Source: an uncultured Gemmatimonadaceae bacterium
GTDB lineage: Bacteria; Gemmatimonadota; Gemmatimonadetes; Gemmatimonadales; Gemmatimonadaceae
Length of the DNA stretch: 64,000 nucleotides
Direction: 5' to 3'
NCBI GenBank assembly: GCA_963716745.1
Contig: OY970320.1
Coordinates: 2,528,001-2,592,000 of the forward strand
The translations under genes and the position numbers were made by a program. The notes beneath the pieces were generated by a model that saw nothing but the letters and a program-made list of their open reading frames with translations, was not told the origin of the DNA and ran no database searches. The stretch's first letter is position 1, and each line of letters begins with the position of its first letter. Positions 1 through 64,000 of the stretch are shown piece by piece.

Positions 1-333
1 GCATTGGTCTCATACGCCTGCTGCACCGTGAAGCCCGCTGTGCCGATCTGACTGGGCGCGATGCCGATCGCGCGCAAGCGTATCGAGCACGGCGCGCTGC
101 GCGCGCGCGTTCGCCTGCGCCGCGGCGCCGGCCGATGCCGCGCGCGTCTCCACCGCGAGGATCAGCGTCGCGCGGTCGGGGGCCATGCGCACCTCGCGGG
201 TCGCCGAGGTCTGGATCGTGGCGGTGTCGCCGATCCCGACGGGTTGATGCGGGTACGGCGCCTGCGCGGAAAGGGACAGCGCGCCCGAGATGACCAGGGC
301 GACGAGAGCGGTGCGTACGCTGCGGGCGGACAT
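1..333 (-). CDS. SIMPL/DUF541 domain periplasmic protein, runs off left edge; apparent frameshift near 75
   Basis: ATG at 333 with GGAG upstream; signal peptide then TIQTSATREVRMAPDRATLILAVETRA, a typical SIMPL N-terminus; other frame continues AIGIAPSQIGTAGFTVQQAY. Confidence 0.8.
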
Positions 334-451
334 GTGCGAACTCCGTGGCGGGGCGAACGTGATTCTACTGTGCGCCGCCGCGTTTCGCGAGCGCGGCACA
401 GAGCAGCGGCAGGCTCGCCAGGAGCGCGAGCACAATGATCAAGAGGATCTT

Positions 452-589
452 TCAATGCGTCGGCCAGCTCGCGAAGGCACGGTGGCTGCCGGATGGCGGC
501 CCCGTGTGCAGCGGTTCCCATGACGGCGGATCGCTCGCGGGGAACGACTCGCGCGAGCTCTCGTCGATCGGATCCGGCGGCTGTGTCAT
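452..589 (-). CDS. Small conserved hypothetical protein (DExSxESFPASDPPSW motif)
   Basis: MTQPPDPIDESSRESFPASDPPSWEP...; ATGA overlap with upstream gene stop; the motif is a widespread bacterial micro-protein signature. Confidence 0.7.
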   Translation of the reverse strand: MTQPPDPIDESSRESFPASDPPSWEPLHTGPPSGSHRAFASWPTH

Positions 590-1080
590 GCGCCTCCGGG
601 GAATTCCAATTCGAGCGTGCCGCCCGCCGGCAGCGCACGCCATTTCGCCGCGAGCTCGCCGAGGCGCGAATGGATCGCGACGAGTTGCTCCTCGGTCACG
701 GTGCGAGGGCGCGCAATGCCCTTCGAATCCGCATACACTTTCGTGCGCTCGTTCAATTCCGCCGCCGTGAGTTCTTCGCGCAAGAGGAACGTGCGCCACA
801 CTTCGCCGACGATCGACTCCACCTCCAGCGCCTCCCCAGGGATCGGTCCGCGTGGCCATCCGTTGCCGAAATCTTCGAAGCTCCAGCCCTGCGCCACGAG
901 TCCGAAGAACGCGTTCCCGATGCCGAGCGTGGACTCTACGCTGTAATGCACGAGATCGTGCACCGGGAACGCGACGTGCGAGTGCTGCCACGTGGCGGTG
1001 CCGTCGGCGCGCACGCCCGTGAGCACCGGCGGAGCGTCGGGGGTCTTCTTCAGGCGGATGGTGAGTGGCGGATTCGGCAT
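586..1080 (-). CDS. Conserved hypothetical protein (HDLVHY motif)
   Basis: MPNPPLTIRLKK...FPVHDLVHYSVESTLG...FFGLVAQGW; protein-like composition. Confidence 0.7.
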   Translation of the reverse strand: MPNPPLTIRLKKTPDAPPVLTGVRADGTATWQHSHVAFPVHDLVHYSVESTLGIGNAFFGLVAQGWSFEDFGNGWPRGPIPGEALEVESIVGEVWRTFLLREELTAAELNERTKVYADSKGIARPRTVTEEQLVAIHSRLGELAAKWRALPAGGTLELEFPGGA

Positions 1081-1127
1081 CGTGACAAAAAAGCTAGCAT
1101 GGGGCGAGGCCTTTGCCAGCGTGTGGA

Positions 1128-2732
1128 TCATCGGGCGCTGTCGGGATCCGGCCGGAGTGAGAAGCGGGTCGCCTCGAGCACGAGATGCGAGATCCTGTTC
1201 GCGAACGCGGCCTGGGGCGCGGGCTGACCGCCGGGATCCGAATACGAGTAGGTGCGGTAGCGATCGCCTTCGCGCAACTCGACCACGAGCGAGACCCCGT
1301 CGGTATGGACAATGCCGCGGTACTGGATGAGCGTGGTATCTGACGGGAGGGACCACACGCCGAGCGAGTCGATCTGGTTCCAAAGCCGCGCCCATTTGGC
1401 GTCGCGCGAAGGCGCCGCGCTGCAGGTGATCCAGTGGGTAAACCCGTCCTCCGTCGTATCGGCGTCTCGCCGTCGGACATCACCGCACTCTTTGATCCGG
1501 TGGGCGAATCGAAATTGGAAATCGTGACCGCCGGGCATGAGCGTGTCGTTTTCGCTCGGGTTCTTGAACCAATAGAGTTGCCGCCCCGTGACCTCGCCGT
1601 TCAGCTGAACGAGCTCGATCATGTCGTCAGGCTCGGTGTTCCCGAAACCGTACCAGAGCCGGATCTGGCGCGTGCCGGCAGGCAACGCAGCGCGCCGCAT
1701 CAGCGGGAGTCCCGCCGTGATCGCCGCGCCATCGATCGTGAGGGTATACTCCGGCATCTGCGCGGCGGTGTCGGAGAAGGCGGTCTTGACCGGAGGCCCC
1801 AAGTGCGGCGTGGGGTCCACCATGTCCGATGCGAGCGTTGGCTTCCAAGGAAATGGTCCGAGCGTAAAATGAATTGAGTCGCGCTGTCCCGCCGACAACC
1901 GCACGATTCGCGCCGCGCCCCACGCGCCGTTCCCGTCGGCGCGAATGAAGTACGTGCCCGGCGCGAGAGTGAGCATGCCGCCGCCCTCAGGCGCATCGTC
2001 ACCGTGCCAGCGCAGAGCACCCGCAGCGGCGCCCGCGGGCCAACCGATCGCGGTGACTTCGACGTTCGTGAGGCGGTAGCCCGCGGTGTCCGTTACGGAG
2101 ATCCGCAGCGCTGCTGGGGGTCCGCTCGGTGCGCTCTCGGTCACGCGCTCGGCGCAATACGTACCGTGCGGGTTCGCGAGCCGGTTGCCGTTCCGATCGA
2201 ATCGGATCATAAGACCGTATTGCCACCACGCTCCCGAAAAGGAGCGCGAGCTGATCCGCCGCACCGAGTAGCCGGTATACCACGCATCGGTGCCCGCCGC
2301 GAAGACCGTGTCGCCGCGGCTGTACGAGGGGAAGGACCCCTCGCGGATGGATCCGCCCCCGTATGTGAGCGCATATCGCCACTCATCGGAGATGAACGGA
2401 TCGAGTCCCCATGGGATGAGCTGCCACGGCGGTCGGGCGGTCAGCCCCCACGCCGCCCTGCCCACGAGCGAGATCGGCGGCGCCGTCTCGTTGCCGAGGC
2501 CACCGACGATGGAGGGTCGCGTCGTCAGCCAGAAGTAGCCGAGCCGCGCGTTTCCTGGAACATCGCCCTCTTCGACCGCCGTGACCTTGAAAACGCCGGT
2601 AAGTGCCGCGGCGCTGTCAGCGCGACTCACCACGGCAGCCGACTCCACGCCACAACCCGGCGACGGACTCGCCACCGTCGCAGCGTGACAGGCGGCCAGG
2701 AAAAGAGCCACTGTAAGCAGCGAGAATCGCAT
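1128..2732 (-). CDS. Putative lipoprotein with carboxypeptidase-regulatory-like beta domain
   Basis: Lipobox MRFSLLTVALFLAAC; internal LRISVTDTAGYRLTNVEVT...LAPGTYFIRA segment. Confidence 0.6.
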   Translation of the reverse strand: MRFSLLTVALFLAACHAATVASPSPGCGVESAAVVSRADSAAALTGVFKVTAVEEGDVPGNARLGYFWLTTRPSIVGGLGNETAPPISLVGRAAWGLTARPPWQLIPWGLDPFISDEWRYALTYGGGSIREGSFPSYSRGDTVFAAGTDAWYTGYSVRRISSRSFSGAWWQYGLMIRFDRNGNRLANPHGTYCAERVTESAPSGPPAALRISVTDTAGYRLTNVEVTAIGWPAGAAAGALRWHGDDAPEGGGMLTLAPGTYFIRADGNGAWGAARIVRLSAGQRDSIHFTLGPFPWKPTLASDMVDPTPHLGPPVKTAFSDTAAQMPEYTLTIDGAAITAGLPLMRRAALPAGTRQIRLWYGFGNTEPDDMIELVQLNGEVTGRQLYWFKNPSENDTLMPGGHDFQFRFAHRIKECGDVRRRDADTTEDGFTHWITCSAAPSRDAKWARLWNQIDSLGVWSLPSDTTLIQYRGIVHTDGVSLVVELREGDRYRTYSYSDPGGQPAPQAAFANRISHLVLEATRFSLRPDPDSAR

Positions 2733-2772
2733 GACAGAAGACGCCGCGGCGCCGTCCGCTTGCACACGAAGG

Positions 2773-3586
2773 TCAGTGCGCCTGCGCCACCCGCGGATCC
2801 CTCCGCGCCCGCATCCAGATGAATCCGCCCACCACGAACAGCAGCGCGATCACCTGCGCCACGGTGAGCCCCGCGATGAACCGGTCGTCCTTCGCGCGCA
2901 GGAACTCGATCACGAACCGCTCGATCCCCGCCAGCACCATGTACACGCCGAAGAGCCAGCCGTCGGCATGCTTGTGATCGCGCATCCGCCACAGGATCAC
3001 GAACATCACGATGCCGAGTGTCACCTCGTACAACTGCGTTGGATACACGGAGAGCACGGTGTTCGGCAGCACGCCCGCCGGGATCGGCACGCCGAACATC
3101 GCCTGCATGTTCGCCGCCGTGCTCGGCGGCGCGCCCTGCGGGAAACTCACCGCGAGCGCGGATTTCCACGGACGGCCGTAGTCGTCGCCCACCGCCCAGC
3201 ATCCCGTGCGCCCCACGGCGTACGCGGCGGCGATCGCCAGTCCCGCGACGTCGGCGATCTTCCAGAACGGCAAGCGGCGCGCGCGGATCGTGAGCGACAC
3301 CGCGAGGATACCCCCGATCAGTCCGCCCCAGAACACGAATCCGCCGCGACTCAGCAGATTGTGGATGTCCTGCGTGAGGATCACGTAGTAGATCTTCGCG
3401 CCCGAGCAGGCCGCCCACCACCGCGGCGAGCACGAGATCGCCGATGTAGCTCGCGTCATAGCCTTTGCGCTCGAGCCCGCGTTCGCTCACGGTCTGCGCG
3501 ACCATGAATGCCATGAGCACGGCGAGGCCGAAGCCGGTGAAGGTCAGTGGTCCGACGTGGATCTCGAACGGATGCGCTACGGTCAT
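2773..3586 (-). CDS. lgt: Prolipoprotein diacylglyceryl transferase (apparent frameshift near 3402)
   Basis: GGFVFWGGLIGG, GRTGC, YPTQLYE and RFVIEFLR motifs; N-terminus MTVAHPFEIHVGPL lies in an adjacent frame. Confidence 0.9.
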
Positions 3587-4629
3587 GCGGCCACGAGTCC
3601 GGGCAAGGGTAGAGAAGCATACGCATTGAGGTCGAGCGACGCACGTTCGCCGCGCTCGAAGCGGAACAGTCCGGCGCGCGCGATCATCGCCGCGTTGTCG
3701 GTGGCGAGCCGCGGGCTGGGTGCGAACAGCTCCGCTCCGCTCGCGGCCAGCCGCTCGCGCATCGCCTCTTGCAGCGTACGATTGCACGCGACACCGCCGC
3801 CGAGTATCACCCGGCTGCGCCCGAACCGTTCCGCGGCGCGCGCGGTCTTCTCGGCGAGCGTCGCGATCATCGCGTCCTGGAATCCGCGCGCGATGCTCGC
3901 GCGCGAGGCCTCGAGGTCCGTGCTGTTCGCACGCACGACGTTCAACACCGCTGTTTTCAATCCGCTGAAGGACATGTCGTAGTAATCGTCGTCGCCGGGC
4001 TCGGCGCTCGCGCGCACCATGGGGCGCGTGAAACGGAACGCCTTCGGATCGCCGTCGCGCGCGGCGCGCTCGATCTGCGGACCGCCGGGATACGGGAGGC
4101 CGAGCAGTTTCGCCACCTTGTCGAACGCCTCGCCCGCCGCGTCATCGCGCGTCGCGCCGAGCAGGTTGTACGTGCCCCACGCGGGCACGTCGAGCAGCAT
4201 GGTGTGTCCGCCCGAGATGAGCAGGGCGGTGAAGGGCGGCACCGCGCGCTCATGCTCGAGCGATGTCGCGAAGAGATGCCCCTCCATGTGATGCACGCCG
4301 AGCACCGGCAGGCCGTGCGCGAAGGCGAAACTCTTGCCGAAGCTGACGCCCACGAGCAGCGCGCCCACGAGTCCCGGCGCGTGCGTGACCGCCACCGCGT
4401 CGAGCTCGGCCGGCGCGATGTTCGCGTCGGCGAGCGCGCGCTCGACCACCGGCACGATGCTCGTGAGATGCGCGCGCGACGCGATCTCGGGCACCACGCC
4501 GCCGAACACGCGATGCACGTCCTGCGAGAGGATCACGAGCGAGCGGGTCGCGACGACATCGCCCGTACCCTCGACCACGGCGGCCGACGTCTCATCGCAC
4601 GACGTCTCGATGCCGAGGATGCGCGTCAT
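3583..4629 (-). CDS. tsaD: tRNA N6-adenosine threonylcarbamoyltransferase
   Basis: ILGIETSCDETSAA, GGVVPEIASRAH, HHMEGH, DDAAGEAFDK, TDNAAMIA. Confidence 0.97.
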   Translation of the reverse strand: MTRILGIETSCDETSAAVVEGTGDVVATRSLVILSQDVHRVFGGVVPEIASRAHLTSIVPVVERALADANIAPAELDAVAVTHAPGLVGALLVGVSFGKSFAFAHGLPVLGVHHMEGHLFATSLEHERAVPPFTALLISGGHTMLLDVPAWGTYNLLGATRDDAAGEAFDKVAKLLGLPYPGGPQIERAARDGDPKAFRFTRPMVRASAEPGDDDYYDMSFSGLKTAVLNVVRANSTDLEASRASIARGFQDAMIATLAEKTARAAERFGRSRVILGGGVACNRTLQEAMRERLAASGAELFAPSPRLATDNAAMIARAGLFRFERGERASLDLNAYASLPLPGLVAA

Positions 4630-5039
4630 GGCGCGGCGCGCAGTTTGAGCCGCACGACGCGCGGCCGGATGTCGCGCACGCGCGCGTCCACGCCCGAGGG
4701 GAATTCGATGTCGTCGGCCGCGAACGCGATCACGGCGACGTTGCCGCCGGCGTCGGCCGCCTGCATGTGCGCCACCGGATGCGCGGTCGTGAGTTCGAGC
4801 AGGTCGCGTCCGCGCGCGGCGACGAGCGCGCGCACGCGCGGCGGCGCGTCGGCGAGCGCGAAACCGGAATCCACCGTGAGATCGAGGCGCACGTCCACCC
4901 ACTGCTCGGCTTGGTCCTGCAGCGTCACCACGAGCCACAGGAGCATCGCGAGCACGAGCGCCGCGATCTTGGCCGGGAGGCGTTCGGTGAACGCCGCGCG
5001 AACGCGCAGCGGGATCGTCCGCACCTTGATGGCGATCAT
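4626..5039 (-). CDS. CdaR/YbbR-like membrane-anchored protein
   Basis: AKIAALVLAMLLWLVV TM helix followed by a YbbR-like beta domain. Confidence 0.6.
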   Translation of the reverse strand: MIAIKVRTIPLRVRAAFTERLPAKIAALVLAMLLWLVVTLQDQAEQWVDVRLDLTVDSGFALADAPPRVRALVAARGRDLLELTTAHPVAHMQAADAGGNVAVIAFAADDIEFPSGVDARVRDIRPRVVRLKLRAAP

Positions 5040-5578
5040 TCCGCGAGCAGCCGCTCGACCATCGCGCGGTTGTCGGGCGTGTCCCACCGTTGCGCGCCGA
5101 TCACCTTCCGGCGGATCATCCCGTCCTTCGCGACCACGAAGGTCGCGGGGATCCCGAACGCATCGAGCTGCTCCTCGATATGGCCGGTGCCCTCCTGCAG
5201 AATGGGGAAGGTGAGTCCGTATTGTTTCACGAACTCGCGGATCTGCGGTTCGAGGCCCGGATTGTCGATCGACACGCCGACCACAACGAGTCCCTTGGGC
5301 CCGAGCGCGCGGCTCAATCGTTCGAGGCTCGGCATCTCCTCCCGGCAGGGAATGCAGTACGTGGCCCAGATGTTCACGAGCACCACGCGTCCGCGATAGT
5401 CGGAGAAGTGTTTCGCGAGCGCCGGCTCGTCCATCGTGTGCGCGGCGAAGTCGGGCATTTGCGCGCCGACCGTGGCCGCGTTCGACCCGCCGCCCAGGCG
5501 CCGCGCCGCGATCAACGCCGTGCCCATGAGTCCCACGACCACTACGCCGGCCACCGCCCACTGCGCGCGGAGCGTCAC
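5036..5578 (-). CDS. TlpA family thiol-disulfide oxidoreductase
   Basis: N-terminal TM; VVLVNIWATYCIPCREEMP; GIPATFVV. Confidence 0.9.
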   Translation of the reverse strand: MTLRAQWAVAGVVVVGLMGTALIAARRLGGGSNAATVGAQMPDFAAHTMDEPALAKHFSDYRGRVVLVNIWATYCIPCREEMPSLERLSRALGPKGLVVVGVSIDNPGLEPQIREFVKQYGLTFPILQEGTGHIEEQLDAFGIPATFVVAKDGMIRRKVIGAQRWDTPDNRAMVERLLAE

Positions 5579-6240
5579 GCCTGCTCCATCGCGAGCCGGC
5601 GCAGCGTAGAGATCGCGTCCTTGGGATCGGCTGCGGCGCACACCGCCTGCCCGGCGACGAAGGTGTCGGCACCGGCGCGATGCACGCGCGCGATCGTGTC
5701 GCGGTTGATCCCACCATCCACCTCGAGCGCCGCGCGGCTGTGCGCGCCGTCGAGCAGCGCCCGCGCGCGACGCACCTTGTCCACGCTGGATTCGATGAAC
5801 GTCTGGCCGCCGAATCCCGGGTTCACGCTCATGATGAGCAGCAGGTCCACCATGGAGATCACGTCGGCCACCATGTCGAGCGGCGTACTGGGATTGAGCG
5901 CGACGCCCGCCATGCAACCGAGCTCTCGAATGCGGCCGAGGTGGCGATGCAAATGCGGTGCGACCTCGGCGTGGATCGTGATGTGGTTCGCGCCGGCCGC
6001 GGCGAAGCTGTCGAAGTAACGCTCGGGTTCCACCACCATGAGATGGACATCGAGTGGGAGCTTCGTGAGCCGCCGCAGGGTCTCGATCACTTTCGCGCCG
6101 AAGGTGAGATTCGGCACGAAGCGGCCGTCCATGACATCCACGTGCAGCCAGTCGGCGCCGCCGGCCTCGAGACGCGCCACTTCCCGGTCGAGCTGCGCGA
6201 AGTCCGCGCTCAGCATGGATGGAGCGATGCGTACGGTCAC
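5575..6240 (-). CDS. rpe: Ribulose-phosphate 3-epimerase
   Basis: IAPSMLSADF, HVDVMDGRFVPNLTFG, MSVNPGFGGQ. Confidence 0.97.
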   Translation of the reverse strand: MTVRIAPSMLSADFAQLDREVARLEAGGADWLHVDVMDGRFVPNLTFGAKVIETLRRLTKLPLDVHLMVVEPERYFDSFAAAGANHITIHAEVAPHLHRHLGRIRELGCMAGVALNPSTPLDMVADVISMVDLLLIMSVNPGFGGQTFIESSVDKVRRARALLDGAHSRAALEVDGGINRDTIARVHRAGADTFVAGQAVCAAADPKDAISTLRRLAMEQA

Positions 6241-6969
6241 GGATGATTGGCCACGATGAGGGTGACGGCAGTGCCCGAGTTCACGGCGCGCGTCGGCGCC
6301 GGGTCCTGCCCGATCACGATGCCGTTCGGCGCGTCGGCGAGCGTGTCGTGCGCCGGCGCGACGAGGAAGCCGAGTTGTTCCAGGAGTGCGCGCGCGGCGG
6401 CGTATTGTTGGCCCGTCACATCGGGCACCGTCACGAGCGACGGTCCCGCGCTCACCGTGATCGTGATCGCGCTCGCCGCCGGCACGCGCACGCCCGACGC
6501 GGGATAGACTGCTGAGCACCGTACCGCGCGGCGACGGGCTGTCCATCGCGATCACGTCGCCGATGTCCAGTCCGCTGTTCGTGAGCGTGGCCTCCGCCTG
6601 CTGCTGCGTGAGCCCGGTGATCGGCGGCACTTCCACCGTGCGCTGGCCGCGCGAGAGGTCGAGCACCACGCGCGCGCCGCGCGAGTGCACGCTCTGCGGC
6701 GCGGGCGACTGGCTCAGCACGCTCCCCGCGGGCACCGTGCTCTCATAGCGCTGCTCGCCGCGCTGCGCGACGAAGCCGGAGTCGGTGAGGATCTGTTTCG
6801 CCTGCTCGAACGGCAGGCCGGTGACGTTCGGCACCGCCAGGTCGGTCTTGTTCCCGCTGTTCGGGAAGATGAACAGGCCGACGATGGCGTACGCGAGCAC
6901 GAAGCCGCCGCCGCTCACGGCGAAGTACGGCCAAATGCGGCGCCCGATGGTCCGCAGGTTCTCGTTCAT
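6237..6969 (-). CDS. Membrane-anchored protein with three PASTA domains (apparent frameshift near 6505)
   Basis: TM followed by VPNVTG, VPPITG and VPDVTG repeats; no kinase domain. Confidence 0.85.
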
Positions 6970-8321
6970 GCGGCGCTCCGGCGCAGGCGCGCCGCGAACG
7001 CGCCGTCCACGCCGTGGCGCTGCGGGAGCACGCGCAGGCGGCCGGCGTCGAGCACTTCCGCCGGCACGGCGCCCGCCGGCGGCGGCTCGAGCGTGAACGC
7101 GCCGCGCGCATCGGCGAGGAAGCTCTCGATCTGCGCGTCGTTCTCCTCGGGCTCGATGGAGCAGGTGGAGTACACCAGCAGTCCGCCGGGCCGAACGACG
7201 TTCGCCGCGGCCCGCAGCAGCGCACGCTGCAGCGCGCTCATCACCGCGAGATCGCTCGGCTTGAGGCGCCACCGCGCATCGGGATGCCGGCGGAAGGTGC
7301 CGGTGCCGCTGCACGGCACATCGAGCAGCACCGCGTCCACCTCGGCCACCGCCGGGAAACGCGCGTCGGCCACCACGGGAAACACGTTCTTCGCGCCCAC
7401 GCGCGCGATGTTCTGCGCGAGCCGCGGCGCGCGCGCCGGACTCCGGTCGCACGCGATGACCACGCGCGCCTCGCGCGCGAGCTCGAGCGCCTTGCCCCCG
7501 GGCGCCGCGCACAGGTCGGCCACGCGCGAGCCCGGCGCGATGGCCGCGTACTCGGTCACGAGCGTCGCGCCGGGATCCTGCACGAAGAACTGCCCCTGCG
7601 CGTACGCGCCGAGCCCGGTGAGCGACACGCCGCTCTCGATCTCGAGACTCCCGTGCACGAGCGGAACGTGCCGCGTCGTGACGCTCGCCGCGTCGAGGAT
7701 CGATTCGAGCTGCTCGCGCGCCACGCCGTATGGCCGCAGCACGGTGGGCGGCTCGATGTTGTTCTGCGCCAGCAGCGCCGCGGTGTCGGTCGCGCCCCAG
7801 CGCGCCACCCAGCGCGCCACGAGCCAGCGCGGATGCGAGTGCGCGAGCGCGAGCGCCTCCACCGGATCCGCGGGCGCCGGCAAAGCGAGTTCGCCGCGCT
7901 CGCGATCGATACGGCGCAGCACCGCGTTCGCGAGACGGCTCGCGCCGATGCCGTGCCGCTCCTTCACGAGCTCCACCGTCTGCGCGATCGCCGCGTACGC
8001 CGGCACGGAGCCCATGTGCAGCAGCTGGTCGGCGCCGAGTCGGAGGAGGTCCACCACGTCGGCGTCGAGCCGCCCGAGCCCGCCGGTCACGCGCGGCGCG
8101 ATATGCGCGTCGAGTTCCGCGCGCCGGCGCAGCATGCCGAACACCAACTCCTGCAGCCAGCGGCGGTCGCGCGCGTCGAGCGGCGCGGTTCGCGACTCGA
8201 ACGCCGGGTCCAGCATCTCGCCGCGCCGCATGTCCGCGCACAGTTCCGCCGCCGCGCGCCGCGCGTCGGTGACCTGCGAGAGCGGACGGTCAGCCGGAGC
8301 CGGTGCGGGACGCGTCGTCAT
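6966..8321 (-). CDS. rsmB: 16S rRNA m5C967 methyltransferase
   Basis: NusB-like N-terminus; DLCAAPGGK, DVPCSGTG, YSTCS. Confidence 0.95.
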   Translation of the reverse strand: MTTRPAPAPADRPLSQVTDARRAAAELCADMRRGEMLDPAFESRTAPLDARDRRWLQELVFGMLRRRAELDAHIAPRVTGGLGRLDADVVDLLRLGADQLLHMGSVPAYAAIAQTVELVKERHGIGASRLANAVLRRIDRERGELALPAPADPVEALALAHSHPRWLVARWVARWGATDTAALLAQNNIEPPTVLRPYGVAREQLESILDAASVTTRHVPLVHGSLEIESGVSLTGLGAYAQGQFFVQDPGATLVTEYAAIAPGSRVADLCAAPGGKALELAREARVVIACDRSPARAPRLAQNIARVGAKNVFPVVADARFPAVAEVDAVLLDVPCSGTGTFRRHPDARWRLKPSDLAVMSALQRALLRAAANVVRPGGLLVYSTCSIEPEENDAQIESFLADARGAFTLEPPPAGAVPAEVLDAGRLRVLPQRHGVDGAFAARLRRSAA

Positions 8322-8944
8322 AGGCGGAAAGATAGCGCGCAGCGGCGGCCGCGGCATCGTCCGCGCCCCAGATGCCGCGGATCGCCGCCGTGCCCCACGC
8401 GCCGGCCCGGCGCAGCAGCGGCGCGTGCTCCGGCGTCACGCCGCCGATCGCGATCACGGGCGCCGACGTGCTCGCGATGATCTCGCGAATGAGCCCGATG
8501 CCGCGGCCCGGCGCGCCCGGATGCGACGGCGTCTCGAACACGTGGCCCGCCACGAGCCAGTCGGCACCGTCCTTCGCCGCGAACGCCGCCTGCGGTGGCG
8601 TCGTGCACGCTCGCACCCAGCCGCATCGTGACCGCCGGCGCCAGCGCGCGCGCCTGGCGCACGGTGATGGAGCGCGAGGTCAATTGCGCCGCGCGCGCGC
8701 CGAGCGCGAGCGCGAGGTCCACCCGGTCGTTCACAACCAGCCACGCGCCGCCGCGCGATTGCTCGGCGGCGAGATGAACTCCGAGGTCGAACAGCCGCGC
8801 CGCCGTCGTGTGCGCGCCGCGGAGATGCAGCGCGCCGCGCGGGCCGAGCGCGCGCATCACCGAGCGCATGCGCTCCAAGGCATCGTCGCGCGCCAGCACC
8901 TCGTCGTCGGTGATGGCGTGGATGACCGGGATCTCAGCTGCCAA
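8290..8944 (-). CDS. Thiamine-phosphate synthase-like / TenI-like protein (apparent frameshift near 8600)
   Basis: VVNDRVDLALA, GASVH, GHVFETPSHPG, VIAIGGVTP. Confidence 0.8.
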
Positions 8945-9878
8945 ACCGGTCCCCCGCTCTCACGCCACGCCCGCGGAACCATTCGGCGGCCGTGACGCGC
9001 TTGCTGCCGCTGGGCTGCACTTGGTGCACGCGCACGGCGCCGTCGCCGCAGGTGACGAGCATGCCGGCATCGCCCACGGCGAGTACCGTGCCATAGGGCG
9101 CGTCACGGCTGTCGCCGGCCTCGTCGGTCTCCGTCGCGCCGAAGAGTTTCACTTCCGCGTCGCGGAGCACCGTGAAGGCGCCGGGCTTGGGATCATAGGC
9201 GCGGATCGTGCGCGCCACCACGCCGCAGCCCTCCTGCCAATTCACGCGCGCCATCTCGCGCTCGATCTTGGGCGCGTACGTCGCCGCCGCGTCGTCCTGC
9301 GGCCGTTCGGTCGCCTGGCCGACCTGCAGCAGCGTGAGCGACTCGATGAGCGCGAGCGCGCCGAGCTCGGAGAGGCGCAATTCGAGCTCGCCCGCGGTCT
9401 CGTCGCGTTCGACGGGCGTGCGCGCCTGCAGGACGATGGGGCCGGCGTCGAGCGCGAGCACCATGCGCATGATCGTCACGCCGGTCTCGAGCATCCCGTC
9501 GCGGATCGCGGCCTGGATCGGCGCCGCGCCGCGGAATTTCGGCAGGAGCGATGCATGCACGTTGAGCGTGCCGTGGGCGGGGAGATCGATCACGTCCTGC
9601 TTGAGGATGTGCCCGTACGACGCGACGATCGAGACTTCCGGCTCGAGCGCGCGCAGCGCGTTCAGGAAATCGTCGCCGCGCGGCTTCTCGGGCTGGAACA
9701 GCGGCAGCGCCTCTTCGACCGCCACCTCTTTCACCGGCGACGGCACGAGCGTGGAGCGCGAGCGGCCGGCGGCGCGGTCGGGCTGCGTGACGACGCCCAC
9801 CACGTCGAACCCCTCTCCCAGCAGCGCGCGCAGCGACGGCACCGCGAACGCCGACGTGCCCCAGAAGAGGGTGCGCAC
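8934..9878 (-). CDS. fmt: Methionyl-tRNA formyltransferase
   Basis: FWGTSAFAVPSL, VTQPDR, NVHASLLPKFRGAAPIQ. Confidence 0.97.
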   Translation of the reverse strand: MRTLFWGTSAFAVPSLRALLGEGFDVVGVVTQPDRAAGRSRSTLVPSPVKEVAVEEALPLFQPEKPRGDDFLNALRALEPEVSIVASYGHILKQDVIDLPAHGTLNVHASLLPKFRGAAPIQAAIRDGMLETGVTIMRMVLALDAGPIVLQARTPVERDETAGELELRLSELGALALIESLTLLQVGQATERPQDDAAATYAPKIEREMARVNWQEGCGVVARTIRAYDPKPGAFTVLRDAEVKLFGATETDEAGDSRDAPYGTVLAVGDAGMLVTCGDGAVRVHQVQPSGSKRVTAAEWFRGRGVRAGDRFGS

Positions 9879-10435
9879 TACAGCTCCTCGTCGCGGTGGT
9901 GATGCTCCGCGGCTTCGCCCGGGATGATCTTGCGCGTGAGCGCGCGATCCTCGCCGTGGCCCTTCCGGTATTTCGAGATCGCGGCGCGCTTCTTGAGGAG
10001 GCTCAGATAGTCGATGAAGAGCTTGCCGTGCAGATGGTCGATCTCGTGCTGCAGGCATCGCGCGAGCAGATCGGTGGCCTCGACCTCCACGGGCGCGCCA
10101 TCGAGCCCCATCGCGCGCACGACGACGCGCGTGGCGCGTTCCACGTCGCCGTACACGTCGGGGATCGACAGGCAGCCCTCTTCGCCCATCTCGGCGCCCT
10201 CGGCCAGGGTGATCTCCGGATTGAAGAGCACGTGCTTCGCGCCATCCACGTCCACCACGCAGAGCCGTTCGCGCCGCCCCACCTGCGGCGCGGCGAGTCC
10301 GATCCCCTTCGCCGCGTACATCGTCTCGAACATGTCCTCCGCGAGGCGGCGCAGTTCGTCGGTGACCGCGGCCACCGGCCGCGTCACCTCGCGAAGGATC
10401 GGCGCGTCGAGCAGGTAGATGTCGAGCAGGCTCAC
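9878..10435 (-). CDS. def: Peptide deformylase
   Basis: GIGLAAPQVG, EGCLS, QHEIDHLHG. Confidence 0.97.
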   Translation of the reverse strand: MSLLDIYLLDAPILREVTRPVAAVTDELRRLAEDMFETMYAAKGIGLAAPQVGRRERLCVVDVDGAKHVLFNPEITLAEGAEMGEEGCLSIPDVYGDVERATRVVVRAMGLDGAPVEVEATDLLARCLQHEIDHLHGKLFIDYLSLLKKRAAISKYRKGHGEDRALTRKIIPGEAAEHHHRDEEL

Positions 10436-10803
10436 GAGCTCGGCGCGGCCTCGGCGGTCTTGGGCGTGACCTTGGCGATCTTGCCGCGCTCCACCACGAG
10501 CTTCGCTTCGCCCGAGCGGATCGTGATCAGGTCATCGAGCGTCGCGACCGACGTCGCCGTCCGTGACCTTCTGTTGCAGGTGGACGACGTGCGCGACGAT
10601 GCCGCCCGTCGTCACGATCTCATCGCCCTTCTTGAGCGCGAGGAGCATCGCCTCCTGCTGCTTCCGCTGCTTCTGCTGCGGGCGGATGATGATGAAATAG
10701 AAGATGGCGACCATCGCGCCGATCTGGAACACGAAAGGCATGAGGCTCGACGAGCCGCCGGGTGCGTTCTGCATGAGCGCGAGTGCGAAAGAGAGATTCA
10801 TCA

Positions 10804-10804
<1 letters not shown>
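10432..10804 (-). CDS. yajC: Preprotein translocase subunit YajC (apparent frameshift near 10550)
   Basis: FYFIIIRPQQKQRK...LKKGDEIVTTGGI; downstream of tgt; C-terminus DDLITIRSGEAKLVVERGKI in adjacent frame. Confidence 0.9.
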
Positions 10805-11967
<1,163 letters not shown>

Positions 11968-11997
11968 CTACTTGTTACGAACCGCTGCCGGCGGGGG

Positions 11998-12129
11998 TGG
12001 CACCGCTACGGCGGGCTTGGTACCGCTGAGGGCGGCGTGTGTCGGCGCGATTGGCGTTGGGGCCGCACGCCATGCCATATCAACGCCAACCGCCGTCAGC
12101 GGTGCCAGTACCCGTCTCCGCGGTACCAA
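11998..12129. repeat. Nested palindromic intergenic element (REP/MITE-like) built on (C)AGCGGTACCA motifs
   Basis: TGGCACCGC and TTGGTACCGCTGA pair with TCAGCGGTGCCA and GCGGTACCAA; inner stem TTGGCGTTG/CAACGCCAA. Confidence 0.6.
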
Positions 12130-12144
12130 CGTCGCCGTCATCCG

Positions 12145-13194
12145 TTAGATGATCACCATCGCGTCCCCATACGAGTAGAACCTGTACCCCTCCTCCAGCG
12201 CGACAGCGATACGCCGCATGGTGAGTTCATATCCCGCCATCGCCGCCACCAGCATGAGCAGCGTGGATCGCGGCAGATGGAAATTCGTGAGCAATTTGTC
12301 CACGACCTTGAACTCATACCCCGGCCTGATGAACAGCCGCGTCTCCCCCCGCCCGGCGGTCACGATGCGCCCTTCAGCTGCCGCGCTCTCCAGCACACGC
12401 GCGCTCGTCGTGCCCACCGCCCACACATTCCCGCCCGCCGCGCGCACCTCCGCGATCGTGTGCGCCGCGCTCTCGCTCACCTCATACGGTTCTTCGTGCA
12501 TCACGTGCGCCGCGGGATCCTCCACTTCCACCGGCTTGAACGTGCCCGCGCCCACGTGCAGCAGCACTTCAACGCGACGCACGCCGCGCGCCTCGAGACG
12601 CTCGAGCAGTTCCGGCGTGAAATGCAGTCCCGCCGTGGGCGCCGCCACCGAGCCCAGCTCACGCGAGTACACGGTCTGATACCGCTCCGCATCGGCCGCG
12701 CCGTCGGGCCGCGCGATGTACGGCGGCAGTGGCACGTGTCCATGCCGCTCGATCGCCGCCGTCGCGCCCTCCGCCGCATGCAGCCGCACGACGCGCGTGC
12801 CACGTTCGGTGGTCTCGACGATCTCCACGTCGAACCCCGGTGCGATGTGCAGCACGCGCTCCGGCTTCAGCTTCGCACCGGGATGCACCATCGCCTCCCA
12901 TCGCTCTTCATCGAGCGCGCGCAGCAGCATCACCTCGCCCGGCGCACCGGAGTCGCGCGTGCCCAATAGTCGCGCGCGCATCACGCGCGTGGTGTTCACC
13001 ACCAGCGCATCGCCCGGCGCGATCAGCGATTCGATCTCTCCGAATGCGCGATGCGCGATGGTCCCGTGCTCGCGGTCGAGCACCATGAGGCGGCTCGCGT
13101 CGCGGCGCGCCGCCGGCGACTGGGCGATCCGGCCATCCGGGAGCGTGAACTCATAATCCGCGCTGCGGAGTCCGCGCGCGTCCGGCGCGTTCAC
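12145..13194 (-). CDS. queA: S-adenosylmethionine:tRNA ribosyltransferase-isomerase
   Basis: PLPPYIAR, YQTVY, GSVAAPTAGLHFT, TNFHLPRSTLL, YRFYSYGDAM. Confidence 0.97.
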   Translation of the reverse strand: MNAPDARGLRSADYEFTLPDGRIAQSPAARRDASRLMVLDREHGTIAHRAFGEIESLIAPGDALVVNTTRVMRARLLGTRDSGAPGEVMLLRALDEERWEAMVHPGAKLKPERVLHIAPGFDVEIVETTERGTRVVRLHAAEGATAAIERHGHVPLPPYIARPDGAADAERYQTVYSRELGSVAAPTAGLHFTPELLERLEARGVRRVEVLLHVGAGTFKPVEVEDPAAHVMHEEPYEVSESAAHTIAEVRAAGGNVWAVGTTSARVLESAAAEGRIVTAGRGETRLFIRPGYEFKVVDKLLTNFHLPRSTLLMLVAAMAGYELTMRRIAVALEEGYRFYSYGDAMVII

Positions 13195-15398
13195 TCGAGA
13201 ACGGTGATCGACGAGGTCTGCCGTGTGGTGGCGTTGGAGACGAGGTCGGTCACGTCCACGGTCACCGTGTAGCGGCCCGCCGGCGCTCCGCCGAGCTCGA
13301 GCGAGACGAAGTCCACGAGCACGTCGCTGGCCGGCGTCTCGCGCGGGAAGGTGAGCGATACTTTGTCCTCGCCACTCGCGGAGAGACCCACCGCGCTCGC
13401 GACCCCGCCCACGATCTTCGCGACGAATCCGCCGAAGCCGCCGGGCCGCACGCGCTGGACGGTCACGGTCACATTGTACCGGTCGTTGCCGCGCTGCGGT
13501 GTGAGGCCGTACGTCTCCCAGAGCAGAGAGAAGGCGTGGCCCTTCTTCACGAAGCCCATGTTCGGCGCGATCAGGAAATCCGACCATCGCTCGGCGCCTA
13601 CCTTGCGCGGCGTGACCTGCTCGGCGACGAGCAGATCGCTGAGGCCGAATCCGGACTCTCCCACCATCTCGATGCGGCTGGCCGCGCGCGCGCCGCGCCG
13701 CGCGTCGGGCTGGAGCGCCTCCACGCGGTACAGGAACGATCCGGCATGCAGCCGCGTGCGCCAGGCGCGCACTTCCACGGGATCGGTGTGGGTGAAGTCG
13801 ATCAATTCATGGATGTGCCGCACGAACACCGGGCGCCCGCGCCAGGTGAATGCGCTGATCGAGATGTCCATCGCGCCGCGCGCGAGGTCCACGTCCTCGA
13901 TCATGCGCGCGATCGGCAGCGCCGCGGCGACGAACACATCGCCCGAATCGCTGCCGGCGCGGAAGCGCACGAGCTGCACCGCGATCGAGTCCACCATGTT
14001 CCGCTCGCCGACGTTCGTGAACACGACCGGGATCGTGTCGCGCAGGCGCTCGAGTTCCTTCTGATCCTCGGGCTCCAGTCGCGCGATCCCGTAGGTGGGC
14101 AGCTGGCGGAACAGGAACGCTTCGTCCTTCGTGTACCACCAGAGCTGGTGCAGTTGCATCTCATTCTGGCGCGTCGGGTCCGGCGGGAACGAGATCACCG
14201 CGGGCGGCGGCCCGTAGCGGACGTACACCTCGCCTTCATCGGTGTCCGCGCCGTGCACGTTGAACTCCTCCACGGAGTATCGGAGTTCCGCGAACACTAC
14301 GCGGCTGAGGAATTCGAGGTGATGCTCGTTGTCCGGCGTCGCCCAGAGCGGATCCACCATCAACCAGTACATCTGCGCGTCGGCCGCCTGGTCCGACGGC
14401 GGGAGCCGCGACTGGATCGCGGAATCGCGCGGCGTGGTGACGCGCGAGATCCGGTCGAACCGCGCATGCATGTCGGGAGTCATGTACTTGAGCGCGGAGT
14501 CGAACGCGGCGGCCGCCGCGGGTGCGTCATGCAGCCGGTGCGCCGACATGCCCGCGGCCATCCAGCCCCATGGGTCCTTCGGATACGAGAGCAGCCGCAG
14601 CCGCGCGTTGTGCTGCGCTTCCATCCACCGCTTCCGGTCCACGAGCAGCATCAGCTCGTGGCGGAACGCCCGCTGGTTCTGCGGATCGTTCGCGAGCGCC
14701 GCGCCGAAGTACTGCGCGGCGGTGAGATACTCGACTTGCCCCGACCAATCCTGCGCCGACGCGCGGATGTCCTCGTTGTCCACGAAGTACGCGATCGAGC
14801 GCGGATCCCTCAGGAAGTTGCGGTCCTTCACGTTCTTGATCACCGCGCTGTAGATCGTGCGGTCCGCCTGGTCCACGTATTTCCGCCACCACACGAGCCC
14901 CATCTCGTCCGACGAATAGGAGATCGCGAGCGAGTCGCCCTTCCGGTTCGCGATCTCGAGCGCGTGCTCGAAGAGTCCGCGCGCGTTGCCGCGCGTGCCC
15001 GCCGAGTTCGACGTGAGGTCGAAGCGTCCCAGGTCCACGAGGTACCGCGGCATGTCGGGCGCCAGCTTCACCGCGCGGCGAAGGGAGCTGTCCGCGGCCA
15101 AGAGCAGGGTGTCGTTCGACACACGTTTCATGTAGCCAATGCGGTCCTCGGCGCGCGACATGTGCCAGGCGAGCACGCCGCGCGCGTTCCACGCCGCGGC
15201 GTCGTCCTTGTGGAGCATCACCGCTTCGTCGAGCGCGCGGCGCGCGGCCATGCTGTCACCCGCGCCGAGCAGCGAATCGGCGAGGATCACCTGGTCCTGT
15301 CCCACCTGCGCCGCGAGGCGCGCGGGCACGGATGAGGCGGACGCGAACATCGCGGCGCCAATGAGGGCCGCCGCGGAGAACGACGACGTTCCACGCAT
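13191..15398 (-). CDS. Secreted TPR + GWxTD-like domain protein
   Basis: Signal peptide, TPR-like helices, DPLWATPDNE...RVVFAELRYS...GADTDEGEVYVRYGPP. Confidence 0.75.
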   Translation of the reverse strand: MRGTSSFSAAALIGAAMFASASSVPARLAAQVGQDQVILADSLLGAGDSMAARRALDEAVMLHKDDAAAWNARGVLAWHMSRAEDRIGYMKRVSNDTLLLAADSSLRRAVKLAPDMPRYLVDLGRFDLTSNSAGTRGNARGLFEHALEIANRKGDSLAISYSSDEMGLVWWRKYVDQADRTIYSAVIKNVKDRNFLRDPRSIAYFVDNEDIRASAQDWSGQVEYLTAAQYFGAALANDPQNQRAFRHELMLLVDRKRWMEAQHNARLRLLSYPKDPWGWMAAGMSAHRLHDAPAAAAAFDSALKYMTPDMHARFDRISRVTTPRDSAIQSRLPPSDQAADAQMYWLMVDPLWATPDNEHHLEFLSRVVFAELRYSVEEFNVHGADTDEGEVYVRYGPPPAVISFPPDPTRQNEMQLHQLWWYTKDEAFLFRQLPTYGIARLEPEDQKELERLRDTIPVVFTNVGERNMVDSIAVQLVRFRAGSDSGDVFVAAALPIARMIEDVDLARGAMDISISAFTWRGRPVFVRHIHELIDFTHTDPVEVRAWRTRLHAGSFLYRVEALQPDARRGARAASRIEMVGESGFGLSDLLVAEQVTPRKVGAERWSDFLIAPNMGFVKKGHAFSLLWETYGLTPQRGNDRYNVTVTVQRVRPGGFGGFVAKIVGGVASAVGLSASGEDKVSLTFPRETPASDVLVDFVSLELGGAPAGRYTVTVDVTDLVSNATTRQTSSITVLE

Positions 15399-15459
15399 GA
15401 TGAATCAATTGCGGTGCGGGCCGCGCACTGTCAAGCGACGCGCGAGCTGTTACACGCCG

Positions 15460-16491
15460 CTAGAGCAACCGCGTTTGTTCCGGGTCGCCGGGACGTGGAA
15501 CTTCGTACCCGAAGTGGCGGTAAGCCTGGGGCGTCGCCATGCGCCCGCGCGGCGTGCGCTGCAGGAAGCCGTTCTGCACGAGGAAAGGTTCGTACACTTC
15601 CTCGATCGTGTTCGCGTCCTCGCCCACCGCCGCGGCGATCGTGTTGATCCCCACCGGGCCGCCGTCGAACTTCTCGATCAAGAGGCGCAGCACGCGCGCG
15701 TCCATGTCGTCGAGTCCGAATTCATCCACCTCGAGCATCTCGAGCGCCTGCTGCGCGACGGCATGCGTGATGCGGCCATCGGATTTCACCTGCGCGTAGT
15801 CGCGCACGCGGCGCAGCAGCCGGTTGGCGACGCGGGGCGTGCCGCGCGCGCGCCGCGCCAGCTCGAGCGTGCCGCCCTTCTCGACCTCCACGCCCACGAC
15901 GTCGGCGGAGCGCGAGACGATCTGCTCGAGATCCTCCACCGGATAGTAGTTGAGCCGCTGCACGATGCCGAAGCGCGCGCGCATCGGCGGCGTGAGCTGG
16001 CCGAACCGCGTGGTGGCGCCGATGAGCGTGAAGTGCTCGATCGGCATGGTCACGGTCTGCGCCTTCGGTCCGTCGGAGAGGCGGATGTCGATCTTGTAGT
16101 CCTCCATCGCCGGATAGAGGAATTCCTCGATGATCGGCCGCAGGCGATGGATCTCGTCGATGAAGAGGATGTCGCCGGCGCGGAGATTCGTGAGCGTGCT
16201 CACGAGATCGCCCGGCTTCTCGAGCGCCGGCCCCGACGTCGCGCGGATGTTGACGCCCATCTCGCGCGCGATGAGCTCCGCGAGCGTGGTCTTGCCGAGG
16301 CCCGGCGGCCCGTAGAAGAGCACGTGGTCCAGCGGCTCTTTGCGCGCCGTGGCCGCGTCGATGTAGATGCGCAGCGCGTCCTTCACCTTGCCCTGTCCGA
16401 TGAATTCCGCGAGCCGCTGCGGCCGCAGCGACAGCTCGACCACGGTCTCCTCGGGGATCGCTTCGGGCGTCGTGATCTCGGCGCGGGTCAT
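15460..16491 (-). CDS. ruvB: Holliday junction helicase RuvB
   Basis: [41 protein letters not shown]. Confidence 0.98.
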
Positions 16492-16500
16492 GGCTACAGG

Positions 16501-17655
16501 TTAGACGTGCGCTCTGACCTTCGCCAGCCGCTCCGCCGCCTTCTCGAGCGTCGCGAGTTGCTTGCAGAAGGCGAAGCGCACGATGGTCTTCCCGCCATTC
16601 GCGTGATAGAAACTCGACCCCGGCACCGTCGCGACGCCGATCTCTTTGGTCATCCAGTGCGCGAACTTCGTGTCGTCGAGGTCGCTCATCGCCGAGAAAT
16701 CGGCCATGATGTAGTAGGCGCCTTCGGGCACGCTGAACGCGAAGCCCGCCTCCGTGAGCCCCTTCACCATCACGTCGCGGCGCGCGCGGTACTCGAGCCC
16801 CATCTGGTTGTAGTACTCGGCTCCGAACGCCATCCCCACCGCCGCGGCCTGCTGCAGCGGCGCGGGCGCCCCCACCGTGAGGAAATCGTGCACCTTGCGG
16901 ATGGCGACACTCTCGTTGGCCGGCGCGATCGCGTAGCCGAGCCGCCAGCCCGTGCAGGCGAACGTCTTCGAGTGGCCGGAGATCGTCACCGTGCGCTCGG
17001 CCATCCCGGGCCATGTCGCCAACACATGATGGTCGCCCGCGTAACGAATGTGCTCGTAGATCTCGTCGGTGAACGCCCACAGGTCGTGCTCGATGCACAG
17101 CGCCGCGATCGCATCCATCTCGGCGCGCGTGAACACGCGCCCCGTCGGGTTGTGCGGCGTGTTCACGACGATCGCTTTGGTCTTCTTCGTCACCGCCTTG
17201 CGCAGCCGGTCGAGGTCGAGCGTCCAGTTCGGCGGCTCGAGCGGCACGAACACCGGCTTCGCTTCGGCAAGGATCGCGTCGGGGCCGTAGTTCTCGTACC
17301 ACGGCTCGAAGATGATGACCTCGTCGCCGGGGTCGATCATCGCGAGGAACACCGCCGCCATCGCCTCCGTGGCCCCGCACGTCACCGTCACGTGCTTGTC
17401 GGGATCCACCGGCATGTTGTACCAGCGACGGTACTTCTCGGCGATCGCGAGCCGCAGCGGCGCCGCGCCCCACGTCACCGCGTACTGGTTGATGTCGCCG
17501 TGGATCGCCGCGCAGGCCGCGTCCTTCATCGCTTCGGGCATCGGGAAATCGGGAAAGCCCTGCGCGAGATTCAGCGCGCCGTGCTCGGTCGCGACCCGCG
17601 TCATCTCGCGGATCACGCTCTCGGTGAACGTGTGCGTGCGGCGGGCAGTGCTCAC
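16501..17655 (-). CDS. PLP-dependent class I/II aminotransferase (YbdL-like)
   Basis: NLAQGFPDF, NTPHNPTG, DEIYEH, SKTFACTGWRLG. Confidence 0.92.
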   Translation of the reverse strand: MSTARRTHTFTESVIREMTRVATEHGALNLAQGFPDFPMPEAMKDAACAAIHGDINQYAVTWGAAPLRLAIAEKYRRWYNMPVDPDKHVTVTCGATEAMAAVFLAMIDPGDEVIIFEPWYENYGPDAILAEAKPVFVPLEPPNWTLDLDRLRKAVTKKTKAIVVNTPHNPTGRVFTRAEMDAIAALCIEHDLWAFTDEIYEHIRYAGDHHVLATWPGMAERTVTISGHSKTFACTGWRLGYAIAPANESVAIRKVHDFLTVGAPAPLQQAAAVGMAFGAEYYNQMGLEYRARRDVMVKGLTEAGFAFSVPEGAYYIMADFSAMSDLDDTKFAHWMTKEIGVATVPGSSFYHANGGKTIVRFAFCKQLATLEKAAERLAKVRAHV

Positions 17656-18260
17656 TTGCGACCTCCCACTCGAGTGAGTGCGGCGCGGATCAGCTCGGTG
17701 GCCGACGCCGGCCGCCCGTTCGCGTCGAGCGCGGCGCGCACCGCCTTCTCGGCGTCCGCCGCATTGTAACCCAACGACACCAGCGCGCGCACGGCGTCCT
17801 CCGCGTTCGCGCTCTCCGCGCGCGGCGCTCCACCGTCGCGCGCGGCCGGGCTCAGATCATCCAACTTGTCGCCCAGTTCCAGGAAGAGACGCTCGGCCAT
17901 CTTCTGCCCCACGCGCGGCACGCCCTGCAGCGTCGCGCGGTCCTTCTCGCGGATCGCGCGCACGACGCGCTCGGCGCTCAGCGCCGATAGCATGCCGAGC
18001 GCGAGCGCGGGGCCCACGCCGCTCGCGCCGATGAGCTTCTGGAACACGCGCTTCTCGAACGCGCTCGCGAATCCCACGAGGAAGAGCGCGTCATCGCGCA
18101 CCACGAGATGCGTGTGCAGCTGCGCCGGCTCGCCCACCTTGGGCAGCGTCTCGTAGACGCCGAGCGGGATGAGCAATTCGTACGCGACGCCGCCGCTGGT
18201 GAGGATCTCCACGCGGTCGAGCTCTTTCGCGACGAGCGTGCCTTTGAGCTGGGAGATCAT
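17652..18260 (-). CDS. ruvA: Holliday junction branch migration protein RuvA
   Basis: MISQLKG, GVAYEL, LHTHLVVRDD, SGVGPALAL, ALVSLGY. Confidence 0.96.
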   Translation of the reverse strand: MISQLKGTLVAKELDRVEILTSGGVAYELLIPLGVYETLPKVGEPAQLHTHLVVRDDALFLVGFASAFEKRVFQKLIGASGVGPALALGMLSALSAERVVRAIREKDRATLQGVPRVGQKMAERLFLELGDKLDDLSPAARDGGAPRAESANAEDAVRALVSLGYNAADAEKAVRAALDANGRPASATELIRAALTRVGGRK

Positions 18261-18782
18261 GCGCGGCGCGCGCGCGGTGCGGGTTCGGCGCGCGCGGCGA
18301 TGCGCGCGAGATGCGCGCCCATGAGATGCGCGAGCGCCGCGGCCACGCCGTCGGCCGCGTCGGCCGGCTCCGGCGCGCGCGTGAGACGCAGCAGCTGCGT
18401 CACCATGAATTGCACCTGCACCTTCGTGGCGCCGCCGTTGCCGCACACGGATTTCTTCACCGCCGCGGGTGCGTACTCGTGCACCGGGATCCCGGCCTGC
18501 TCGGCCGCGAGCAGCGCGACGCCGCGCGCGTGCCCGAGCACCACCGTGGTGCGGACGTTCTTCGCGTAGAACACATCCTCGATGGCCAGCGCGTGCGGCT
18601 TGTGCCGCGCGATGAGTTCGGCGATCGCTTCGTGAATGCCGCGCAGGCGGACGGGCAGGGGATCGCGTGCCGGCGTCCGGATCACGCCGCATTCGATGAG
18701 CTTGCGGCGCGCCGTGCGCCTCGCCCGCCACGACGCCGTAGCCGGTGATCGCGGTGCCGGGGTCGATCCCGAGCACGATCAC
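18257..18782 (-). CDS. ruvC: Crossover junction endodeoxyribonuclease RuvC (apparent frameshift near 18705)
   Basis: VLGIDPGTAITGYG, AIEDVFYAKN, LGHARGV, DAADGVAAA. Confidence 0.93.
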
Positions 18783-18792
18783 GGGTGTCGGC

Positions 18793-19536
18793 TCACGCCT
18801 TGGCCATCTCAGCCAAGTCGATGTCGAAGTTCGATTCCACCTTCTGCACGTCGTCGAGGTCCTCGAGTTCTTCCATTAGCTTGAGCACCGCTTCGGCGTT
18901 CTTCCCCTCGACTTTCACGGAATTCTTGGGGAGCATGGTGATCTCGGCTTCCTGCACCGCGATCTTCTTCGCTTCGAGCGCCGTGCGCACCGCGTGCAGG
19001 TCCGATGGGTCGGTGGTGATCACGAACTGGCCGTCGGCCGTGACGACATCCTCGGCGCCGCCCTCGAGCGCGGCCTCCATCGTCACGTCCTCGGGGAATT
19101 TCGCGGCGTCCACGTAGATCTGCCCCTTCCGGTCGAACATCCACGCCACCGAGTTCGTCGCGCCGAAATTCCCGCCCGCATGCGTGAGCGCGAAGCGCAC
19201 CTCGGCCACCGTGCGAGTGGGATTGTCGGTGAGCGCGTGCACGAGGAGCGCGACGCCGCCAGGACCGTAGCCCTCGTACATCACTTCCACGTAGTCGACG
19301 CCTTCGAGCTCGCCCGTGCCCTTCTTCACCGCGCGCTCGATGTTCTCCTTGGGCATCGACGATGCCCGCGCGGCCTCGATCGCCACGCGCAGGCGCGGGT
19401 TCCCCGTGGGATCACCGCCGCCCGCTTTCGCCGCGACCGTGATCTCGCGGATGAGCTTCGTGAACATGGCGCCACGCTTCTTGTCGGTGGCGGCCTTGTA
19501 GTGCTTGATCTGCTTCCATTTGCTGTGACCAGCCAT
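18793..19536 (-). CDS. yebC: YebC/PmpR family protein
   Basis: MAGHSKWKQIKH, YEGYGPGG, DLDDVQKV. Confidence 0.97.
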   Translation of the reverse strand: MAGHSKWKQIKHYKAATDKKRGAMFTKLIREITVAAKAGGGDPTGNPRLRVAIEAARASSMPKENIERAVKKGTGELEGVDYVEVMYEGYGPGGVALLVHALTDNPTRTVAEVRFALTHAGGNFGATNSVAWMFDRKGQIYVDAAKFPEDVTMEAALEGGAEDVVTADGQFVITTDPSDLHAVRTALEAKKIAVQEAEITMLPKNSVKVEGKNAEAVLKLMEELEDLDDVQKVESNFDIDLAEMAKA

Positions 19537-19717
19537 GCGACCGCTCCCAAGCGATGCGTGTGACCCGTGATGACGCTACAAGGATAAGGCTCGCGGGGCG
19601 CCCTGAGAAGATGAGGCGGGCGCTTCGGAGCGCTTGCACTCGCCCGGACCGCGGGCATATTCTCTCGGCCGCGGTCCACCGACCGCGAGCAGTGCCGGAT
19701 CCTTCGGGAGGTCGCTC

Positions 19718-20923
19718 GTGCTGAAGTCCCAATCGATGTTCAGATGGAGACCCGCTCATGCCGGCGCCGCGGCGATGCTCGTCGCGGCGCTTGCCGCGTG
19801 CTCGGGCGGCGACCGGCTGCCAGCCGTGCCCGTCGAATTGCAGGATCAGGCCGAGATCCCCGGGATGCCGGGCGTGCGGGCCTCGGGCAGCACCGCAGTG
19901 CTCGAGCAGGATTTCCGCGATGGCATCCAGAAGGAGCGCGATGCGCTCAAGGCGGCCGGCCACACGGGGCCGCTGCCGACCGCGAATTTCCTCGCGTTGT
20001 CGGGCGGCGGCGACAAAGGCGCGTTCGGCGCGGGGATCCTCGTGGGATGGACGAAGCAGGGCACACGTCCGGAGTTCAAGCTGGTCACCGGCGTCAGCAC
20101 CGGCGCGCTCATCGCGCCCTTCGCCTTCCTCGGACCGAAGTACGATTCGGAATTGCAGGCGGTCTACACGAACATCTCGAACAAAGACATCATGACGAAG
20201 CGCCTGCCATTGGCGGCGATCACCGACGATGCGATGGCGGACAACGCGCCACTCTGGGCGCTGATGAGCAAGTACGTGAACGATTCCATGATGCACGACA
20301 TCGCGGCCGCGTACGCGAAGGGCCGCTTCCTGCTGATCGGCACGGCGAATCTCGACAACATGCACCCGACGGTGTGGAACATCGGGAAGATCGCGTCCAG
20401 CGGGAGTCCCAACGCGCTGCACCTGATCCAGAGCATCCTCATCGCGTCGGCGGCGATCCCGGGCGCGTTCCCGCCGGTGCTCATCGAGGTGGAGGCCGGC
20501 GGGAAGAAGTACAGCGAGATGCACGTGGATGGTGGCACGGTGTCGCAGGTGTTCGTCTACCCGATCTCCATTCGCCTGAATGAGGCGGCCGCGAAGGCGG
20601 GCGTCCAGCGCGAGCGCAAGATGTACGTGATCCGCAACGCGCGGCTCGACCCCGATTGGGAGAACGTCGAGCGGAAGGTGTACTCGATCGCGGGCCGCTC
20701 GATCTCGTCGCTCATCCAGACGCAGGGGCGCGGCGATCTCTTCCGAATCCATAGCGCGGCGCTGCGCGATTCCGTGGACTTCAACCTCGCGTTCATCCCC
20801 GCGACCTTCAACGCACCGCACCCGGATGACTTCGACACGGGATTCATGCGCACGTTGTTCAAGTTCGGGTACGATCTCGCGGTGAACGGCTACCCCTGGT
20901 CGAAGGCGCCGCCCGGCTACTGA
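19718..20923 (+). CDS. Patatin-like phospholipase lipoprotein
   Basis: GGGAGG RBS before GTG; lipobox LAAC; LALSGGGDKGAFG, GVSTG and DGG motifs. Confidence 0.88.
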   Translation: MLKSQSMFRWRPAHAGAAAMLVAALAACSGGDRLPAVPVELQDQAEIPGMPGVRASGSTAVLEQDFRDGIQKERDALKAAGHTGPLPTANFLALSGGGDKGAFGAGILVGWTKQGTRPEFKLVTGVSTGALIAPFAFLGPKYDSELQAVYTNISNKDIMTKRLPLAAITDDAMADNAPLWALMSKYVNDSMMHDIAAAYAKGRFLLIGTANLDNMHPTVWNIGKIASSGSPNALHLIQSILIASAAIPGAFPPVLIEVEAGGKKYSEMHVDGGTVSQVFVYPISIRLNEAAAKAGVQRERKMYVIRNARLDPDWENVERKVYSIAGRSISSLIQTQGRGDLFRIHSAALRDSVDFNLAFIPATFNAPHPDDFDTGFMRTLFKFGYDLAVNGYPWSKAPPGY

Positions 20924-22389
20924 AAGAGGAAGTGGTCCGTCCGCTCGACAACATACGGGAAGAACGGGTTGTATCGCAGGCGTACCAGGGCGCTGGCCGG
21001 CACCGCGAGCACGCCCTTCTCCCCGAACACTTCCGGCCGGCCCAGATAGAGCGGTCCGTGCTTCGATGGCGGCGTCGCTCCGTAGAGCGGATCGTCGGGC
21101 GCGACCGGCAGCGCCGAGTGCGAGAGTGCGAAGATCCCGTTCGGCCACGCGAGACCCGTCGGCTCGCTCCGCACCGTGCTGTCGCCGGCCGCACGCCGCA
21201 ACGCGACGACTTCCCTGCTCAGCGTATCCCGGTTCGTCACGAGCGTGACATCGAATGGCCACGTCGGGGCATGCAACAGCCGCTCGGCGGGGTCGCGACT
21301 GTCGGGGCGCAGCAGCGGGCCGGCGTCGGCGTACCGGTTGATGTCGAACGCCACCACCTCGTGCCCTTCCGGGGCGAGGTGCGACATGAAGATCTCGATG
21401 ATCGCCACCGGCGACACCGTTGCATCGGCCACCGACTGGAAGACGAGCGTGCGCGGGAATCCGTGCACCGGCCCCTTCGCCCGGAGGCGCGCCATCTGCG
21501 CCTCGATCTCCTGCGTGAGTTCGTAGATCTGCTGCCCGGCGTTCACGGGAAAGGAGTTGTACTTGTACGGATCGTACTCGGGGACGACGTCGAGCCACGC
21601 GAGCTTGCCCAGTCCGGGCAGCCGCGAGATCCGCGATTGCCACACCGCGAGGAACGCCATGGGATCGACGCCGATCGCGGGGGAGAAGAGCACCAGCGCA
21701 TCGACGCGCGGCGACTGCTCGCCCTCGAGCCGCGCGAGCGCGTATTGCACCGACAACGCGGAGCCCGTGGAGAAGCCGACGAGATAGACGGGCGCGTCCG
21801 GCCCGACTTTGCCGCGCACGTGCCGCGCCGCCATGCGCACCGCCGCCGCCCAGTCCTGCCAATGCACGGTCTTGAGCGCCGACGGCGCCGTGCCGTGACC
21901 GGGAAGTCGCAGCCCCACGACCCAACAGCCGTGCTCGTGCAGATTCGCGGCGATCGCACGAAGTACGTACGGCGAATCTGTAAGCCCATGGACCATCAGC
22001 GCGCCACACTTCGGCTTGTCGGCCGGCAATTCGTAGGTGCGATTGAGGTTCTCTTTGTACGACGTGGCGTCGGCGAGACTGCCGCGCGAGTAGCGGTTCA
22101 GACGACGGCGATCGGCCTCGGCGGTGCGATCGTAGACGTCGTGCTGCAGCTCGGCGAACAGCCGATCCTCGAGTTTTCGATACGCGTCGATGTCGGGAAC
22201 GCGGGTACTATCGGCGGCGGTGAATTCTTCGCCGAGCTGCGCGGTGTGCCACGGCTTGAGACTTGGGACCCGATGCACGCCGAGGTACAGGATTCCGGCG
22301 AAGAGCATGACGATCGCGCCGATGACGCCATACACGATGAATTTCAACGTGTGCTTCAGGAACGACGCGATCACTCGGACGGGATTCAT
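20917..22389 (-). CDS. Membrane-anchored alpha/beta hydrolase
   Basis: N-terminal TM; HGLTDSP, LPGHG, GFSTG nucleophile elbow, ALSH. Confidence 0.88.
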   Translation of the reverse strand: MNPVRVIASFLKHTLKFIVYGVIGAIVMLFAGILYLGVHRVPSLKPWHTAQLGEEFTAADSTRVPDIDAYRKLEDRLFAELQHDVYDRTAEADRRRLNRYSRGSLADATSYKENLNRTYELPADKPKCGALMVHGLTDSPYVLRAIAANLHEHGCWVVGLRLPGHGTAPSALKTVHWQDWAAAVRMAARHVRGKVGPDAPVYLVGFSTGSALSVQYALARLEGEQSPRVDALVLFSPAIGVDPMAFLAVWQSRISRLPGLGKLAWLDVVPEYDPYKYNSFPVNAGQQIYELTQEIEAQMARLRAKGPVHGFPRTLVFQSVADATVSPVAIIEIFMSHLAPEGHEVVAFDINRYADAGPLLRPDSRDPAERLLHAPTWPFDVTLVTNRDTLSREVVALRRAAGDSTVRSEPTGLAWPNGIFALSHSALPVAPDDPLYGATPPSKHGPLYLGRPEVFGEKGVLAVPASALVRLRYNPFFPYVVERTDHFLFQ

Positions 22390-22444
22390 GGGCGGGAATA
22401 TGGGGGCGCCCGCCGCAGCGCGCGATGCGCGCAATGCGACACCA

Positions 22445-22539
22445 CCATCATGTAAATCTTGTTAATCCTGTCAAAAGCTGTTCGGGATCCTGAACTGCAA
22501 AGAACTGCTTGGACAGGATTAACATGATTTACATGATGG
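22445..22539. repeat. AT-rich 28-bp inverted repeat with 9-nt periodicity (AATCMTGTN)
   Basis: CCATCATGTAAATCTTGTTAATCCTGTC / GACAGGATTAACATGATTTACATGATGG; related copy at 59578-59641. Confidence 0.85.
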
Positions 22540-22556
22540 GAACTACAACGACGTCG

Positions 22557-23403
22557 CTATCTATCCGGGTCAACCATATCCTCGAAGCGCAGCCACTTCT
22601 TGTAATAGAAGAGGTCGATGTACGTCGTCGCGCCGGTGCGGTTCTTGAGGATCGCCAACTCCGTCGCGCCCTCCTGCCCGAACGCCGGATTATAGAGTTC
22701 GTCGCGATAGAGGCCGAGCACCACATCGGCCAACTGCTTCACCGATCCTAGCGCGCCGAAATCGTCGAGCACCGGGCGCATGTTCTCGCGCACCGCCGGG
22801 CAGGGCGGGCAAGTGCGCGGTCACGATGAGCGCGACGTTCGCGCTCACGGCCGCATCCTTCAGGCGCCGCACGGCGTGCGCCAGTTCCTCGTCCTGCGCC
22901 AGCGCGCCGTGCGGGACGTGCTGCAGCGGGTCGATCACCACCAACTCGGTGCCGGCAGTCTTGCCGATAGCCTTCAGCAACCCGTCCGCGCCGCCGGCCG
23001 GCATGCGCGCCACTTTGGGCAAATGGTCGTGCAGCCGCAGTGTCGCGGCGCCCACATTCGCGCGCGTGATCTCATCCATGATGCCGGTGCGCAATTCGTC
23101 GATGCTCGCGCGCCCCTCGATCGCCAGCGCGCGCTCAAGCACCCGCTCGGCGTCCATCTCGGCCGTGTAGAACTCCACGCCGCGCCCGCTCTCCGCCGCC
23201 CGCAGCGCGAATGCCAGCGCGAGCGCCGATTTCCCCACCCCCACGTCGCCGCCGAGTACCACGAGATCGCCGCGGCGCACGCCGCCGCCCAGGTTCTTGT
23301 CGAGCGTGGGGAAGCCGGTGGGCACCGTGTTCGCCGGCGGCGCGCCGTCGGCGATGGCGTCCACGCGCTTCACGAGTTGGGTGAGCCGCGAGCGTCTGGG
23401 CAT
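22557..23403 (-). CDS. Solo DnaB-like helicase C-terminal domain protein (apparent frameshift near 22795)
   Basis: VPTGFPTLDKNLGG, GDVGVGKS, EM, VIDPLQ, RPVLDD...KQLADVVLGLYRDELY, ILKNRTG; no DnaB N-terminal domain. Confidence 0.85.
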
Positions 23404-23495
23404 GAGGAACGGAGTATAGAAGTGCGCGAAAAACGGGCAAGCCCGCGCAACACATCGTTGCAGGTGTAAGACGCTCGCGGCTACATTCCGATACG

Positions 23496-25058
23496 ATGGC
23501 CCAACCCCTCAAGTCGGTCCTCTGGGTGGACGACGAGGCCGATCTCCTCGAGTCGCACCGGATCTATCTTCGCGAGAAGGGATTCGAGGTAGATGCCGCC
23601 ACGAACGCCGATGACGCCGTCGAGATGCTTCGGCGGCGCCCCTACGGCATCGTGCTCCTCGACGAGCAGATGCCCGGCAAGCGCGGCCTCGAAGCGTACC
23701 GCGAGATCCGCGAGCTCGATCCGCTCCTGCCCATCGTCATGGTCACGAAGAGCGAGGAGGACGCGGTGCTCCGCGAGGCGATCGGCGTTGACGTGCGCGA
23801 TTACCTCGTGAAACCGATCAATCCGCGCCAGGTGCTCACGGCGATCACGAAGGTGCTCGAGGGCCCGCGCATTCGCGCGCAGGCGCTTTCGCGCGCCTTC
23901 GTCGAGCGGTTCCGCGAGATCGAGCTCGAGCCGAAGCTCACGCTCGATTGGCGCGGCTGGATCTCGCGCTACACGGAGCTCGCCGAGTGGGACATCGCGC
24001 TCGCGGATGCGAAGGAGCAGAGTCTCTACGACTCGCTGCAGGGACTCTATCCCGCGCTCCGAAAGGAATTCGCGAACTGGATGCGCCACGAATACCCGCG
24101 CTGGCTGCGCGAGCTCGAAGGCGACCGGCCGCCGCTCTCGGTGGACGTGGTCTCGGAGTTCCTGCTGCCGATCCTCGAGCGCTCGCGTGCGGCGGTGTTC
24201 ATCGTGGTCGACTGTCTTCGTCTCGACCAGTGGATGACGCTCGCGCCCATCCTCGCGCCCTGGTTCGACGTCGAGACCACGCATCATTTCGCGGTGCTCC
24301 CCACGGCCACGCCGTATTCGCGCAACGCGCTCTTCTCGGGGCTCTTTCCCGGCGAGATCGCCGCGCGTTTCCCCGATTGGTGGGGCGAACGCGAGGATGA
24401 ATCGCTCAACGCGCACGAGAAGCAATTGCTCGAGGCGCATCTCGCCGAGCTCAAGATCGCCGTGCCGGTGCGCTACGATAAGATCTCGAGCGCCAACGAC
24501 ACCGCCGACCTCGAGCGCCGCGTCTCGGGCGCCATCGCGCACGAGGGCGTGAGCGCGTTCGTCTTCAACTTCGTGGATCTGCTCACGCATGGCCGCTCGG
24601 AGTCCGCGATCCTGCAGGAGGTCGCGAAGGACGAGATCGCGCTCCGCGCGCTCACGAAACAATGGTTCGAGCGCTCGGTGCTCTTCGCGCTCCTGAAAGA
24701 GGCCGCGCGCCGCCGCATCCCCGTGCTCATCACCAGCGATCACGGCTCCATCCACTGCCACACGCCCGCGACGGTGTTCGCCAAGCGCGACGCCACCGCG
24801 AACCTCCGCTACAAGTTCGGAGAGGACCTGCGCGCCGAACGCACGGAGCACGCACTGCTCTTCGGGAATTCCGATGACCTGCGCCTTCCGCGGCGTGGAC
24901 TCGGCGACAACACGCTGCTCGCCGTGGGCGACACGTTCTTCGTGTATCCCACCAAGCTGCGCGAGTACCAGTCGCGCTATCGCGGATCGTTCCTGCATGG
25001 CGGCGTGACGCCGGAGGAATGCATCCTGCCGGTCGCCTTGCTCACGCCCAAGAGTTGA
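23496..25058 (+). CDS. PorX-like response regulator with PglZ/alkaline-phosphatase-superfamily domain
   Basis: Receiver (WVDDE, LLDEQMPG, MVTKSEE); VVDCLRLDQW, LPTATPYSRNALFSG, ITSDHG, FLHGG. Confidence 0.9.
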   Translation: MAQPLKSVLWVDDEADLLESHRIYLREKGFEVDAATNADDAVEMLRRRPYGIVLLDEQMPGKRGLEAYREIRELDPLLPIVMVTKSEEDAVLREAIGVDVRDYLVKPINPRQVLTAITKVLEGPRIRAQALSRAFVERFREIELEPKLTLDWRGWISRYTELAEWDIALADAKEQSLYDSLQGLYPALRKEFANWMRHEYPRWLRELEGDRPPLSVDVVSEFLLPILERSRAAVFIVVDCLRLDQWMTLAPILAPWFDVETTHHFAVLPTATPYSRNALFSGLFPGEIAARFPDWWGEREDESLNAHEKQLLEAHLAELKIAVPVRYDKISSANDTADLERRVSGAIAHEGVSAFVFNFVDLLTHGRSESAILQEVAKDEIALRALTKQWFERSVLFALLKEAARRRIPVLITSDHGSIHCHTPATVFAKRDATANLRYKFGEDLRAERTEHALLFGNSDDLRLPRRGLGDNTLLAVGDTFFVYPTKLREYQSRYRGSFLHGGVTPEECILPVALLTPKS

Positions 25059-26887
25059 TGCGCGCGACGAAGTTCTATCCGCGGTTGATCAAGTTCCTGC
25101 GGCCGCACGGTTGGCGCATGGCGGGCAACATCATCTTCAACTTGATCGGCGCCGCACTCGATGGGTACTCGTTCGCGCTGCTCATCCCGTTCCTGAACGC
25201 GCTGTTCAACCAGCCGCCACTCGTGGTCGGACGCGGCTGGGTGAACAACTTCCTGCAGTTCACGATCGGCGCGCTGCTCGATGCGGCGCATCCTATGACG
25301 TCGCTGCGCAACGTGATCGTGGTCCTGCTCGCCGTCGTGGCGGTCAAGAACATCTTCATCTGGCTCGCCAACGTGCTCGGCGCCGAGCTGCAGGAGTACG
25401 TCACGCGCGACATGCGCGACGCGGTCTACCACCACCTCGTCGCGCTCCCGATCCGCTATTTCACCAGCACCAAGGTCGGTCAGATCCTGTCGCGCGTCCT
25501 CAGCGACACCGAGCAGACCAAGTCGCTCGTCACCGAGGTCGTGACGAGGGCGGTGAACTCGGCCTCGCTCGTCATCGTGTACATCGCGTATCTCCTCGGC
25601 ATCTCGTGGAGACTCACGCTCATCTCGCTCATCATCGCGCCGCTCCTCACGCTCGTGCTGCAGCCGCTGCTCCGCCGGCTGCGCCACGGCTATCGCGTGT
25701 TGCGCAACGATCACGGCGAGATGATGAGCGTGTTGCAGGAGAGCGTCAGCGGCATCCGGCTGGTGAAGTCGTACGGCGCCGAGGAGTACGAAGATGCGCG
25801 CTTCACCGGCGCCAGCTTCAAGTACTCGAGCGGTCTGGTGCGCATGGCGCGCATCGCCAACATCGCGCAGCCGCTCACGGAAGTCCTCGGCATGGTCATC
25901 GTCGCGGTGCTGCTCTGGATCGGCGCGCGGGAAGTGCTCATCGACAATTCGCTCCAGGCGTCGCAGTTCATGGTGTTCATCGCCTTCGTGATGCGCCTGT
26001 TGCAGCCGATGAAACAGCTCTCGCAGATCCCGGCCGTCGCGCAGAATTCCTTCGCGAGCGCCGAGCGCATCTTCCAGGTGCTCGATCATCCCACCGAGCA
26101 GGCGCTCGACAAGGGCACGCGCATGGTGGATGGCTTCCGCCGGTCGATCGTGTTCGACACGGTCTCGTTCGCGTACGACGACGAACCGGTGCTCAGCGAC
26201 ATCCAGTTCGCCGCGAAGAAGGGCGATGTGATCGCCTTGGTGGGCGCGAGTGGGGCGGGGAAGAGCACGCTCGTCGATCTCATCCCGCGGTTCTACGAGC
26301 CGACGAGCGGCCGCATTCTGCTCGATGACGTGGACGTACGCGAGATCGCACTCGCCTCCCTGCGGAATCTCACCGGCATCGTGAGCCAGGAGACCGTGAT
26401 CTTCAACGAGAGCGTGCGCGCGAACATCGCCTACGGCCGGAACGACAAATACAGCGACGCGCAGATCGAAGCGGCGGCGCGCGCGGCGAACGCGCACGCC
26501 TTCATCGCCGAGTTGCCCGCGGGCTACGCGACGGTGCTCGGCGAGCGCGGCGCGCGGCTCTCCGGCGGGCAGCGCCAGCGCATCGCGATCGCGCGCGCGC
26601 TGCTGCTCGATCCGCCCATCCTCATCCTCGATGAGGCCACGAGCGCGCTCGACACCGAGAGCGAGCGCCTCGTCCAGGAAGCGATCGACCGGCTGCTCGA
26701 AGGCCGCACGGTGTTCGTCATCGCGCACCGCCTGTCCACGATCCAGCACGCCACCGAGATCCTCGTGCTCGACCGCGGCCGCGTCGTCGAACGCGGCACG
26801 CACGAGGAGCTGCTCGCGCGACGCGGCGCCTACCACCGGCTGCACGCGATGCAGTTCGGCGACCGGGAGCGGGCCGTCCCTGTCTGA
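25058..26887 (+). CDS. msbA: MsbA-like ABC exporter (permease + ATPase)
   Basis: Six-TM N-terminus, [25 protein letters not shown]; adjacent to lpxL. Confidence 0.85.
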
Positions 26888-27815
26888 CGAGCGCCGCGCC
26901 ACGGTCGCGCACCGCCTCGAGTACGGCGCCCTGCGCGCGATGCTCGCGGTGTTCGGCGCGTTCCCCTGGCGGGTCTCCACCGCCGCCGCGGGGTTCATCG
27001 GCCGGCTCGGCTATTCGCCCTTCCGCATCCGCCGCCGCGTGGTGGAGCGGCAGATCGCCGCCGCGTTCCCCGGACTCTCCGCCCGCGATGTCTCGGCGAT
27101 CGCGCGCGCCTCGTATGACAACCTCGGCCGCGTCGCCGTCGAGGCGGCGCATCTCTCGCGACTCGGGCCGGAGCAGGTCATCGCGCTCTTCGACGAGATC
27201 CACGGCTGGGACGCGGTAGAGCGCGCCCGCGCGCAGGGCAAAGGCATCGTGTTCCTCACCGGCCACCTCGGCAATTGGGAACTCGCGGGCGCGATCGTCG
27301 CCGCGCGCGGCATCGCCTTCGACGCGATCGCGCGCCGCATGGGGAATCCCGTGTTCGATGCGTATCTCACGCGCACGCGGCTGCGCCTCGGGATGAACAT
27401 CGTCCCGGATTCCGACGCCGTGCGCCGGGTGCCGCGCACGCTGCGCGCCGGCGGCGCCGTCGCGTTCCTCGCCGATCAGTCGGGGCTCAACCTCGCGTCC
27501 ACCTTCGTGCCCTTCTTCGGGCGCCCGGCGAAAACGCCGCGCGGCCCCGCCGTATTCGCGATCCGGTTCGAGGCTCCCGTGATCTTCGGTGTCGCGACGC
27601 ATCTTCCCGGCGGCAAGTTCCGCATGATGTTCGAGGAGGTCCCCGTAACGCGCACCGGCGACCTCGACCGCGACACCGACGCGCTGCTCACGCGTTACTC
27701 CGAGGCGCTCGAACGCCAAGTGCGCCTCGCACCCGGGCAGTATTTCTGGCAGCACAAGCGGTGGAAGCGCCAGCCCGACACCACGCCGCCGGAGCTGCTC
27801 GACCCCACGCTGTGA
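26880..27815 (+). CDS. lpxL: Lipid A biosynthesis acyltransferase (LpxL/HtrB family); start approximate
   Basis: [32 protein letters not shown]. Confidence 0.88.
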
Positions 27816-28075
27816 CCGAGCCGCGCGCGCCGCGATCGCAGCATCGCGAGCGGTTCGTCTCTGCGTCCGAGCTCGGCGAGTACGCCTACTGTCGCCGCGC
27901 GTGGTGGCTGCGTGCCGTGCGCGGCGCGCACTCGGACCTGCAAGGCACTCGCTTCGATGAAGGCCGTGCGGCGCATGAGCGGCACGCGTACGGGATCCTC
28001 GCCGCGCGCGCGCTCGCTGTCGTCGCGGCACTGCTCGTGGCGGCGGCCGCGTGCTGGATCTGGCTCGCGCGATGA
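27812..28075 (+). CDS. Cas4-like N-terminal fragment with C-terminal TM helix
   Basis: [17 protein letters not shown]...GRAAH, then [23 protein letters not shown] overlap with lpxL stop. Confidence 0.75.
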
Positions 28076-28578
28076 TCGTCGCTGCGATCGTTCTCGCCGC
28101 CGCCATCATCCTGGCGATCGCGAGCTTCGCGCTCTACCGCCGCGCCGGGATCAGCGGTCGCATCGTCGCGAGCGATGGCCCCGTTTCGCGCCCATCGCGG
28201 GTGCTGCGCTCCGCGCGCCACGGGATCTCTGGCAAGCCCGACTACCTCGTGGTCGAGCACGGCCGCATCGCACCCGTGGAGGTGAAGCCCACGCGCGCGA
28301 GCGACCGGCCCTGGCTGCGCGACGTCGTGCAGCTTGCCGCGTATTGTCTGCTCGTCGAGGAGACGCACGAGCGCTTCGCCGGCTATGGCTATCTCCGCTA
28401 CGCCAATCGTACCTTTCGCATCGACTTCACCGACTCCATGAGGGACGAAGTGCTCAGCACCGCGAATGCTCTGCGCGATGACCTCGCCGCCACCGATGTC
28501 GATGCCAACCACGACGATCCACGCCGCTGCGCACGCTGTGCGTTGCGCACTCCCTGCGGCCGCCCGGTGAGCGCATGA
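28072..28578 (+). CDS. Cas4-like PD-(D/E)xK nuclease core with N-terminal TM helix
   Basis: TM, then GKPDYL, VEVK, QLAAY, C-terminal CARCALRTPC. Confidence 0.85.
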   Translation: MIVAAIVLAAAIILAIASFALYRRAGISGRIVASDGPVSRPSRVLRSARHGISGKPDYLVVEHGRIAPVEVKPTRASDRPWLRDVVQLAAYCLLVEETHERFAGYGYLRYANRTFRIDFTDSMRDEVLSTANALRDDLAATDVDANHDDPRRCARCALRTPCGRPVSA

Positions 28579-29723
28579 CCTACGACGTGACCGCGCTCCG
28601 CGCGCGCGAATATCCGTGGGCCGAGCGCGGCGACGCCGTCTACCTGAACAACGCCTCCACCGGCGCGCTCCCGGCGCGCACGGTGCGCGCGACCGCCGAT
28701 TTCCATGCGCTGCGCGCCGAGCCGTGGCGTCTCACCGATGACGCGCAGTTCGCCATCCTGCGCCGCACCCGCGAGCTCTGCGCCACGCTGATCGGCGCCG
28801 GCGCCGATGAGATCGCGTGCATGGCGAATACGACGTACGGCGTGAACGTCGCCGCGCGGTGTCTGCCGCTCAAGTCCGGCGACGTGGTGCTCACCTTCGA
28901 TCGCGAGTTCCCCGCGAACATCTATCCGTGGATGGCGCTCGCGAAGCGCGGCGTCACCCTCGAGCGCATCCCCACGCGCGACAAGCTCCCCGACGAGGAC
29001 GCGCTCATCGCCGCGCTCGATGGGAAGAACGTGAGAGCGGTCGCGATCGGTTGGGTGAACTTCGCCACGGGATACAAGGCCGATCTCGCGCGCATCGGCC
29101 GCGCCTGCCGCGAGCGCGGGATCTACTTCGTCGTGGACGCGATGCAGGGACTCGGCGCCGCCACGCTCGACGCGCGCGCATGCCAGATCGACATCCTCGC
29201 GTGCGGCGGACAGAAATGGCTGCTCTCGCCGTGGGGCTCGGGCTTCGTCTATGTGCGACGGGAACTCGTCCAGCAGCTTGAGCCCGAGGCCGTCGGCTGG
29301 ATGGCGATGCGCGCGTCCGAAGATTTCACGCGGCTCGTGGACTATGAATTCGCCTACCACGACGACGCGCGCCGCTTCGAGGTGATCACCGTGCCGTTCC
29401 AGGATTTCGCCGGATTCAATGCGAGTCTCGGGATGATGGTCGAGCTCGGTCTCAAGAACATCGAGGCGCACGACGCGGCGCTCGTCGGCCAGGCGGTGGA
29501 ATGGGCGCAGTCGCGGAGGGATATGAAGCTCGTGACGCCGGTGGATCCCGCACGCCGCGCCGGGATCGTCTCGATCGCGCCGCCTGACCCCGCGGCCACC
29601 TCGGAGCGCCTCAAGCAGGCGAAGATCATCCACAGCCTGCGCGAAGGCGCGATACGCCTGTCGCCGCATTGCTACAATACTGCGTCCGAGATTGCGCGAG
29701 CCCTCGAAGTTCTCGGCGGGTAA
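28575..29723 (+). CDS. Class V PLP aminotransferase / cysteine desulfurase-like
   Basis: VYLNNASTG, VDAMQGLG, GGQKWLLSPWG, IRLSPHCYN. Confidence 0.9.
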   Translation: MTYDVTALRAREYPWAERGDAVYLNNASTGALPARTVRATADFHALRAEPWRLTDDAQFAILRRTRELCATLIGAGADEIACMANTTYGVNVAARCLPLKSGDVVLTFDREFPANIYPWMALAKRGVTLERIPTRDKLPDEDALIAALDGKNVRAVAIGWVNFATGYKADLARIGRACRERGIYFVVDAMQGLGAATLDARACQIDILACGGQKWLLSPWGSGFVYVRRELVQQLEPEAVGWMAMRASEDFTRLVDYEFAYHDDARRFEVITVPFQDFAGFNASLGMMVELGLKNIEAHDAALVGQAVEWAQSRRDMKLVTPVDPARRAGIVSIAPPDPAATSERLKQAKIIHSLREGAIRLSPHCYNTASEIARALEVLGG

Positions 29724-29804
29724 TAACAGCGCGTCTGGTCGTTGACGTGTAGCAACTGCGAACAGCGGCCGTTGCCACACGTCAACGACCAGACGCGCCG
29801 TTAT
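29723..29804. repeat. 34-bp inverted repeat between convergent genes
   Basis: ATAACAGCGCGTCTGGTCGTTGACGTGTAGCAAC / GTTGCCACACGTCAACGACCAGACGCGCCGTTAT, 2 mismatches. Confidence 0.9.
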
Positions 29805-30061
29805 AGCTTCATCCTCAACCACCGCCGCCCGACGTACACTCCCGCGCCAAGCAACGCCGCCTGTCCGAAGAATTGCACCAACCCGAACGGCGTCGGCCCG
29901 TACGGCCCGCCGCCCCTCTCCTCGATCGCACGCTCGCGCGACGGCCAGCCCGCGATCTTGATCGTGACGAGCCACACGAGCGCGCATGCCGCGATGATCA
30001 TCGCGCTGCGTGCCAACCCCTCGGGCCACGACGGCGCGAGCCTCACCCCGCCCTTACTCAT
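29801..30061 (-). CDS. Small two-TM membrane protein
   Basis: Two hydrophobic segments; coupled to upstream DUF4405 gene; GGAGG RBS. Confidence 0.55.
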   Translation of the reverse strand: MSKGGVRLAPSWPEGLARSAMIIAACALVWLVTIKIAGWPSRERAIEERGGGPYGPTPFGLVQFFGQAALLGAGVYVGRRWLRMKL

Positions 30062-30529
30062 CGCTCGCCTCCATCTCCTCCGCGGTGAACGCGCGACGCC
30101 GGAGCGCCGCGAGCACCCACCCCCAGTTCATCGCGAATGCAGCCCGACCGCCACGAATAGCACGTTCGACGTCGAGTCATGCAGCTCGAACCAGTCCCCG
30201 TCATAGATCGTGGGCATGCCCGCCCATGGAAGCACGACGCGCGACACCATGATCCCCGAGACGATCACCAGCACCATCGCGAGGAAGAGTCCGACATTGA
30301 TCGCGTAGTTGATGCGCGTGCGCAGGCTGCCGTTCGCGAACAGGCGCTTCGCCTTCGAGATGATCCAGTGCCACGAGAGCAGCATGTGCAGCAACAGCGG
30401 CACGGCGATCGCGATGCCGATGATCTCGTGTGCCGCGACGCCCGTGATCCGCGGCGACTGGATGAGCAGGAAGAGCAGCAGGAGCAGGACGTCGAGCCAG
30501 AGCGCGAAGGCGGTACGGGACATGGGCAT
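30054..30529 (-). CDS. DUF4405 / cytochrome b-like membrane protein (apparent frameshift near 30135; start approximate)
   Basis: AHEIIG...LHMLLSWHWI...IVSGIMVS...LHDSTSN...GLH, continuing AMNWGW in adjacent frame. Confidence 0.75.
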
Positions 30530-30575
30530 CGTCACTATGTACGCACCACAGCGGCGCCGTGATGCAACGGCTCGC

Positions 30576-31853
30576 TCAGCCTTTCACCCGCACCAGCGCA
30601 TAGTCGCGCGCGCCCTTCTTGAGCAACAGGTGCCGGCCCGCGAGCATCGCGCTCGTCGCGATCGCCTTGTCCTCCGCCGCCAGGCGCTTGCCATTCACCG
30701 AGAGCCCGCCCTGCTCGAGCAACCGCTTCGCCGCGCCCTTGCTCGCCGCGAGCTTCGCTGTCACGAACAGCTCCGACGTCTCGAGCGAGCCGTCGGCCGG
30801 CGCGCCGATCTCCACGAACGGCACTTCCTCCGCGAGCGCCGCGAGCGCCGCGGCGGACAACGACCCCGCGTCACCCTTCCCGAACAGCAGCGTCGAGACT
30901 TCCACCGCCGCACGCGCCGCGTCGGCGCCATGCACGCGCGCCGTCACCTCGAGCGCGAGCGCCTGCTGCGCCTCGCGCTTCTCGGGCCGCGCGGCGATCG
31001 CGCCCTCGAGCGACTCGATCTCCGCGCGCGGCAAGAGCGTGAAGAACCGCAGGAACCGCCCCGCATCACGGTCGTCCGCGTTCACCCAGTATTGGTAGAA
31101 GCGGTACGGGCTCGTTTCCCTGGCATCCAGGAATACCGCGCCCGATTCGGTCTTACCGAATTTCGTGCCCGTCGCCGTGGTCACCAGCGGCATCGTGAGC
31201 GCATGCGCTTCATGTCCATCCACGCGCCGGATCAGTTCGATCCCCGCCGTGATGTTCCCCCACTGATCGCTCCCGCCGATCTGCAGCGTGCATCCTTCGC
31301 GCCGGTGCAGCTGCAGATAGTCATACGCCTGCAGCAGCATGTAGCTGAACTCGGTGTACGAGATGCCGCCCTCGAGACGCGACTTCACTGAGTCTTTCGC
31401 CATCATGTAGTTGATCGTGAAGTGCTTCCCCACGTCGCGCATGAACTCCACGGCCTTGAGCGGCAGCAGCCATTCCGCGTTGTCGCGCATGAGCGCGCCG
31501 CTCTTCCCCGGCGAGAAATCCAGGAATCGCGCGAGCTGACCCCGGATCGCGTCGGAGTTCGCTCTCACCACCTCGGGCGTATTCAACTGCCGCTCGGCCG
31601 TCTTGCCGCTCGGGTCGCCGATCATCCCCGTTCCTCCGCCGACCAGCGCGATCGGCCGGTGCCCGCTGCGCTGCAAGTGCGCCAGCACCATCACCGGCAC
31701 CAGATTCCCCACGTGCAAGCTCGGCGCGCTCGGATCGAATCCGCAGTACGCCGTCACGGTGCCCGCCTGCAGCGCCGCGCCGAGCGTCTCCGTATTCTGG
31801 TACAGCAGCCCGCGCCACGTGAGCTCGTCGAGTAGCGAATCCTTGGCCGTCAT
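30576..31853 (-). CDS. tyrS: Tyrosine--tRNA ligase
   Basis: YCGFDPSAPSLHVGN, QIGGSDQWGN, KFGKT. Confidence 0.98.
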   Translation of the reverse strand: MTAKDSLLDELTWRGLLYQNTETLGAALQAGTVTAYCGFDPSAPSLHVGNLVPVMVLAHLQRSGHRPIALVGGGTGMIGDPSGKTAERQLNTPEVVRANSDAIRGQLARFLDFSPGKSGALMRDNAEWLLPLKAVEFMRDVGKHFTINYMMAKDSVKSRLEGGISYTEFSYMLLQAYDYLQLHRREGCTLQIGGSDQWGNITAGIELIRRVDGHEAHALTMPLVTTATGTKFGKTESGAVFLDARETSPYRFYQYWVNADDRDAGRFLRFFTLLPRAEIESLEGAIAARPEKREAQQALALEVTARVHGADAARAAVEVSTLLFGKGDAGSLSAAALAALAEEVPFVEIGAPADGSLETSELFVTAKLAASKGAAKRLLEQGGLSVNGKRLAAEDKAIATSAMLAGRHLLLKKGARDYALVRVKG

Positions 31854-31930
31854 GCGACAAACATAGAGCGCCGCTGGCGTGCTGTCATCTCGCGCGCCTC
31901 GCGGCCCGTGGATAGTTTCCGTTGCAGTCG

Positions 31931-31952
31931 CGCTTCCCGCTTCCCGCTTCCC
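31931..31952. repeat. Heptamer tandem repeat (CGCTTCC)x3
   Basis: Direct reading; the same unit forms an inverted pair at 56503-56564. Confidence 0.8.
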
Positions 31953-31965
31953 TCGTGCCGTCGCA

Positions 31966-34131
31966 TTGACCCGTAATCCGCTCCGTTTATCCTTCTGGCG
32001 CGCCCGCCCCACGCTCACGCGAAGAGTGGTGCTGGTGTTGCTGTTCGGTATCTCGTTCGGCACCGGCGCCGCCGTCGCCGCGTGGACGCTCGTCTGCCGC
32101 GGCGGCGCGTGCCCCGATCCGCGGCAACTCGATCAATTCGCCCCGCGCCAGACTTCCAAGCTCTACGCCGCCGACGGCCGCTTCATCTCCGAGATCGGAC
32201 TCGAGCGCCGCACGCTCGTCCAACTCAAGGAGATCCCCACCGTCGTCCGCGACGCGTTCATCATCACGGAGGACAAACGGTTCTACGAACATCACGGCAT
32301 CGACTGGGTGCGCGTCTTCGGCGCCGCCGCGCACAACGTCGTCTCGCGCGGCTTCGGCCAGGGCTTCTCCACGCTCACGATGCAGCTCGCGCGCAACATC
32401 TTCCCCGAGAAGATCTCCCGCGAGAAGACGCTCATCCGCAAGCTGCGCGAGACGAAGATCGCCTTCGAGATCGAAGCGCTGTATCCCAAGGACAAGATCC
32501 TCGAGCTGTACCTCAATCAGATCTACCTGGGCAACGGCGCGTACGGCGTCGAGACCGCGGCGCAGCGCTACTTCGGGAAATCGGTGCGCGATGTGAACCT
32601 CGCCGAGGCCGCGACGCTCGCCGCGCTCCCGAAGGCGCCCGAACGGCTCAATCCGCGCCGCTATCCCGATCGCGCGATCCAGCGCCGCAACACGATCATC
32701 GCGCTCATGCGGAACGAGGGCGTCGTCAGCGATTCCGGCGCGCGCCTCGCGCAGGCCTACCCGCTGGACCTCGCGAAGAAGAGCGAGTCCGGCGAACTCG
32801 CGCCGTACTTCGTGGAATGGGTGCGTCAGCAGCTCGAGGAACAGTTCGGCGAGAAGCTCTACTCCGACGGCCTCAAGATCTTCACGACGCTCGACATCGA
32901 CATCCAGCAGGCCGCCGAGCGCAATCTCGAGCGTCAGCTCCGCGCCATCGAGGCGGGGAAGTGGGGCGCCTGGAAGCATCCCACCTTCGAGCAGTATCTC
33001 AGCCGCAGCCTCTCCGACAGCGAGGGCAACGAGTCGTCGCCCTACCTGCAGGGTGCGCTCGTCGCGATGGACCCGCGCAACGGCGCGGTGCGCGCGATGA
33101 TCGGCGGCCGCGACTTCGATGACTCCAAGTTCAATCGCGCGACGCAGGCGCTGCGCCAGCCCGGCTCAACCTTCAAGCCCATCGTCTACGCCGACGCGAT
33201 CCACTCGGGCCTCTCGGCCTCGCACCTGCTCGACGATTCGCCGCTCACGCTGCCGCAGTTCGGCGGCACCGATTGGACGCCGCAGAACTACGATCTGAAG
33301 TTCATGGGCATCCTCCCGCTGCGGCAGGCGCTCTATCTCTCGCGCAACCTCGCGACGATCCGGCTCGGCATCGAACTCGGGCCACAGAGCGTCATCGAGA
33401 TGGGACGGAAACTCGGCCTCACCACGCCCATCCCGCCGTACCCCTCGATCTTCATCGGCTCGGCCGACGTGTATCCGCTCGAGATGATCGCGGCCTACTC
33501 CGCCTTCGCGACGCTCGGCGTGCGCACCGCGCCGCACGGCATCGTGCGCGTCGAGGACGCGAAGGGCCACGTGCTCTGGGAAGGCGTGCCGCTGCGCTAC
33601 GACGTCCTCTCGCGCGAAGAGGCGTGGCTCATGGTGAGCATGATGAAGGACGTGCTCAGCAAAGGTTCCGCGGCATCCGTGGGCGCCTCCGGCTTCAAGA
33701 TCCCGGCCGCCGGCAAGACCGGCACCACGAACGACTACACGGACGTCTGGTTCATCGGCTACACGCCCGATCTCCTCGCCGGCGTGTGGATGGGCTTCGA
33801 CCGCCCGCAGAAGATCCAGGCCAACGCGCAGGGCGGTCGCCTCGCCGCGCCGGCCTGGACCAGCTTCATGACCGAGGTCTACCAGCGGCGCCCGCATCCG
33901 CCCGACTGGCCGCGCCCCGAGGCGATCATCACGCGGCAGATCGACGATTCCACCGGACTCCTCCGCAATCCGTATTGCCCGGTGGCACTCGTCACGAACG
34001 AGTACTACATCGAAGGCACGGAGCCCACGAAAGAGTGCGACGTGCACACGCCCACGGGCACCGTCTCTCCGTTCGATACGCTCATCGTCCCGCAGCTCAA
34101 GATCCCCGGCTCCCCTCCGCCGGCGCGTTGA
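31966..34131 (+). CDS. mrcA: Class A penicillin-binding protein (PBP1A family); start approximate
   Basis: EDKRFYEHHG, GFSTLTMQLARN, RKLRE, QPGSTFKP, SRN, KTGTTN. Confidence 0.93.
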   Translation: MTRNPLRLSFWRARPTLTRRVVLVLLFGISFGTGAAVAAWTLVCRGGACPDPRQLDQFAPRQTSKLYAADGRFISEIGLERRTLVQLKEIPTVVRDAFIITEDKRFYEHHGIDWVRVFGAAAHNVVSRGFGQGFSTLTMQLARNIFPEKISREKTLIRKLRETKIAFEIEALYPKDKILELYLNQIYLGNGAYGVETAAQRYFGKSVRDVNLAEAATLAALPKAPERLNPRRYPDRAIQRRNTIIALMRNEGVVSDSGARLAQAYPLDLAKKSESGELAPYFVEWVRQQLEEQFGEKLYSDGLKIFTTLDIDIQQAAERNLERQLRAIEAGKWGAWKHPTFEQYLSRSLSDSEGNESSPYLQGALVAMDPRNGAVRAMIGGRDFDDSKFNRATQALRQPGSTFKPIVYADAIHSGLSASHLLDDSPLTLPQFGGTDWTPQNYDLKFMGILPLRQALYLSRNLATIRLGIELGPQSVIEMGRKLGLTTPIPPYPSIFIGSADVYPLEMIAAYSAFATLGVRTAPHGIVRVEDAKGHVLWEGVPLRYDVLSREEAWLMVSMMKDVLSKGSAASVGASGFKIPAAGKTGTTNDYTDVWFIGYTPDLLAGVWMGFDRPQKIQANAQGGRLAAPAWTSFMTEVYQRRPHPPDWPRPEAIITRQIDDSTGLLRNPYCPVALVTNEYYIEGTEPTKECDVHTPTGTVSPFDTLIVPQLKIPGSPPPAR

Positions 34132-34135
34132 GCCC

Positions 34136-35416
34136 GTGATCCGCTACCACGCGCGCTGGGTGCTCCCCATCTCGCGCCCGCCCGTGGAGCGCGGCACCGT
34201 CGTCGAAGAGAACGGTCGCATCGTCTACGCCGGCCCGCGCGCCGATGCGCCGCCCGGCGACGATCGCGACCTCGGCGATGCGTACTTGCTGCCCGGTCTC
34301 GTCAATACGCACACGCATCTCGAGCTCACCGCGTTCCACGGGCTCATCACCGCGCCGTCATTCCGCGAATGGATCGTGGCGCTCCAGGCCGCGAAAACAG
34401 CGGTCATGACGCCCGAGCGATACCTCGACTCCGCGCGCGCCGGGATCGCCGACGGCCTGCGCGCCGGCATCACCACCTTCGCCGACACCTGCGATTCCGG
34501 CGTCGCGCTCGAAGCAATGCGGGAGGCCGGCGTGCGCGGCATCATGTACCAGGAAGTGTTCGGCCCGTCGCCCGATCCCGCCGACGTCGCCGAGTCGATG
34601 CGTGGACTCGAACGAAAACTCGCCGCGCTCGATCCGCTCGCGACGGATCTCCAGCGCATCGGCGTCTCGCCGCATGCGCCCTACACGGTGAGCGACCCGC
34701 TCTTCGCGCTCGTCGCGCACATGCGCCGTCCGTTCGCCATCCATATCGCCGAGAGCGAGGAAGAGACCGCGCTCATCCGCGACGGCGCGGGCCCGTTCGC
34801 CATCGCGTTGCGCGCGCGCGGGATGACCGTCGTGTCGCGTGCCATCTCGCCGATATCGTTGCTCGAGCAGCTGGACGTGCTCGCGGCGCGGCCGCTGCTC
34901 ATCCACTGCATTCGCGCATCGAACACCGACCTGCGCATGATCGCGGCCCACGACTGCGCCGTGGCGCACTGCCCGGCGTCGAACGCGCATCTCGGACACG
35001 GCACCGCACCACTCGCTACGATGCTCTCGCTCGGCATTCGCACCGGGCTCGGCTCCGATTCCATGGCCAGCAACGACGCGATGGACATCCTGGAGGAAGC
35101 GCGCCGCGCCGCCGCGCCGCCGGCGAAGTCGCTCGAACTCGCCACGATCGGTGGCGCCCGCGCGCTCGATATCTCCGATCGCATCGGCACGCTCGCCGTG
35201 GGCAAAGACGCCGACCTCGCCGCCTTCCCGATCCTGCCCGGCGATCCCCCCGACCCGATCGCCGCCCTTTCCACCCCGCGCCCCGCACTCGCCACCATAG
35301 TCGCCGGCAAGCCGCGACTGTGGAACGGAAAGCTGGTGGATGGAGATGAAGATCTGAGTGCGCGCCTGACCCAGATCTCCGCCGCGCTACGGGCGTTTCG
35401 GAACGGACTGCAATAG
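34136..35416 (+). CDS. Amidohydrolase (MTA/SAH deaminase-like)
   Basis: LPGLVNTHTHLE, SPHAPYTVS, HIAES, HCPASN, LGSDS. Confidence 0.88.
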   Translation: MIRYHARWVLPISRPPVERGTVVEENGRIVYAGPRADAPPGDDRDLGDAYLLPGLVNTHTHLELTAFHGLITAPSFREWIVALQAAKTAVMTPERYLDSARAGIADGLRAGITTFADTCDSGVALEAMREAGVRGIMYQEVFGPSPDPADVAESMRGLERKLAALDPLATDLQRIGVSPHAPYTVSDPLFALVAHMRRPFAIHIAESEEETALIRDGAGPFAIALRARGMTVVSRAISPISLLEQLDVLAARPLLIHCIRASNTDLRMIAAHDCAVAHCPASNAHLGHGTAPLATMLSLGIRTGLGSDSMASNDAMDILEEARRAAAPPAKSLELATIGGARALDISDRIGTLAVGKDADLAAFPILPGDPPDPIAALSTPRPALATIVAGKPRLWNGKLVDGDEDLSARLTQISAALRAFRNGLQ

Positions 35417-35439
35417 CAGGCAACAGCCGACAGCCCGCA

Positions 35440-35473
35440 GTCTAGGTCTAACGTCTAAGTCTAACGTCTGCAG
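35440..35473. repeat. GTCTA(A/G)(C) 6/7-nt tandem repeat ending GTCTGCAG
   Basis: GTCTAG GTCTAAC GTCTAA GTCTAAC GTCTGCAG; second copy at 42523-42555. Confidence 0.85.
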
Positions 35474-35511
35474 TTCTAGCGAATTCCCGCCCCGCAAACG
35501 TATCTTAAACC

Positions 35512-36468
35512 ATGCACAATCCCGTGGTAAAAGGCGCCACCCACAAGATCTGGCGCGACGGCAAGCTCATTCCGTGGGAGGACGCCACTCTCCACGTCAT
35601 GAGCCACGTCGTGCACTATGGCTCCAGCGTGTTCGAGGGGCTCCGCTTCTACGAGACCCCCGGCGGTCCCGCGATCTTCCGCCTGGACGATCACATGCGG
35701 CGCCTCATCGACTCGTGCCGCATCTACCGTATCGCGGTGCCGCATAGCGCCGAGACGCTCGCACAGGCCTGTGTCGACACCGTGGCCGCGAACGACATCC
35801 GCCACGGCTATCTGCGCCCGGTCGTCGTGCGCACCGGCGAGCAGATGGGCGTGTTCGCCGCGGACATTCCCGTCGAGACCTTCATCGTCGCCTGGCATTG
35901 GGGCCGGTACCTCGGCGAGGATGCGCTCAAGGATGGCGTGGATACCTGCGTCTCCAGCTGGCGCCGCGCCGCGCCGGATACCTTCCCGGCGCTCGCGAAG
36001 GCCGGCGGCAACTATCTCAGCGCGTCGCTCGCCAAGATGGAAGCGCGCGGCGACAAGTATGCCGAAGGCATCATGCTCGACAGCGCCGGCCACATCGCGG
36101 AGGGCGCGGGCGAGAACATCTTCCTCGTGCGCGACCGGGTGGTGTACACGCCGCCGCTGTCCGCCGGGATCCTGCACGGCATCACCCGCGATTCCTGCAT
36201 GCGCATCGCCGCCGACCTCGGCTACGAGGTGCGCGTAGAGGCACTCCCGAGGGAAATGCTGTACATTGCGGATGAGGCATTCTTTACCGGCACGGCGGCG
36301 GAATTGACACCAATACGATCCGTCGATCGTGTACAGTTGGGGGATGGTAGACCGGGACCGGTGACGCGAGCGATCCAGGAGGACTTCCTGGGCATCGCGC
36401 ACGGTAAGAAAGAAGACCGTTACGGGTGGCTGACACTGGTCCCCGAAACGGCCGCCGCCGCCCGATGA
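35512..36468 (+). CDS. ilvE: Branched-chain amino acid aminotransferase
   Basis: HYGSSVFEG, AKAGGNY, EGAGENIF, GILHGITR, FFTGTAAE. Confidence 0.96.
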   Translation: MHNPVVKGATHKIWRDGKLIPWEDATLHVMSHVVHYGSSVFEGLRFYETPGGPAIFRLDDHMRRLIDSCRIYRIAVPHSAETLAQACVDTVAANDIRHGYLRPVVVRTGEQMGVFAADIPVETFIVAWHWGRYLGEDALKDGVDTCVSSWRRAAPDTFPALAKAGGNYLSASLAKMEARGDKYAEGIMLDSAGHIAEGAGENIFLVRDRVVYTPPLSAGILHGITRDSCMRIAADLGYEVRVEALPREMLYIADEAFFTGTAAELTPIRSVDRVQLGDGRPGPVTRAIQEDFLGIAHGKKEDRYGWLTLVPETAAAAR

Positions 36469-36489
36469 GGGGCGCGGCGCGGTGACCGA

Positions 36490-36523
36490 CTCCCGTCCCG
36501 GTCCATCGGGGCGGGCGTTTTTT
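36490..36523 (+). terminator. Probable intrinsic terminator after ilvE
   Basis: CCCGTCCCG...CGGGGCGGG stem followed by TTTTTT. Confidence 0.6.
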
Positions 36524-36537
36524 CAGGAGGCTCAAGC

Positions 36538-37140
36538 GTGATCGTCGGTTGTCTTGCGCTGAATGCTTCGTTCGAACCACTGACCATGGTCCCCATGCGT
36601 CGGGCGCTCCGGCTTGTGCTCGATGGCAAGGCCGAGATCGTGGAAGCGGACACCGGCAAGGTCGTGCGCTCGGAGCGCCTCACGCTCCCGCGCCCCGCGG
36701 TGATCCGGCTCGTGAAGTTCATCCACGTGCCGCGCCGCTTCCGCCGTCAGGTAACGAACACCTTCCTCTTCGCGCGTGACCGCTATCGCTGCCAGTACTG
36801 CGGACGCGGCACCATGGACCTGCGCCCGCGCGAGTCGCTCACGCGCGACCACCTCGTGCCGCTCTCGCGTGGTGGCACGAACGAGTGGACCAACGTCGTG
36901 ACGGCCTGCTCGCCCTGCAACACGCGCAAGGGGAACCGCATGGCGGAGGAGATCGGCATGCATCCGCTCGTGCCGCCGGTCGAGCCGCACTTCGTGCACC
37001 TGAGCTGGGCGGTGCGCCGCCTCACGCCGGCACAGTCGAAGTACATCAAACTCTTCTACGGCCCCGAGACGCTCCACCAGGTGGAAGAGCTGGAGCATCG
37101 CCCGCATCACACGCGGGGCGAGAAGATCCTTCGCGCCTGA
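36538..37140 (+). CDS. HNH endonuclease (McrA-like)
   Basis: AGGAGG RBS; CLALNASFEPL, RDRYRCQYCG, TRDHLVPLSRGG, NVVTACSPCNTRKGN. Confidence 0.92.
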   Translation: MIVGCLALNASFEPLTMVPMRRALRLVLDGKAEIVEADTGKVVRSERLTLPRPAVIRLVKFIHVPRRFRRQVTNTFLFARDRYRCQYCGRGTMDLRPRESLTRDHLVPLSRGGTNEWTNVVTACSPCNTRKGNRMAEEIGMHPLVPPVEPHFVHLSWAVRRLTPAQSKYIKLFYGPETLHQVEELEHRPHHTRGEKILRA

Positions 37141-37152
37141 TCACGCCGGCCG

Positions 37153-37815
37153 CTACTGCGGCCGGAACACCGCACTCCGCGCATGGTACGTCCGCGTCTG
37201 CCCGCCCAGCAGACGCGTGACCAGCGTGTTCGCGCCATGTCCCAGCGCCGTGCCCGGATTCTCGCGACCCTTCACCGCGGAATCCGCGTCGCCGCCGAGC
37301 CAACGCTTCACTTCGTCGATGTCGTGCACCGAGAGCATCTCGAGGTCCAGCGACGCGTAGTAGTAGTGCTTCGAGTGGCCGGTGGGCGGCTGGATGCCGG
37401 GCACGAACGGGCGCGCCACCGCGTCCTCAGCATCCTTGAGATCGGCGAACGTGCCGAGCGACTGCCAGCGGCCGGCGATCCGCGTCACGGTGTAGTGCCG
37501 GGCGAGCGGATCGTAGCTCACCACGACATCCCACTCGATCGTGCGCACGAGATCGTCGAAGAACCTATTCGCTTTCCAGAGTTCCAGCCGGAAATGCAGC
37601 CGCGCGGGGAATCCGCTGAACAGCAGCTCGCGCGTCGTGCGGTCGGAGAGCATGCGCACGCTCCGCACCACCGGCGCTTCCTTCGCGCGCGCGGAGTCCG
37701 CCGGCAGGATGATCTCCAGCGCCGGCTCCGAGGGCGTCGCGACTCTGGGCGCCTGCGCCGCGATCCCGAACGGGAGCGCGAGCAGCGCGAGGAGGAGGTA
37801 CGCGCGGCGCGTCAT
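37153..37815 (-). CDS. DUF4390-like periplasmic protein
   Basis: Signal peptide; ELLFSGFPARLHFRLELW, VSYDPLARHY. Confidence 0.65.
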   Translation of the reverse strand: MTRRAYLLLALLALPFGIAAQAPRVATPSEPALEIILPADSARAKEAPVVRSVRMLSDRTTRELLFSGFPARLHFRLELWKANRFFDDLVRTIEWDVVVSYDPLARHYTVTRIAGRWQSLGTFADLKDAEDAVARPFVPGIQPPTGHSKHYYYASLDLEMLSVHDIDEVKRWLGGDADSAVKGRENPGTALGHGANTLVTRLLGGQTRTYHARSAVFRPQ

Positions 37816-39543
37816 CAGAATCGGTGCTGCAGGCGCACCACGAACTGCAGCGGCGTCTGCCAGTCCGAGAGTGATTTTGCCATGTACATGCCGAGCCAGC
37901 CCATGTCGAGGCCGGCGCCGGCGTCGGTGCGGAAGGTGTACAGCGGCGGCAGCGTCCACGCGCCGTAGCGCACGCCGTCTTCGGTGGAGCCCGTCACCCA
38001 GCCGCGCCCCGCGTCGGTGAACACTACCCACGACATCGTCTTGCTCAGGCGGTACGACTCGGTCTCATCTTCCGCGCGCTGCCGCGGGAACAGCCGCAGC
38101 GTGAAGTCGCCGCGGTATTCCACCTGCGCCAGCATCATGCGCGAGCATTGCGCGGGATTCCCGGCCGGTGCGCTGCTGTCGGCGCACGTGAACACATTAG
38201 GCGTGATCGGCTGGCGGAAATTGTAGCCCGGCAGCGAGCCGGGTCCGCCCATCGAGAAGCGCCGCTCCAGCGGCAGCTCGCCGCCGCCGATCCCCGTGCC
38301 GAACACCAGCCGCAGATTGAGATGCCCCTCCGGCGACACGCGGTTGTAGCGGCGGATGTCGATCCAGCCGCGCCCATACGTAAGCGCCTCCGGCGTCGCG
38401 GTGTTCACGCGCGCGATGTCGCTCGCCGGTCCCTCGGTGAGCGAATTCGTCCAGCCGACTTCGACATCGGCGTTCACGAGCCAGCCGAGGTACGGATCGG
38501 CGTCGCTATTCCGCGTATCGTACTCGACGCCGGCGTCGACGCGCCGCAGCAGCCCAGCGTCCAGCTCCGGATTGTCGCGCCACGGATTCGACGTATGGAA
38601 CAGCGAGATCGGGTCCTGCGCCGTGCGCAGCGCCCACCACGCCTGGGTGAACTTGAGCGTGTACGTCAGCGGTCCGCGCAGCAGCGACCCCCACGCGCTG
38701 CCGCCCTGCGCGTTGTAGTAGTCGCGCATGTCGTCGCGCACGCCGAAGCTGTACAGCGAGATCTCGGCGTTCGACACCTGCCAATCCTCCGCCGGCGCTA
38801 CCAGATCGAACCCGCGCGCGCCGTACGCGAAGCCGTGCGCTTTCCCCTGTTTCACCTCGGCGCTGATGTCGTAGCCGAGGTTCGCGCTCGTCCACGCGAA
38901 GCTATTCACCGACCGGTAGATCGCGAGGCCGGTGAAGGTGAACTGTCCGAACGAAGGATTCCGGCGGAGATCGATGCCGACCATCACCGGGAGGCCTTCC
39001 ACGCGATCGTACGTGCCAGCCCGCAGCGCGAAACGTGTGCGCGCGGAATCGTAGCGCGTTTCCCAGCGGCGGAACCAGCCTTCCTCGGCGCTGGTGGTAT
39101 CGAGCATCGCGACCATCGCGTCGCCCTGCATGCGGTACGCCAGCAATTGAGGATACGCGGTCACCGTGCCGCCTACGACGGCGCTGTCGGCGCGGCTCAC
39201 CGTGCCGCCGGCCACGAACACGCCGCTATCCACGCGTGCCGTGGCGCGCAGCTCCACGCTGCCGTTGATCACGACCACGGCGCCGTGCACCGTGCCCGCG
39301 ACGACGAGCGAGCCGTCGCGCACCGCGACGTTCCCGTCCACCGTGCGGCCGGCGGCAATGGTCGTATTCCCGAGCGCGCGAACGGCCGCGGGCATGTTGT
39401 ACCGGTACGCCGCCTCACCCGCGACCGCGGCCGCGCGCGATCGTGTCACGCGCGCTGTCGCCCGCCTGCGCCGCAAGCGCATGCGGCGCGAGCGCCAGCA
39501 TGGCGGCGAGCGCCCAACGCACGACGCACGACTCACGCTTCAT
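37815..39543 (-). CDS. Outer-membrane Omp85/BamA-TamA-like barrel with N-terminal bactofilin-like beta-helix (apparent frameshift near 39435)
   Basis: Signal peptide MKRESCVVRWALAAMLALAPHALAAQ in adjacent frame; GNVAVRDGSLVVAGTVHGAVVVING repeats; YDRVEG, RFSMGGPGSLPGY, FTDAGRGW, C-terminal Phe. Confidence 0.75.
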
Positions 39544-40923
39544 GAAGCGCCCCACTCGATTCCCAGCCTCCTCATCCGACGATACAGATTCGGCCTGTCG
39601 GTCTTCAGCCGCCGCGCTGCGTCGGCCACGTTCCCCTGCGCCACGCTCAGCGCGCGCGTGATGAGCGTGCGCTCGTAGTCATCGAGCGCGTCGTTCAGCG
39701 GCCGGTCGAGCGAGGGCTCGGGCAGCGGCGGTGCACCGGCCGCGCCCTTGGCATCGCGCACGGCCGGGCAGCACGGCCGCCACGTCCGCCGCCGTCACTT
39801 CGTTCCCCTGCTGCAGAATGGCGAGCCGCTCCACGGTGTTCGCCAGTTCGCGCACGTTGCCCGGCCAGCGGTGCCGCGAGAGCATCGCGAGCGATTCCGC
39901 GCTCCATGCGGGGGCGAGCCGCCCCGCGCGCGCACGATAGAGTGCGGAGAAGTGCAGCACGAGCGGCGGGATGTCGTCGGGCCGCTCGCGCAGCGGCGGC
40001 AGCGTCATCGGGATCACGTTCAGCCGGTGGTACAGATCCTCGCGGAACTTCCCGTCGGCCACGCCGCGCGCGAGGTCCATGTTCGTCGCGGCGATGATCC
40101 GCACATCCACCTTGATCGACTTGCCGCCGCCCACGCGCTCGATCTCGCTCGCCTCGATCGCGCGCAGCAGCTTCGCCTGCGCTTCCGCGCCCAGGTCGCC
40201 CACTTCATCCAGCAGCAGCGTGCCCGTGTTCGCCAACTCGAATCGCCCGATGCGGCGCTCGGTCGCGCCGGTGAACGCGCCCTTCTCGTGGCCGAACATC
40301 TCGCTCTCCACGAGATCGCGCGGGATCGCGGCGCAGTTCACGCGCACGAACGGCCGGTCGCGGCGCGCGCTCCCGCGGTGGATCGCGCTCGCGACGAGTT
40401 CCTTGCCGGTGCCGCTCTCGCCCATGAGCAGCACGCGCGCATCCGTCGGCGCGACGCGCGCGATCATCTCGCGCACTCGCTGCATCGCGGCGCTCGCGCC
40501 CACCATCTCGCCGGTGAGCGCGTAGTCCTCGCGCAGCGTCTTCACTTCGCGCCGCGCAGACCGCAGCTCGAGCGCCGAACGCAGCGCGAGCAGCACACTT
40601 TCGGGGGTGAGTGGTTTTTCGAGGAACTGGAACGCGCCGAGCTTCGTGGCGCGCACCGCATCGCTCAATCCCGCGCGTCCGCTCATCATCACGACCGGCA
40701 GCTCCGGATAGCGCTCGCGCAGCGCGCTGAGCGTCGCCATGCCGTCCAGCGCGCCGGGCATCATGAGGTCCACGAGCACGGCGTCGGGCTCGCGCTCGAG
40801 CGCCGCCGCCACGCCCGCCGTGCCGTCGGGCGCCTCGCGCACGGTGAACCCCTCGGTGCCGAGCAGCGCACCGACCATCCGACGAATGTTGGCTTCGTCG
40901 TCGATGATCAGGATCTCAGCCAT
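39540..40923 (-). CDS. Sigma54-dependent response regulator (NtrC/NtrX family; apparent frameshift near 39760)
   Basis: Receiver; GESGTGKE, GAFTGA, WPGNVREL; Fis-type HTH in adjacent frame. Confidence 0.93.
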
Positions 40924-41187
40924 TCAATTTCTTCTCCGCGCCCTGGCGCTCGGACAGGAGCTTCGTCGTGAACCGCTGGCCCTCCGAGATGCGCTCCACT
41001 TCCACCGCGATCGAGTCGATCGCCTGTTCCATCCGCTCGAGGCGTGCGAGCGCTTCAGGCGGGATCGGCGGCAGTTCCGCTTTCTTGCTCGCGCGTCTGA
41101 TGTACGCGACGTGAGCGGCAGGCCGATGGCCAGCACGATCAGCATGAAGATCATGCCCGCGATCGGGATCACGATGTCTTCGTTCAT
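40916..41187 (-). CDS. Small TM + coiled-coil protein (PspB-like architecture; apparent frameshift near 41110)
   Basis: MNEDIVIPIAGMIFMLIVLAIGLP then RLERMEQAIDSIAVEVERISEGQRFTTKLL. Confidence 0.7.
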
Positions 41188-42440
41188 GCGCCGCGCTCCC
41201 CTTCGAGTTTGTGATCCACCGGCACACCACTCACCGGCAGAATGAATCGGATCTCCGTGCCCGCCTCCTTGTCGCTCGTCGCGCTCACCGCGCCGCCGTG
41301 CGCCAGCACCGTCTGCCGCGCGATCGCGAGTCCCAGCCCCGTGCCGCCCGCGGTCGTCGTGTGGTACGGTTCCCAGATCGCGGCGAGCCGCCCCGGCGGG
41401 ATCCCCTTGCCAGTATCCACCACCCGCAGTTCCACCGCCGGCCGCCCGTCGAGCACGCTGCGTGCCACATGGATTCGCACCGACCCGCCGCCGCGGCATG
41501 CCTCCACCGCGTTCAGCAGCACGTTGCTCAGCGCGCGCGACAGCGCCTCGTAGTGCCCCGTGATGTGCGGGACGTTCTCGTCCGCCTGCACGGTCACCGG
41601 CACCGTGCCGCCGCTCAGACTCCGCGCCGCTTCGTTCGCGAGTTCGGCCACGTCGATCGCCGCCGCCGGACCCTCCGGCAGCCGACCGAACTGCGCGAAG
41701 CTCCGCGCCATCGCATCGATCCGCTTCGTCTCGGTCTCCAGCACGTCCACGATCTCCGCCAATTTCGGATCGGCGTCGCGCCTGAGCCGCGCGATCGCGA
41801 GACCGATCGGCGTCAGCGGATTCTTCAGCTCGTGCGCCACCCGCCGTGCCGTCTCGCGGAACGCTTCCAACCGCTCGGCCTCGATCTCCCGCGCGCGCGC
41901 CGCGATGATCTGGTCGGCCATCTCACGCATGCGGCGTCGCATCACTTCGAATTCCGGCGCGCCCCGCTGCGGCTTGCCCGCCGGCAGCGGCTCGCCGCGC
42001 GCTACCAGCTCCGTCCATTCCACGAGTTCGCTGAGCGGACGGCTCAGCTGACGGCTCAAGTGTCCCGCCGCGCGCCACGCCAGCAGCGACAGGATGAGCG
42101 AGCCCGCGATCGCCAAGATCACGATCGCCCCCGCCACGCGCGTCGTGAGATACTCGTACCGGCGCGCCTCGATGAGCGAAGTTCCCAGCACGCGCTCGTG
42201 GTCGTCCAGCGCCGTGCGCTGCGCCGCTGTGAGCGGAGCGCCCTTCATGGCGTCGAGCACCCGGCGCCCGCTCGCCTCCACCAGTTCCCATGGCCGCTTC
42301 CCGCTGAGTACGGGCAGCACCGAACTCACGCCCGCCGCCCCGCCCAGCAGCAGTACGCTCGTCGGCACCATCGCGAACAGCGCGAGATAAATGAGCACTC
42401 GCGTTCGGAACCGGGGCTGCGTCAATGGCGCTCCATCCAA
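41184..42440 (-). CDS. HAMP sensor histidine kinase (NtrY-like); start approximate
   Basis: Two TMs, HAMP, ARRVAHELKNPLTPI, NVLLNAVEA, DTGKG, GTGLGL. Confidence 0.92.
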   Translation of the reverse strand: MDGAPLTQPRFRTRVLIYLALFAMVPTSVLLLGGAAGVSSVLPVLSGKRPWELVEASGRRVLDAMKGAPLTAAQRTALDDHERVLGTSLIEARRYEYLTTRVAGAIVILAIAGSLILSLLAWRAAGHLSRQLSRPLSELVEWTELVARGEPLPAGKPQRGAPEFEVMRRRMREMADQIIAARAREIEAERLEAFRETARRVAHELKNPLTPIGLAIARLRRDADPKLAEIVDVLETETKRIDAMARSFAQFGRLPEGPAAAIDVAELANEAARSLSGGTVPVTVQADENVPHITGHYEALSRALSNVLLNAVEACRGGGSVRIHVARSVLDGRPAVELRVVDTGKGIPPGRLAAIWEPYHTTTAGGTGLGLAIARQTVLAHGGAVSATSDKEAGTEIRFILPVSGVPVDHKLEGERGA

Positions 42441-42522
42441 GGCGTTTCTTTCTGCGACAGCGCCAATCTATAGGTCTGTTGCCCCTCGCGCGAAGTAGTG
42501 AGGGCCGTCCAAGGGAGCGCCT

Positions 42523-42555
42523 TCTAACGTCTAGGTCTAGCGTCTAAGTCTGCAG
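42523..42555. repeat. GTCTA tandem repeat, second copy
   Basis: TCTAAC GTCTAG GTCTAGC GTCTAA GTCTGCAG. Confidence 0.85.
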
Positions 42556-42570
42556 TGTACGTCTGCCCTT

Positions 42571-42599
42571 TTGCCCGAACGCCTCTCCCTGGTTATACT
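42571..42599 (+). promoter_or_regulatory. Sigma70-type promoter
   Basis: TTGCCC-17 nt-TATACT. Confidence 0.75.
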
Positions 42600-42898
42600 T
42601 AAGGCACCGATGCGCACCACGAACACAGTTTGATGCCGCTCCGCTCGACCCTCGAAAGCGACGGCGCGCAGTACGCGGGACATTCTCCCGCGCTCGCGCC
42701 CACCGCTGCGGGTCGGCCGGCATCACGCAGCAACGTGGGAGCGCCTGCGGCCAGACAATCGCCCGCCGCGGACACCGCCAATGGTCGTGCCCGCACCCGC
42801 TGCTTCGAGCCCGTCTCGCTCCCATGGAGCGCTCAGGGGAAGCGGCGGTTCACCGGGCGGCCTGCCGCGCCTTTTCACACCGTCTCACCACCAGGTAA

Positions 42899-44635
42899 AT
42901 GACACCACGATCCAAGCGGCCACTCGGCGCCGCCGCGCACCGTCCGGCGGCCATCCGCCAGTCGGTCGCCCCAATGCACCGCGGACCCCAGGCCAACATC
43001 CTCTCCGCACCGCTCCAGCAGCCACCCTCGGCGTTCCACAGCGACTCCAGCGCCGCCCTCCTCATCGACTTCGACAACGTCACGATGGGGATCCGTTCCG
43101 ACTTGGGACACGAACTCCGCAACCTCCTCTCGAGCGACATCATCAAGGGGAAGGTCGCGGTGCAGCGTGCCTACGCCGACTGGCGCCGCTATCCGCAGTA
43201 CATCGTGCCGCTCGCCGAGAGCTCGATCGACATGATCATGGCGCCCGCGTACGGCAGCTCCAAGAAGAACGCCACCGACATCCGCCTCGCGGTCGACGCG
43301 ATCGAGCTGGTGTTCACACGCCCCGAGATCGACACCTTCATCCTGCTCTCCGGCGACTCCGATTTCGCGAGCCTCGTCACGAAGCTCAAGGAGTACAGCA
43401 AGTACGTGATCGGCGTGGGCATTCGCGAGAGCTCGAGCGATCTGCTCGTGATGAATTGCAACGAGTACTACAGCTACAACGCGCTCGCCGGTCTCGTGAA
43501 GTCGGGCGATGAGGAGACCACGAAGCGCGATCCGTGGGAGCTCGTGCTCGAAGCGGTGCAGCGCATGAAGCGCAACGGCGACGTCATGCGCTCCGACCGC
43601 CTCAAGCAGGTCATGCAGGAGATCGACAACAGCTTCGACGAGGGCAACCTCGGCATGGCCAAGTTCTCCCGCTTCTGTCAGGAAGCCGCGGCGAAGGGTC
43701 TGCTCAAGATCTCGCGCCTCGAGAACGGCCAGATGGAGATCGACGTGCCCGATGGCACGCCATCGCTCCCGCAGTCGCCATCGGTGCTGCCGAGCGCGGA
43801 GCGCCGGGTGGCCACCGCCGCCGGCACGCCGGAGAATCGCCGCCGCGGCCGCCGCGGCGGACGAGGCCGCGGACGCGACCGCGAAGAGAACGGCGCACCG
43901 CGCGCCGAAATGTCGGAGACCGCCCCGGAACTCGTCCCCGACGCCGCGCCAGAGTTCGATCTGGAACCGCGTGAGGTCGCGATCGAGGCGCGAGTCCCGA
44001 GTGCCGAGTCCCGCGCTGTCGATGCCGAGATGACCGGCATGCGTCTCAGCCGCGACGAAGCGTTCACGCTCATCCGCCGCGCCGTCGATTCGCTCTCGAG
44101 CGGACCCGACGACTCCGTTTCCGCCAGCCGCGTGCGCGCGAAAGCGCGCGAGCTGCTGGGCCGCGACAGCGAGACGCTCAGCGAGCGCCACTTCCACCGC
44201 ATCCTGCGCGACATGCACGACGCGGAGCAGATCGATCTTCGCAAGCGCGGCGATGATTACGAAGTGTCGCCGTCGCCCGACGCGCCGCCCATCGCCGAGC
44301 AGTTGGCGGCGTCCGAGGCTGTTGCCGTCGCGGCGGCCGACGCCAGTCAGGCGGGACGCAGCGCGTCAAACGCGGCTTCGCTGCGCCGCGGCATTCGCGG
44401 CCGCGGGCGCGGGCGTGGTGGCCCGGGCGAATTGCCTCCCGGTCTTCTCAGCGTGGGTATCGTCGACCACGGCACTCCAGCGCTCGTGGATGCGCCGGCG
44501 AGCGATGATGCCGACGAGTCCGACGACGACGCGCCGGCGCCCGCCGCCATCGCAGGCGAGAAAGCGCCCGTGAAACGCCGTCGCGGCATTCGCGGCGGCC
44601 GCGCGCGGAAGAAGAAGGAACCCGGCGCCGAGTAG
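42899..44635 (+). CDS. NYN domain ribonuclease with LOTUS/OST-HTH domains (LabA/DUF88 family)
   Basis: LLIDFDNV, RAYADW, KNATDIRLAVD, LSGDSDF; FDEGNLGMAKFSRF LOTUS-like; RGG-rich disordered linkers. Confidence 0.9.
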   Translation: MTPRSKRPLGAAAHRPAAIRQSVAPMHRGPQANILSAPLQQPPSAFHSDSSAALLIDFDNVTMGIRSDLGHELRNLLSSDIIKGKVAVQRAYADWRRYPQYIVPLAESSIDMIMAPAYGSSKKNATDIRLAVDAIELVFTRPEIDTFILLSGDSDFASLVTKLKEYSKYVIGVGIRESSSDLLVMNCNEYYSYNALAGLVKSGDEETTKRDPWELVLEAVQRMKRNGDVMRSDRLKQVMQEIDNSFDEGNLGMAKFSRFCQEAAAKGLLKISRLENGQMEIDVPDGTPSLPQSPSVLPSAERRVATAAGTPENRRRGRRGGRGRGRDREENGAPRAEMSETAPELVPDAAPEFDLEPREVAIEARVPSAESRAVDAEMTGMRLSRDEAFTLIRRAVDSLSSGPDDSVSASRVRAKARELLGRDSETLSERHFHRILRDMHDAEQIDLRKRGDDYEVSPSPDAPPIAEQLAASEAVAVAAADASQAGRSASNAASLRRGIRGRGRGRGGPGELPPGLLSVGIVDHGTPALVDAPASDDADESDDDAPAPAAIAGEKAPVKRRRGIRGGRARKKKEPGAE

Positions 44636-44639
44636 CGCG

Positions 44640-45269
44640 GTGGGCGCTCCGCTCCCCGCGGCCTTCTACGATCGCGACACCGAGCTCGTCGCACGCGACC
44701 TGCTCGGCAAAGTCCTCCGGTGCGTCACGCCGGAGGGCGTCGCGAGCGGGCGCATCGTCGAGACCGAGGCCTACGTCGGCGAGCACGATGCCGCGTGCCA
44801 CGCCGCGGCCGGCCGCACCGCGCGCACCGAGGTGCTGTACGGGAAGCCCGGCCGCGCCTACGTGTATTTCATCTACGGCATGCACTGGTGCGTGAACGCC
44901 GTCACGCGCGCCCAGGGGCTGCCCAGTGCCGTGCTTATCCGCGCGATCGAACCCATTGAGGGTGTCGAGTTGATGCGCTCGCGCCGCCGCGGAGCGCGCG
45001 CGACGCGCGATCTCACCAACGGCCCGGGCAAACTCTGCGCCGCGCTCGGCATCACCGGCGCGCAGAACGGCGTCTCGCTGCGCGATTCCGCGCTCACGAT
45101 CCGCGCCGGCGCGCCCGTGCGCGATCGCGACGTCGCGATCACGCCGCGCATCGGCATCGCCAAGGCGGCGGACTGGCCATTGCGCTTCATCGTCCGCGAG
45201 AGTGAATTCGTATCGAAGGCCGTTCGCCGTCCCGCCACGCGCCACCACCGGAGAGTTATCGTCCCATGA
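44640..45269 (+). CDS. mpg: DNA-3-methyladenine glycosylase (Mpg/AAG)
   Basis: VARDLLGK, IVETEAY, YVYFIYGMHWCVN, VLIRAIEP, NGPGKLC, PRIGI. Confidence 0.95.
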   Translation: MGAPLPAAFYDRDTELVARDLLGKVLRCVTPEGVASGRIVETEAYVGEHDAACHAAAGRTARTEVLYGKPGRAYVYFIYGMHWCVNAVTRAQGLPSAVLIRAIEPIEGVELMRSRRRGARATRDLTNGPGKLCAALGITGAQNGVSLRDSALTIRAGAPVRDRDVAITPRIGIAKAADWPLRFIVRESEFVSKAVRRPATRHHRRVIVP

Positions 45270-46510
45270 GACATATCCCGCTCCTCGCACTCGCCGCCGC
45301 GCTCGCCGCGCGCGCGCTCGCCCAGACCCCGGCCGCGCCCATGAATCCAACGTCCGTCGCACCCGCCGGCGTCTCCGAACGCGCGATGAAGATCTGGCGC
45401 AATGCGATCGTGATCGATACGCACAACGATTTCCCCTCGAAGATGGCGGATGAGCACGTCAAGTTCGAAGACCGTCATCCCGCGGGCCCGGTCATGACCG
45501 ACATCCCGCGCCTCTTCGACGGCGGCGTCACCGCCGTGTTCGCTTCCGATTTCGTGGACGCGAAGTACGCGCTCACCAATCCGAATTCCTCGTACGCGCG
45601 TGCGGTCGAGCTCGCCGACACCGTGCACGCGCTCGTCGCGCGCAACCCGAACACGCTCCTGTTCGCCACGACGGCCGCCGACGTCGAGCGCGCCAAGAGA
45701 GAAGGGAAGATCGCGATCTTCATCGGCGTCGAAGGCGGCCACGCGATCGAGAACTCGCTCGCCAAACTCGACGATCTGTACGCGCGCGGCGTGCGCTACA
45801 TGACCCTCACGTGGAACAATGGGAACGAGTGGGCCGGCGCCGCGGCGGGCGTGAACAACACCAGCACCGGCGGGCTCACGCCCTTCGGCGTGCAGGTCGT
45901 GCACGAGATGAACCGCCTCGGCATGTTCGTCGACGTTTCGCACGTCTCCGAGCAGACCTTCTACGACGCCATCAAGGCGTCGAGCGTGCCCGTGATCGCG
46001 TCGCATTCGAGCTCGCGCGCGCTCTCCGACCACCGGCGCAATCTCAAGGATGACCAGCTCCGCGCCATCGCGAAGAACGGCGGCGTCGTGAACGTGAACT
46101 TCTACCCGGCGTTCATCGACACGCGCTATCGCGAGGCCACCGCCGCCGCGTCCGACGCGGTCGCCAAGTGGCGCGACTCCGCGCTCAAGGCGCCCGGCGC
46201 CGACAGCGCCGCCGTTCGCGCCGAGGCGGCCAAGCGCACCGACGCCGCCGTCGCGGCCGTGCCGCTCCCCGCGCTCTCGGTGCTGCTCGACCACTTCGAT
46301 CACATCGCGAAGATCGCGGGCGTGGATCACGTGGGCATCGGCAGCGACTTCGATGGCATCGACGTGGCGCCGCAGCAGATGGAGGATGTCTCGATGCTGC
46401 CCCGCATCGCGCAAGGCCTGCTCGACCGCGGCTACTCCGAGGCGGACATCCAGAAGATGATCGGCGGCAATATGATCAGGGTGATGAAACAAGTCCTCAA
46501 GGCGCATTGA
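45266..46510 (+). CDS. Secreted membrane-dipeptidase family protein (peptidase M19)
   Basis: Signal peptide; IDTHND, GVEGGH, VDVSH, ASHS, GIGSDFDG. Confidence 0.93.
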   Translation: MRHIPLLALAAALAARALAQTPAAPMNPTSVAPAGVSERAMKIWRNAIVIDTHNDFPSKMADEHVKFEDRHPAGPVMTDIPRLFDGGVTAVFASDFVDAKYALTNPNSSYARAVELADTVHALVARNPNTLLFATTAADVERAKREGKIAIFIGVEGGHAIENSLAKLDDLYARGVRYMTLTWNNGNEWAGAAAGVNNTSTGGLTPFGVQVVHEMNRLGMFVDVSHVSEQTFYDAIKASSVPVIASHSSSRALSDHRRNLKDDQLRAIAKNGGVVNVNFYPAFIDTRYREATAAASDAVAKWRDSALKAPGADSAAVRAEAAKRTDAAVAAVPLPALSVLLDHFDHIAKIAGVDHVGIGSDFDGIDVAPQQMEDVSMLPRIAQGLLDRGYSEADIQKMIGGNMIRVMKQVLKAH

Positions 46511-46523
46511 ACCGTAGGGGCGC

Positions 46524-46673
46524 GTGTAGGTCCTAGTACCACTTGAACCACGCGTATGGCAACTGAGCGTATGGTACGACATGGCGTGAGTAGGACCGGC
46601 GACCCACTCACGCCATGCGGTACCATACGCTCAGTTGCTAAACGCGCAGTTCCAGCGGTACTAAGGCCCACAC
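46524..46673. other. 150-nt rod-like imperfect palindrome (structured RNA or MITE-like element)
   Basis: Perfect 19-bp (46559-46577/46620-46638) and 12-bp (46580-46591/46606-46617) stems inside a longer helix. Confidence 0.8.
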
Positions 46674-46711
46674 CCGCTGTTCCAGCGGTACCACTCGCCA
46701 CTCGCGCCAAT

Positions 46712-46750
46712 AAAAAAGCGGCGGCGCGATCCGGTTCGCGCCGCCACTTT
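46712..46750 (-). terminator. Intrinsic terminator (possibly bidirectional)
   Basis: AAAAAAG-C-GGCGGCGCGA...TCGCGCCGCC-ACTTT downstream of the minus-strand OMP gene. Confidence 0.75.
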
Positions 46751-46771
46751 GTGCATCGCGCCCCCGCGGAG

Positions 46772-47419
46772 CTAGTGCCCGCTGTCCTGTGACGGCCCGA
46801 AGTTCATCCGGACGCCGCCTTCCAACAGATACGCCGCGCGGCCGTTCAGGATGAAATTGCTGGGCGTGGGCATGTAGATCAGGTTGCCGAAGATCGCGAC
46901 GCGCTTGAGCTGCGCGTGCAAGCCCACGAGCAGGTTGAACTGGATGCCGTCCTTCTGCTCGTTCAGGTTGTGCTGCACCTGTTGCGCGACGTTCGGATTC
47001 AGGATCGAGTCCGTGATGATCGCCGAATGCGACAGGTTCATGATGAACCCGCCGCCCGCGTAGAGGTGCAGGCCGCCCCACGCGATGGGGAGGGCGACCA
47101 CGTCCGCCATGACCTGCGTCATGTCGTGGATCTGCACATTGTAGGGCGTGCCGTTGTTGTCCGTCACGGCCGCGTTCGCGGTGAAGAACGCCTGGCCGAT
47201 CGAGAGGTACAGGCCGCCGCGCGTCTTCGTGATGAACCACTCGGCGTTCACCACCGGCGCCGTCTGATTCGAGACGGTGGCAGTCGAGAACGACATCGCG
47301 CCGGCGTTCAATCCCCAGAACCACGAATCGTTGAACAGGCGCCCTCCCTGAGCGGAGCTGGCCGACGGCGCCAGTGCAACAAGGGCGAGACCGGATGCGA
47401 GCCACCGGACCATGCGCAT
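46772..47419 (-). CDS. Secreted outer-membrane beta-barrel-like protein
   Basis: GAGGAG RBS; signal peptide; alternating beta strands, LYAGGGF, LEGGVRMNF. Confidence 0.7.
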   Translation of the reverse strand: MRMVRWLASGLALVALAPSASSAQGGRLFNDSWFWGLNAGAMSFSTATVSNQTAPVVNAEWFITKTRGGLYLSIGQAFFTANAAVTDNNGTPYNVQIHDMTQVMADVVALPIAWGGLHLYAGGGFIMNLSHSAIITDSILNPNVAQQVQHNLNEQKDGIQFNLLVGLHAQLKRVAIFGNLIYMPTPSNFILNGRAAYLLEGGVRMNFGPSQDSGH

Positions 47420-47650
47420 GGTGAAGCTCCTCGTACGTGTGGTGTTGAAGATCAGAAAGAAGTGCTGTCGCCCGTCTGTCGCCGCTCAGAGTGCGAGCGG
47501 GCGGAGCAGGGCACCGAACGCCGGATAACGAGGTCGATCATGAAAAGGGACGAGGCGAAGTCCCCATGCGTCACGGACTTGCCCGCTCTCACGAACAGAC
47601 CCCCAACCCTGCCGCTTGACCACCGCCCCCACCGCCTCCACTTTGCCAAC

Positions 47651-48018
47651 GTGATCCATCCTCTGAGCGTCCCCTGACGCCGCTCGCCGCGTCGCCCGCG
47701 CTGGACCAGTTCCATAGCGCGGTCTACGGCACCGTATTCGGCCGCCGCATGGATGTCGTGCACCGCCTGAACGCCGGCGACCGGCTGATCCTCGTGCCCG
47801 ACGCGCCCGGCACCGACAATCCTGCCGTCTGGGTACACGCGCGAGGCGGCGATGTCGTTGGGCACCTCCCCTTCGCGATCTGTGGCTGGCTCGTGCCGTG
47901 GATGCTCGGCGGCGGGCGGTGCAGCGCCCAGGTCGAGAAGGTGGGATCGGACGAGACCCCGAGCTGGCGCCGCCTGATCATCCGCGTCCACTTCCTGGGA
48001 CGGCCAGCGAGCAACTGA
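47651..48018 (+). CDS. Stand-alone HIRAN domain protein (start uncertain; possible indel near 47674, in-frame ATG at 47749)
   Basis: FHSAVYGTVFGRRMDVVHRLNAGDRLILVPD...DNPAVWVH...VGHLP; TTGACC-17-CACTTT just upstream of GTG 47651. Confidence 0.7.
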
Positions 48019-48020
48019 GG

Positions 48021-49223
48021 TTACTTCAGCAGTCCGCTCTTGATCCCCACGCGCTTGAACGCCGACACCGCCTGATCGAGGTCGTCGCGCGTATGCGCGG
48101 CCGAGAGCTGACAGCGGATTCGCGCGTGACCCTGCGGGACGACCGGGAAGCCGAAGCCGGTCACGAACACGCCTTCGTCGAGCATCATCTCGCTGATCTT
48201 GATCGCGAGTGACGTCTCGCCCACGATGATGGGGACGATCGGCGTCTCGCCCGCGAGCGGCTTGAATCCCGCTTCGGTGATCGCCGCGCGGAAATAACGG
48301 GCGTTCTCGTGCAGCCGTGCGACGCGCTGCGGCTCGCGCTCGATCACTCGCACCGCCTCGAGCGAGCTCGCTGCTACAGTGGGCGGGAGTGCATTGGAGA
48401 AGAGCTGCGGACGCGACCGCTGCGTCAGGTAATCCGTGAGCGCGGCCGAACCCGCGGTGAATCCGCCGGCCGCGCCGCCCACCGCCTTCCCCAGCGTGGA
48501 GGTGATGACGTCCACCTCGCCCAGCACGCCGCAGTGCTCCGCGGTGCCGCGCCCTTTCGCGCCGAGCACGCCGGTCGCGTGCGAGTCGTCCACCACGACG
48601 ATGGCATCATGCTCGCGCGCGAGCTGCAGGATCGCGGGCAGCTTCGCGATGTCGCCTTCCATGGAGAAGATCCCGTCGGTCCAGATGATCCGCCGCCGCG
48701 CACTCTTCGCGCTCACGAGCTTCGCGCGCAGATCATCCATGTCGGAATGCTGGTACACCGCGGTCGTGCACTTCGTGATCGCCTTCGCCAGCCGCACTGA
48801 GTCGATGATCGACGCGTGGTTGAGCGCGTCGGAGACCACGAAGTCGCCCTCCGCGACGACGGTCGCCGTGAAGCCCTCGTTCGCGTTCCACGCCGACACG
48901 TAGCTCAGCGCGCTCTCGGTGCCCACGAACCGCGCGAGCGCGGACTCGAGCTCCCGGTGCACGGTGAACGTGCCGCAGATGAACCGCACGCTGCCCGTGC
49001 CCGCGCCGTACTTGTCGAGCGCCGTCTGGCCCGCGCGGATCACGCTCGGCTCATCGCACAGGCCGAGATAGTTGTTCGACGAAAGGATGAGCACCTCGCC
49101 GTGTCCTTCCATCTTCACGCGCGCCGACTGCGGCGACGCCAGGAAGTTCAGCCGCTTGTACACGCCATCCTGCTTGAACTGCTCGAGCGCGCCGCCGAGC
49201 TCGCGCGTGAAGTTCGCGTTCAC
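48021..49223 (-). CDS. kbl: Glycine C-acetyltransferase
   Basis: SSNNYLGL, SVRFICGT, LNHASIID, DDSHATG, TLGKAVGG; coupled with tdh. Confidence 0.95.
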   Translation of the reverse strand: MNANFTRELGGALEQFKQDGVYKRLNFLASPQSARVKMEGHGEVLILSSNNYLGLCDEPSVIRAGQTALDKYGAGTGSVRFICGTFTVHRELESALARFVGTESALSYVSAWNANEGFTATVVAEGDFVVSDALNHASIIDSVRLAKAITKCTTAVYQHSDMDDLRAKLVSAKSARRRIIWTDGIFSMEGDIAKLPAILQLAREHDAIVVVDDSHATGVLGAKGRGTAEHCGVLGEVDVITSTLGKAVGGAAGGFTAGSAALTDYLTQRSRPQLFSNALPPTVAASSLEAVRVIEREPQRVARLHENARYFRAAITEAGFKPLAGETPIVPIIVGETSLAIKISEMMLDEGVFVTGFGFPVVPQGHARIRCQLSAAHTRDDLDQAVSAFKRVGIKSGLLK

Positions 49224-49230
49224 GGGGTCC

Positions 49231-50256
49231 TCATGCGATGTCGAAGATGACTTTGCCCGCCGCGCCCGACTTGATCGCGGCGATGGCGTCGTCGAACTTC
49301 TCGAGCGGGAACCGGTGCGTGATCACCGGCGCGGGGTCGAACTTCCCCGAGCGCAGGAAGCGCGACATCTGGTGCCACGTGTCGTACATCCGCCGGCCGG
49401 TCACACCGTACACGGTGACGCCCTTGAACACGAGCTCCGTCGCGAAATCGAACTCCATCGGCTTCGCGGGCACGCCGAGCATCTGCACGCGTCCCGCCGG
49501 GCGCACGAGCTTGAACGCCTGATGGATCGCGGCGGGCACGCCCGACATCTCGAGCACGACATCCACCCCCAGCCCGCCGGTCGCGCGCTTCACCGCCGCC
49601 TCGGCGTCCGGCGGGTGCACCACGTCGTGCGCGCCCATCTTCTTCGCGAGCGCGAGGCGCGTGTCGTTCACGTCGCTCGCGATCACGCGCGACGCGCCGG
49701 CCGCGATGCAGATCCCCACGGCGAAGATGCCGATCGGCCCGCACCCCGTGATCAGCACCGTCGCGCCCGGGATCTCGGCAGTGAGCGCGGTATGGAAGGC
49801 GTTGCCCATCGGATCGTGGATACCGCCAATGTCGTAGGAGATGTCGGGATCCAGATGCCAGATGTTCGTGGCCGGCATCGCAATGAAGTCGGCGAAGCAG
49901 CCGTCGCGGTCCACGCCGATCACGCGCGTGTTCTGACAGGCGTGCGCGTTCCCGGTGCGGCAGAGCATGCATGTGCCATCTACGATGTGGCCTTCGGCGG
50001 TCACGCGGTCGCCCTCTTTCACATCGCGCACGAGCGGCCCGACGCGCACGACGTCGCCGGCGAACTCGTGGCCCACGGTGAATGGCGGCTTGCAGCGCCC
50101 GCTCGCCCAGTCATCCCACTCGTAGATATGGACATCCGTGCCGCACACGCCGGCGCGGCGTACACGGATGAGGACCTCGTCATCGCGGATCGTGGGTTCC
50201 GGCACCTGCTTCATCACGAATCCCGGTCCCGCCCGCTCTTTCACCAGTGCACGCAT
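49231..50256 (-). CDS. tdh: L-threonine 3-dehydrogenase
   Basis: GVCGTDVHIYEWDDWA, GHEFAG, DPMGNAFH, GRRMYDTW. Confidence 0.96.
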   Translation of the reverse strand: MRALVKERAGPGFVMKQVPEPTIRDDEVLIRVRRAGVCGTDVHIYEWDDWASGRCKPPFTVGHEFAGDVVRVGPLVRDVKEGDRVTAEGHIVDGTCMLCRTGNAHACQNTRVIGVDRDGCFADFIAMPATNIWHLDPDISYDIGGIHDPMGNAFHTALTAEIPGATVLITGCGPIGIFAVGICIAAGASRVIASDVNDTRLALAKKMGAHDVVHPPDAEAAVKRATGGLGVDVVLEMSGVPAAIHQAFKLVRPAGRVQMLGVPAKPMEFDFATELVFKGVTVYGVTGRRMYDTWHQMSRFLRSGKFDPAPVITHRFPLEKFDDAIAAIKSGAAGKVIFDIA

Positions 50257-50447
50257 GCGCGAAAGATGCGGTGCCGGCAATGTCACCGCCACCGGGCGCC
50301 ATCGAATCCGCTTTCTCGGCCGTATTGATGCACCGGCATGCGACAGTCGACAGCCGACAGCCCGCTGTGCGCTCTCGTCGAACCTTGCTGTCCATGGGCG
50401 TCCGGAACATACTCATCATTACTATTTACCCTCTCCCAGGTAGACGC

Positions 50448-52085
50448 ATGGATCCCACTTCCCGCCGCGAATTCCTCATCAAGTCCGGCGCCGCCGCGGC
50501 CGCGCTCGGCATCGCTTCCCTCGGAGACAACGCCGCCGCGCAGACCCTCGTGCGGCCCGTCGCTGAGATCTCCGCCGGCAATGCGTCGGTGAAGGAACTC
50601 GCGCTCCTCGGCGTGGACGCCGCCAAGAAGGCCGGCGCGCAGTATGCCGACGTGCGCATCTCGCAGAACCGAAGCCAGCGCATCTTCACACGCGAGCACC
50701 GCGTGCAGTCGCTCGACGACTCCGAGACCTTCGGCGTCGGCGTGCGCGTGCTCTCGAATGGCGCGTGGGGATTCGCCGCCGGCCGCGAACTCACGAAGGA
50801 CCAGGTGCTCAAGCTCGTGAAGCGCGCGATGGCGCAGGCGCAGGCCAACCGGAGCGCCCTCGTGCGCCCGGTAGTGCTCGCGCCCGTCAAGCCGACGCCC
50901 AACGGCACCTGGAACACGCCCATCGAGATCGATCCGTTCAGCGTCGCCATCGAGGACAAGGTGGCGCTGCTGCTCTCCGCGAACGACGCCGCGCTGAAGG
51001 TCGACGGCGCGCGCTTCGTCACCTCGGGCATGTTCTTCCTGCGCGAGGAGAAGACCCTCGCCACGAGCGACGGTACGTTCGTCGTGCAGACCATCTACCG
51101 CGCGCAGCCCACGATGACGGTCACGGCCGTCGCGAAGGACTTCTCCGATTTCCAGACGCGCCAGAGCACCGACGTACAGCCGAAGGGTCTGGGCTACGAA
51201 CATGTGCGCGACGCCAAGCTCATCGAGAACGCGCCGCGCTGGGCCTCCGAAGCCGTGCAGAAACTCTCGGCCAAACCGGTAGATGTGGGCAAGTACGACC
51301 TCGTACTGCATCCCACGCATCTCTGGCTCACGATCCACGAATCGATCGCCCACCCCACCGAGCTCGACCGCGCGATGGGATTCGAAGCCAACTATGCGGG
51401 CACGAGTTTTGTCTCACCACCGGACAAGATGCTCGGCCAATTCCGCTACGGCCCCGAGATCATGAACATCCAGGGCGACCGGAGCCAGGTAGGCTCGCTC
51501 GGCGCCATCGGATGGGATGACGAGGGCGTCGCGCCCGACACCTTCCTCGTGATCAAGAAGGGGATCGTGAACGATTACCAGACCACGCGAGAGCAGGCGC
51601 TGTGGCTCGATTGGTGGTACAAGAAGCAAGGGATTGAAACCCGGTCGCACGGCTGCTCGTACTCGCAATCATGGGCCGACGTGCAGTTCCAGCGTATGCC
51701 GAACATCTCGCTCCTGCCGGGCGAGAAGGAACAGTCGTGGGAGGATCTGATCGCCGCGACGGACAACGGGATCGCGATCATCGGCGAGGGGTCGTTCTCG
51801 ATCGACCAGCAGCGCTACAACGCGCAGTTCGGCGGACAGCTCTTCTACGAGATCAAGGGCGGCAAGATCGCCGGCATGCTCAAGGATGTGGCCTATCAGA
51901 TGCGGACTCCGGAGTTCTGGAATTCCATGGATATGATCGGCGGCAAGAGCAGCTACATGCTCGGCGGCGCGTTCAACGACGGGAAGGGACAGCCGTCGCA
52001 GTCGAACGCCGTGAGCCATGGATGCGTGCCCTCGCGGTTCAAACAGATCAACGTGATCAATACCGGGAGGAAGGCGAACTCATGA
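50448..52085 (+). CDS. tldD: TldD-family metalloprotease with Tat signal (copy 1)
   Basis: SRREFLIK Tat motif; HESIAH; QRMPN; NDGKGQP. Confidence 0.92.
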   Translation: MDPTSRREFLIKSGAAAAALGIASLGDNAAAQTLVRPVAEISAGNASVKELALLGVDAAKKAGAQYADVRISQNRSQRIFTREHRVQSLDDSETFGVGVRVLSNGAWGFAAGRELTKDQVLKLVKRAMAQAQANRSALVRPVVLAPVKPTPNGTWNTPIEIDPFSVAIEDKVALLLSANDAALKVDGARFVTSGMFFLREEKTLATSDGTFVVQTIYRAQPTMTVTAVAKDFSDFQTRQSTDVQPKGLGYEHVRDAKLIENAPRWASEAVQKLSAKPVDVGKYDLVLHPTHLWLTIHESIAHPTELDRAMGFEANYAGTSFVSPPDKMLGQFRYGPEIMNIQGDRSQVGSLGAIGWDDEGVAPDTFLVIKKGIVNDYQTTREQALWLDWWYKKQGIETRSHGCSYSQSWADVQFQRMPNISLLPGEKEQSWEDLIAATDNGIAIIGEGSFSIDQQRYNAQFGGQLFYEIKGGKIAGMLKDVAYQMRTPEFWNSMDMIGGKSSYMLGGAFNDGKGQPSQSNAVSHGCVPSRFKQINVINTGRKANS

Positions 52086-53456
52086 CGCCGCGCTCCCTGT
52101 TCGATCCAGAGAACACCCCGCTCTCGCGCGACGACGCGCAGGCGCTCGCGAAGCGGACCATCGGTTTCTCCAAGGCGGAAGAGTGCCGTGTGACGATCCG
52201 GAACGGTTCGCAGGGGAATACGCGCTTCGCGGTGAACCAGGTGAGCACCGCCGGCGATTCGAGCGACACCGTGATCTCCGTGCACAGCGTGTTCGGAAAG
52301 CGGGCGGCGAGCGCGAGCACCAACAAGCTCGACGACACGTCGCTGCAGAACGTGGTCGCGCTCTCCGAGCGTCTCGCGCATTCTGGCGCCCGAGGATCCG
52401 GAGATCATGCCGGAGCTCGGACCGCAGCAGTACATCCCCGTGGATGGGTGGAGCGCTTCCACCGCCAACCTCGACGCGGCGGGCCGCGCGGCGGCCGTGC
52501 GCAGCGTCGCGACGCCGGCGCTCAACGCGGGACTCGTGGCCACGGGATTCTGCGAAGCCGACGCCGATGTGCTCGCCATCGCCAACAACAAAGGGCTGTT
52601 CGCCTTCGGCCGGCAAACGGGTGCGGCCTTCACGACCACGGTTCGCACGCCCGACGGCCGCGGCAGCGGCTGGGCGGGCGCGTCGCACTCGGATTGGTCG
52701 CGCATCGATCCGCGCGCGCTCGGCGAGCGTGCGATCGAGAAAGCGAAGAATTCGCTCGACGCGGTGGCCATCGAGCCGGGCAAGTACACCGTCGTGCTCG
52801 AGCCGACCGCGGTCGGCAACCTCGTCCAGCTGCTCGGCTTCGCGCTCAACGGCCGCGCCGCCGACGAGGGCCGCAGCTTCTTCACCAAGCCGGGCGGCGG
52901 CAACAAGATCGGCATGAAAGTCATGGACGAGCGCGTCTCGATCTGGTCCGATCCCGCGGACCCCGAAGCGCGCGCCTACCCATTCGCGCCCGATGGGCTT
53001 CCGATCGTTCGCACGCCGTGGATCACCAATGGCGTGTGCACGAATCTTTCGTACGACCGCTACTGGGCGCAGAAGCAGAGCAAGGAACCGACGCCGTTCA
53101 GCCGCTCGATGCACATGGCGGGCGGCACCGGCACGGTGGAGGATCTCGTCGCGTCCACGCAACGCGGCATCCTCGTCACCCGCTTCTGGTACATCCGTCC
53201 CGTGGACCAGCGCACGGTGCTCTTCACCGGCCTCACCCGCGACGGCACCTTCCTCATCGAGAATGGAAAGGTCACGCGTCCGATCAAGAACCTGCGCTTC
53301 AACGAATCACCCGTCTTCATGCTCAACAACCTCGAAGCCATGGGCGAGTCGGTGCGTGTGAGCGCGAGTGAGGACAGCAGTCCCGGTTCCGCCATCGTCA
53401 TGCCGCCGATCAAGGCGCACGACTTCACGTTCACCAGCCTGAGTGATGCCATCTGA
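52082..53456 (+). CDS. tldE: TldE/PmbA-family partner (copy 1; apparent frameshift near 52381)
   Basis: NTRFAVNQ, IEPGKYTVVLEP, LFTGLTRDGTFLIENG, FTFTSLSDAI; no HExxxH, no signal. Confidence 0.88.
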
Positions 53457-55090
53457 TGACTGACCGTCGACAGTTCCTCAAACACAGCGCGCAGGTCGCG
53501 GCCGCGATCGCCGCGGCCAACGCCTGGAAGGTGACCGGTGGCGCGGGCGAGCTCCTCGCCGCGTCGGCCGCGCCCGCCGCGCCGCCGCTCCCCGATGCGA
53601 CCATCAAGGCCCTCATGATGGACGCGCTCAACGCCGCGAAATCCGCCGGCGCGAGCTACGCCGATGTGCGCATCGGGCGCCAGCAGCAGAATTTCGTCTT
53701 CACGCGCGATGACCATATCAACAACGTCGTGGACACCGACTCGGTGGGCTGCGGCGTGCGCGCGCTGGTCGATGGCGCGTGGGGCTTCGCGGCCACGCGC
53801 AATCTCACGAGCGCCGCGGTCGCGGCCGCCGCGAAGGAAGCGGTGGCCATCGGCAAGGCGAACAAGATGGCGCTCGATCGTTCCGCCATCCTCGCGCCGG
53901 CGCCGGTGGTGCCGAGCGCGGTATGGAAGAGCGCGTACAAGACCGACCCGTGGGATGTGTCCGTCGAGGAGAAAGCGGACCTCCTCCTGCGCGCGAACGC
54001 GATCGCGCTCAAGACGCCGAGCGTGAAATACGTCTTCAGCGGGCTCTTCTTCGTGAAGCAGCAGCGCGACTATGCCAACAGCGATGGGTCGGTCACGCAA
54101 CAGACGACCATCCGCAGCTGGCCGCTCATGCAGATCACCGCGGTCGCGCCGGATTTCTCGGACTTCCAGAATCGCGGCAACGTGGTGCCCCCAATGGGAC
54201 GCGGCTGGGAATACGTGCTCGGCGCCGATCTCCCCGGCAACGCGGCCAAGTGGGCCGACGAAGCGGCGCAGAAGCTCAAGGCCAAGCCGGTGGAGCCGGG
54301 CAAGTACGATCTCGTGCTGCACCCGTCGCACCTCTGGCTCACGATCCACGAGTCGATCGGCCATCCCACCGAGCTCGATCGCGCGCTCGGCTACGAGGCC
54401 AACTACGCCGGCACGAGCTTCGTCTCGCCCCCGGAGAAAGTGCTCGGCAAGCTGAAGTACGGCCCCGAGTTCATGAACATCCAGGGCGACCGCTCGCAAG
54501 AAGGCGGCCTCTCGACCATCGGCTTTGATGACGAAGGCGTGAAGCCCAACGACTTCCTCATCATCAAGAACGGCATCTTCAACGACTACCAGACCACCCG
54601 CGAACAGGCGGAGTGGATCAGCTGGTGGTACAAGCAGAACAACATGGAGACGCGCTCGCACGGCTGCTCCTACGCGCAGGGCTGGGACAACGTGCAGTTC
54701 CAGCGCATGCCGAACGTGTCGCTCCTTCCGGGTGAGAAGGACCTCAAGTGGGAGGATCTCATCGCCGCGACCGACAACGGCATCGCCATCATCGGCGACG
54801 GCTCGTTCTCGATCGACCAGCAGCGGTTCAACGGCCAGTTCGGCGGCCAGACCGCCTGGGAAGTGAAGGGCGGCAAGATCGCTGGAATGCTGAAGGACGT
54901 CGCATACCAGATGCGCACGCCCGATTTCTGGAACAGCATGGACATGATCGGCGGCAAGGCCAGCTACGAACTCGGCGGATCGTTCTTCGACGGCAAGGGC
55001 CAGCCTGGGCAGGTGAATGCCGTGAGCCACGGCGCCGTGCCGTCGCGCTTCAAGCAGATCAACGTCATCAACACCGGGAGAAAAGTATGA
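53456..55090 (+). CDS. tldD: TldD-family metalloprotease with Tat signal (copy 2)
   Basis: DRRQFLK Tat motif; HESIGH; FDGKGQP. Confidence 0.92.
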   Translation: MTDRRQFLKHSAQVAAAIAAANAWKVTGGAGELLAASAAPAAPPLPDATIKALMMDALNAAKSAGASYADVRIGRQQQNFVFTRDDHINNVVDTDSVGCGVRALVDGAWGFAATRNLTSAAVAAAAKEAVAIGKANKMALDRSAILAPAPVVPSAVWKSAYKTDPWDVSVEEKADLLLRANAIALKTPSVKYVFSGLFFVKQQRDYANSDGSVTQQTTIRSWPLMQITAVAPDFSDFQNRGNVVPPMGRGWEYVLGADLPGNAAKWADEAAQKLKAKPVEPGKYDLVLHPSHLWLTIHESIGHPTELDRALGYEANYAGTSFVSPPEKVLGKLKYGPEFMNIQGDRSQEGGLSTIGFDDEGVKPNDFLIIKNGIFNDYQTTREQAEWISWWYKQNNMETRSHGCSYAQGWDNVQFQRMPNVSLLPGEKDLKWEDLIAATDNGIAIIGDGSFSIDQQRFNGQFGGQTAWEVKGGKIAGMLKDVAYQMRTPDFWNSMDMIGGKASYELGGSFFDGKGQPGQVNAVSHGAVPSRFKQINVINTGRKV

Positions 55091-56490
55091 GCGCCCGCAC
55101 TCGACCCCTCAGTCTGATCGAGCGCGACGCCCCCGCGGAATCGGCGGTGCTCACGTCGGACGAATCGCAGCGCATCATCGAGCGCTGCAGCAAGCTGTCC
55201 AAGGCGGACAGCATCGAGGTCCAGATCGGTTCCAACATCACCGGCAACACGCGCTTCGCCGCGAACCAGATGTCCACGTCGGGCAGCGTCGCCGATGTGC
55301 AGCTGGTCGTCCAGAGCAACTACGGCACGAAGCACGCGGTGGTGGTCACCAACGAACTCACCGACGACGCGATCGCGGCGGCGGTGAAAGAGTCCGAAGC
55401 GCTCGCCAAGCTCGCGCCGGATGATCCGGAAGCGATGCCGCCGCTGGGCATGCAGAAGTATCTGCCGGTGAACGCGTGGTTCGAGTCCACCGCGAAGCTC
55501 ACGCCCACGGACCGCGCCAAGGTCGCGTTGCACGCGCTCAGCAAGGCGCGCGGCGCGGGCGATCTCATGGCGTCGGGCTTCCTGCTGACGGGCGCGCAGT
55601 CGTCCGCGCTCGGCAACAGCAAGGGGATGTTCGCGTACTACCGCTCCACCAGCGCGAACTATCAACTCACTGTTCGCACGAACGATGGCTCCGGTTCCGG
55701 CTGGGCCGCACAGGACACCCAGGATTGGGAGCACTTCGATTTCAAGAGCGTCACCGAACGGGCCACGCAGAAGGCGATGCTCTCGAAGAATCCGGAGGCG
55801 ATCGAACCGGGCCGTTACACGGTGATCTTCGAAGCGCAGGCGGCGGGCGACCTCATCCAGCTCATCGGGAACCAGGCCGACGCGCGCTCCGCTGACGAGG
55901 GACGCAGCCCGTTCTCCAAGCAGGGCAAGGAGGGCGGCAACAAGGTGGGCGAGAAGATCATGGACGAACGCGTCACGATCTTCGCCGATCCGCAGGATCC
56001 GCAGCTGCGTTCCCAGCCGTTCGATGGCGACGGCCTGCCGCTCGGCCGCCAGGTGTTCATCGACAAGGGCGTGCTCAACGAGCTGTACTACTCGCGGTAC
56101 TGGGCGCAGAAGATGAAGAAGCCCGCCACCGGCAACCCGCAGAGCATCAAGATGGCGGGCTCCACCACGGGCACTTCGGTGGACGATCTCATCAAGTCCA
56201 CGCCGCGCGGCGTGCTCGTCACGCGGCTCTGGTATCTCCGTCAGGTGGACCCGCGCACCATTCTCTACACGGGCCTCACCCGCGACGGCACCTTCCTGAT
56301 CGAAGACGGCAAGATCAGCAAATCGATCCGGAATTTCCGCTTCAACGATTCACCGCTGTTCATGCTCAACAACCTCGAGATGCTCGGCACCGCCGAGCGG
56401 ATCGGCGGAACAGAGCAGGGTGGCGACATCGTGATGCCGGCGATCAAGGTGAAGGATTTCAACTTTACGTCGCTCAGCGAGGCGGTCTAG
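55087..56490 (+). CDS. tldE: TldE/PmbA-family partner (copy 2)
   Basis: NTRFAANQ, IEPGRYTVIFE, LYTGLTRDGTFLIEDG, FNFTSLSEAV. Confidence 0.9.
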   Translation: MSARTRPLSLIERDAPAESAVLTSDESQRIIERCSKLSKADSIEVQIGSNITGNTRFAANQMSTSGSVADVQLVVQSNYGTKHAVVVTNELTDDAIAAAVKESEALAKLAPDDPEAMPPLGMQKYLPVNAWFESTAKLTPTDRAKVALHALSKARGAGDLMASGFLLTGAQSSALGNSKGMFAYYRSTSANYQLTVRTNDGSGSGWAAQDTQDWEHFDFKSVTERATQKAMLSKNPEAIEPGRYTVIFEAQAAGDLIQLIGNQADARSADEGRSPFSKQGKEGGNKVGEKIMDERVTIFADPQDPQLRSQPFDGDGLPLGRQVFIDKGVLNELYYSRYWAQKMKKPATGNPQSIKMAGSTTGTSVDDLIKSTPRGVLVTRLWYLRQVDPRTILYTGLTRDGTFLIEDGKISKSIRNFRFNDSPLFMLNNLEMLGTAERIGGTEQGGDIVMPAIKVKDFNFTSLSEAV

Positions 56491-56502
56491 GATCTTGTTA
56501 TA

Positions 56503-56564
56503 GGGAAGCGGGAAGGGGGAAGCGATCTCGGAATTCCGGACGCGCTTCCCGCTTCCCGCTTCCC
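56503..56564. repeat. Inverted pair of heptamer arrays (GGGAAGC)x3 / (GCTTCCC)x3
   Basis: Direct reading. Confidence 0.8.
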
Positions 56565-56570
56565 AGAAAG

Positions 56571-56607
56571 AAAAGGCCGGACGAGCGTCTCGCTCGTCCG
56601 GCCTTTT
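56571..56607. terminator. Bidirectional intrinsic terminator
   Basis: AAAAGGCCGGACGAGCG-TCT-CGCTCGTCCGGCCTTTT between convergent genes. Confidence 0.9.
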
Positions 56608-56631
56608 CGATCTATGTAGTTCAGTTCCGCC

Positions 56632-56787
56632 TCAAGCCACGCGCTTCTTCGTCGTCGGCGCCGGGAGTTCCGGGACCGCGCTCCATTCGTAAGCCCAGAA
56701 CAGCGGCGGAGTCTCGTCGCGATCTCCGTTGGAGATGACGATGCCGAGGGGCTCAGGGGTCTGATGCATCTCTTTGCGTGCGGCCAT
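56632..56787 (-). CDS. 51-aa small protein, not in the ORF track
   Basis: GAGGAG RBS, ATG; MAARKEMHQTPEPLGIVISNGDRDETPPLFWAYEWSAVPELPAPTTKKRVA; own promoter and terminator. Confidence 0.75.
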   Translation of the reverse strand: MAARKEMHQTPEPLGIVISNGDRDETPPLFWAYEWSAVPELPAPTTKKRVA

Positions 56788-56844
56788 AGGGACTCTCCTC
56801 GAAGGAAAAGCCCCCGGAACGGTCGAGGGCTCGCCCAGGGATAA

Positions 56845-56860
56845 AGCATCCCCCGTGCCA
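56845..56860 (-). promoter_or_regulatory. Sigma54 (-24/-12) promoter
   Basis: TGGCAC-GGGGG-ATGCT with exact GG-N10-GC spacing; AT-rich IHF-like tract at about 56876-56900. Confidence 0.75.
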
Positions 56861-56974
56861 GAAAACAGCAGATGCGTAAGTCGTTCGTATTAAACTAGTT
56901 GGCGACAGACGACAGCCCACAGTCGCTCTTTGTCGTCGCGAAACGACACGTCACGCCGGCGACGGTTCGTGTCC

Positions 56975-57745
56975 TTACGCCACCAACTTTCGCGCGAGGA
57001 ACGTCTCGCCGCTCGTCCCGCCGCGCTCGATGCTCACGTTCCAGCCGCGGTACACGGAGCGCAATTCCTCGAGCGGCACGAGCCGCACACCGTGCGCGCT
57101 CGTCTCAACCAGATGCACGCCGCCGGCGGTCGTCGCGCTCTGCAGCAGCGCGATCGCGCGCCGTCGCTCGTCGTCGGTCAATCCAGAGAATGCCGCCGCC
57201 GCGCACACCACGGCATTGAGCGGCATGTCGGGCGACCAGCTCGCGAGGTCCGCCACCAGGCCGCGGATCTTGCCCGTCAGCCCGACCTCCGCCGCCGCCG
57301 CGTACACGCGCTCCATCGCCTCCTCTTCGCGATCGAGCGTGGTCACATCGCAGCCGTTCGCGGCAAGGTACAGCGTCGGTCCGTCGGCGCTCGCGCCGGC
57401 GACCAGAATGTGTCGATCGTGCGAACGCTGCACTTCACGCACGAGCGCGCTGTCGGCGCGCATGCCCCACCGCTCGGGACGCTGGAACTCGGCAAGCGCT
57501 TTCACGCGGCGCTTTCGCCACGCGTCATAGCTGGGAAGCCGAAGACGCGCCTTCACGATGCGGTCCACTTCGGCGCAGAGGAGCAGTTCGGTGAGTGCCA
57601 ACTGTGCCGCTTCTTCCAGCGACTTCACCGCCTCGTCGCCGATCGCGAGGATCACGCGACGCGGCACGGACTCCTTGTAATTCTCGATCTCACGCTCGAC
57701 GTAGACTTCGTATTCGTGCTTGAGCGACTGTTGGCGATTGGCCAT
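56975..57745 (-). CDS. Class I SAM-methyltransferase-like protein with helical N-terminal domain
   Basis: ILVAGASADGPTLYLAANGCDVTTLD, VADLASW, TTAGGVHLV (TehB-like fold). Confidence 0.65.
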   Translation of the reverse strand: MANRQQSLKHEYEVYVEREIENYKESVPRRVILAIGDEAVKSLEEAAQLALTELLLCAEVDRIVKARLRLPSYDAWRKRRVKALAEFQRPERWGMRADSALVREVQRSHDRHILVAGASADGPTLYLAANGCDVTTLDREEEAMERVYAAAAEVGLTGKIRGLVADLASWSPDMPLNAVVCAAAAFSGLTDDERRRAIALLQSATTAGGVHLVETSAHGVRLVPLEELRSVYRGWNVSIERGGTSGETFLARKLVA

Positions 57746-57816
57746 TAGCACCGCGTGAGGTGTGGGCCGACAAGTCAAGCTATATCAGTCCCTTAGCCGC
57801 GCAAGACTTTGCGCCT

Positions 57817-58716
57817 CTATGCCGGCTCGACGTGCACCAACACATCGCTGGCGCCAAACTGCTGCGATACGCGCCGCTCGACCTCATCGGCGACCGCGTG
57901 TGCCTCCGCCACGCTCATCGCCGCTCGCACGCCGATCGTGATCTCGGCGCTCATCAATCCCGACGCCAACCGTCGCGATCGCGCCGCGCGCACATCGACC
58001 ACACCGCTCACCTCGAGCGCCGCGCGCCGCAGTTCCCGCGCGTCCACGCCACGCTCATCCACGAGCACCGGCACGGTGCCACGCACGATCGAATAACCAT
58101 TCCACGCGATCACGAGCGCCACGAGGATCGCGAGCGCGGGGTCTACGGCGCCCCAGCCGAGCCGGGTGAGGAGCAGCGACGAGAGCGCCGCGGCGGTCAC
58201 GAAGATGTCGCTGCTCGTGTGCGCCGCGTCGGCGAGCAGGAACGGGCTCGCCAGCTCCTCACCGCGCCGGCGTTCGAAGCGCACCACGAATACGTTCACG
58301 ACCATCGTGCTGCCGACCAGCACCAACGACGCGAGCGACGGGGTGCTCGGCTGGTCGCCCGAGATGAGATGGCGCACGCCCTCGCGCAGCAGCTCGAAGC
58401 AGGAGATCGAGAGGAATCCGACGATCGCCAGCGCGCCCAACGTCTCGAACTTCGCGTGCCCGTACGGGTGTTCGTCGTCCGGACCGCGGGCCGCGAGACC
58501 CACCAGCGCGATCCCCACCACGTTGTTCAATAGGTCGAGCGACGACTCGAGCGCGGCGCCGAGCACCGAGAGCGCGTTCGTGCGCACGCCGACCACGATC
58601 TTCACGGCGACGACGATCGCGTTGAGCGCGAGAATGAGGACGAGCGTAGAGCGCACGCCGCGCGTGCGCCCGGCGTCGTCGGGGCGCGGCGGCGGGGAGT
58701 GCGCGGGCGTGGACAC
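57817..58716 (-). CDS. Cation diffusion facilitator family transporter
   Basis: PDDEHPYGHAKFETL, LADAAHTSSD, AHAVADEVE, VLVHVEP. Confidence 0.93.
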   Translation of the reverse strand: MSTPAHSPPPRPDDAGRTRGVRSTLVLILALNAIVVAVKIVVGVRTNALSVLGAALESSLDLLNNVVGIALVGLAARGPDDEHPYGHAKFETLGALAIVGFLSISCFELLREGVRHLISGDQPSTPSLASLVLVGSTMVVNVFVVRFERRRGEELASPFLLADAAHTSSDIFVTAAALSSLLLTRLGWGAVDPALAILVALVIAWNGYSIVRGTVPVLVDERGVDARELRRAALEVSGVVDVRAARSRRLASGLMSAEITIGVRAAMSVAEAHAVADEVERRVSQQFGASDVLVHVEPA

Positions 58717-58722
58717 GCGCGA

Positions 58723-58786
58723 AGTGTGTCCCGCGGCGAGGTGCGGGTCAACCGTGGTTGACCTTTCCGCGCGCGACGCCGACCGT
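58723..58786. promoter_or_regulatory. Back-to-back divergent promoters with palindromic -35 boxes
   Basis: GGTCAACC-GT-GGTTGACC; each TTGACC is 17 nt from an xAxxxT hexamer lying 6 nt from a start codon. Confidence 0.65.
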
Positions 58787-58792
58787 TCACGG

Positions 58793-59574
58793 ATGCCCGA
58801 GCTCCCCGAGATCGAAGCGGCCGCCGCCCAGCTGCGCGCCGCGCTGTCAGGCGCGACGATCGCCGGCATAACGGTGTCGCACCCGGCGTTCGCGCGGCGC
58901 CTGCCGGCCACGACCGCCCGCGCGCTCGCGGGCCGCGTCGTGCTCGGCGTGGCGCGCCGCGGGAAGCATCAGATCATCAGCTTCGATGGCGGCGGCGTGC
59001 TGGTCGTTCACTTTCGCTTGAACGGCGAGTGGGAGGTGGGCCGCGCCGGCGACGAAGCGCCGCGCTTCTCGCGCGTGGTCATCGCGCTCGCGAACGGCGA
59101 TCGCGTGTCGCTCGTGGATTCACGCGCGCTCTCGACGTTCCAATTCGCTCTCGATGCCGCCGTCGCTCCTGCCGCGCATGGGCCCCGAGGCCACCGATCC
59201 CGGCATTCACCGCCGGCGTACTCGGCGCCGCACTCGCCCGGAAGAAGGGTCCGATCAAACCCGCGCTGCTCGACCAGCGCGTCGTCGCGGGGCTCGGGAA
59301 CATCTACGTGGCCGAGGCGCTCTGGCTCGCGAAGATCGATCCACGGGTGCGCGCCGCCAAACTCGGCGCGCCGCGTCGCGCGCGACTCGTGAAAGCGATA
59401 CAGGATGTGCTGCGCCGTGCGCCGAGCGGCCGCTACTGGATGAGCGACCGCACGACGAACTGGCGCGTGTACGACCGCGAGGGAGAGAAGTGCCGGCGCT
59501 GTGGCGCCAAGATCCGCCGCATCACGCAGGCGGGCCGCTCGACGTTCTTCTGCCCTGGGTGCCAGCTTCGCTGA
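58793..59574 (+). CDS. mutM: Formamidopyrimidine-DNA glycosylase (two apparent frameshifts near 59160 and 59208)
   Basis: MPELPEIE, RRGKH, LLDQRVVAGLGNIYVAEAL, zinc finger CRRC...RSTFFCPGCQ. Confidence 0.92.
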
Positions 59575-59577
59575 CCC

Positions 59578-59654
59578 ATCATGTGAATCATGTGAATCCT
59601 GTCAAAGGCACTTCGGACAGGATTCACATGATTCACATGATTGGAAATCCTGTC
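59578..59654. repeat. Perfect 26-bp inverted repeat with 9-nt periodicity, second copy
   Basis: ATCATGTGAATCATGTGAATCCTGTC / GACAGGATTCACATGATTCACATGAT plus an extra AATCCTGTC. Confidence 0.9.
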
Positions 59655-59656
59655 GT

Positions 59657-60820
59657 TCAGTCCATCGCTTCGACGATGGCGCCCTTGAGATATCCTGTCT
59701 CGGGGATCGTGAGCACTTCCGGATGGTCCAGCGGTTGTCCCCGGATCTCGCGGAGAGTCATGCGTCGCCCCGAATCCGCCGCGGCGCTCTCGATCATCTC
59801 CAGGAATGCGGCCTTCGACAGATGGAAGCTGCAGCTCGCGGTGAACATCAGGCCGCCGCGCTCGAGCAGGCGCATGCCGCGCAGGTTGATCTCCTTGTAC
59901 CCACGGATCGCGGCCGGCAGCGCGCTCCGCGATTTCGCGAACGCCGGCGGGTCGAGCACGATCGTGTCGTAACGTGCGCGCGACTTCTCCTGCGCGCGCA
60001 GGAACTCGAACGCATCCTGCTCCACGAAGTCGATGTTCGTGATCGCGTTTCGCTCGGCGTTGGCGCGCGCCCGCGCCAGTGCTGCGGTGCTCGTGTCGAG
60101 CGCCGTCACGCGTTCGGCGCGCTTCGCGAGGTGTAGCGCGAACGACCCGTGGTACGCGAAACAGTCGAGCGCGCGCCCGCGCGCGAGGGCGCCGATCAGC
60201 ACGCGATTCTCGCGCTGATCGAGGAACGCTCCTGTCTTCTGGCCTTCCCACGGCGCCGCGAGATATCGCACGCCGTGCTCATCCACTTCCACCTCGCGCG
60301 GCACGTCGCCGGCCAGCACCACGGTCTCACGTGCGAGTCCTTCCTTGTCGCGCACGTGCGCATCGTTGCGCGCGAGGATGCCCGCCGGCCGCACGACCTC
60401 GGTGAGCGCGTTCACGATCTCCGCGCGGTATCGCTCGAGCCCCGCGCTCAAGAGCTGCACCACGAGCCACTGGTCGTAACGGTCCACCACGAGCGACGGG
60501 CAGCCATCGGCCTCGCCGTGCACCACGCGGTACGCGTTCGTCTCGCCGCGCAACGGCGCGCGCCGCGCCGCCGCCCGCGCGATCCGTTCGCGCCACCAGC
60601 CGGCGTCGATCACCGCGCCCGGCGACGGATCGAGACGGCGGAGCACGATCTCCGACCGCGGACTCCACAACGCCCAGCCCAGCACCGACGCGCCCTTCTC
60701 TCGCACGCGCACCGCGCCCGGCGGCTCCTTCGGCTCGGTCACGAGATCGCTCCGGAAGATCCACGGATGTCCCGCGGCCCAGCGGCGCGCGCCGCGCGCC
60801 GACACCACGGCGTCGCTCAT
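59657..60820 (-). CDS. rlmI: RlmI-like rRNA m5C methyltransferase
   Basis: GHPWIFRSD, HGEADG, GQKTGAFLDQRENR, LDPPAFAK, SCSFH, PETGYLK. Confidence 0.9.
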   Translation of the reverse strand: MSDAVVSARGARRWAAGHPWIFRSDLVTEPKEPPGAVRVREKGASVLGWALWSPRSEIVLRRLDPSPGAVIDAGWWRERIARAAARRAPLRGETNAYRVVHGEADGCPSLVVDRYDQWLVVQLLSAGLERYRAEIVNALTEVVRPAGILARNDAHVRDKEGLARETVVLAGDVPREVEVDEHGVRYLAAPWEGQKTGAFLDQRENRVLIGALARGRALDCFAYHGSFALHLAKRAERVTALDTSTAALARARANAERNAITNIDFVEQDAFEFLRAQEKSRARYDTIVLDPPAFAKSRSALPAAIRGYKEINLRGMRLLERGGLMFTASCSFHLSKAAFLEMIESAAADSGRRMTLREIRGQPLDHPEVLTIPETGYLKGAIVEAMD

Positions 60821-61440
60821 CCGGGTCCCTCCATCGCCGCGCGCAACGATCGCGCCGCCGCCTCCGGATCGCGGGCGCCCATCACCGCGCGGATCACGGC
60901 GACGCCGGCCGCGCCGGCGATCATCGCGCCCGCCGCGTTCCGCGCGTCGATCCCGCCGATCGCCACGGCCGGCACCCGGCACGCGCGCGCGAGACGCGCG
61001 AACGCCACCGGGCCGATCGCGCGCCCCGCATCGGCCTTGGAACTCGTGTCGTACAGCGGTCCGATCCCCACGTAGTCCGCGCCGTGCGCGAGGGTCACCT
61101 CGGCGTCGCTCCCCACCGACGCGCCCACGATGAATCCCGGCGGCACCAGCCGCCGCACCGCGGCCGCCGGAAGATCGTCGGGTCCCACGTGCACGCCGGC
61201 GGCGCTCGCCACGAGCGCGACGTCCAGGCGGTCGTTCACGACGAGCGGCACGCCCGCGGGCAGCGCCACGGCCAAGGCGCGCGCCACTTCCACCAGTGAC
61301 CGCGCGTCCGCATCTTTGAGCCGCAACTGGATCATCGTCGCGCCGCCGCGCACCGCGGCCAGCGCGCGCGCGATGAGGCCGGAAGCGCCGTCGCGCACAT
61401 CGTCGGTGATCGCCACCAGTCTCAGCGTGCCCGCGTCCAT
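60817..61440 (-). CDS. thiE: Thiamine-phosphate synthase
   Basis: IQLRLKD, VNDRLDVA, GVHVGPDD, GPLYDTSSK, VAIGGI. Confidence 0.93.
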   Translation of the reverse strand: MDAGTLRLVAITDDVRDGASGLIARALAAVRGGATMIQLRLKDADARSLVEVARALAVALPAGVPLVVNDRLDVALVASAAGVHVGPDDLPAAAVRRLVPPGFIVGASVGSDAEVTLAHGADYVGIGPLYDTSSKADAGRAIGPVAFARLARACRVPAVAIGGIDARNAAGAMIAGAAGVAVIRAVMGARDPEAAARSLRAAMEGPG

Positions 61441-61454
61441 CACTCCGCCCCGCC

Positions 61455-61829
61455 ATGATCGAGCGACACGTTCGCGCCATCCGCGGCGCCACCACGGTGA
61501 ATGAGGACACGGCGGGCGCGATCAGCATCGCGACGCAGACGCTCCTGCGCGAGATCGCCACGCGCAACGCCATCCAGCCCACCGACGTGATCAGCGCGCT
61601 GTTCACCGTCACGTCGGACCTGCGCAGTGAATTCCCCGCGCGCGCGGCGCGAGAACTCGGATGGCTCGACGTTCCGCTGCTCTGCACGGTGGAGATCCCC
61701 GTGCCCGGCGCGCTCCCGCGCTGCATCCGCGTGCTGCTGCACATCGAGACGCACCGGCCGCGCAGTGCGATCGAGCATGTCTACCTCGACGGCGCGCGCG
61801 TCCTCCGCCCCGATCTCTTGCGAGACTAG
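61455..61829 (+). CDS. aroH: AroH-class chorismate mutase
   Basis: VRAIRGATT, FTVTSDL, FPARAARELGW, VPLLC, CIRVLLH, HVYLDGARVLRPDL. Confidence 0.95.
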   Translation: MIERHVRAIRGATTVNEDTAGAISIATQTLLREIATRNAIQPTDVISALFTVTSDLRSEFPARAARELGWLDVPLLCTVEIPVPGALPRCIRVLLHIETHRPRSAIEHVYLDGARVLRPDLLRD

Positions 61830-61843
61830 CGCCGCCGCCGCGC

Positions 61844-62818
61844 TCACGGCTTCGGCTTCGACGCGCGCGCGCGCCGCGCCATCCGCACCGCCTCGGCGTG
61901 CTGCCGCGAGTTGGAACGGAACTCGTGATGTCCGTCCGGCATCGCCACGAAATACAAATAGGGCACCTTCGCCGGGTACAGCGCCGCCTCGAGGCTCGCG
62001 CGCCCCGGGGATGCGATCGGTCCCGGCGGCAGCCCCGGATACTTGTACGTGTTGTACGGTGAGTCCACGAGCAGGTCGCGATAGAGCAGGCGGTCGCGGT
62101 GCAGCCCCAGCGCGTACTGCACGGTGGGGTCCGCCTGCAGCAGCATGTGTTTCTTCAACCGGTTGAGGTACACCGCCGCGATCACCGGTCGCTCCTCCGG
62201 AAGTACCGCTTCCTTCTCCACGATCGACGCGAGCGTCACGATCTGGTTGCGGCTCATTCCCAATTCGGTGAGGCGGTCGTCCCACGCCGGCTGCCACACG
62301 CTCTCGAATCGCTTGGTCATCTCGCGCACGGCGGTGCGCGGCGCGGTGCCGTAGCCGAAGATGTACGTGTCGGGAAAGAGGTAGCCCTCGAGCGTGCTCG
62401 CCGGCACGTCCAGTTCGTTCCGCAGCGCGGTGTCGCGCACCGCTGCGTCCACGGAATCCTCGGGCGCGCCGAGCGCCTGCGCGAGTGCGGGCACGATCGC
62501 GCTCAGTCCCCAGCCTTCGGGAATGGTGAGCCGGTTCTCGATCCCCTCGCCTTCCCGGAGCGCGCGTACCAGCGCGGGCCAGCTGATGTCGGTGTGGATC
62601 GCATAATTCCCGGCCTTGATGTCCTTCGCGCCGCCGCTCAGCCGGGCGTACCAGCTGAACAGCGCCGCCGACTCCACCACGCCGGCCGCCGAGAGCGAGT
62701 CGGCGGTGGAACGCAGGCTCGCGCCGGCGGGGATCGTCACGTGCGCGATCGGCCCGCTGGGCGGCGCGCTCGTGCACGCCGCCAGCGCGAGCGCGCACGC
62801 GGCGATCGCGCGGCGCAC
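61844..62818 (-). CDS. mltG: Endolytic transglycosylase MltG
   Basis: LTIPEG, LEGYLFPDTY, LASIVEKE, LQADPTVQY, SPYNTY, GLPPGPIASPG. Confidence 0.96.
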   Translation of the reverse strand: MRRAIAACALALAACTSAPPSGPIAHVTIPAGASLRSTADSLSAAGVVESAALFSWYARLSGGAKDIKAGNYAIHTDISWPALVRALREGEGIENRLTIPEGWGLSAIVPALAQALGAPEDSVDAAVRDTALRNELDVPASTLEGYLFPDTYIFGYGTAPRTAVREMTKRFESVWQPAWDDRLTELGMSRNQIVTLASIVEKEAVLPEERPVIAAVYLNRLKKHMLLQADPTVQYALGLHRDRLLYRDLLVDSPYNTYKYPGLPPGPIASPGRASLEAALYPAKVPYLYFVAMPDGHHEFRSNSRQHAEAVRMARRARASKPKP

Positions 62819-62819
62819 G

Positions 62820-63251
62820 TTACTCGGCGAGACGCAGCGCATGCTGGAGCAGGATCGTGGCGGCGAGCGCGTCCACATCGCCTTTGCGCCCGCGCGTCGA
62901 GCCGCCCATCTCGCGCACCGTGCGGAGCGCGGCGGCCGTGGTGTACCGCTCATCCACGAGCGCCACCGGAAGACCGGTGCGCTTCTCGAGCTCGGCCGCG
63001 ATCGCGCGCACTTCGGTCGCCCGCGGCGTATCGTCGCCGCGCTCATCCAGCGGCAGCCCGATCACGAAGGCGCTCGCTTCGTGCTCACTGGCGCGGCGGA
63101 CGAGTTCGGTGATCGGCGCGCGCTTGCCCGCGCGGCGCGCGATGTGCCCCAGCGGCGACGCGATGAGGCGCAGCGGGTCGCTCAGCGCGAGTCCCACGCG
63201 CTTGTCGCCATAGTCGATCGCGAGGATGCGGCCGGGATCGGGCACGCTCAT
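62820..63251 (-). CDS. ruvX: RuvX/YqgF family nuclease
   Basis: [39 protein letters not shown]. Confidence 0.95.
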
Positions 63252-64000
63252 GCCTCGTGCATCGTGTCGAAGAATTCCTTGTTCGTCTTATGACGCGCCA
63301 TGCGCTTGAGCAGGAACTCGATCGCTTCGGCCTCGGGGCGGTCGCCGAGGAAATTGCGCAGCAGGAACATGCGATTGAGTTCCTTCTGGTCGAGCAGGAG
63401 CTCTTCCTTGCGCGTCCCGGACTTGTTGATGTCGATCGCGGGGTAGATGCGCCGCTCGGCGATGCCGCGGTCGAGCACCAGCTCCATGTTGCCCGTGCCC
63501 TTGAACTCCTCGAAGATCACTTCGTCCATGCGCGAGCCGGTCTCGATGAGCGCGGTGGCGACGATCGTGAGCGAGCCGCCGCCGTCGATGCTGCGCGCGC
63601 TGCCGAAGAACGCTTTCGGCTTCTGCATCGCGCCCGAGTCCACGCCGCCCGAGAGGATCTTCCCGCCGTGCGGCATCACCGTGTTGTGTGCGCGCGCGAG
63701 ACGCGTGATCGAGTCGAGCAGGATCACCACGTCGCGGCCGTTCTCCACCAGGCGCTTCGCCTTCTCGATCACCATGTCGGCGACCTGCACGTGCCGGCTC
63801 GCGGGCTCGTCGAAGGTGGAACTCACCACTTCGGCTTGCGGCACCGACGCCTTGAAGTCCGTCACTTCCTCGGGCCGCTCGTCGATGAGCAGCACGATGA
63901 GCGCGACCTCGGGATGATTCTCGACGATCGCCGTCGCCATGCGCTGGAGCAGGATCGTCTTGCCCGCGCGCGGCGGCGCGACGATGAGGCCGCGCTGTCC
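63248..64000 (-). CDS. rho: Transcription termination factor Rho (3' part)
   Basis: [41 protein letters not shown]. Confidence 0.98.

Follow-up and report, generated by a model that had tools for sequence, protein, structure and literature searches.

Two overlapping ORFs in the 64,000-nucleotide stretch of DNA from a soil bacterium analysed here (the window) probably encode the two subunits of a single Cas4-family nuclease, of the iron-staple, PD-(D/E)xK type, that works without CRISPR. The products of ORF A and ORF B match complementary parts of the Cas4 domain and the genes occur together in two phyla, where they are mostly separate.

Complementary parts of one Cas4 domain

An initial annotation of this DNA had reported the two ORFs and their motifs, and all of these were found where it had placed them. 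The features of the locus are as follows.

25019–26887, + strand: MsbA-like ABC transporter (Pfam ABC_membrane and ABC_tran), upstream context
26904–27815, + strand: Lip_A_acyltrans protein, LpxL-like (Pfam PF03279, E 1.5e-44), directly upstream of ORF A
27812–28075, + strand: ORF A, GTG start, 87 aa, the putative small subunit, with the Cas4 N-terminal Cys helix, a G..H motif and a predicted C-terminal membrane helix
residues 17–32 of ORF A, + strand: Cas4 N-terminal Cys motif, seen in the sequence
27890–27892, + strand: Cys27 codon of ORF A, invariant in alignments A2 and A6; aligns with the N-terminal cluster Cys of Cas4 8d3l_I
27974–27976, + strand: His55 codon of ORF A, invariant; counterpart, by alignment, of the G..H His conserved in Cas4 (8d3l_I)
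27983–28072, + strand: predicted membrane helix of ORF A (residues 58–87, Kyte-Doolittle), a hydrophobic tail kept in alignments A2 and A6
28072–28578, + strand: ORF B, ATG start, 168 aa, the putative large subunit, with a predicted N-terminal membrane helix, a PD-(D/E)xK core and three C-terminal Cys
28072–28146, + strand: predicted membrane helix of ORF B (residues 1–25, Kyte-Doolittle), with YRRAG next
28174–28176, + strand: Asp35 codon of ORF B, the same in all of 91 diverse sequences; its counterpart in 7mi4_A is Asp65 by alignment
28231–28287, + strand: GKPD (residues 54–57) and EVK (70–72) of ORF B, catalytic motifs with D57, E70 and K72 invariant; aligned to Cas4 structures
28330–28344, + strand: QLAAY motif of ORF B (residues 87–91)
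28528–28557, + strand: C153-x2-C156-x5-C162 of ORF B, predicted Fe-S Cys, invariant; aligned to the C-terminal Cys of 8d3l_I, 7mi4_A and 4r5q_A
28575–29723, + strand: class V PLP aminotransferase (Pfam Aminotran_5), downstream of ORF B

Neighbouring genes overlap by their stop and start codons: the stop of the lpxL-like acyltransferase gene with the start of ORF A (GTGA), the stop of ORF A with the start of ORF B (ATGA), and the stop of ORF B with the aminotransferase ATG at 28575. The A-B locus is the sole Cas4-like locus of the source genome, a single contig of 3.29 Mb that is 89.8% complete by marker genes.

When compared with the Cas4 profiles, the two products took up successive parts of each. 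ORF A matched positions 3–45 of TIGR00372 (E 2.8e-4) and ORF B positions 60–178 (E 8.7e-15); the corresponding segments of Pfam PF01930 were 4–41 and 53–158. ORF B, at 29.5 bits, lies above the PF01930 cut-off of 22.7 bits and ORF A, at 13.5, lies below it, while both fall short of the TIGR00372 cut-off of 65 bits (ORF B 55.0, ORF A 20.8), which the fused relatives P0241, P0264 and P0338 exceed (74.4, 98.7 and 92.5 bits). PADLOC returned Cas4 models, one weak DruK match and nothing else. The comparison with solved structures gave the same division, in that ORF A aligned to residues 3–49 of Cas4 8d3l_I with its Cys and G..H included, a match that is weak when taken alone (PDB E 1.5), and ORF B aligned to 8d3l_I 102–202 and 7mi4_A 65–196.

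The conserved residues are distributed accordingly between the chains. ORF B carries the RecB-type motifs, in which D35, D57, E70 and K72 never vary and Q87 and Y91 rarely do among the 91 diverse sequences, and by its alignment Asp35 is probably nuclease motif I. Only three Cys of ORF B are invariant in the same set (Cys92 varies), and ORF A has a single invariant Cys, so that the fourth cluster ligand must come from A. The Cas4 pattern of one N-terminal and three C-terminal Cys is thus present, spread over two chains (Cys27 of A; Cys153, Cys156 and Cys162 of B). G51 and H55 of ORF A are both invariant and aligned with the G and H of 8d3l_I; the Cas4 G..H histidine is a metal ligand in SSO0001, where it is His62 (PMC13621843).

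Relatives exist in which the two parts are joined. Single-chain archaeal proteins are known with two, four or eight helices, the eight-helix forms occurring in Thermoplasmata; fused examples are Methermicoccus shengliensis WP_052353351.1 (266 aa, two helices) and a Thermoplasmata protein. In profile-profile comparison with the fused form (279 columns), A occupied columns 2–81 (99.4%, E 7.5e-22) and B columns 102–274 (100%, E 5.3e-62). A plus B therefore tile the archaeal single-chain relatives end to end, the helices of which lie between the G..H helix and motif I. In the tree, fused two-helix forms are interspersed with split ones, and well-supported branches force at least three changes between the two states. 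Among 1795 candidates, no homolog of P0002 longer than 294 aa reached E 1e-8, which is a weak test given that fused forms of 266–596 aa appeared in the representative search.

The membrane helices (residues 58–87 of A and 1–25 of B) were called by hydropathy alone, with a 19-residue Kyte-Doolittle window and a threshold of at least 1.6. The hydrophobic stretch of ORF A ends just two residues (AR) before the C-terminus, and an N-terminal helix of the ORF B type is found in 110 of 115 short B representatives. In the topology that we propose, the N-terminus of ORF A and the C-terminus of ORF B would both be cytoplasmic, which would make ORF A a tail-anchored protein and ORF B a reverse signal-anchor protein. 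The YRRAG sequence after the ORF B helix fits the positive-inside rule, from which the sidedness of both soluble parts is taken, so the catalytic domain would face the cytoplasm. The A and B helices would replace the transmembrane hairpin of the single-chain archaeal relatives at the same point. By alignment, A supplies Cys27 and His55, and B supplies Asp35, Asp57, Glu70, Lys72, QxxxY and three Cys. If the two chains make contact, the four Cys converge and His55 is positioned as the alignments predict, then the [4Fe-4S] staple and a composite catalytic metal site would form only when A and B come together as neighbours in the membrane, with the active site then only a few residues away from the inner leaflet. 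Through the ATGA overlap, synthesis of the two chains should be coupled and roughly equimolar. DNA is the substrate of the Cas4 family (PMC12501428) and would be that of the A-B enzyme as well. Catalysis may not depend on the cluster, since Cys mutants of the Methanosarcina mazei Solo-Cas4 lost the cluster and kept their activity (PMC12501428).

Gene neighbourhoods and cellular role

The pair was found in three types of context. The lpxL gene is immediately 5' of A-B in all seven related loci (L001–L007), the Chloroflexaceae pair comes after uppS-cdsA-rseP, and the Anaerolineae context comprises ssb, a TRAX-like nuclease gene, an NAD kinase gene and a recN-like gene. Housekeeping genes adjoin the pair in every one of these contexts. 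A TRAX-like gene was not found in the source genome with the L062 protein as query.

Our proposals for a cellular role are drawn entirely from these gene neighbourhoods. The one that we favour, as a guess that could well prove wrong, is that the pair has a housekeeping function in the processing of DNA ends or DNA damage at the inner face of the membrane and is not a mobile defence gene.

Second to this is the hypothesis, on balance an unlikely one, that the pair is an innate defence nuclease stationed at the point of DNA entry, where it would degrade the ends of phage, plasmid or transforming DNA at the inner membrane face. Such an action on entering DNA was put forward in the initial annotation, with gating by membrane or redox state as a further possibility. 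An active site expected within a few residues of the membrane would suit such a task, as would the action of the Cas4 family on DNA (PMC12501428), and the pair occurs patchily in Gemmatimonadota (3 of 201 genomes), with signs of horizontal transfer. However, the locus is outside any defence island and has the housekeeping neighbours described above, the genes occur as single copies subject to strong purifying selection, and PADLOC offered nothing beyond the Cas4 models and the weak DruK match. Viral contigs gave nine matches to the one pattern used (QLAAYCLL), none of them a relative, and no competence gene was found within about 15 kb in the window or in the ten neighbour-cluster representatives that were scanned.

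One could also envision, more speculatively and with considerable doubt, an obligate two-subunit nuclease with a safety catch, active only at the inner surface of the membrane and gatekeeping the DNA ends that appear there, whether of entering phage, plasmid or transforming DNA or of chromosomes trapped at the septum. Since each chain has its own membrane anchor, the working enzyme would never be in the bulk cytoplasm. According to this scheme, the fused and split forms would make up one ancient archaeal-bacterial family, present in about a quarter of the sampled Chloroflexota species. These bacteria are often filamentous. A precedent for the handling of DNA at the membrane comes from membrane-based systems of defence, among them Zorya and Kiwa; these have no sequence relation to A-B and serve as an analogy only. 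The pair may point to a DNA transaction, so far unstudied, on the inner side of the membrane.

Joint occurrence of the two genes

The initial annotation held that its two-part model would fail if homologs of A and B did not occur together. We found A only in genomes that have the membrane-type B, a result that does not refute the model. Among 201 sampled Chloroflexota genomes, the membrane-type B was present in 57 and A in 48, all 48 of which are within the 57, and A was found in none of the 144 genomes lacking this B. Among 201 sampled Gemmatimonadota genomes, A was present in exactly the three that have the membrane-type B and in none of the ten that have only a canonical Cas4 or Cas4-Cas1. 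When the 402 genomes are pooled, A occurs alongside the membrane-type B in 51 and in none of the 342 without B, counts that overstate independence because the sampled genomes are related to one another. In five of five genomes searched in which B has no adjacent A, the A gene lay elsewhere, each time without a B beside it. Nine of the 57 Chloroflexota genomes with the membrane-type B had no A at E 1e-5, and some of these may have a divergent A that was missed or be incomplete assemblies.

These nine genomes bear on the hypothesis that B is a self-sufficient membrane nuclease and that A is a regulator, chaperone or inhibitor and not a structural half. The D, ExK and QxxxY residues are all in B, and the activity that the M. 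mazei Cas4 Cys mutants retain (PMC12501428) is in keeping with a B that can do without the Cys of A. Nevertheless, we consider this improbable. The portion of the Cas4 fold that is missing from B is the one to which A aligns, and the invariant Cys and G..H His lie in it; the fused relatives hold the A part within the same chain; and A was never found without B.

The tree, rooted on the archaeal fused forms, places the Gemmatimonadota B proteins in one clade (support 100) nested in Chloroflexota (supports 89), a nesting that has moderate support and depends on the root chosen. A single transfer from a donor resembling Chloroflexota probably brought the pair into the Gemmatimonadaceae, where it came to lie between lpxL and the aminotransferase gene. 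In three of four same-family genomes lacking the pair, lpxL adjoins the aminotransferase gene without A-B. A-B is, therefore, an insertion between these two genes and, as the contexts in Chloroflexota differ, the lipid A setting is incidental. These observations give no support to a functional tie between the pair and the lipid A export operon in which the initial annotation placed it.

It would still be conceivable that the pair serves the envelope pathway (MsbA, LpxL and the aminotransferase), perhaps as a regulator of lipid A export or as an enzyme with a substrate other than DNA, and several features are compatible with this: the stop/start codon overlaps that run from lpxL to the aminotransferase gene, the lack of any promoter-like or terminator-like site between 24800 and 30300 in a consensus scan, the constant position of lpxL directly upstream in the seven related loci, and the location of the Chloroflexaceae pair after uppS-cdsA-rseP. 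We think that this is very improbable in view of the uninterrupted lpxL-aminotransferase arrangement, the presence of the pair in just 3 of 201 Gemmatimonadota genomes, the Anaerolineae context with its ssb, TRAX-like and recN-like genes, and the invariance of all of the nuclease residues. The aminotransferase is cysteine-desulfurase-like and yet scores far below every curated cut-off (113.8 bits against 475 for the SufS subfamily); the idea that it is a desulfurase feeding the cluster was set aside on the basis of these scores and of the finding that the gene is not linked to A-B in Chloroflexota.

A genuine split and its relation to known Cas4 proteins

The separation of A and B is real and conserved, as the initial annotation had assumed. 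A contig of run X1 (27990–28271) and one of run X2 (27992–28102, from a related strain) span the junction without a gap or an indel. The dN/dS values (0.115 and 0.139 for A, 0.087 for B) indicate purifying selection on both ORFs. Homology searches retrieved 442 B-like proteins, the best 120 of which are 166–200 aa long, and 117 A-like proteins of 58–111 aa. Of 80 genome loci, three cut off by a contig end were left out; an A gene is upstream on the same strand in 70 of the 77 testable loci and is a separate ORF in 69, in both Gemmatimonadota and Chloroflexota. The junctions consist of 34 overlaps, 20 gaps of 1–30 nt, six gaps of 31–200 nt and nine gaps of 621–789 nt with an intervening gene. 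With junctions this varied, no conserved frameshift site can explain the pair. Programmed frameshifting into one chain was accordingly rejected, as the arrangement ranges from overlaps to unlinked genes and no slippery heptamer was seen at 28050–28080.

These data in practice refute the proposal that an error of sequencing or assembly has split a single gene, or that the gene recently became a pseudogene, and that its true product is one chain with a transmembrane hairpin. Single-chain hairpin relatives do exist, and A and B share one open frame at loci L004 and L014 of a related genome, G005. That frame arises from an indel within the helix of A and is broken again close to the C-terminus of B, with loss of the Cys triad, and it looks like damage or an assembly error and not the norm. 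Against it stand the gap-free junction in the contigs of two runs, the separate ORFs in 69 of 77 loci from two phyla, with varied junctions and unlinked positions too, and the dN/dS values near 0.1 for both ORFs.

No link of the pair to CRISPR was found. A search for cas1 (PF01867) in the 3.29-Mb single-contig genome gave no match and seven control genomes did, and a crude exact-20-mer scan of the genome gave no CRISPR array, the lone candidate being a 110-bp tandem repeat in three copies without spacers; at 89.8% completeness, the absence of cas genes is not absolute. The description of both halves as membrane-anchored and CRISPR-free in the initial annotation is, therefore, borne out, the first point by hydropathy. 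A CRISPR adaptation Cas4 acting in trans with cas genes elsewhere, for which only the naming of B as 'CRISPR-associated exonuclease Cas4' by the sources would speak, has next to no likelihood given the lack of cas1 and of an array.

With canonical Cas4 (PF01930/TIGR00372; structures 8D3L, 7MI4 and 4R5Q, and SSO0001, 4IC1) the pair shares the fold family as judged by profile, the D/ExK/QxxxY residues, the one-plus-three Cys arrangement and the G..H His. It differs in consisting of two polypeptides with one predicted membrane helix each, with no cas1 or array found. The single-chain membrane-embedded archaeal relatives with two, four or eight helices have the same domain and the same insertion point, but in one chain and not two; they are known from databases, and we found no paper on them. 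AddB, Dna2 and Exo5 are iron-staple nucleases with one N-terminal and three C-terminal Cys; their staple is within one chain, whereas that of A-B would bridge two. A [4Fe-4S] cluster between two polypeptides is found in the nitrogenase Fe protein and in photosystem I (Fx), neither of which is related in sequence to A-B, so that the likeness is one of analogy. The role of the four Cys and the [4Fe-4S] cluster in pinning the nuclease fold, the iron staple, has been described (PMC12501428). Like A-B, the Solo-Cas4 genes are Cas4-family genes outside any cas locus (Hudaiberdiev et al. 2017, PMC5704561; Rentz et al. 2025, PMC12501428). The words 'transmembrane' and 'split' do not occur in the main text of Hudaiberdiev et al. 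2017 (PMC5704561), and the M. mazei Solo-Cas4 was purified as a soluble high oligomer in a report that does not contain the word 'membrane' (PMC12501428). We found no paper that describes a two-gene, membrane-anchored Cas4 layout, and a two-piece membrane-bound nuclease of the Cas4 type is apparently undescribed.

If it is true that the Fe-S staple and the metal site span two chains, the pair would be a natural split nuclease, the activity of which depends on assembly in the membrane. This would bear on Fe-S protein biogenesis, on tail-anchored insertion in bacteria and on the design of conditionally active nucleases.

The two-gene membrane-bound clade is large: of the 201 Chloroflexota genomes sampled, 57 have the membrane-type B, as do a few Gemmatimonadaceae. 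The initial annotation had supposed that such pairs are mislabelled as Cas4 in databases, which is correct for B and not for A, the products of the latter being mostly entered as 'hypothetical protein'. These two labels are both misleading for genome annotation and for CRISPR surveys.

Sequence of the pair and its match to Cas4

The source genome is a single contig of 3.29 Mb, and the DNA of the window is high in GC. The two genes are located as follows:

27812-28075, (+): ORF A, GTG start, 87 amino acids
28072-28578, (+): ORF B, ATG start, 168 amino acids

Overlapping stops and starts chain four successive genes, encoding an acyltransferase, A, B and an aminotransferase: the acyltransferase stop lies inside the GTG of A (GTGA), the stop of A inside the ATG of B (ATGA), and the stop of B inside the ATG of the aminotransferase (ATGA). 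ORF A carries, in order, [16 protein letters not shown], G51 and H55, and a hydrophobic tail (58-87), while ORF B begins with a hydrophobic segment (1-25) followed by YRRAG, D35, GKPD, EVK, QLAAY and C-x2-C-x5-C. A covers positions 3-45 of the Cas4 model TIGR00372 and B positions 60-178, and the Pfam and PADLOC matches agree. Because A and B match complementary parts of one Cas4 model, what the initial annotation had described (the ORFs, their motifs and membrane segments) is correct in all details. Judged by these motifs, the pair belongs to the Cas4 family and would be expected to work like Cas4. It is not a CRISPR-associated Cas4 and does not reach the equivalog cut-off of TIGR00372. Neither cas1 nor a CRISPR array was found in its genome, in agreement with the earlier claim that it is CRISPR-free. 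Beyond the window, an intergenic region of the source genome (G000:C1:2171867-2172200) holds a 110-bp unit, itself containing inverted repeats, in three tandem copies; this was ruled out as a CRISPR array because unique spacers are absent.

Separation of A and B, and their relatives

The A/B junction was crossed without a gap by assembled contigs from two public soil sequencing runs, as expected if the split proposed earlier exists in the organism. The contig from X1 (record 3) spans 27990-28271, although X1 is possibly the source sample and, if so, does not provide independent evidence; that from X2 (record 9) spans 27992-28102 and belongs to a related strain, which differs by 10 substitutions. 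For the contigs of either run, no indel was listed between 27600 and 28800. In comparisons with close relatives, synonymous changes exceed non-synonymous ones in both genes (dN/dS of 0.115 and 0.139 in A, 0.087 in B). Public data contain 442 B-like proteins (166-200 amino acids in the best 120) and 117 A-like proteins of 58-111 amino acids, the two products being called separately. The two-gene layout is also seen again within the genus and in two other genera of its family, and a 39%-identical paralog shows it as well. On the evidence of the contigs, dN/dS values, separate gene calls and recurrence, the A/B split is real. The sole exception among those relatives is genome G005 of the same genus (L004 and L014, about 1240-2005 of L004), where A and B share one open frame: an indel inside the membrane helix of A merges the frames, and a second frame break near the C-terminus of B removes the Cys triad. 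This is a damaged, decaying copy or an assembly error, and is no model for the family.

A search of 1.84 billion representative proteins with the B profile gave 1773 matches at E 1e-3, or 660 at the stricter E 1e-10; among the best 150, 115 are 155-200 amino acids long, and 110 of these 115 have a hydrophobic N-terminal helix. When one genome was scanned for each species, 599 pattern matches yielded 582 relatives. The best 80 of the 582 loci comprise 10 from Gemmatimonadota, 68 from Chloroflexota (Anaerolineae, Chloroflexaceae, Roseiflexaceae, Oscillochloridaceae, Herpetosiphonaceae, Caldilineaceae and Thermoflexus) and 2 unnamed. After removal of three loci cut at a contig end, 77 were left for the layout count; in 70 of them B is preceded on its own strand by an A-like ORF, which is a separate ORF in 69.

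Junctions of the 69 separate A/B pairs (start codons picked heuristically, so that single values are approximate)
Overlap: 34 pairs, 20 of these by 4 nt
Gap of 1-30 nt: 20 pairs
Gap of 31-200 nt: 6 pairs
Gap of 621-789 nt that contains another gene: 9 pairs

The possibility that A and B are made as one chain through a conserved frameshift site is ruled out, since no such site could yield a single chain across junctions this varied. In five of the nine loci with the longest gaps, the intervening gene (L062:3265-3924, L077:3246-3992, L078:1178-1969, L088:3171-3911 and L090:3126-3917) encodes a protein that is secreted or in the membrane and has a motif of the HGCIRI type, probably L,D-transpeptidase (YkuD)-like. 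In a divergent Chloroflexota subgroup (L103, L104 and L105, from genomes G302, G410 and G374), A has about 130 amino acids and B 188; the helical soluble part of this A (FTASEVA.FEYCPLAWWYE ... QEQHREHAE), ahead of its single membrane helix, is longer.

Co-occurrence of the A and B homologs had been set beforehand as a test able to refute the two-part model, and every genome with A proved to have a membrane-type B (a B match whose profile start is at or before position 25; threshold for A, E 1e-5). Among 201 evenly drawn Chloroflexota genomes, one of them unpublished (G265) and not relied on for any claim, membrane-type B occurs in 57 and A in 48, all within the 57; A was found in none of the other 144. 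In Gemmatimonadota, A is present in exactly 3 of 201 genomes, the same three that have membrane-type B, and in none of the 10 with only canonical Cas4 or Cas4-Cas1 fusions. The restriction of A to genomes with membrane-type B is thus without exception in both samples, although genomes within a phylum are related and the counts overstate independence. At E 1e-5, A was not found in 9 of the 57 Chloroflexota genomes; a divergent A may have been missed, or the assemblies may be incomplete. Where B lacks an adjacent A, the A gene was found elsewhere, with no B beside it, in all five genomes searched. Genome G043 (L051/L097, L058 and L093) has two B and two A genes, one pair adjacent and the other apart.

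The representative search also gave single chains in which an A-like N-terminus and a B-like core are joined through membrane helices, two in the simplest form.

Fused single-chain relatives
Two helices: for example P0241, P0264, P0287, P0320, P0341, P0358, P0361 and P0371; 266-301 amino acids
Four helices: 324-357 amino acids
Eight helices: 559 and 596 amino acids

The named members, Methermicoccus shengliensis WP_052353351.1 and a Thermoplasmata protein, are archaeal, and both are labelled Cas4. In profile-profile comparison, the A family aligned to columns 2-81 of the 279-column fused alignment (99.4%, E 7.5e-22) and the B family to columns 102-274 (100%, E 5.3e-62). Side by side, A and B thus account for the fused protein, and the split would correspond to the outer turn between its two helices. 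In a FastTree tree of 137 core domains, the multi-helix fused forms make up one clade (support 97), whereas the two-helix forms are scattered among the split ones, with well-supported branches forcing at least three changes. Fission or fusion thus occurred more than once, as expected for two parts of one machine.

Taken together, the sequences point to a real, conserved, two-subunit, membrane-anchored form of solo Cas4-family nuclease, an architecture that specialists in nucleases or CRISPR would find surprising. It occurs widely in Chloroflexota, and a few Gemmatimonadaceae probably acquired it. In databases it is mislabelled: B goes under Cas4, Dna2/Cas4 domain protein or PD-(D/E)XK nuclease, and A mostly under "hypothetical protein". 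The monophyletic solo-Cas4 of many Chloroflexi, noted by Hudaiberdiev et al. 2017 (PMC5704561), is probably the A-B clade; the main text of that paper contains neither "transmembrane" nor "split". Full-text literature searches turned up no publication on a Cas4 that is split or membrane-bound, and the form is undescribed as far as our searches reach.

Proposed assembly at the membrane

In alignments with Cas4, the invariant Cys27 of A falls on the N-terminal cysteine of the cluster, and the three invariant cysteines of B on the C-terminal ones; B has no fourth invariant cysteine, as Cys92 varies. This alignment suggests that the [4Fe-4S] cluster, termed the "iron staple" in a Cas4 study (PMC12501428), would bridge A and B. 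That study also describes cysteine mutants of M. mazei Solo-Cas4 that lost the cluster and kept activity, so the staple may serve assembly rather than chemistry. The invariant G51 and H55 of A align with G..H of the Cas4 structure 8d3l_I, and the acidic and lysine nuclease residues are carried by B. In SSO0001 the equivalent of H55, His62, is a ligand of the catalytic metal alongside Asp99, residue 113 and the Lys115 backbone (PMC13621843); in the pair, the metal site is predicted to be a composite of A and B. A would be inserted tail-first, with two residues only outside, and B with its N-terminus outside. His55 lies about three residues before the helix of A and Asp35 ten residues after that of B, and the active site would be only a few residues away from the inner leaflet. 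Translation of A and B should be coupled through their ATGA overlap.

Genomic contexts and cellular role

Within classes of Chloroflexota, the gene context of A-B is conserved, and it is not a defence island.

Chloroflexaceae type (18-25 loci): frr-uppS-cdsA-rseP-A-B
Anaerolineae type: ssb, DUF3467, TRAX/translin-like, A, B, NAD kinase, RecN-like

The TRAX/translin-like protein (match to PDB 3zc1, AfTRAX, E 1.2e-18) is encoded directly upstream of A in 30 Chloroflexota loci, often overlapping the A start (for example L062:2363-3025, (+)), with ssb and DUF3467 farther upstream in about 10 loci each. Its NCBIfam name is haloacid dehalogenase superfamily protein, PRK14562. NAD kinase lies 3' of B in 11 Anaerolineae-type loci, followed in six of the seven scanned by a RecN-like SMC_N protein (for example L081:4767-5627 and 6162-7820, respectively). 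Because ppnK-recN is a common gene pair, its association with A-B may stem from an inherited order of genes. The A-B genes are single-copy and under strong purifying selection. These two properties and the Anaerolineae neighbourhood tilt the balance towards housekeeping DNA processing at the membrane, which we propose tentatively, over innate defence against entering DNA, which seems rather unlikely.

The 35 kb around the pair in the source genome hold housekeeping genes (tgt, ruvB, ruvC, yebC, tyrS, PBP1A, MsbA-like, LpxL-like and others). The initial annotation had placed the pair inside a lipid A export operon, but this tie did not hold up: in three of four same-family genomes lacking A-B, lpxL and the aminotransferase gene are still neighbours, about 90 nt (G020) or about 870 and 950 nt (G007 and G074) apart, and the pair occurs in just the 3 of 201 Gemmatimonadota. 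B proteins of Gemmatimonadota group in a single clade (support 100; stem length 0.77), which is nested within Chloroflexota when the tree is rooted on the archaeal fused forms, with moderate supports (89). The pattern is most simply explained by one acquisition event, with insertion between lpxL and the aminotransferase gene.

Other genes of the window were noted in passing. The downstream class V PLP enzyme (28575-29723, (+)) has its closest matches among cysteine desulfurases of the SufS/CsdA type, but at 113.8 bits where the cut-off is 475, and by eye seems to lack the catalytic Cys loop; its matches to the PADLOC models DndA and SspA, with E about 1e-22, probably reflect general fold similarity. 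A stand-alone HNH endonuclease (36538-37140, (+)) and a 578-amino-acid NYN-domain protein (42899-44635, (+)) are encoded 8-15 kb downstream, with no link to A-B seen. Upstream (23496-25058, (+)), a response-regulator receiver is fused to a PglZ (alkaline-phosphatase-like) domain, in a protein that resembles PorX-type regulators and whose gene overlaps the MsbA-like start at its end.
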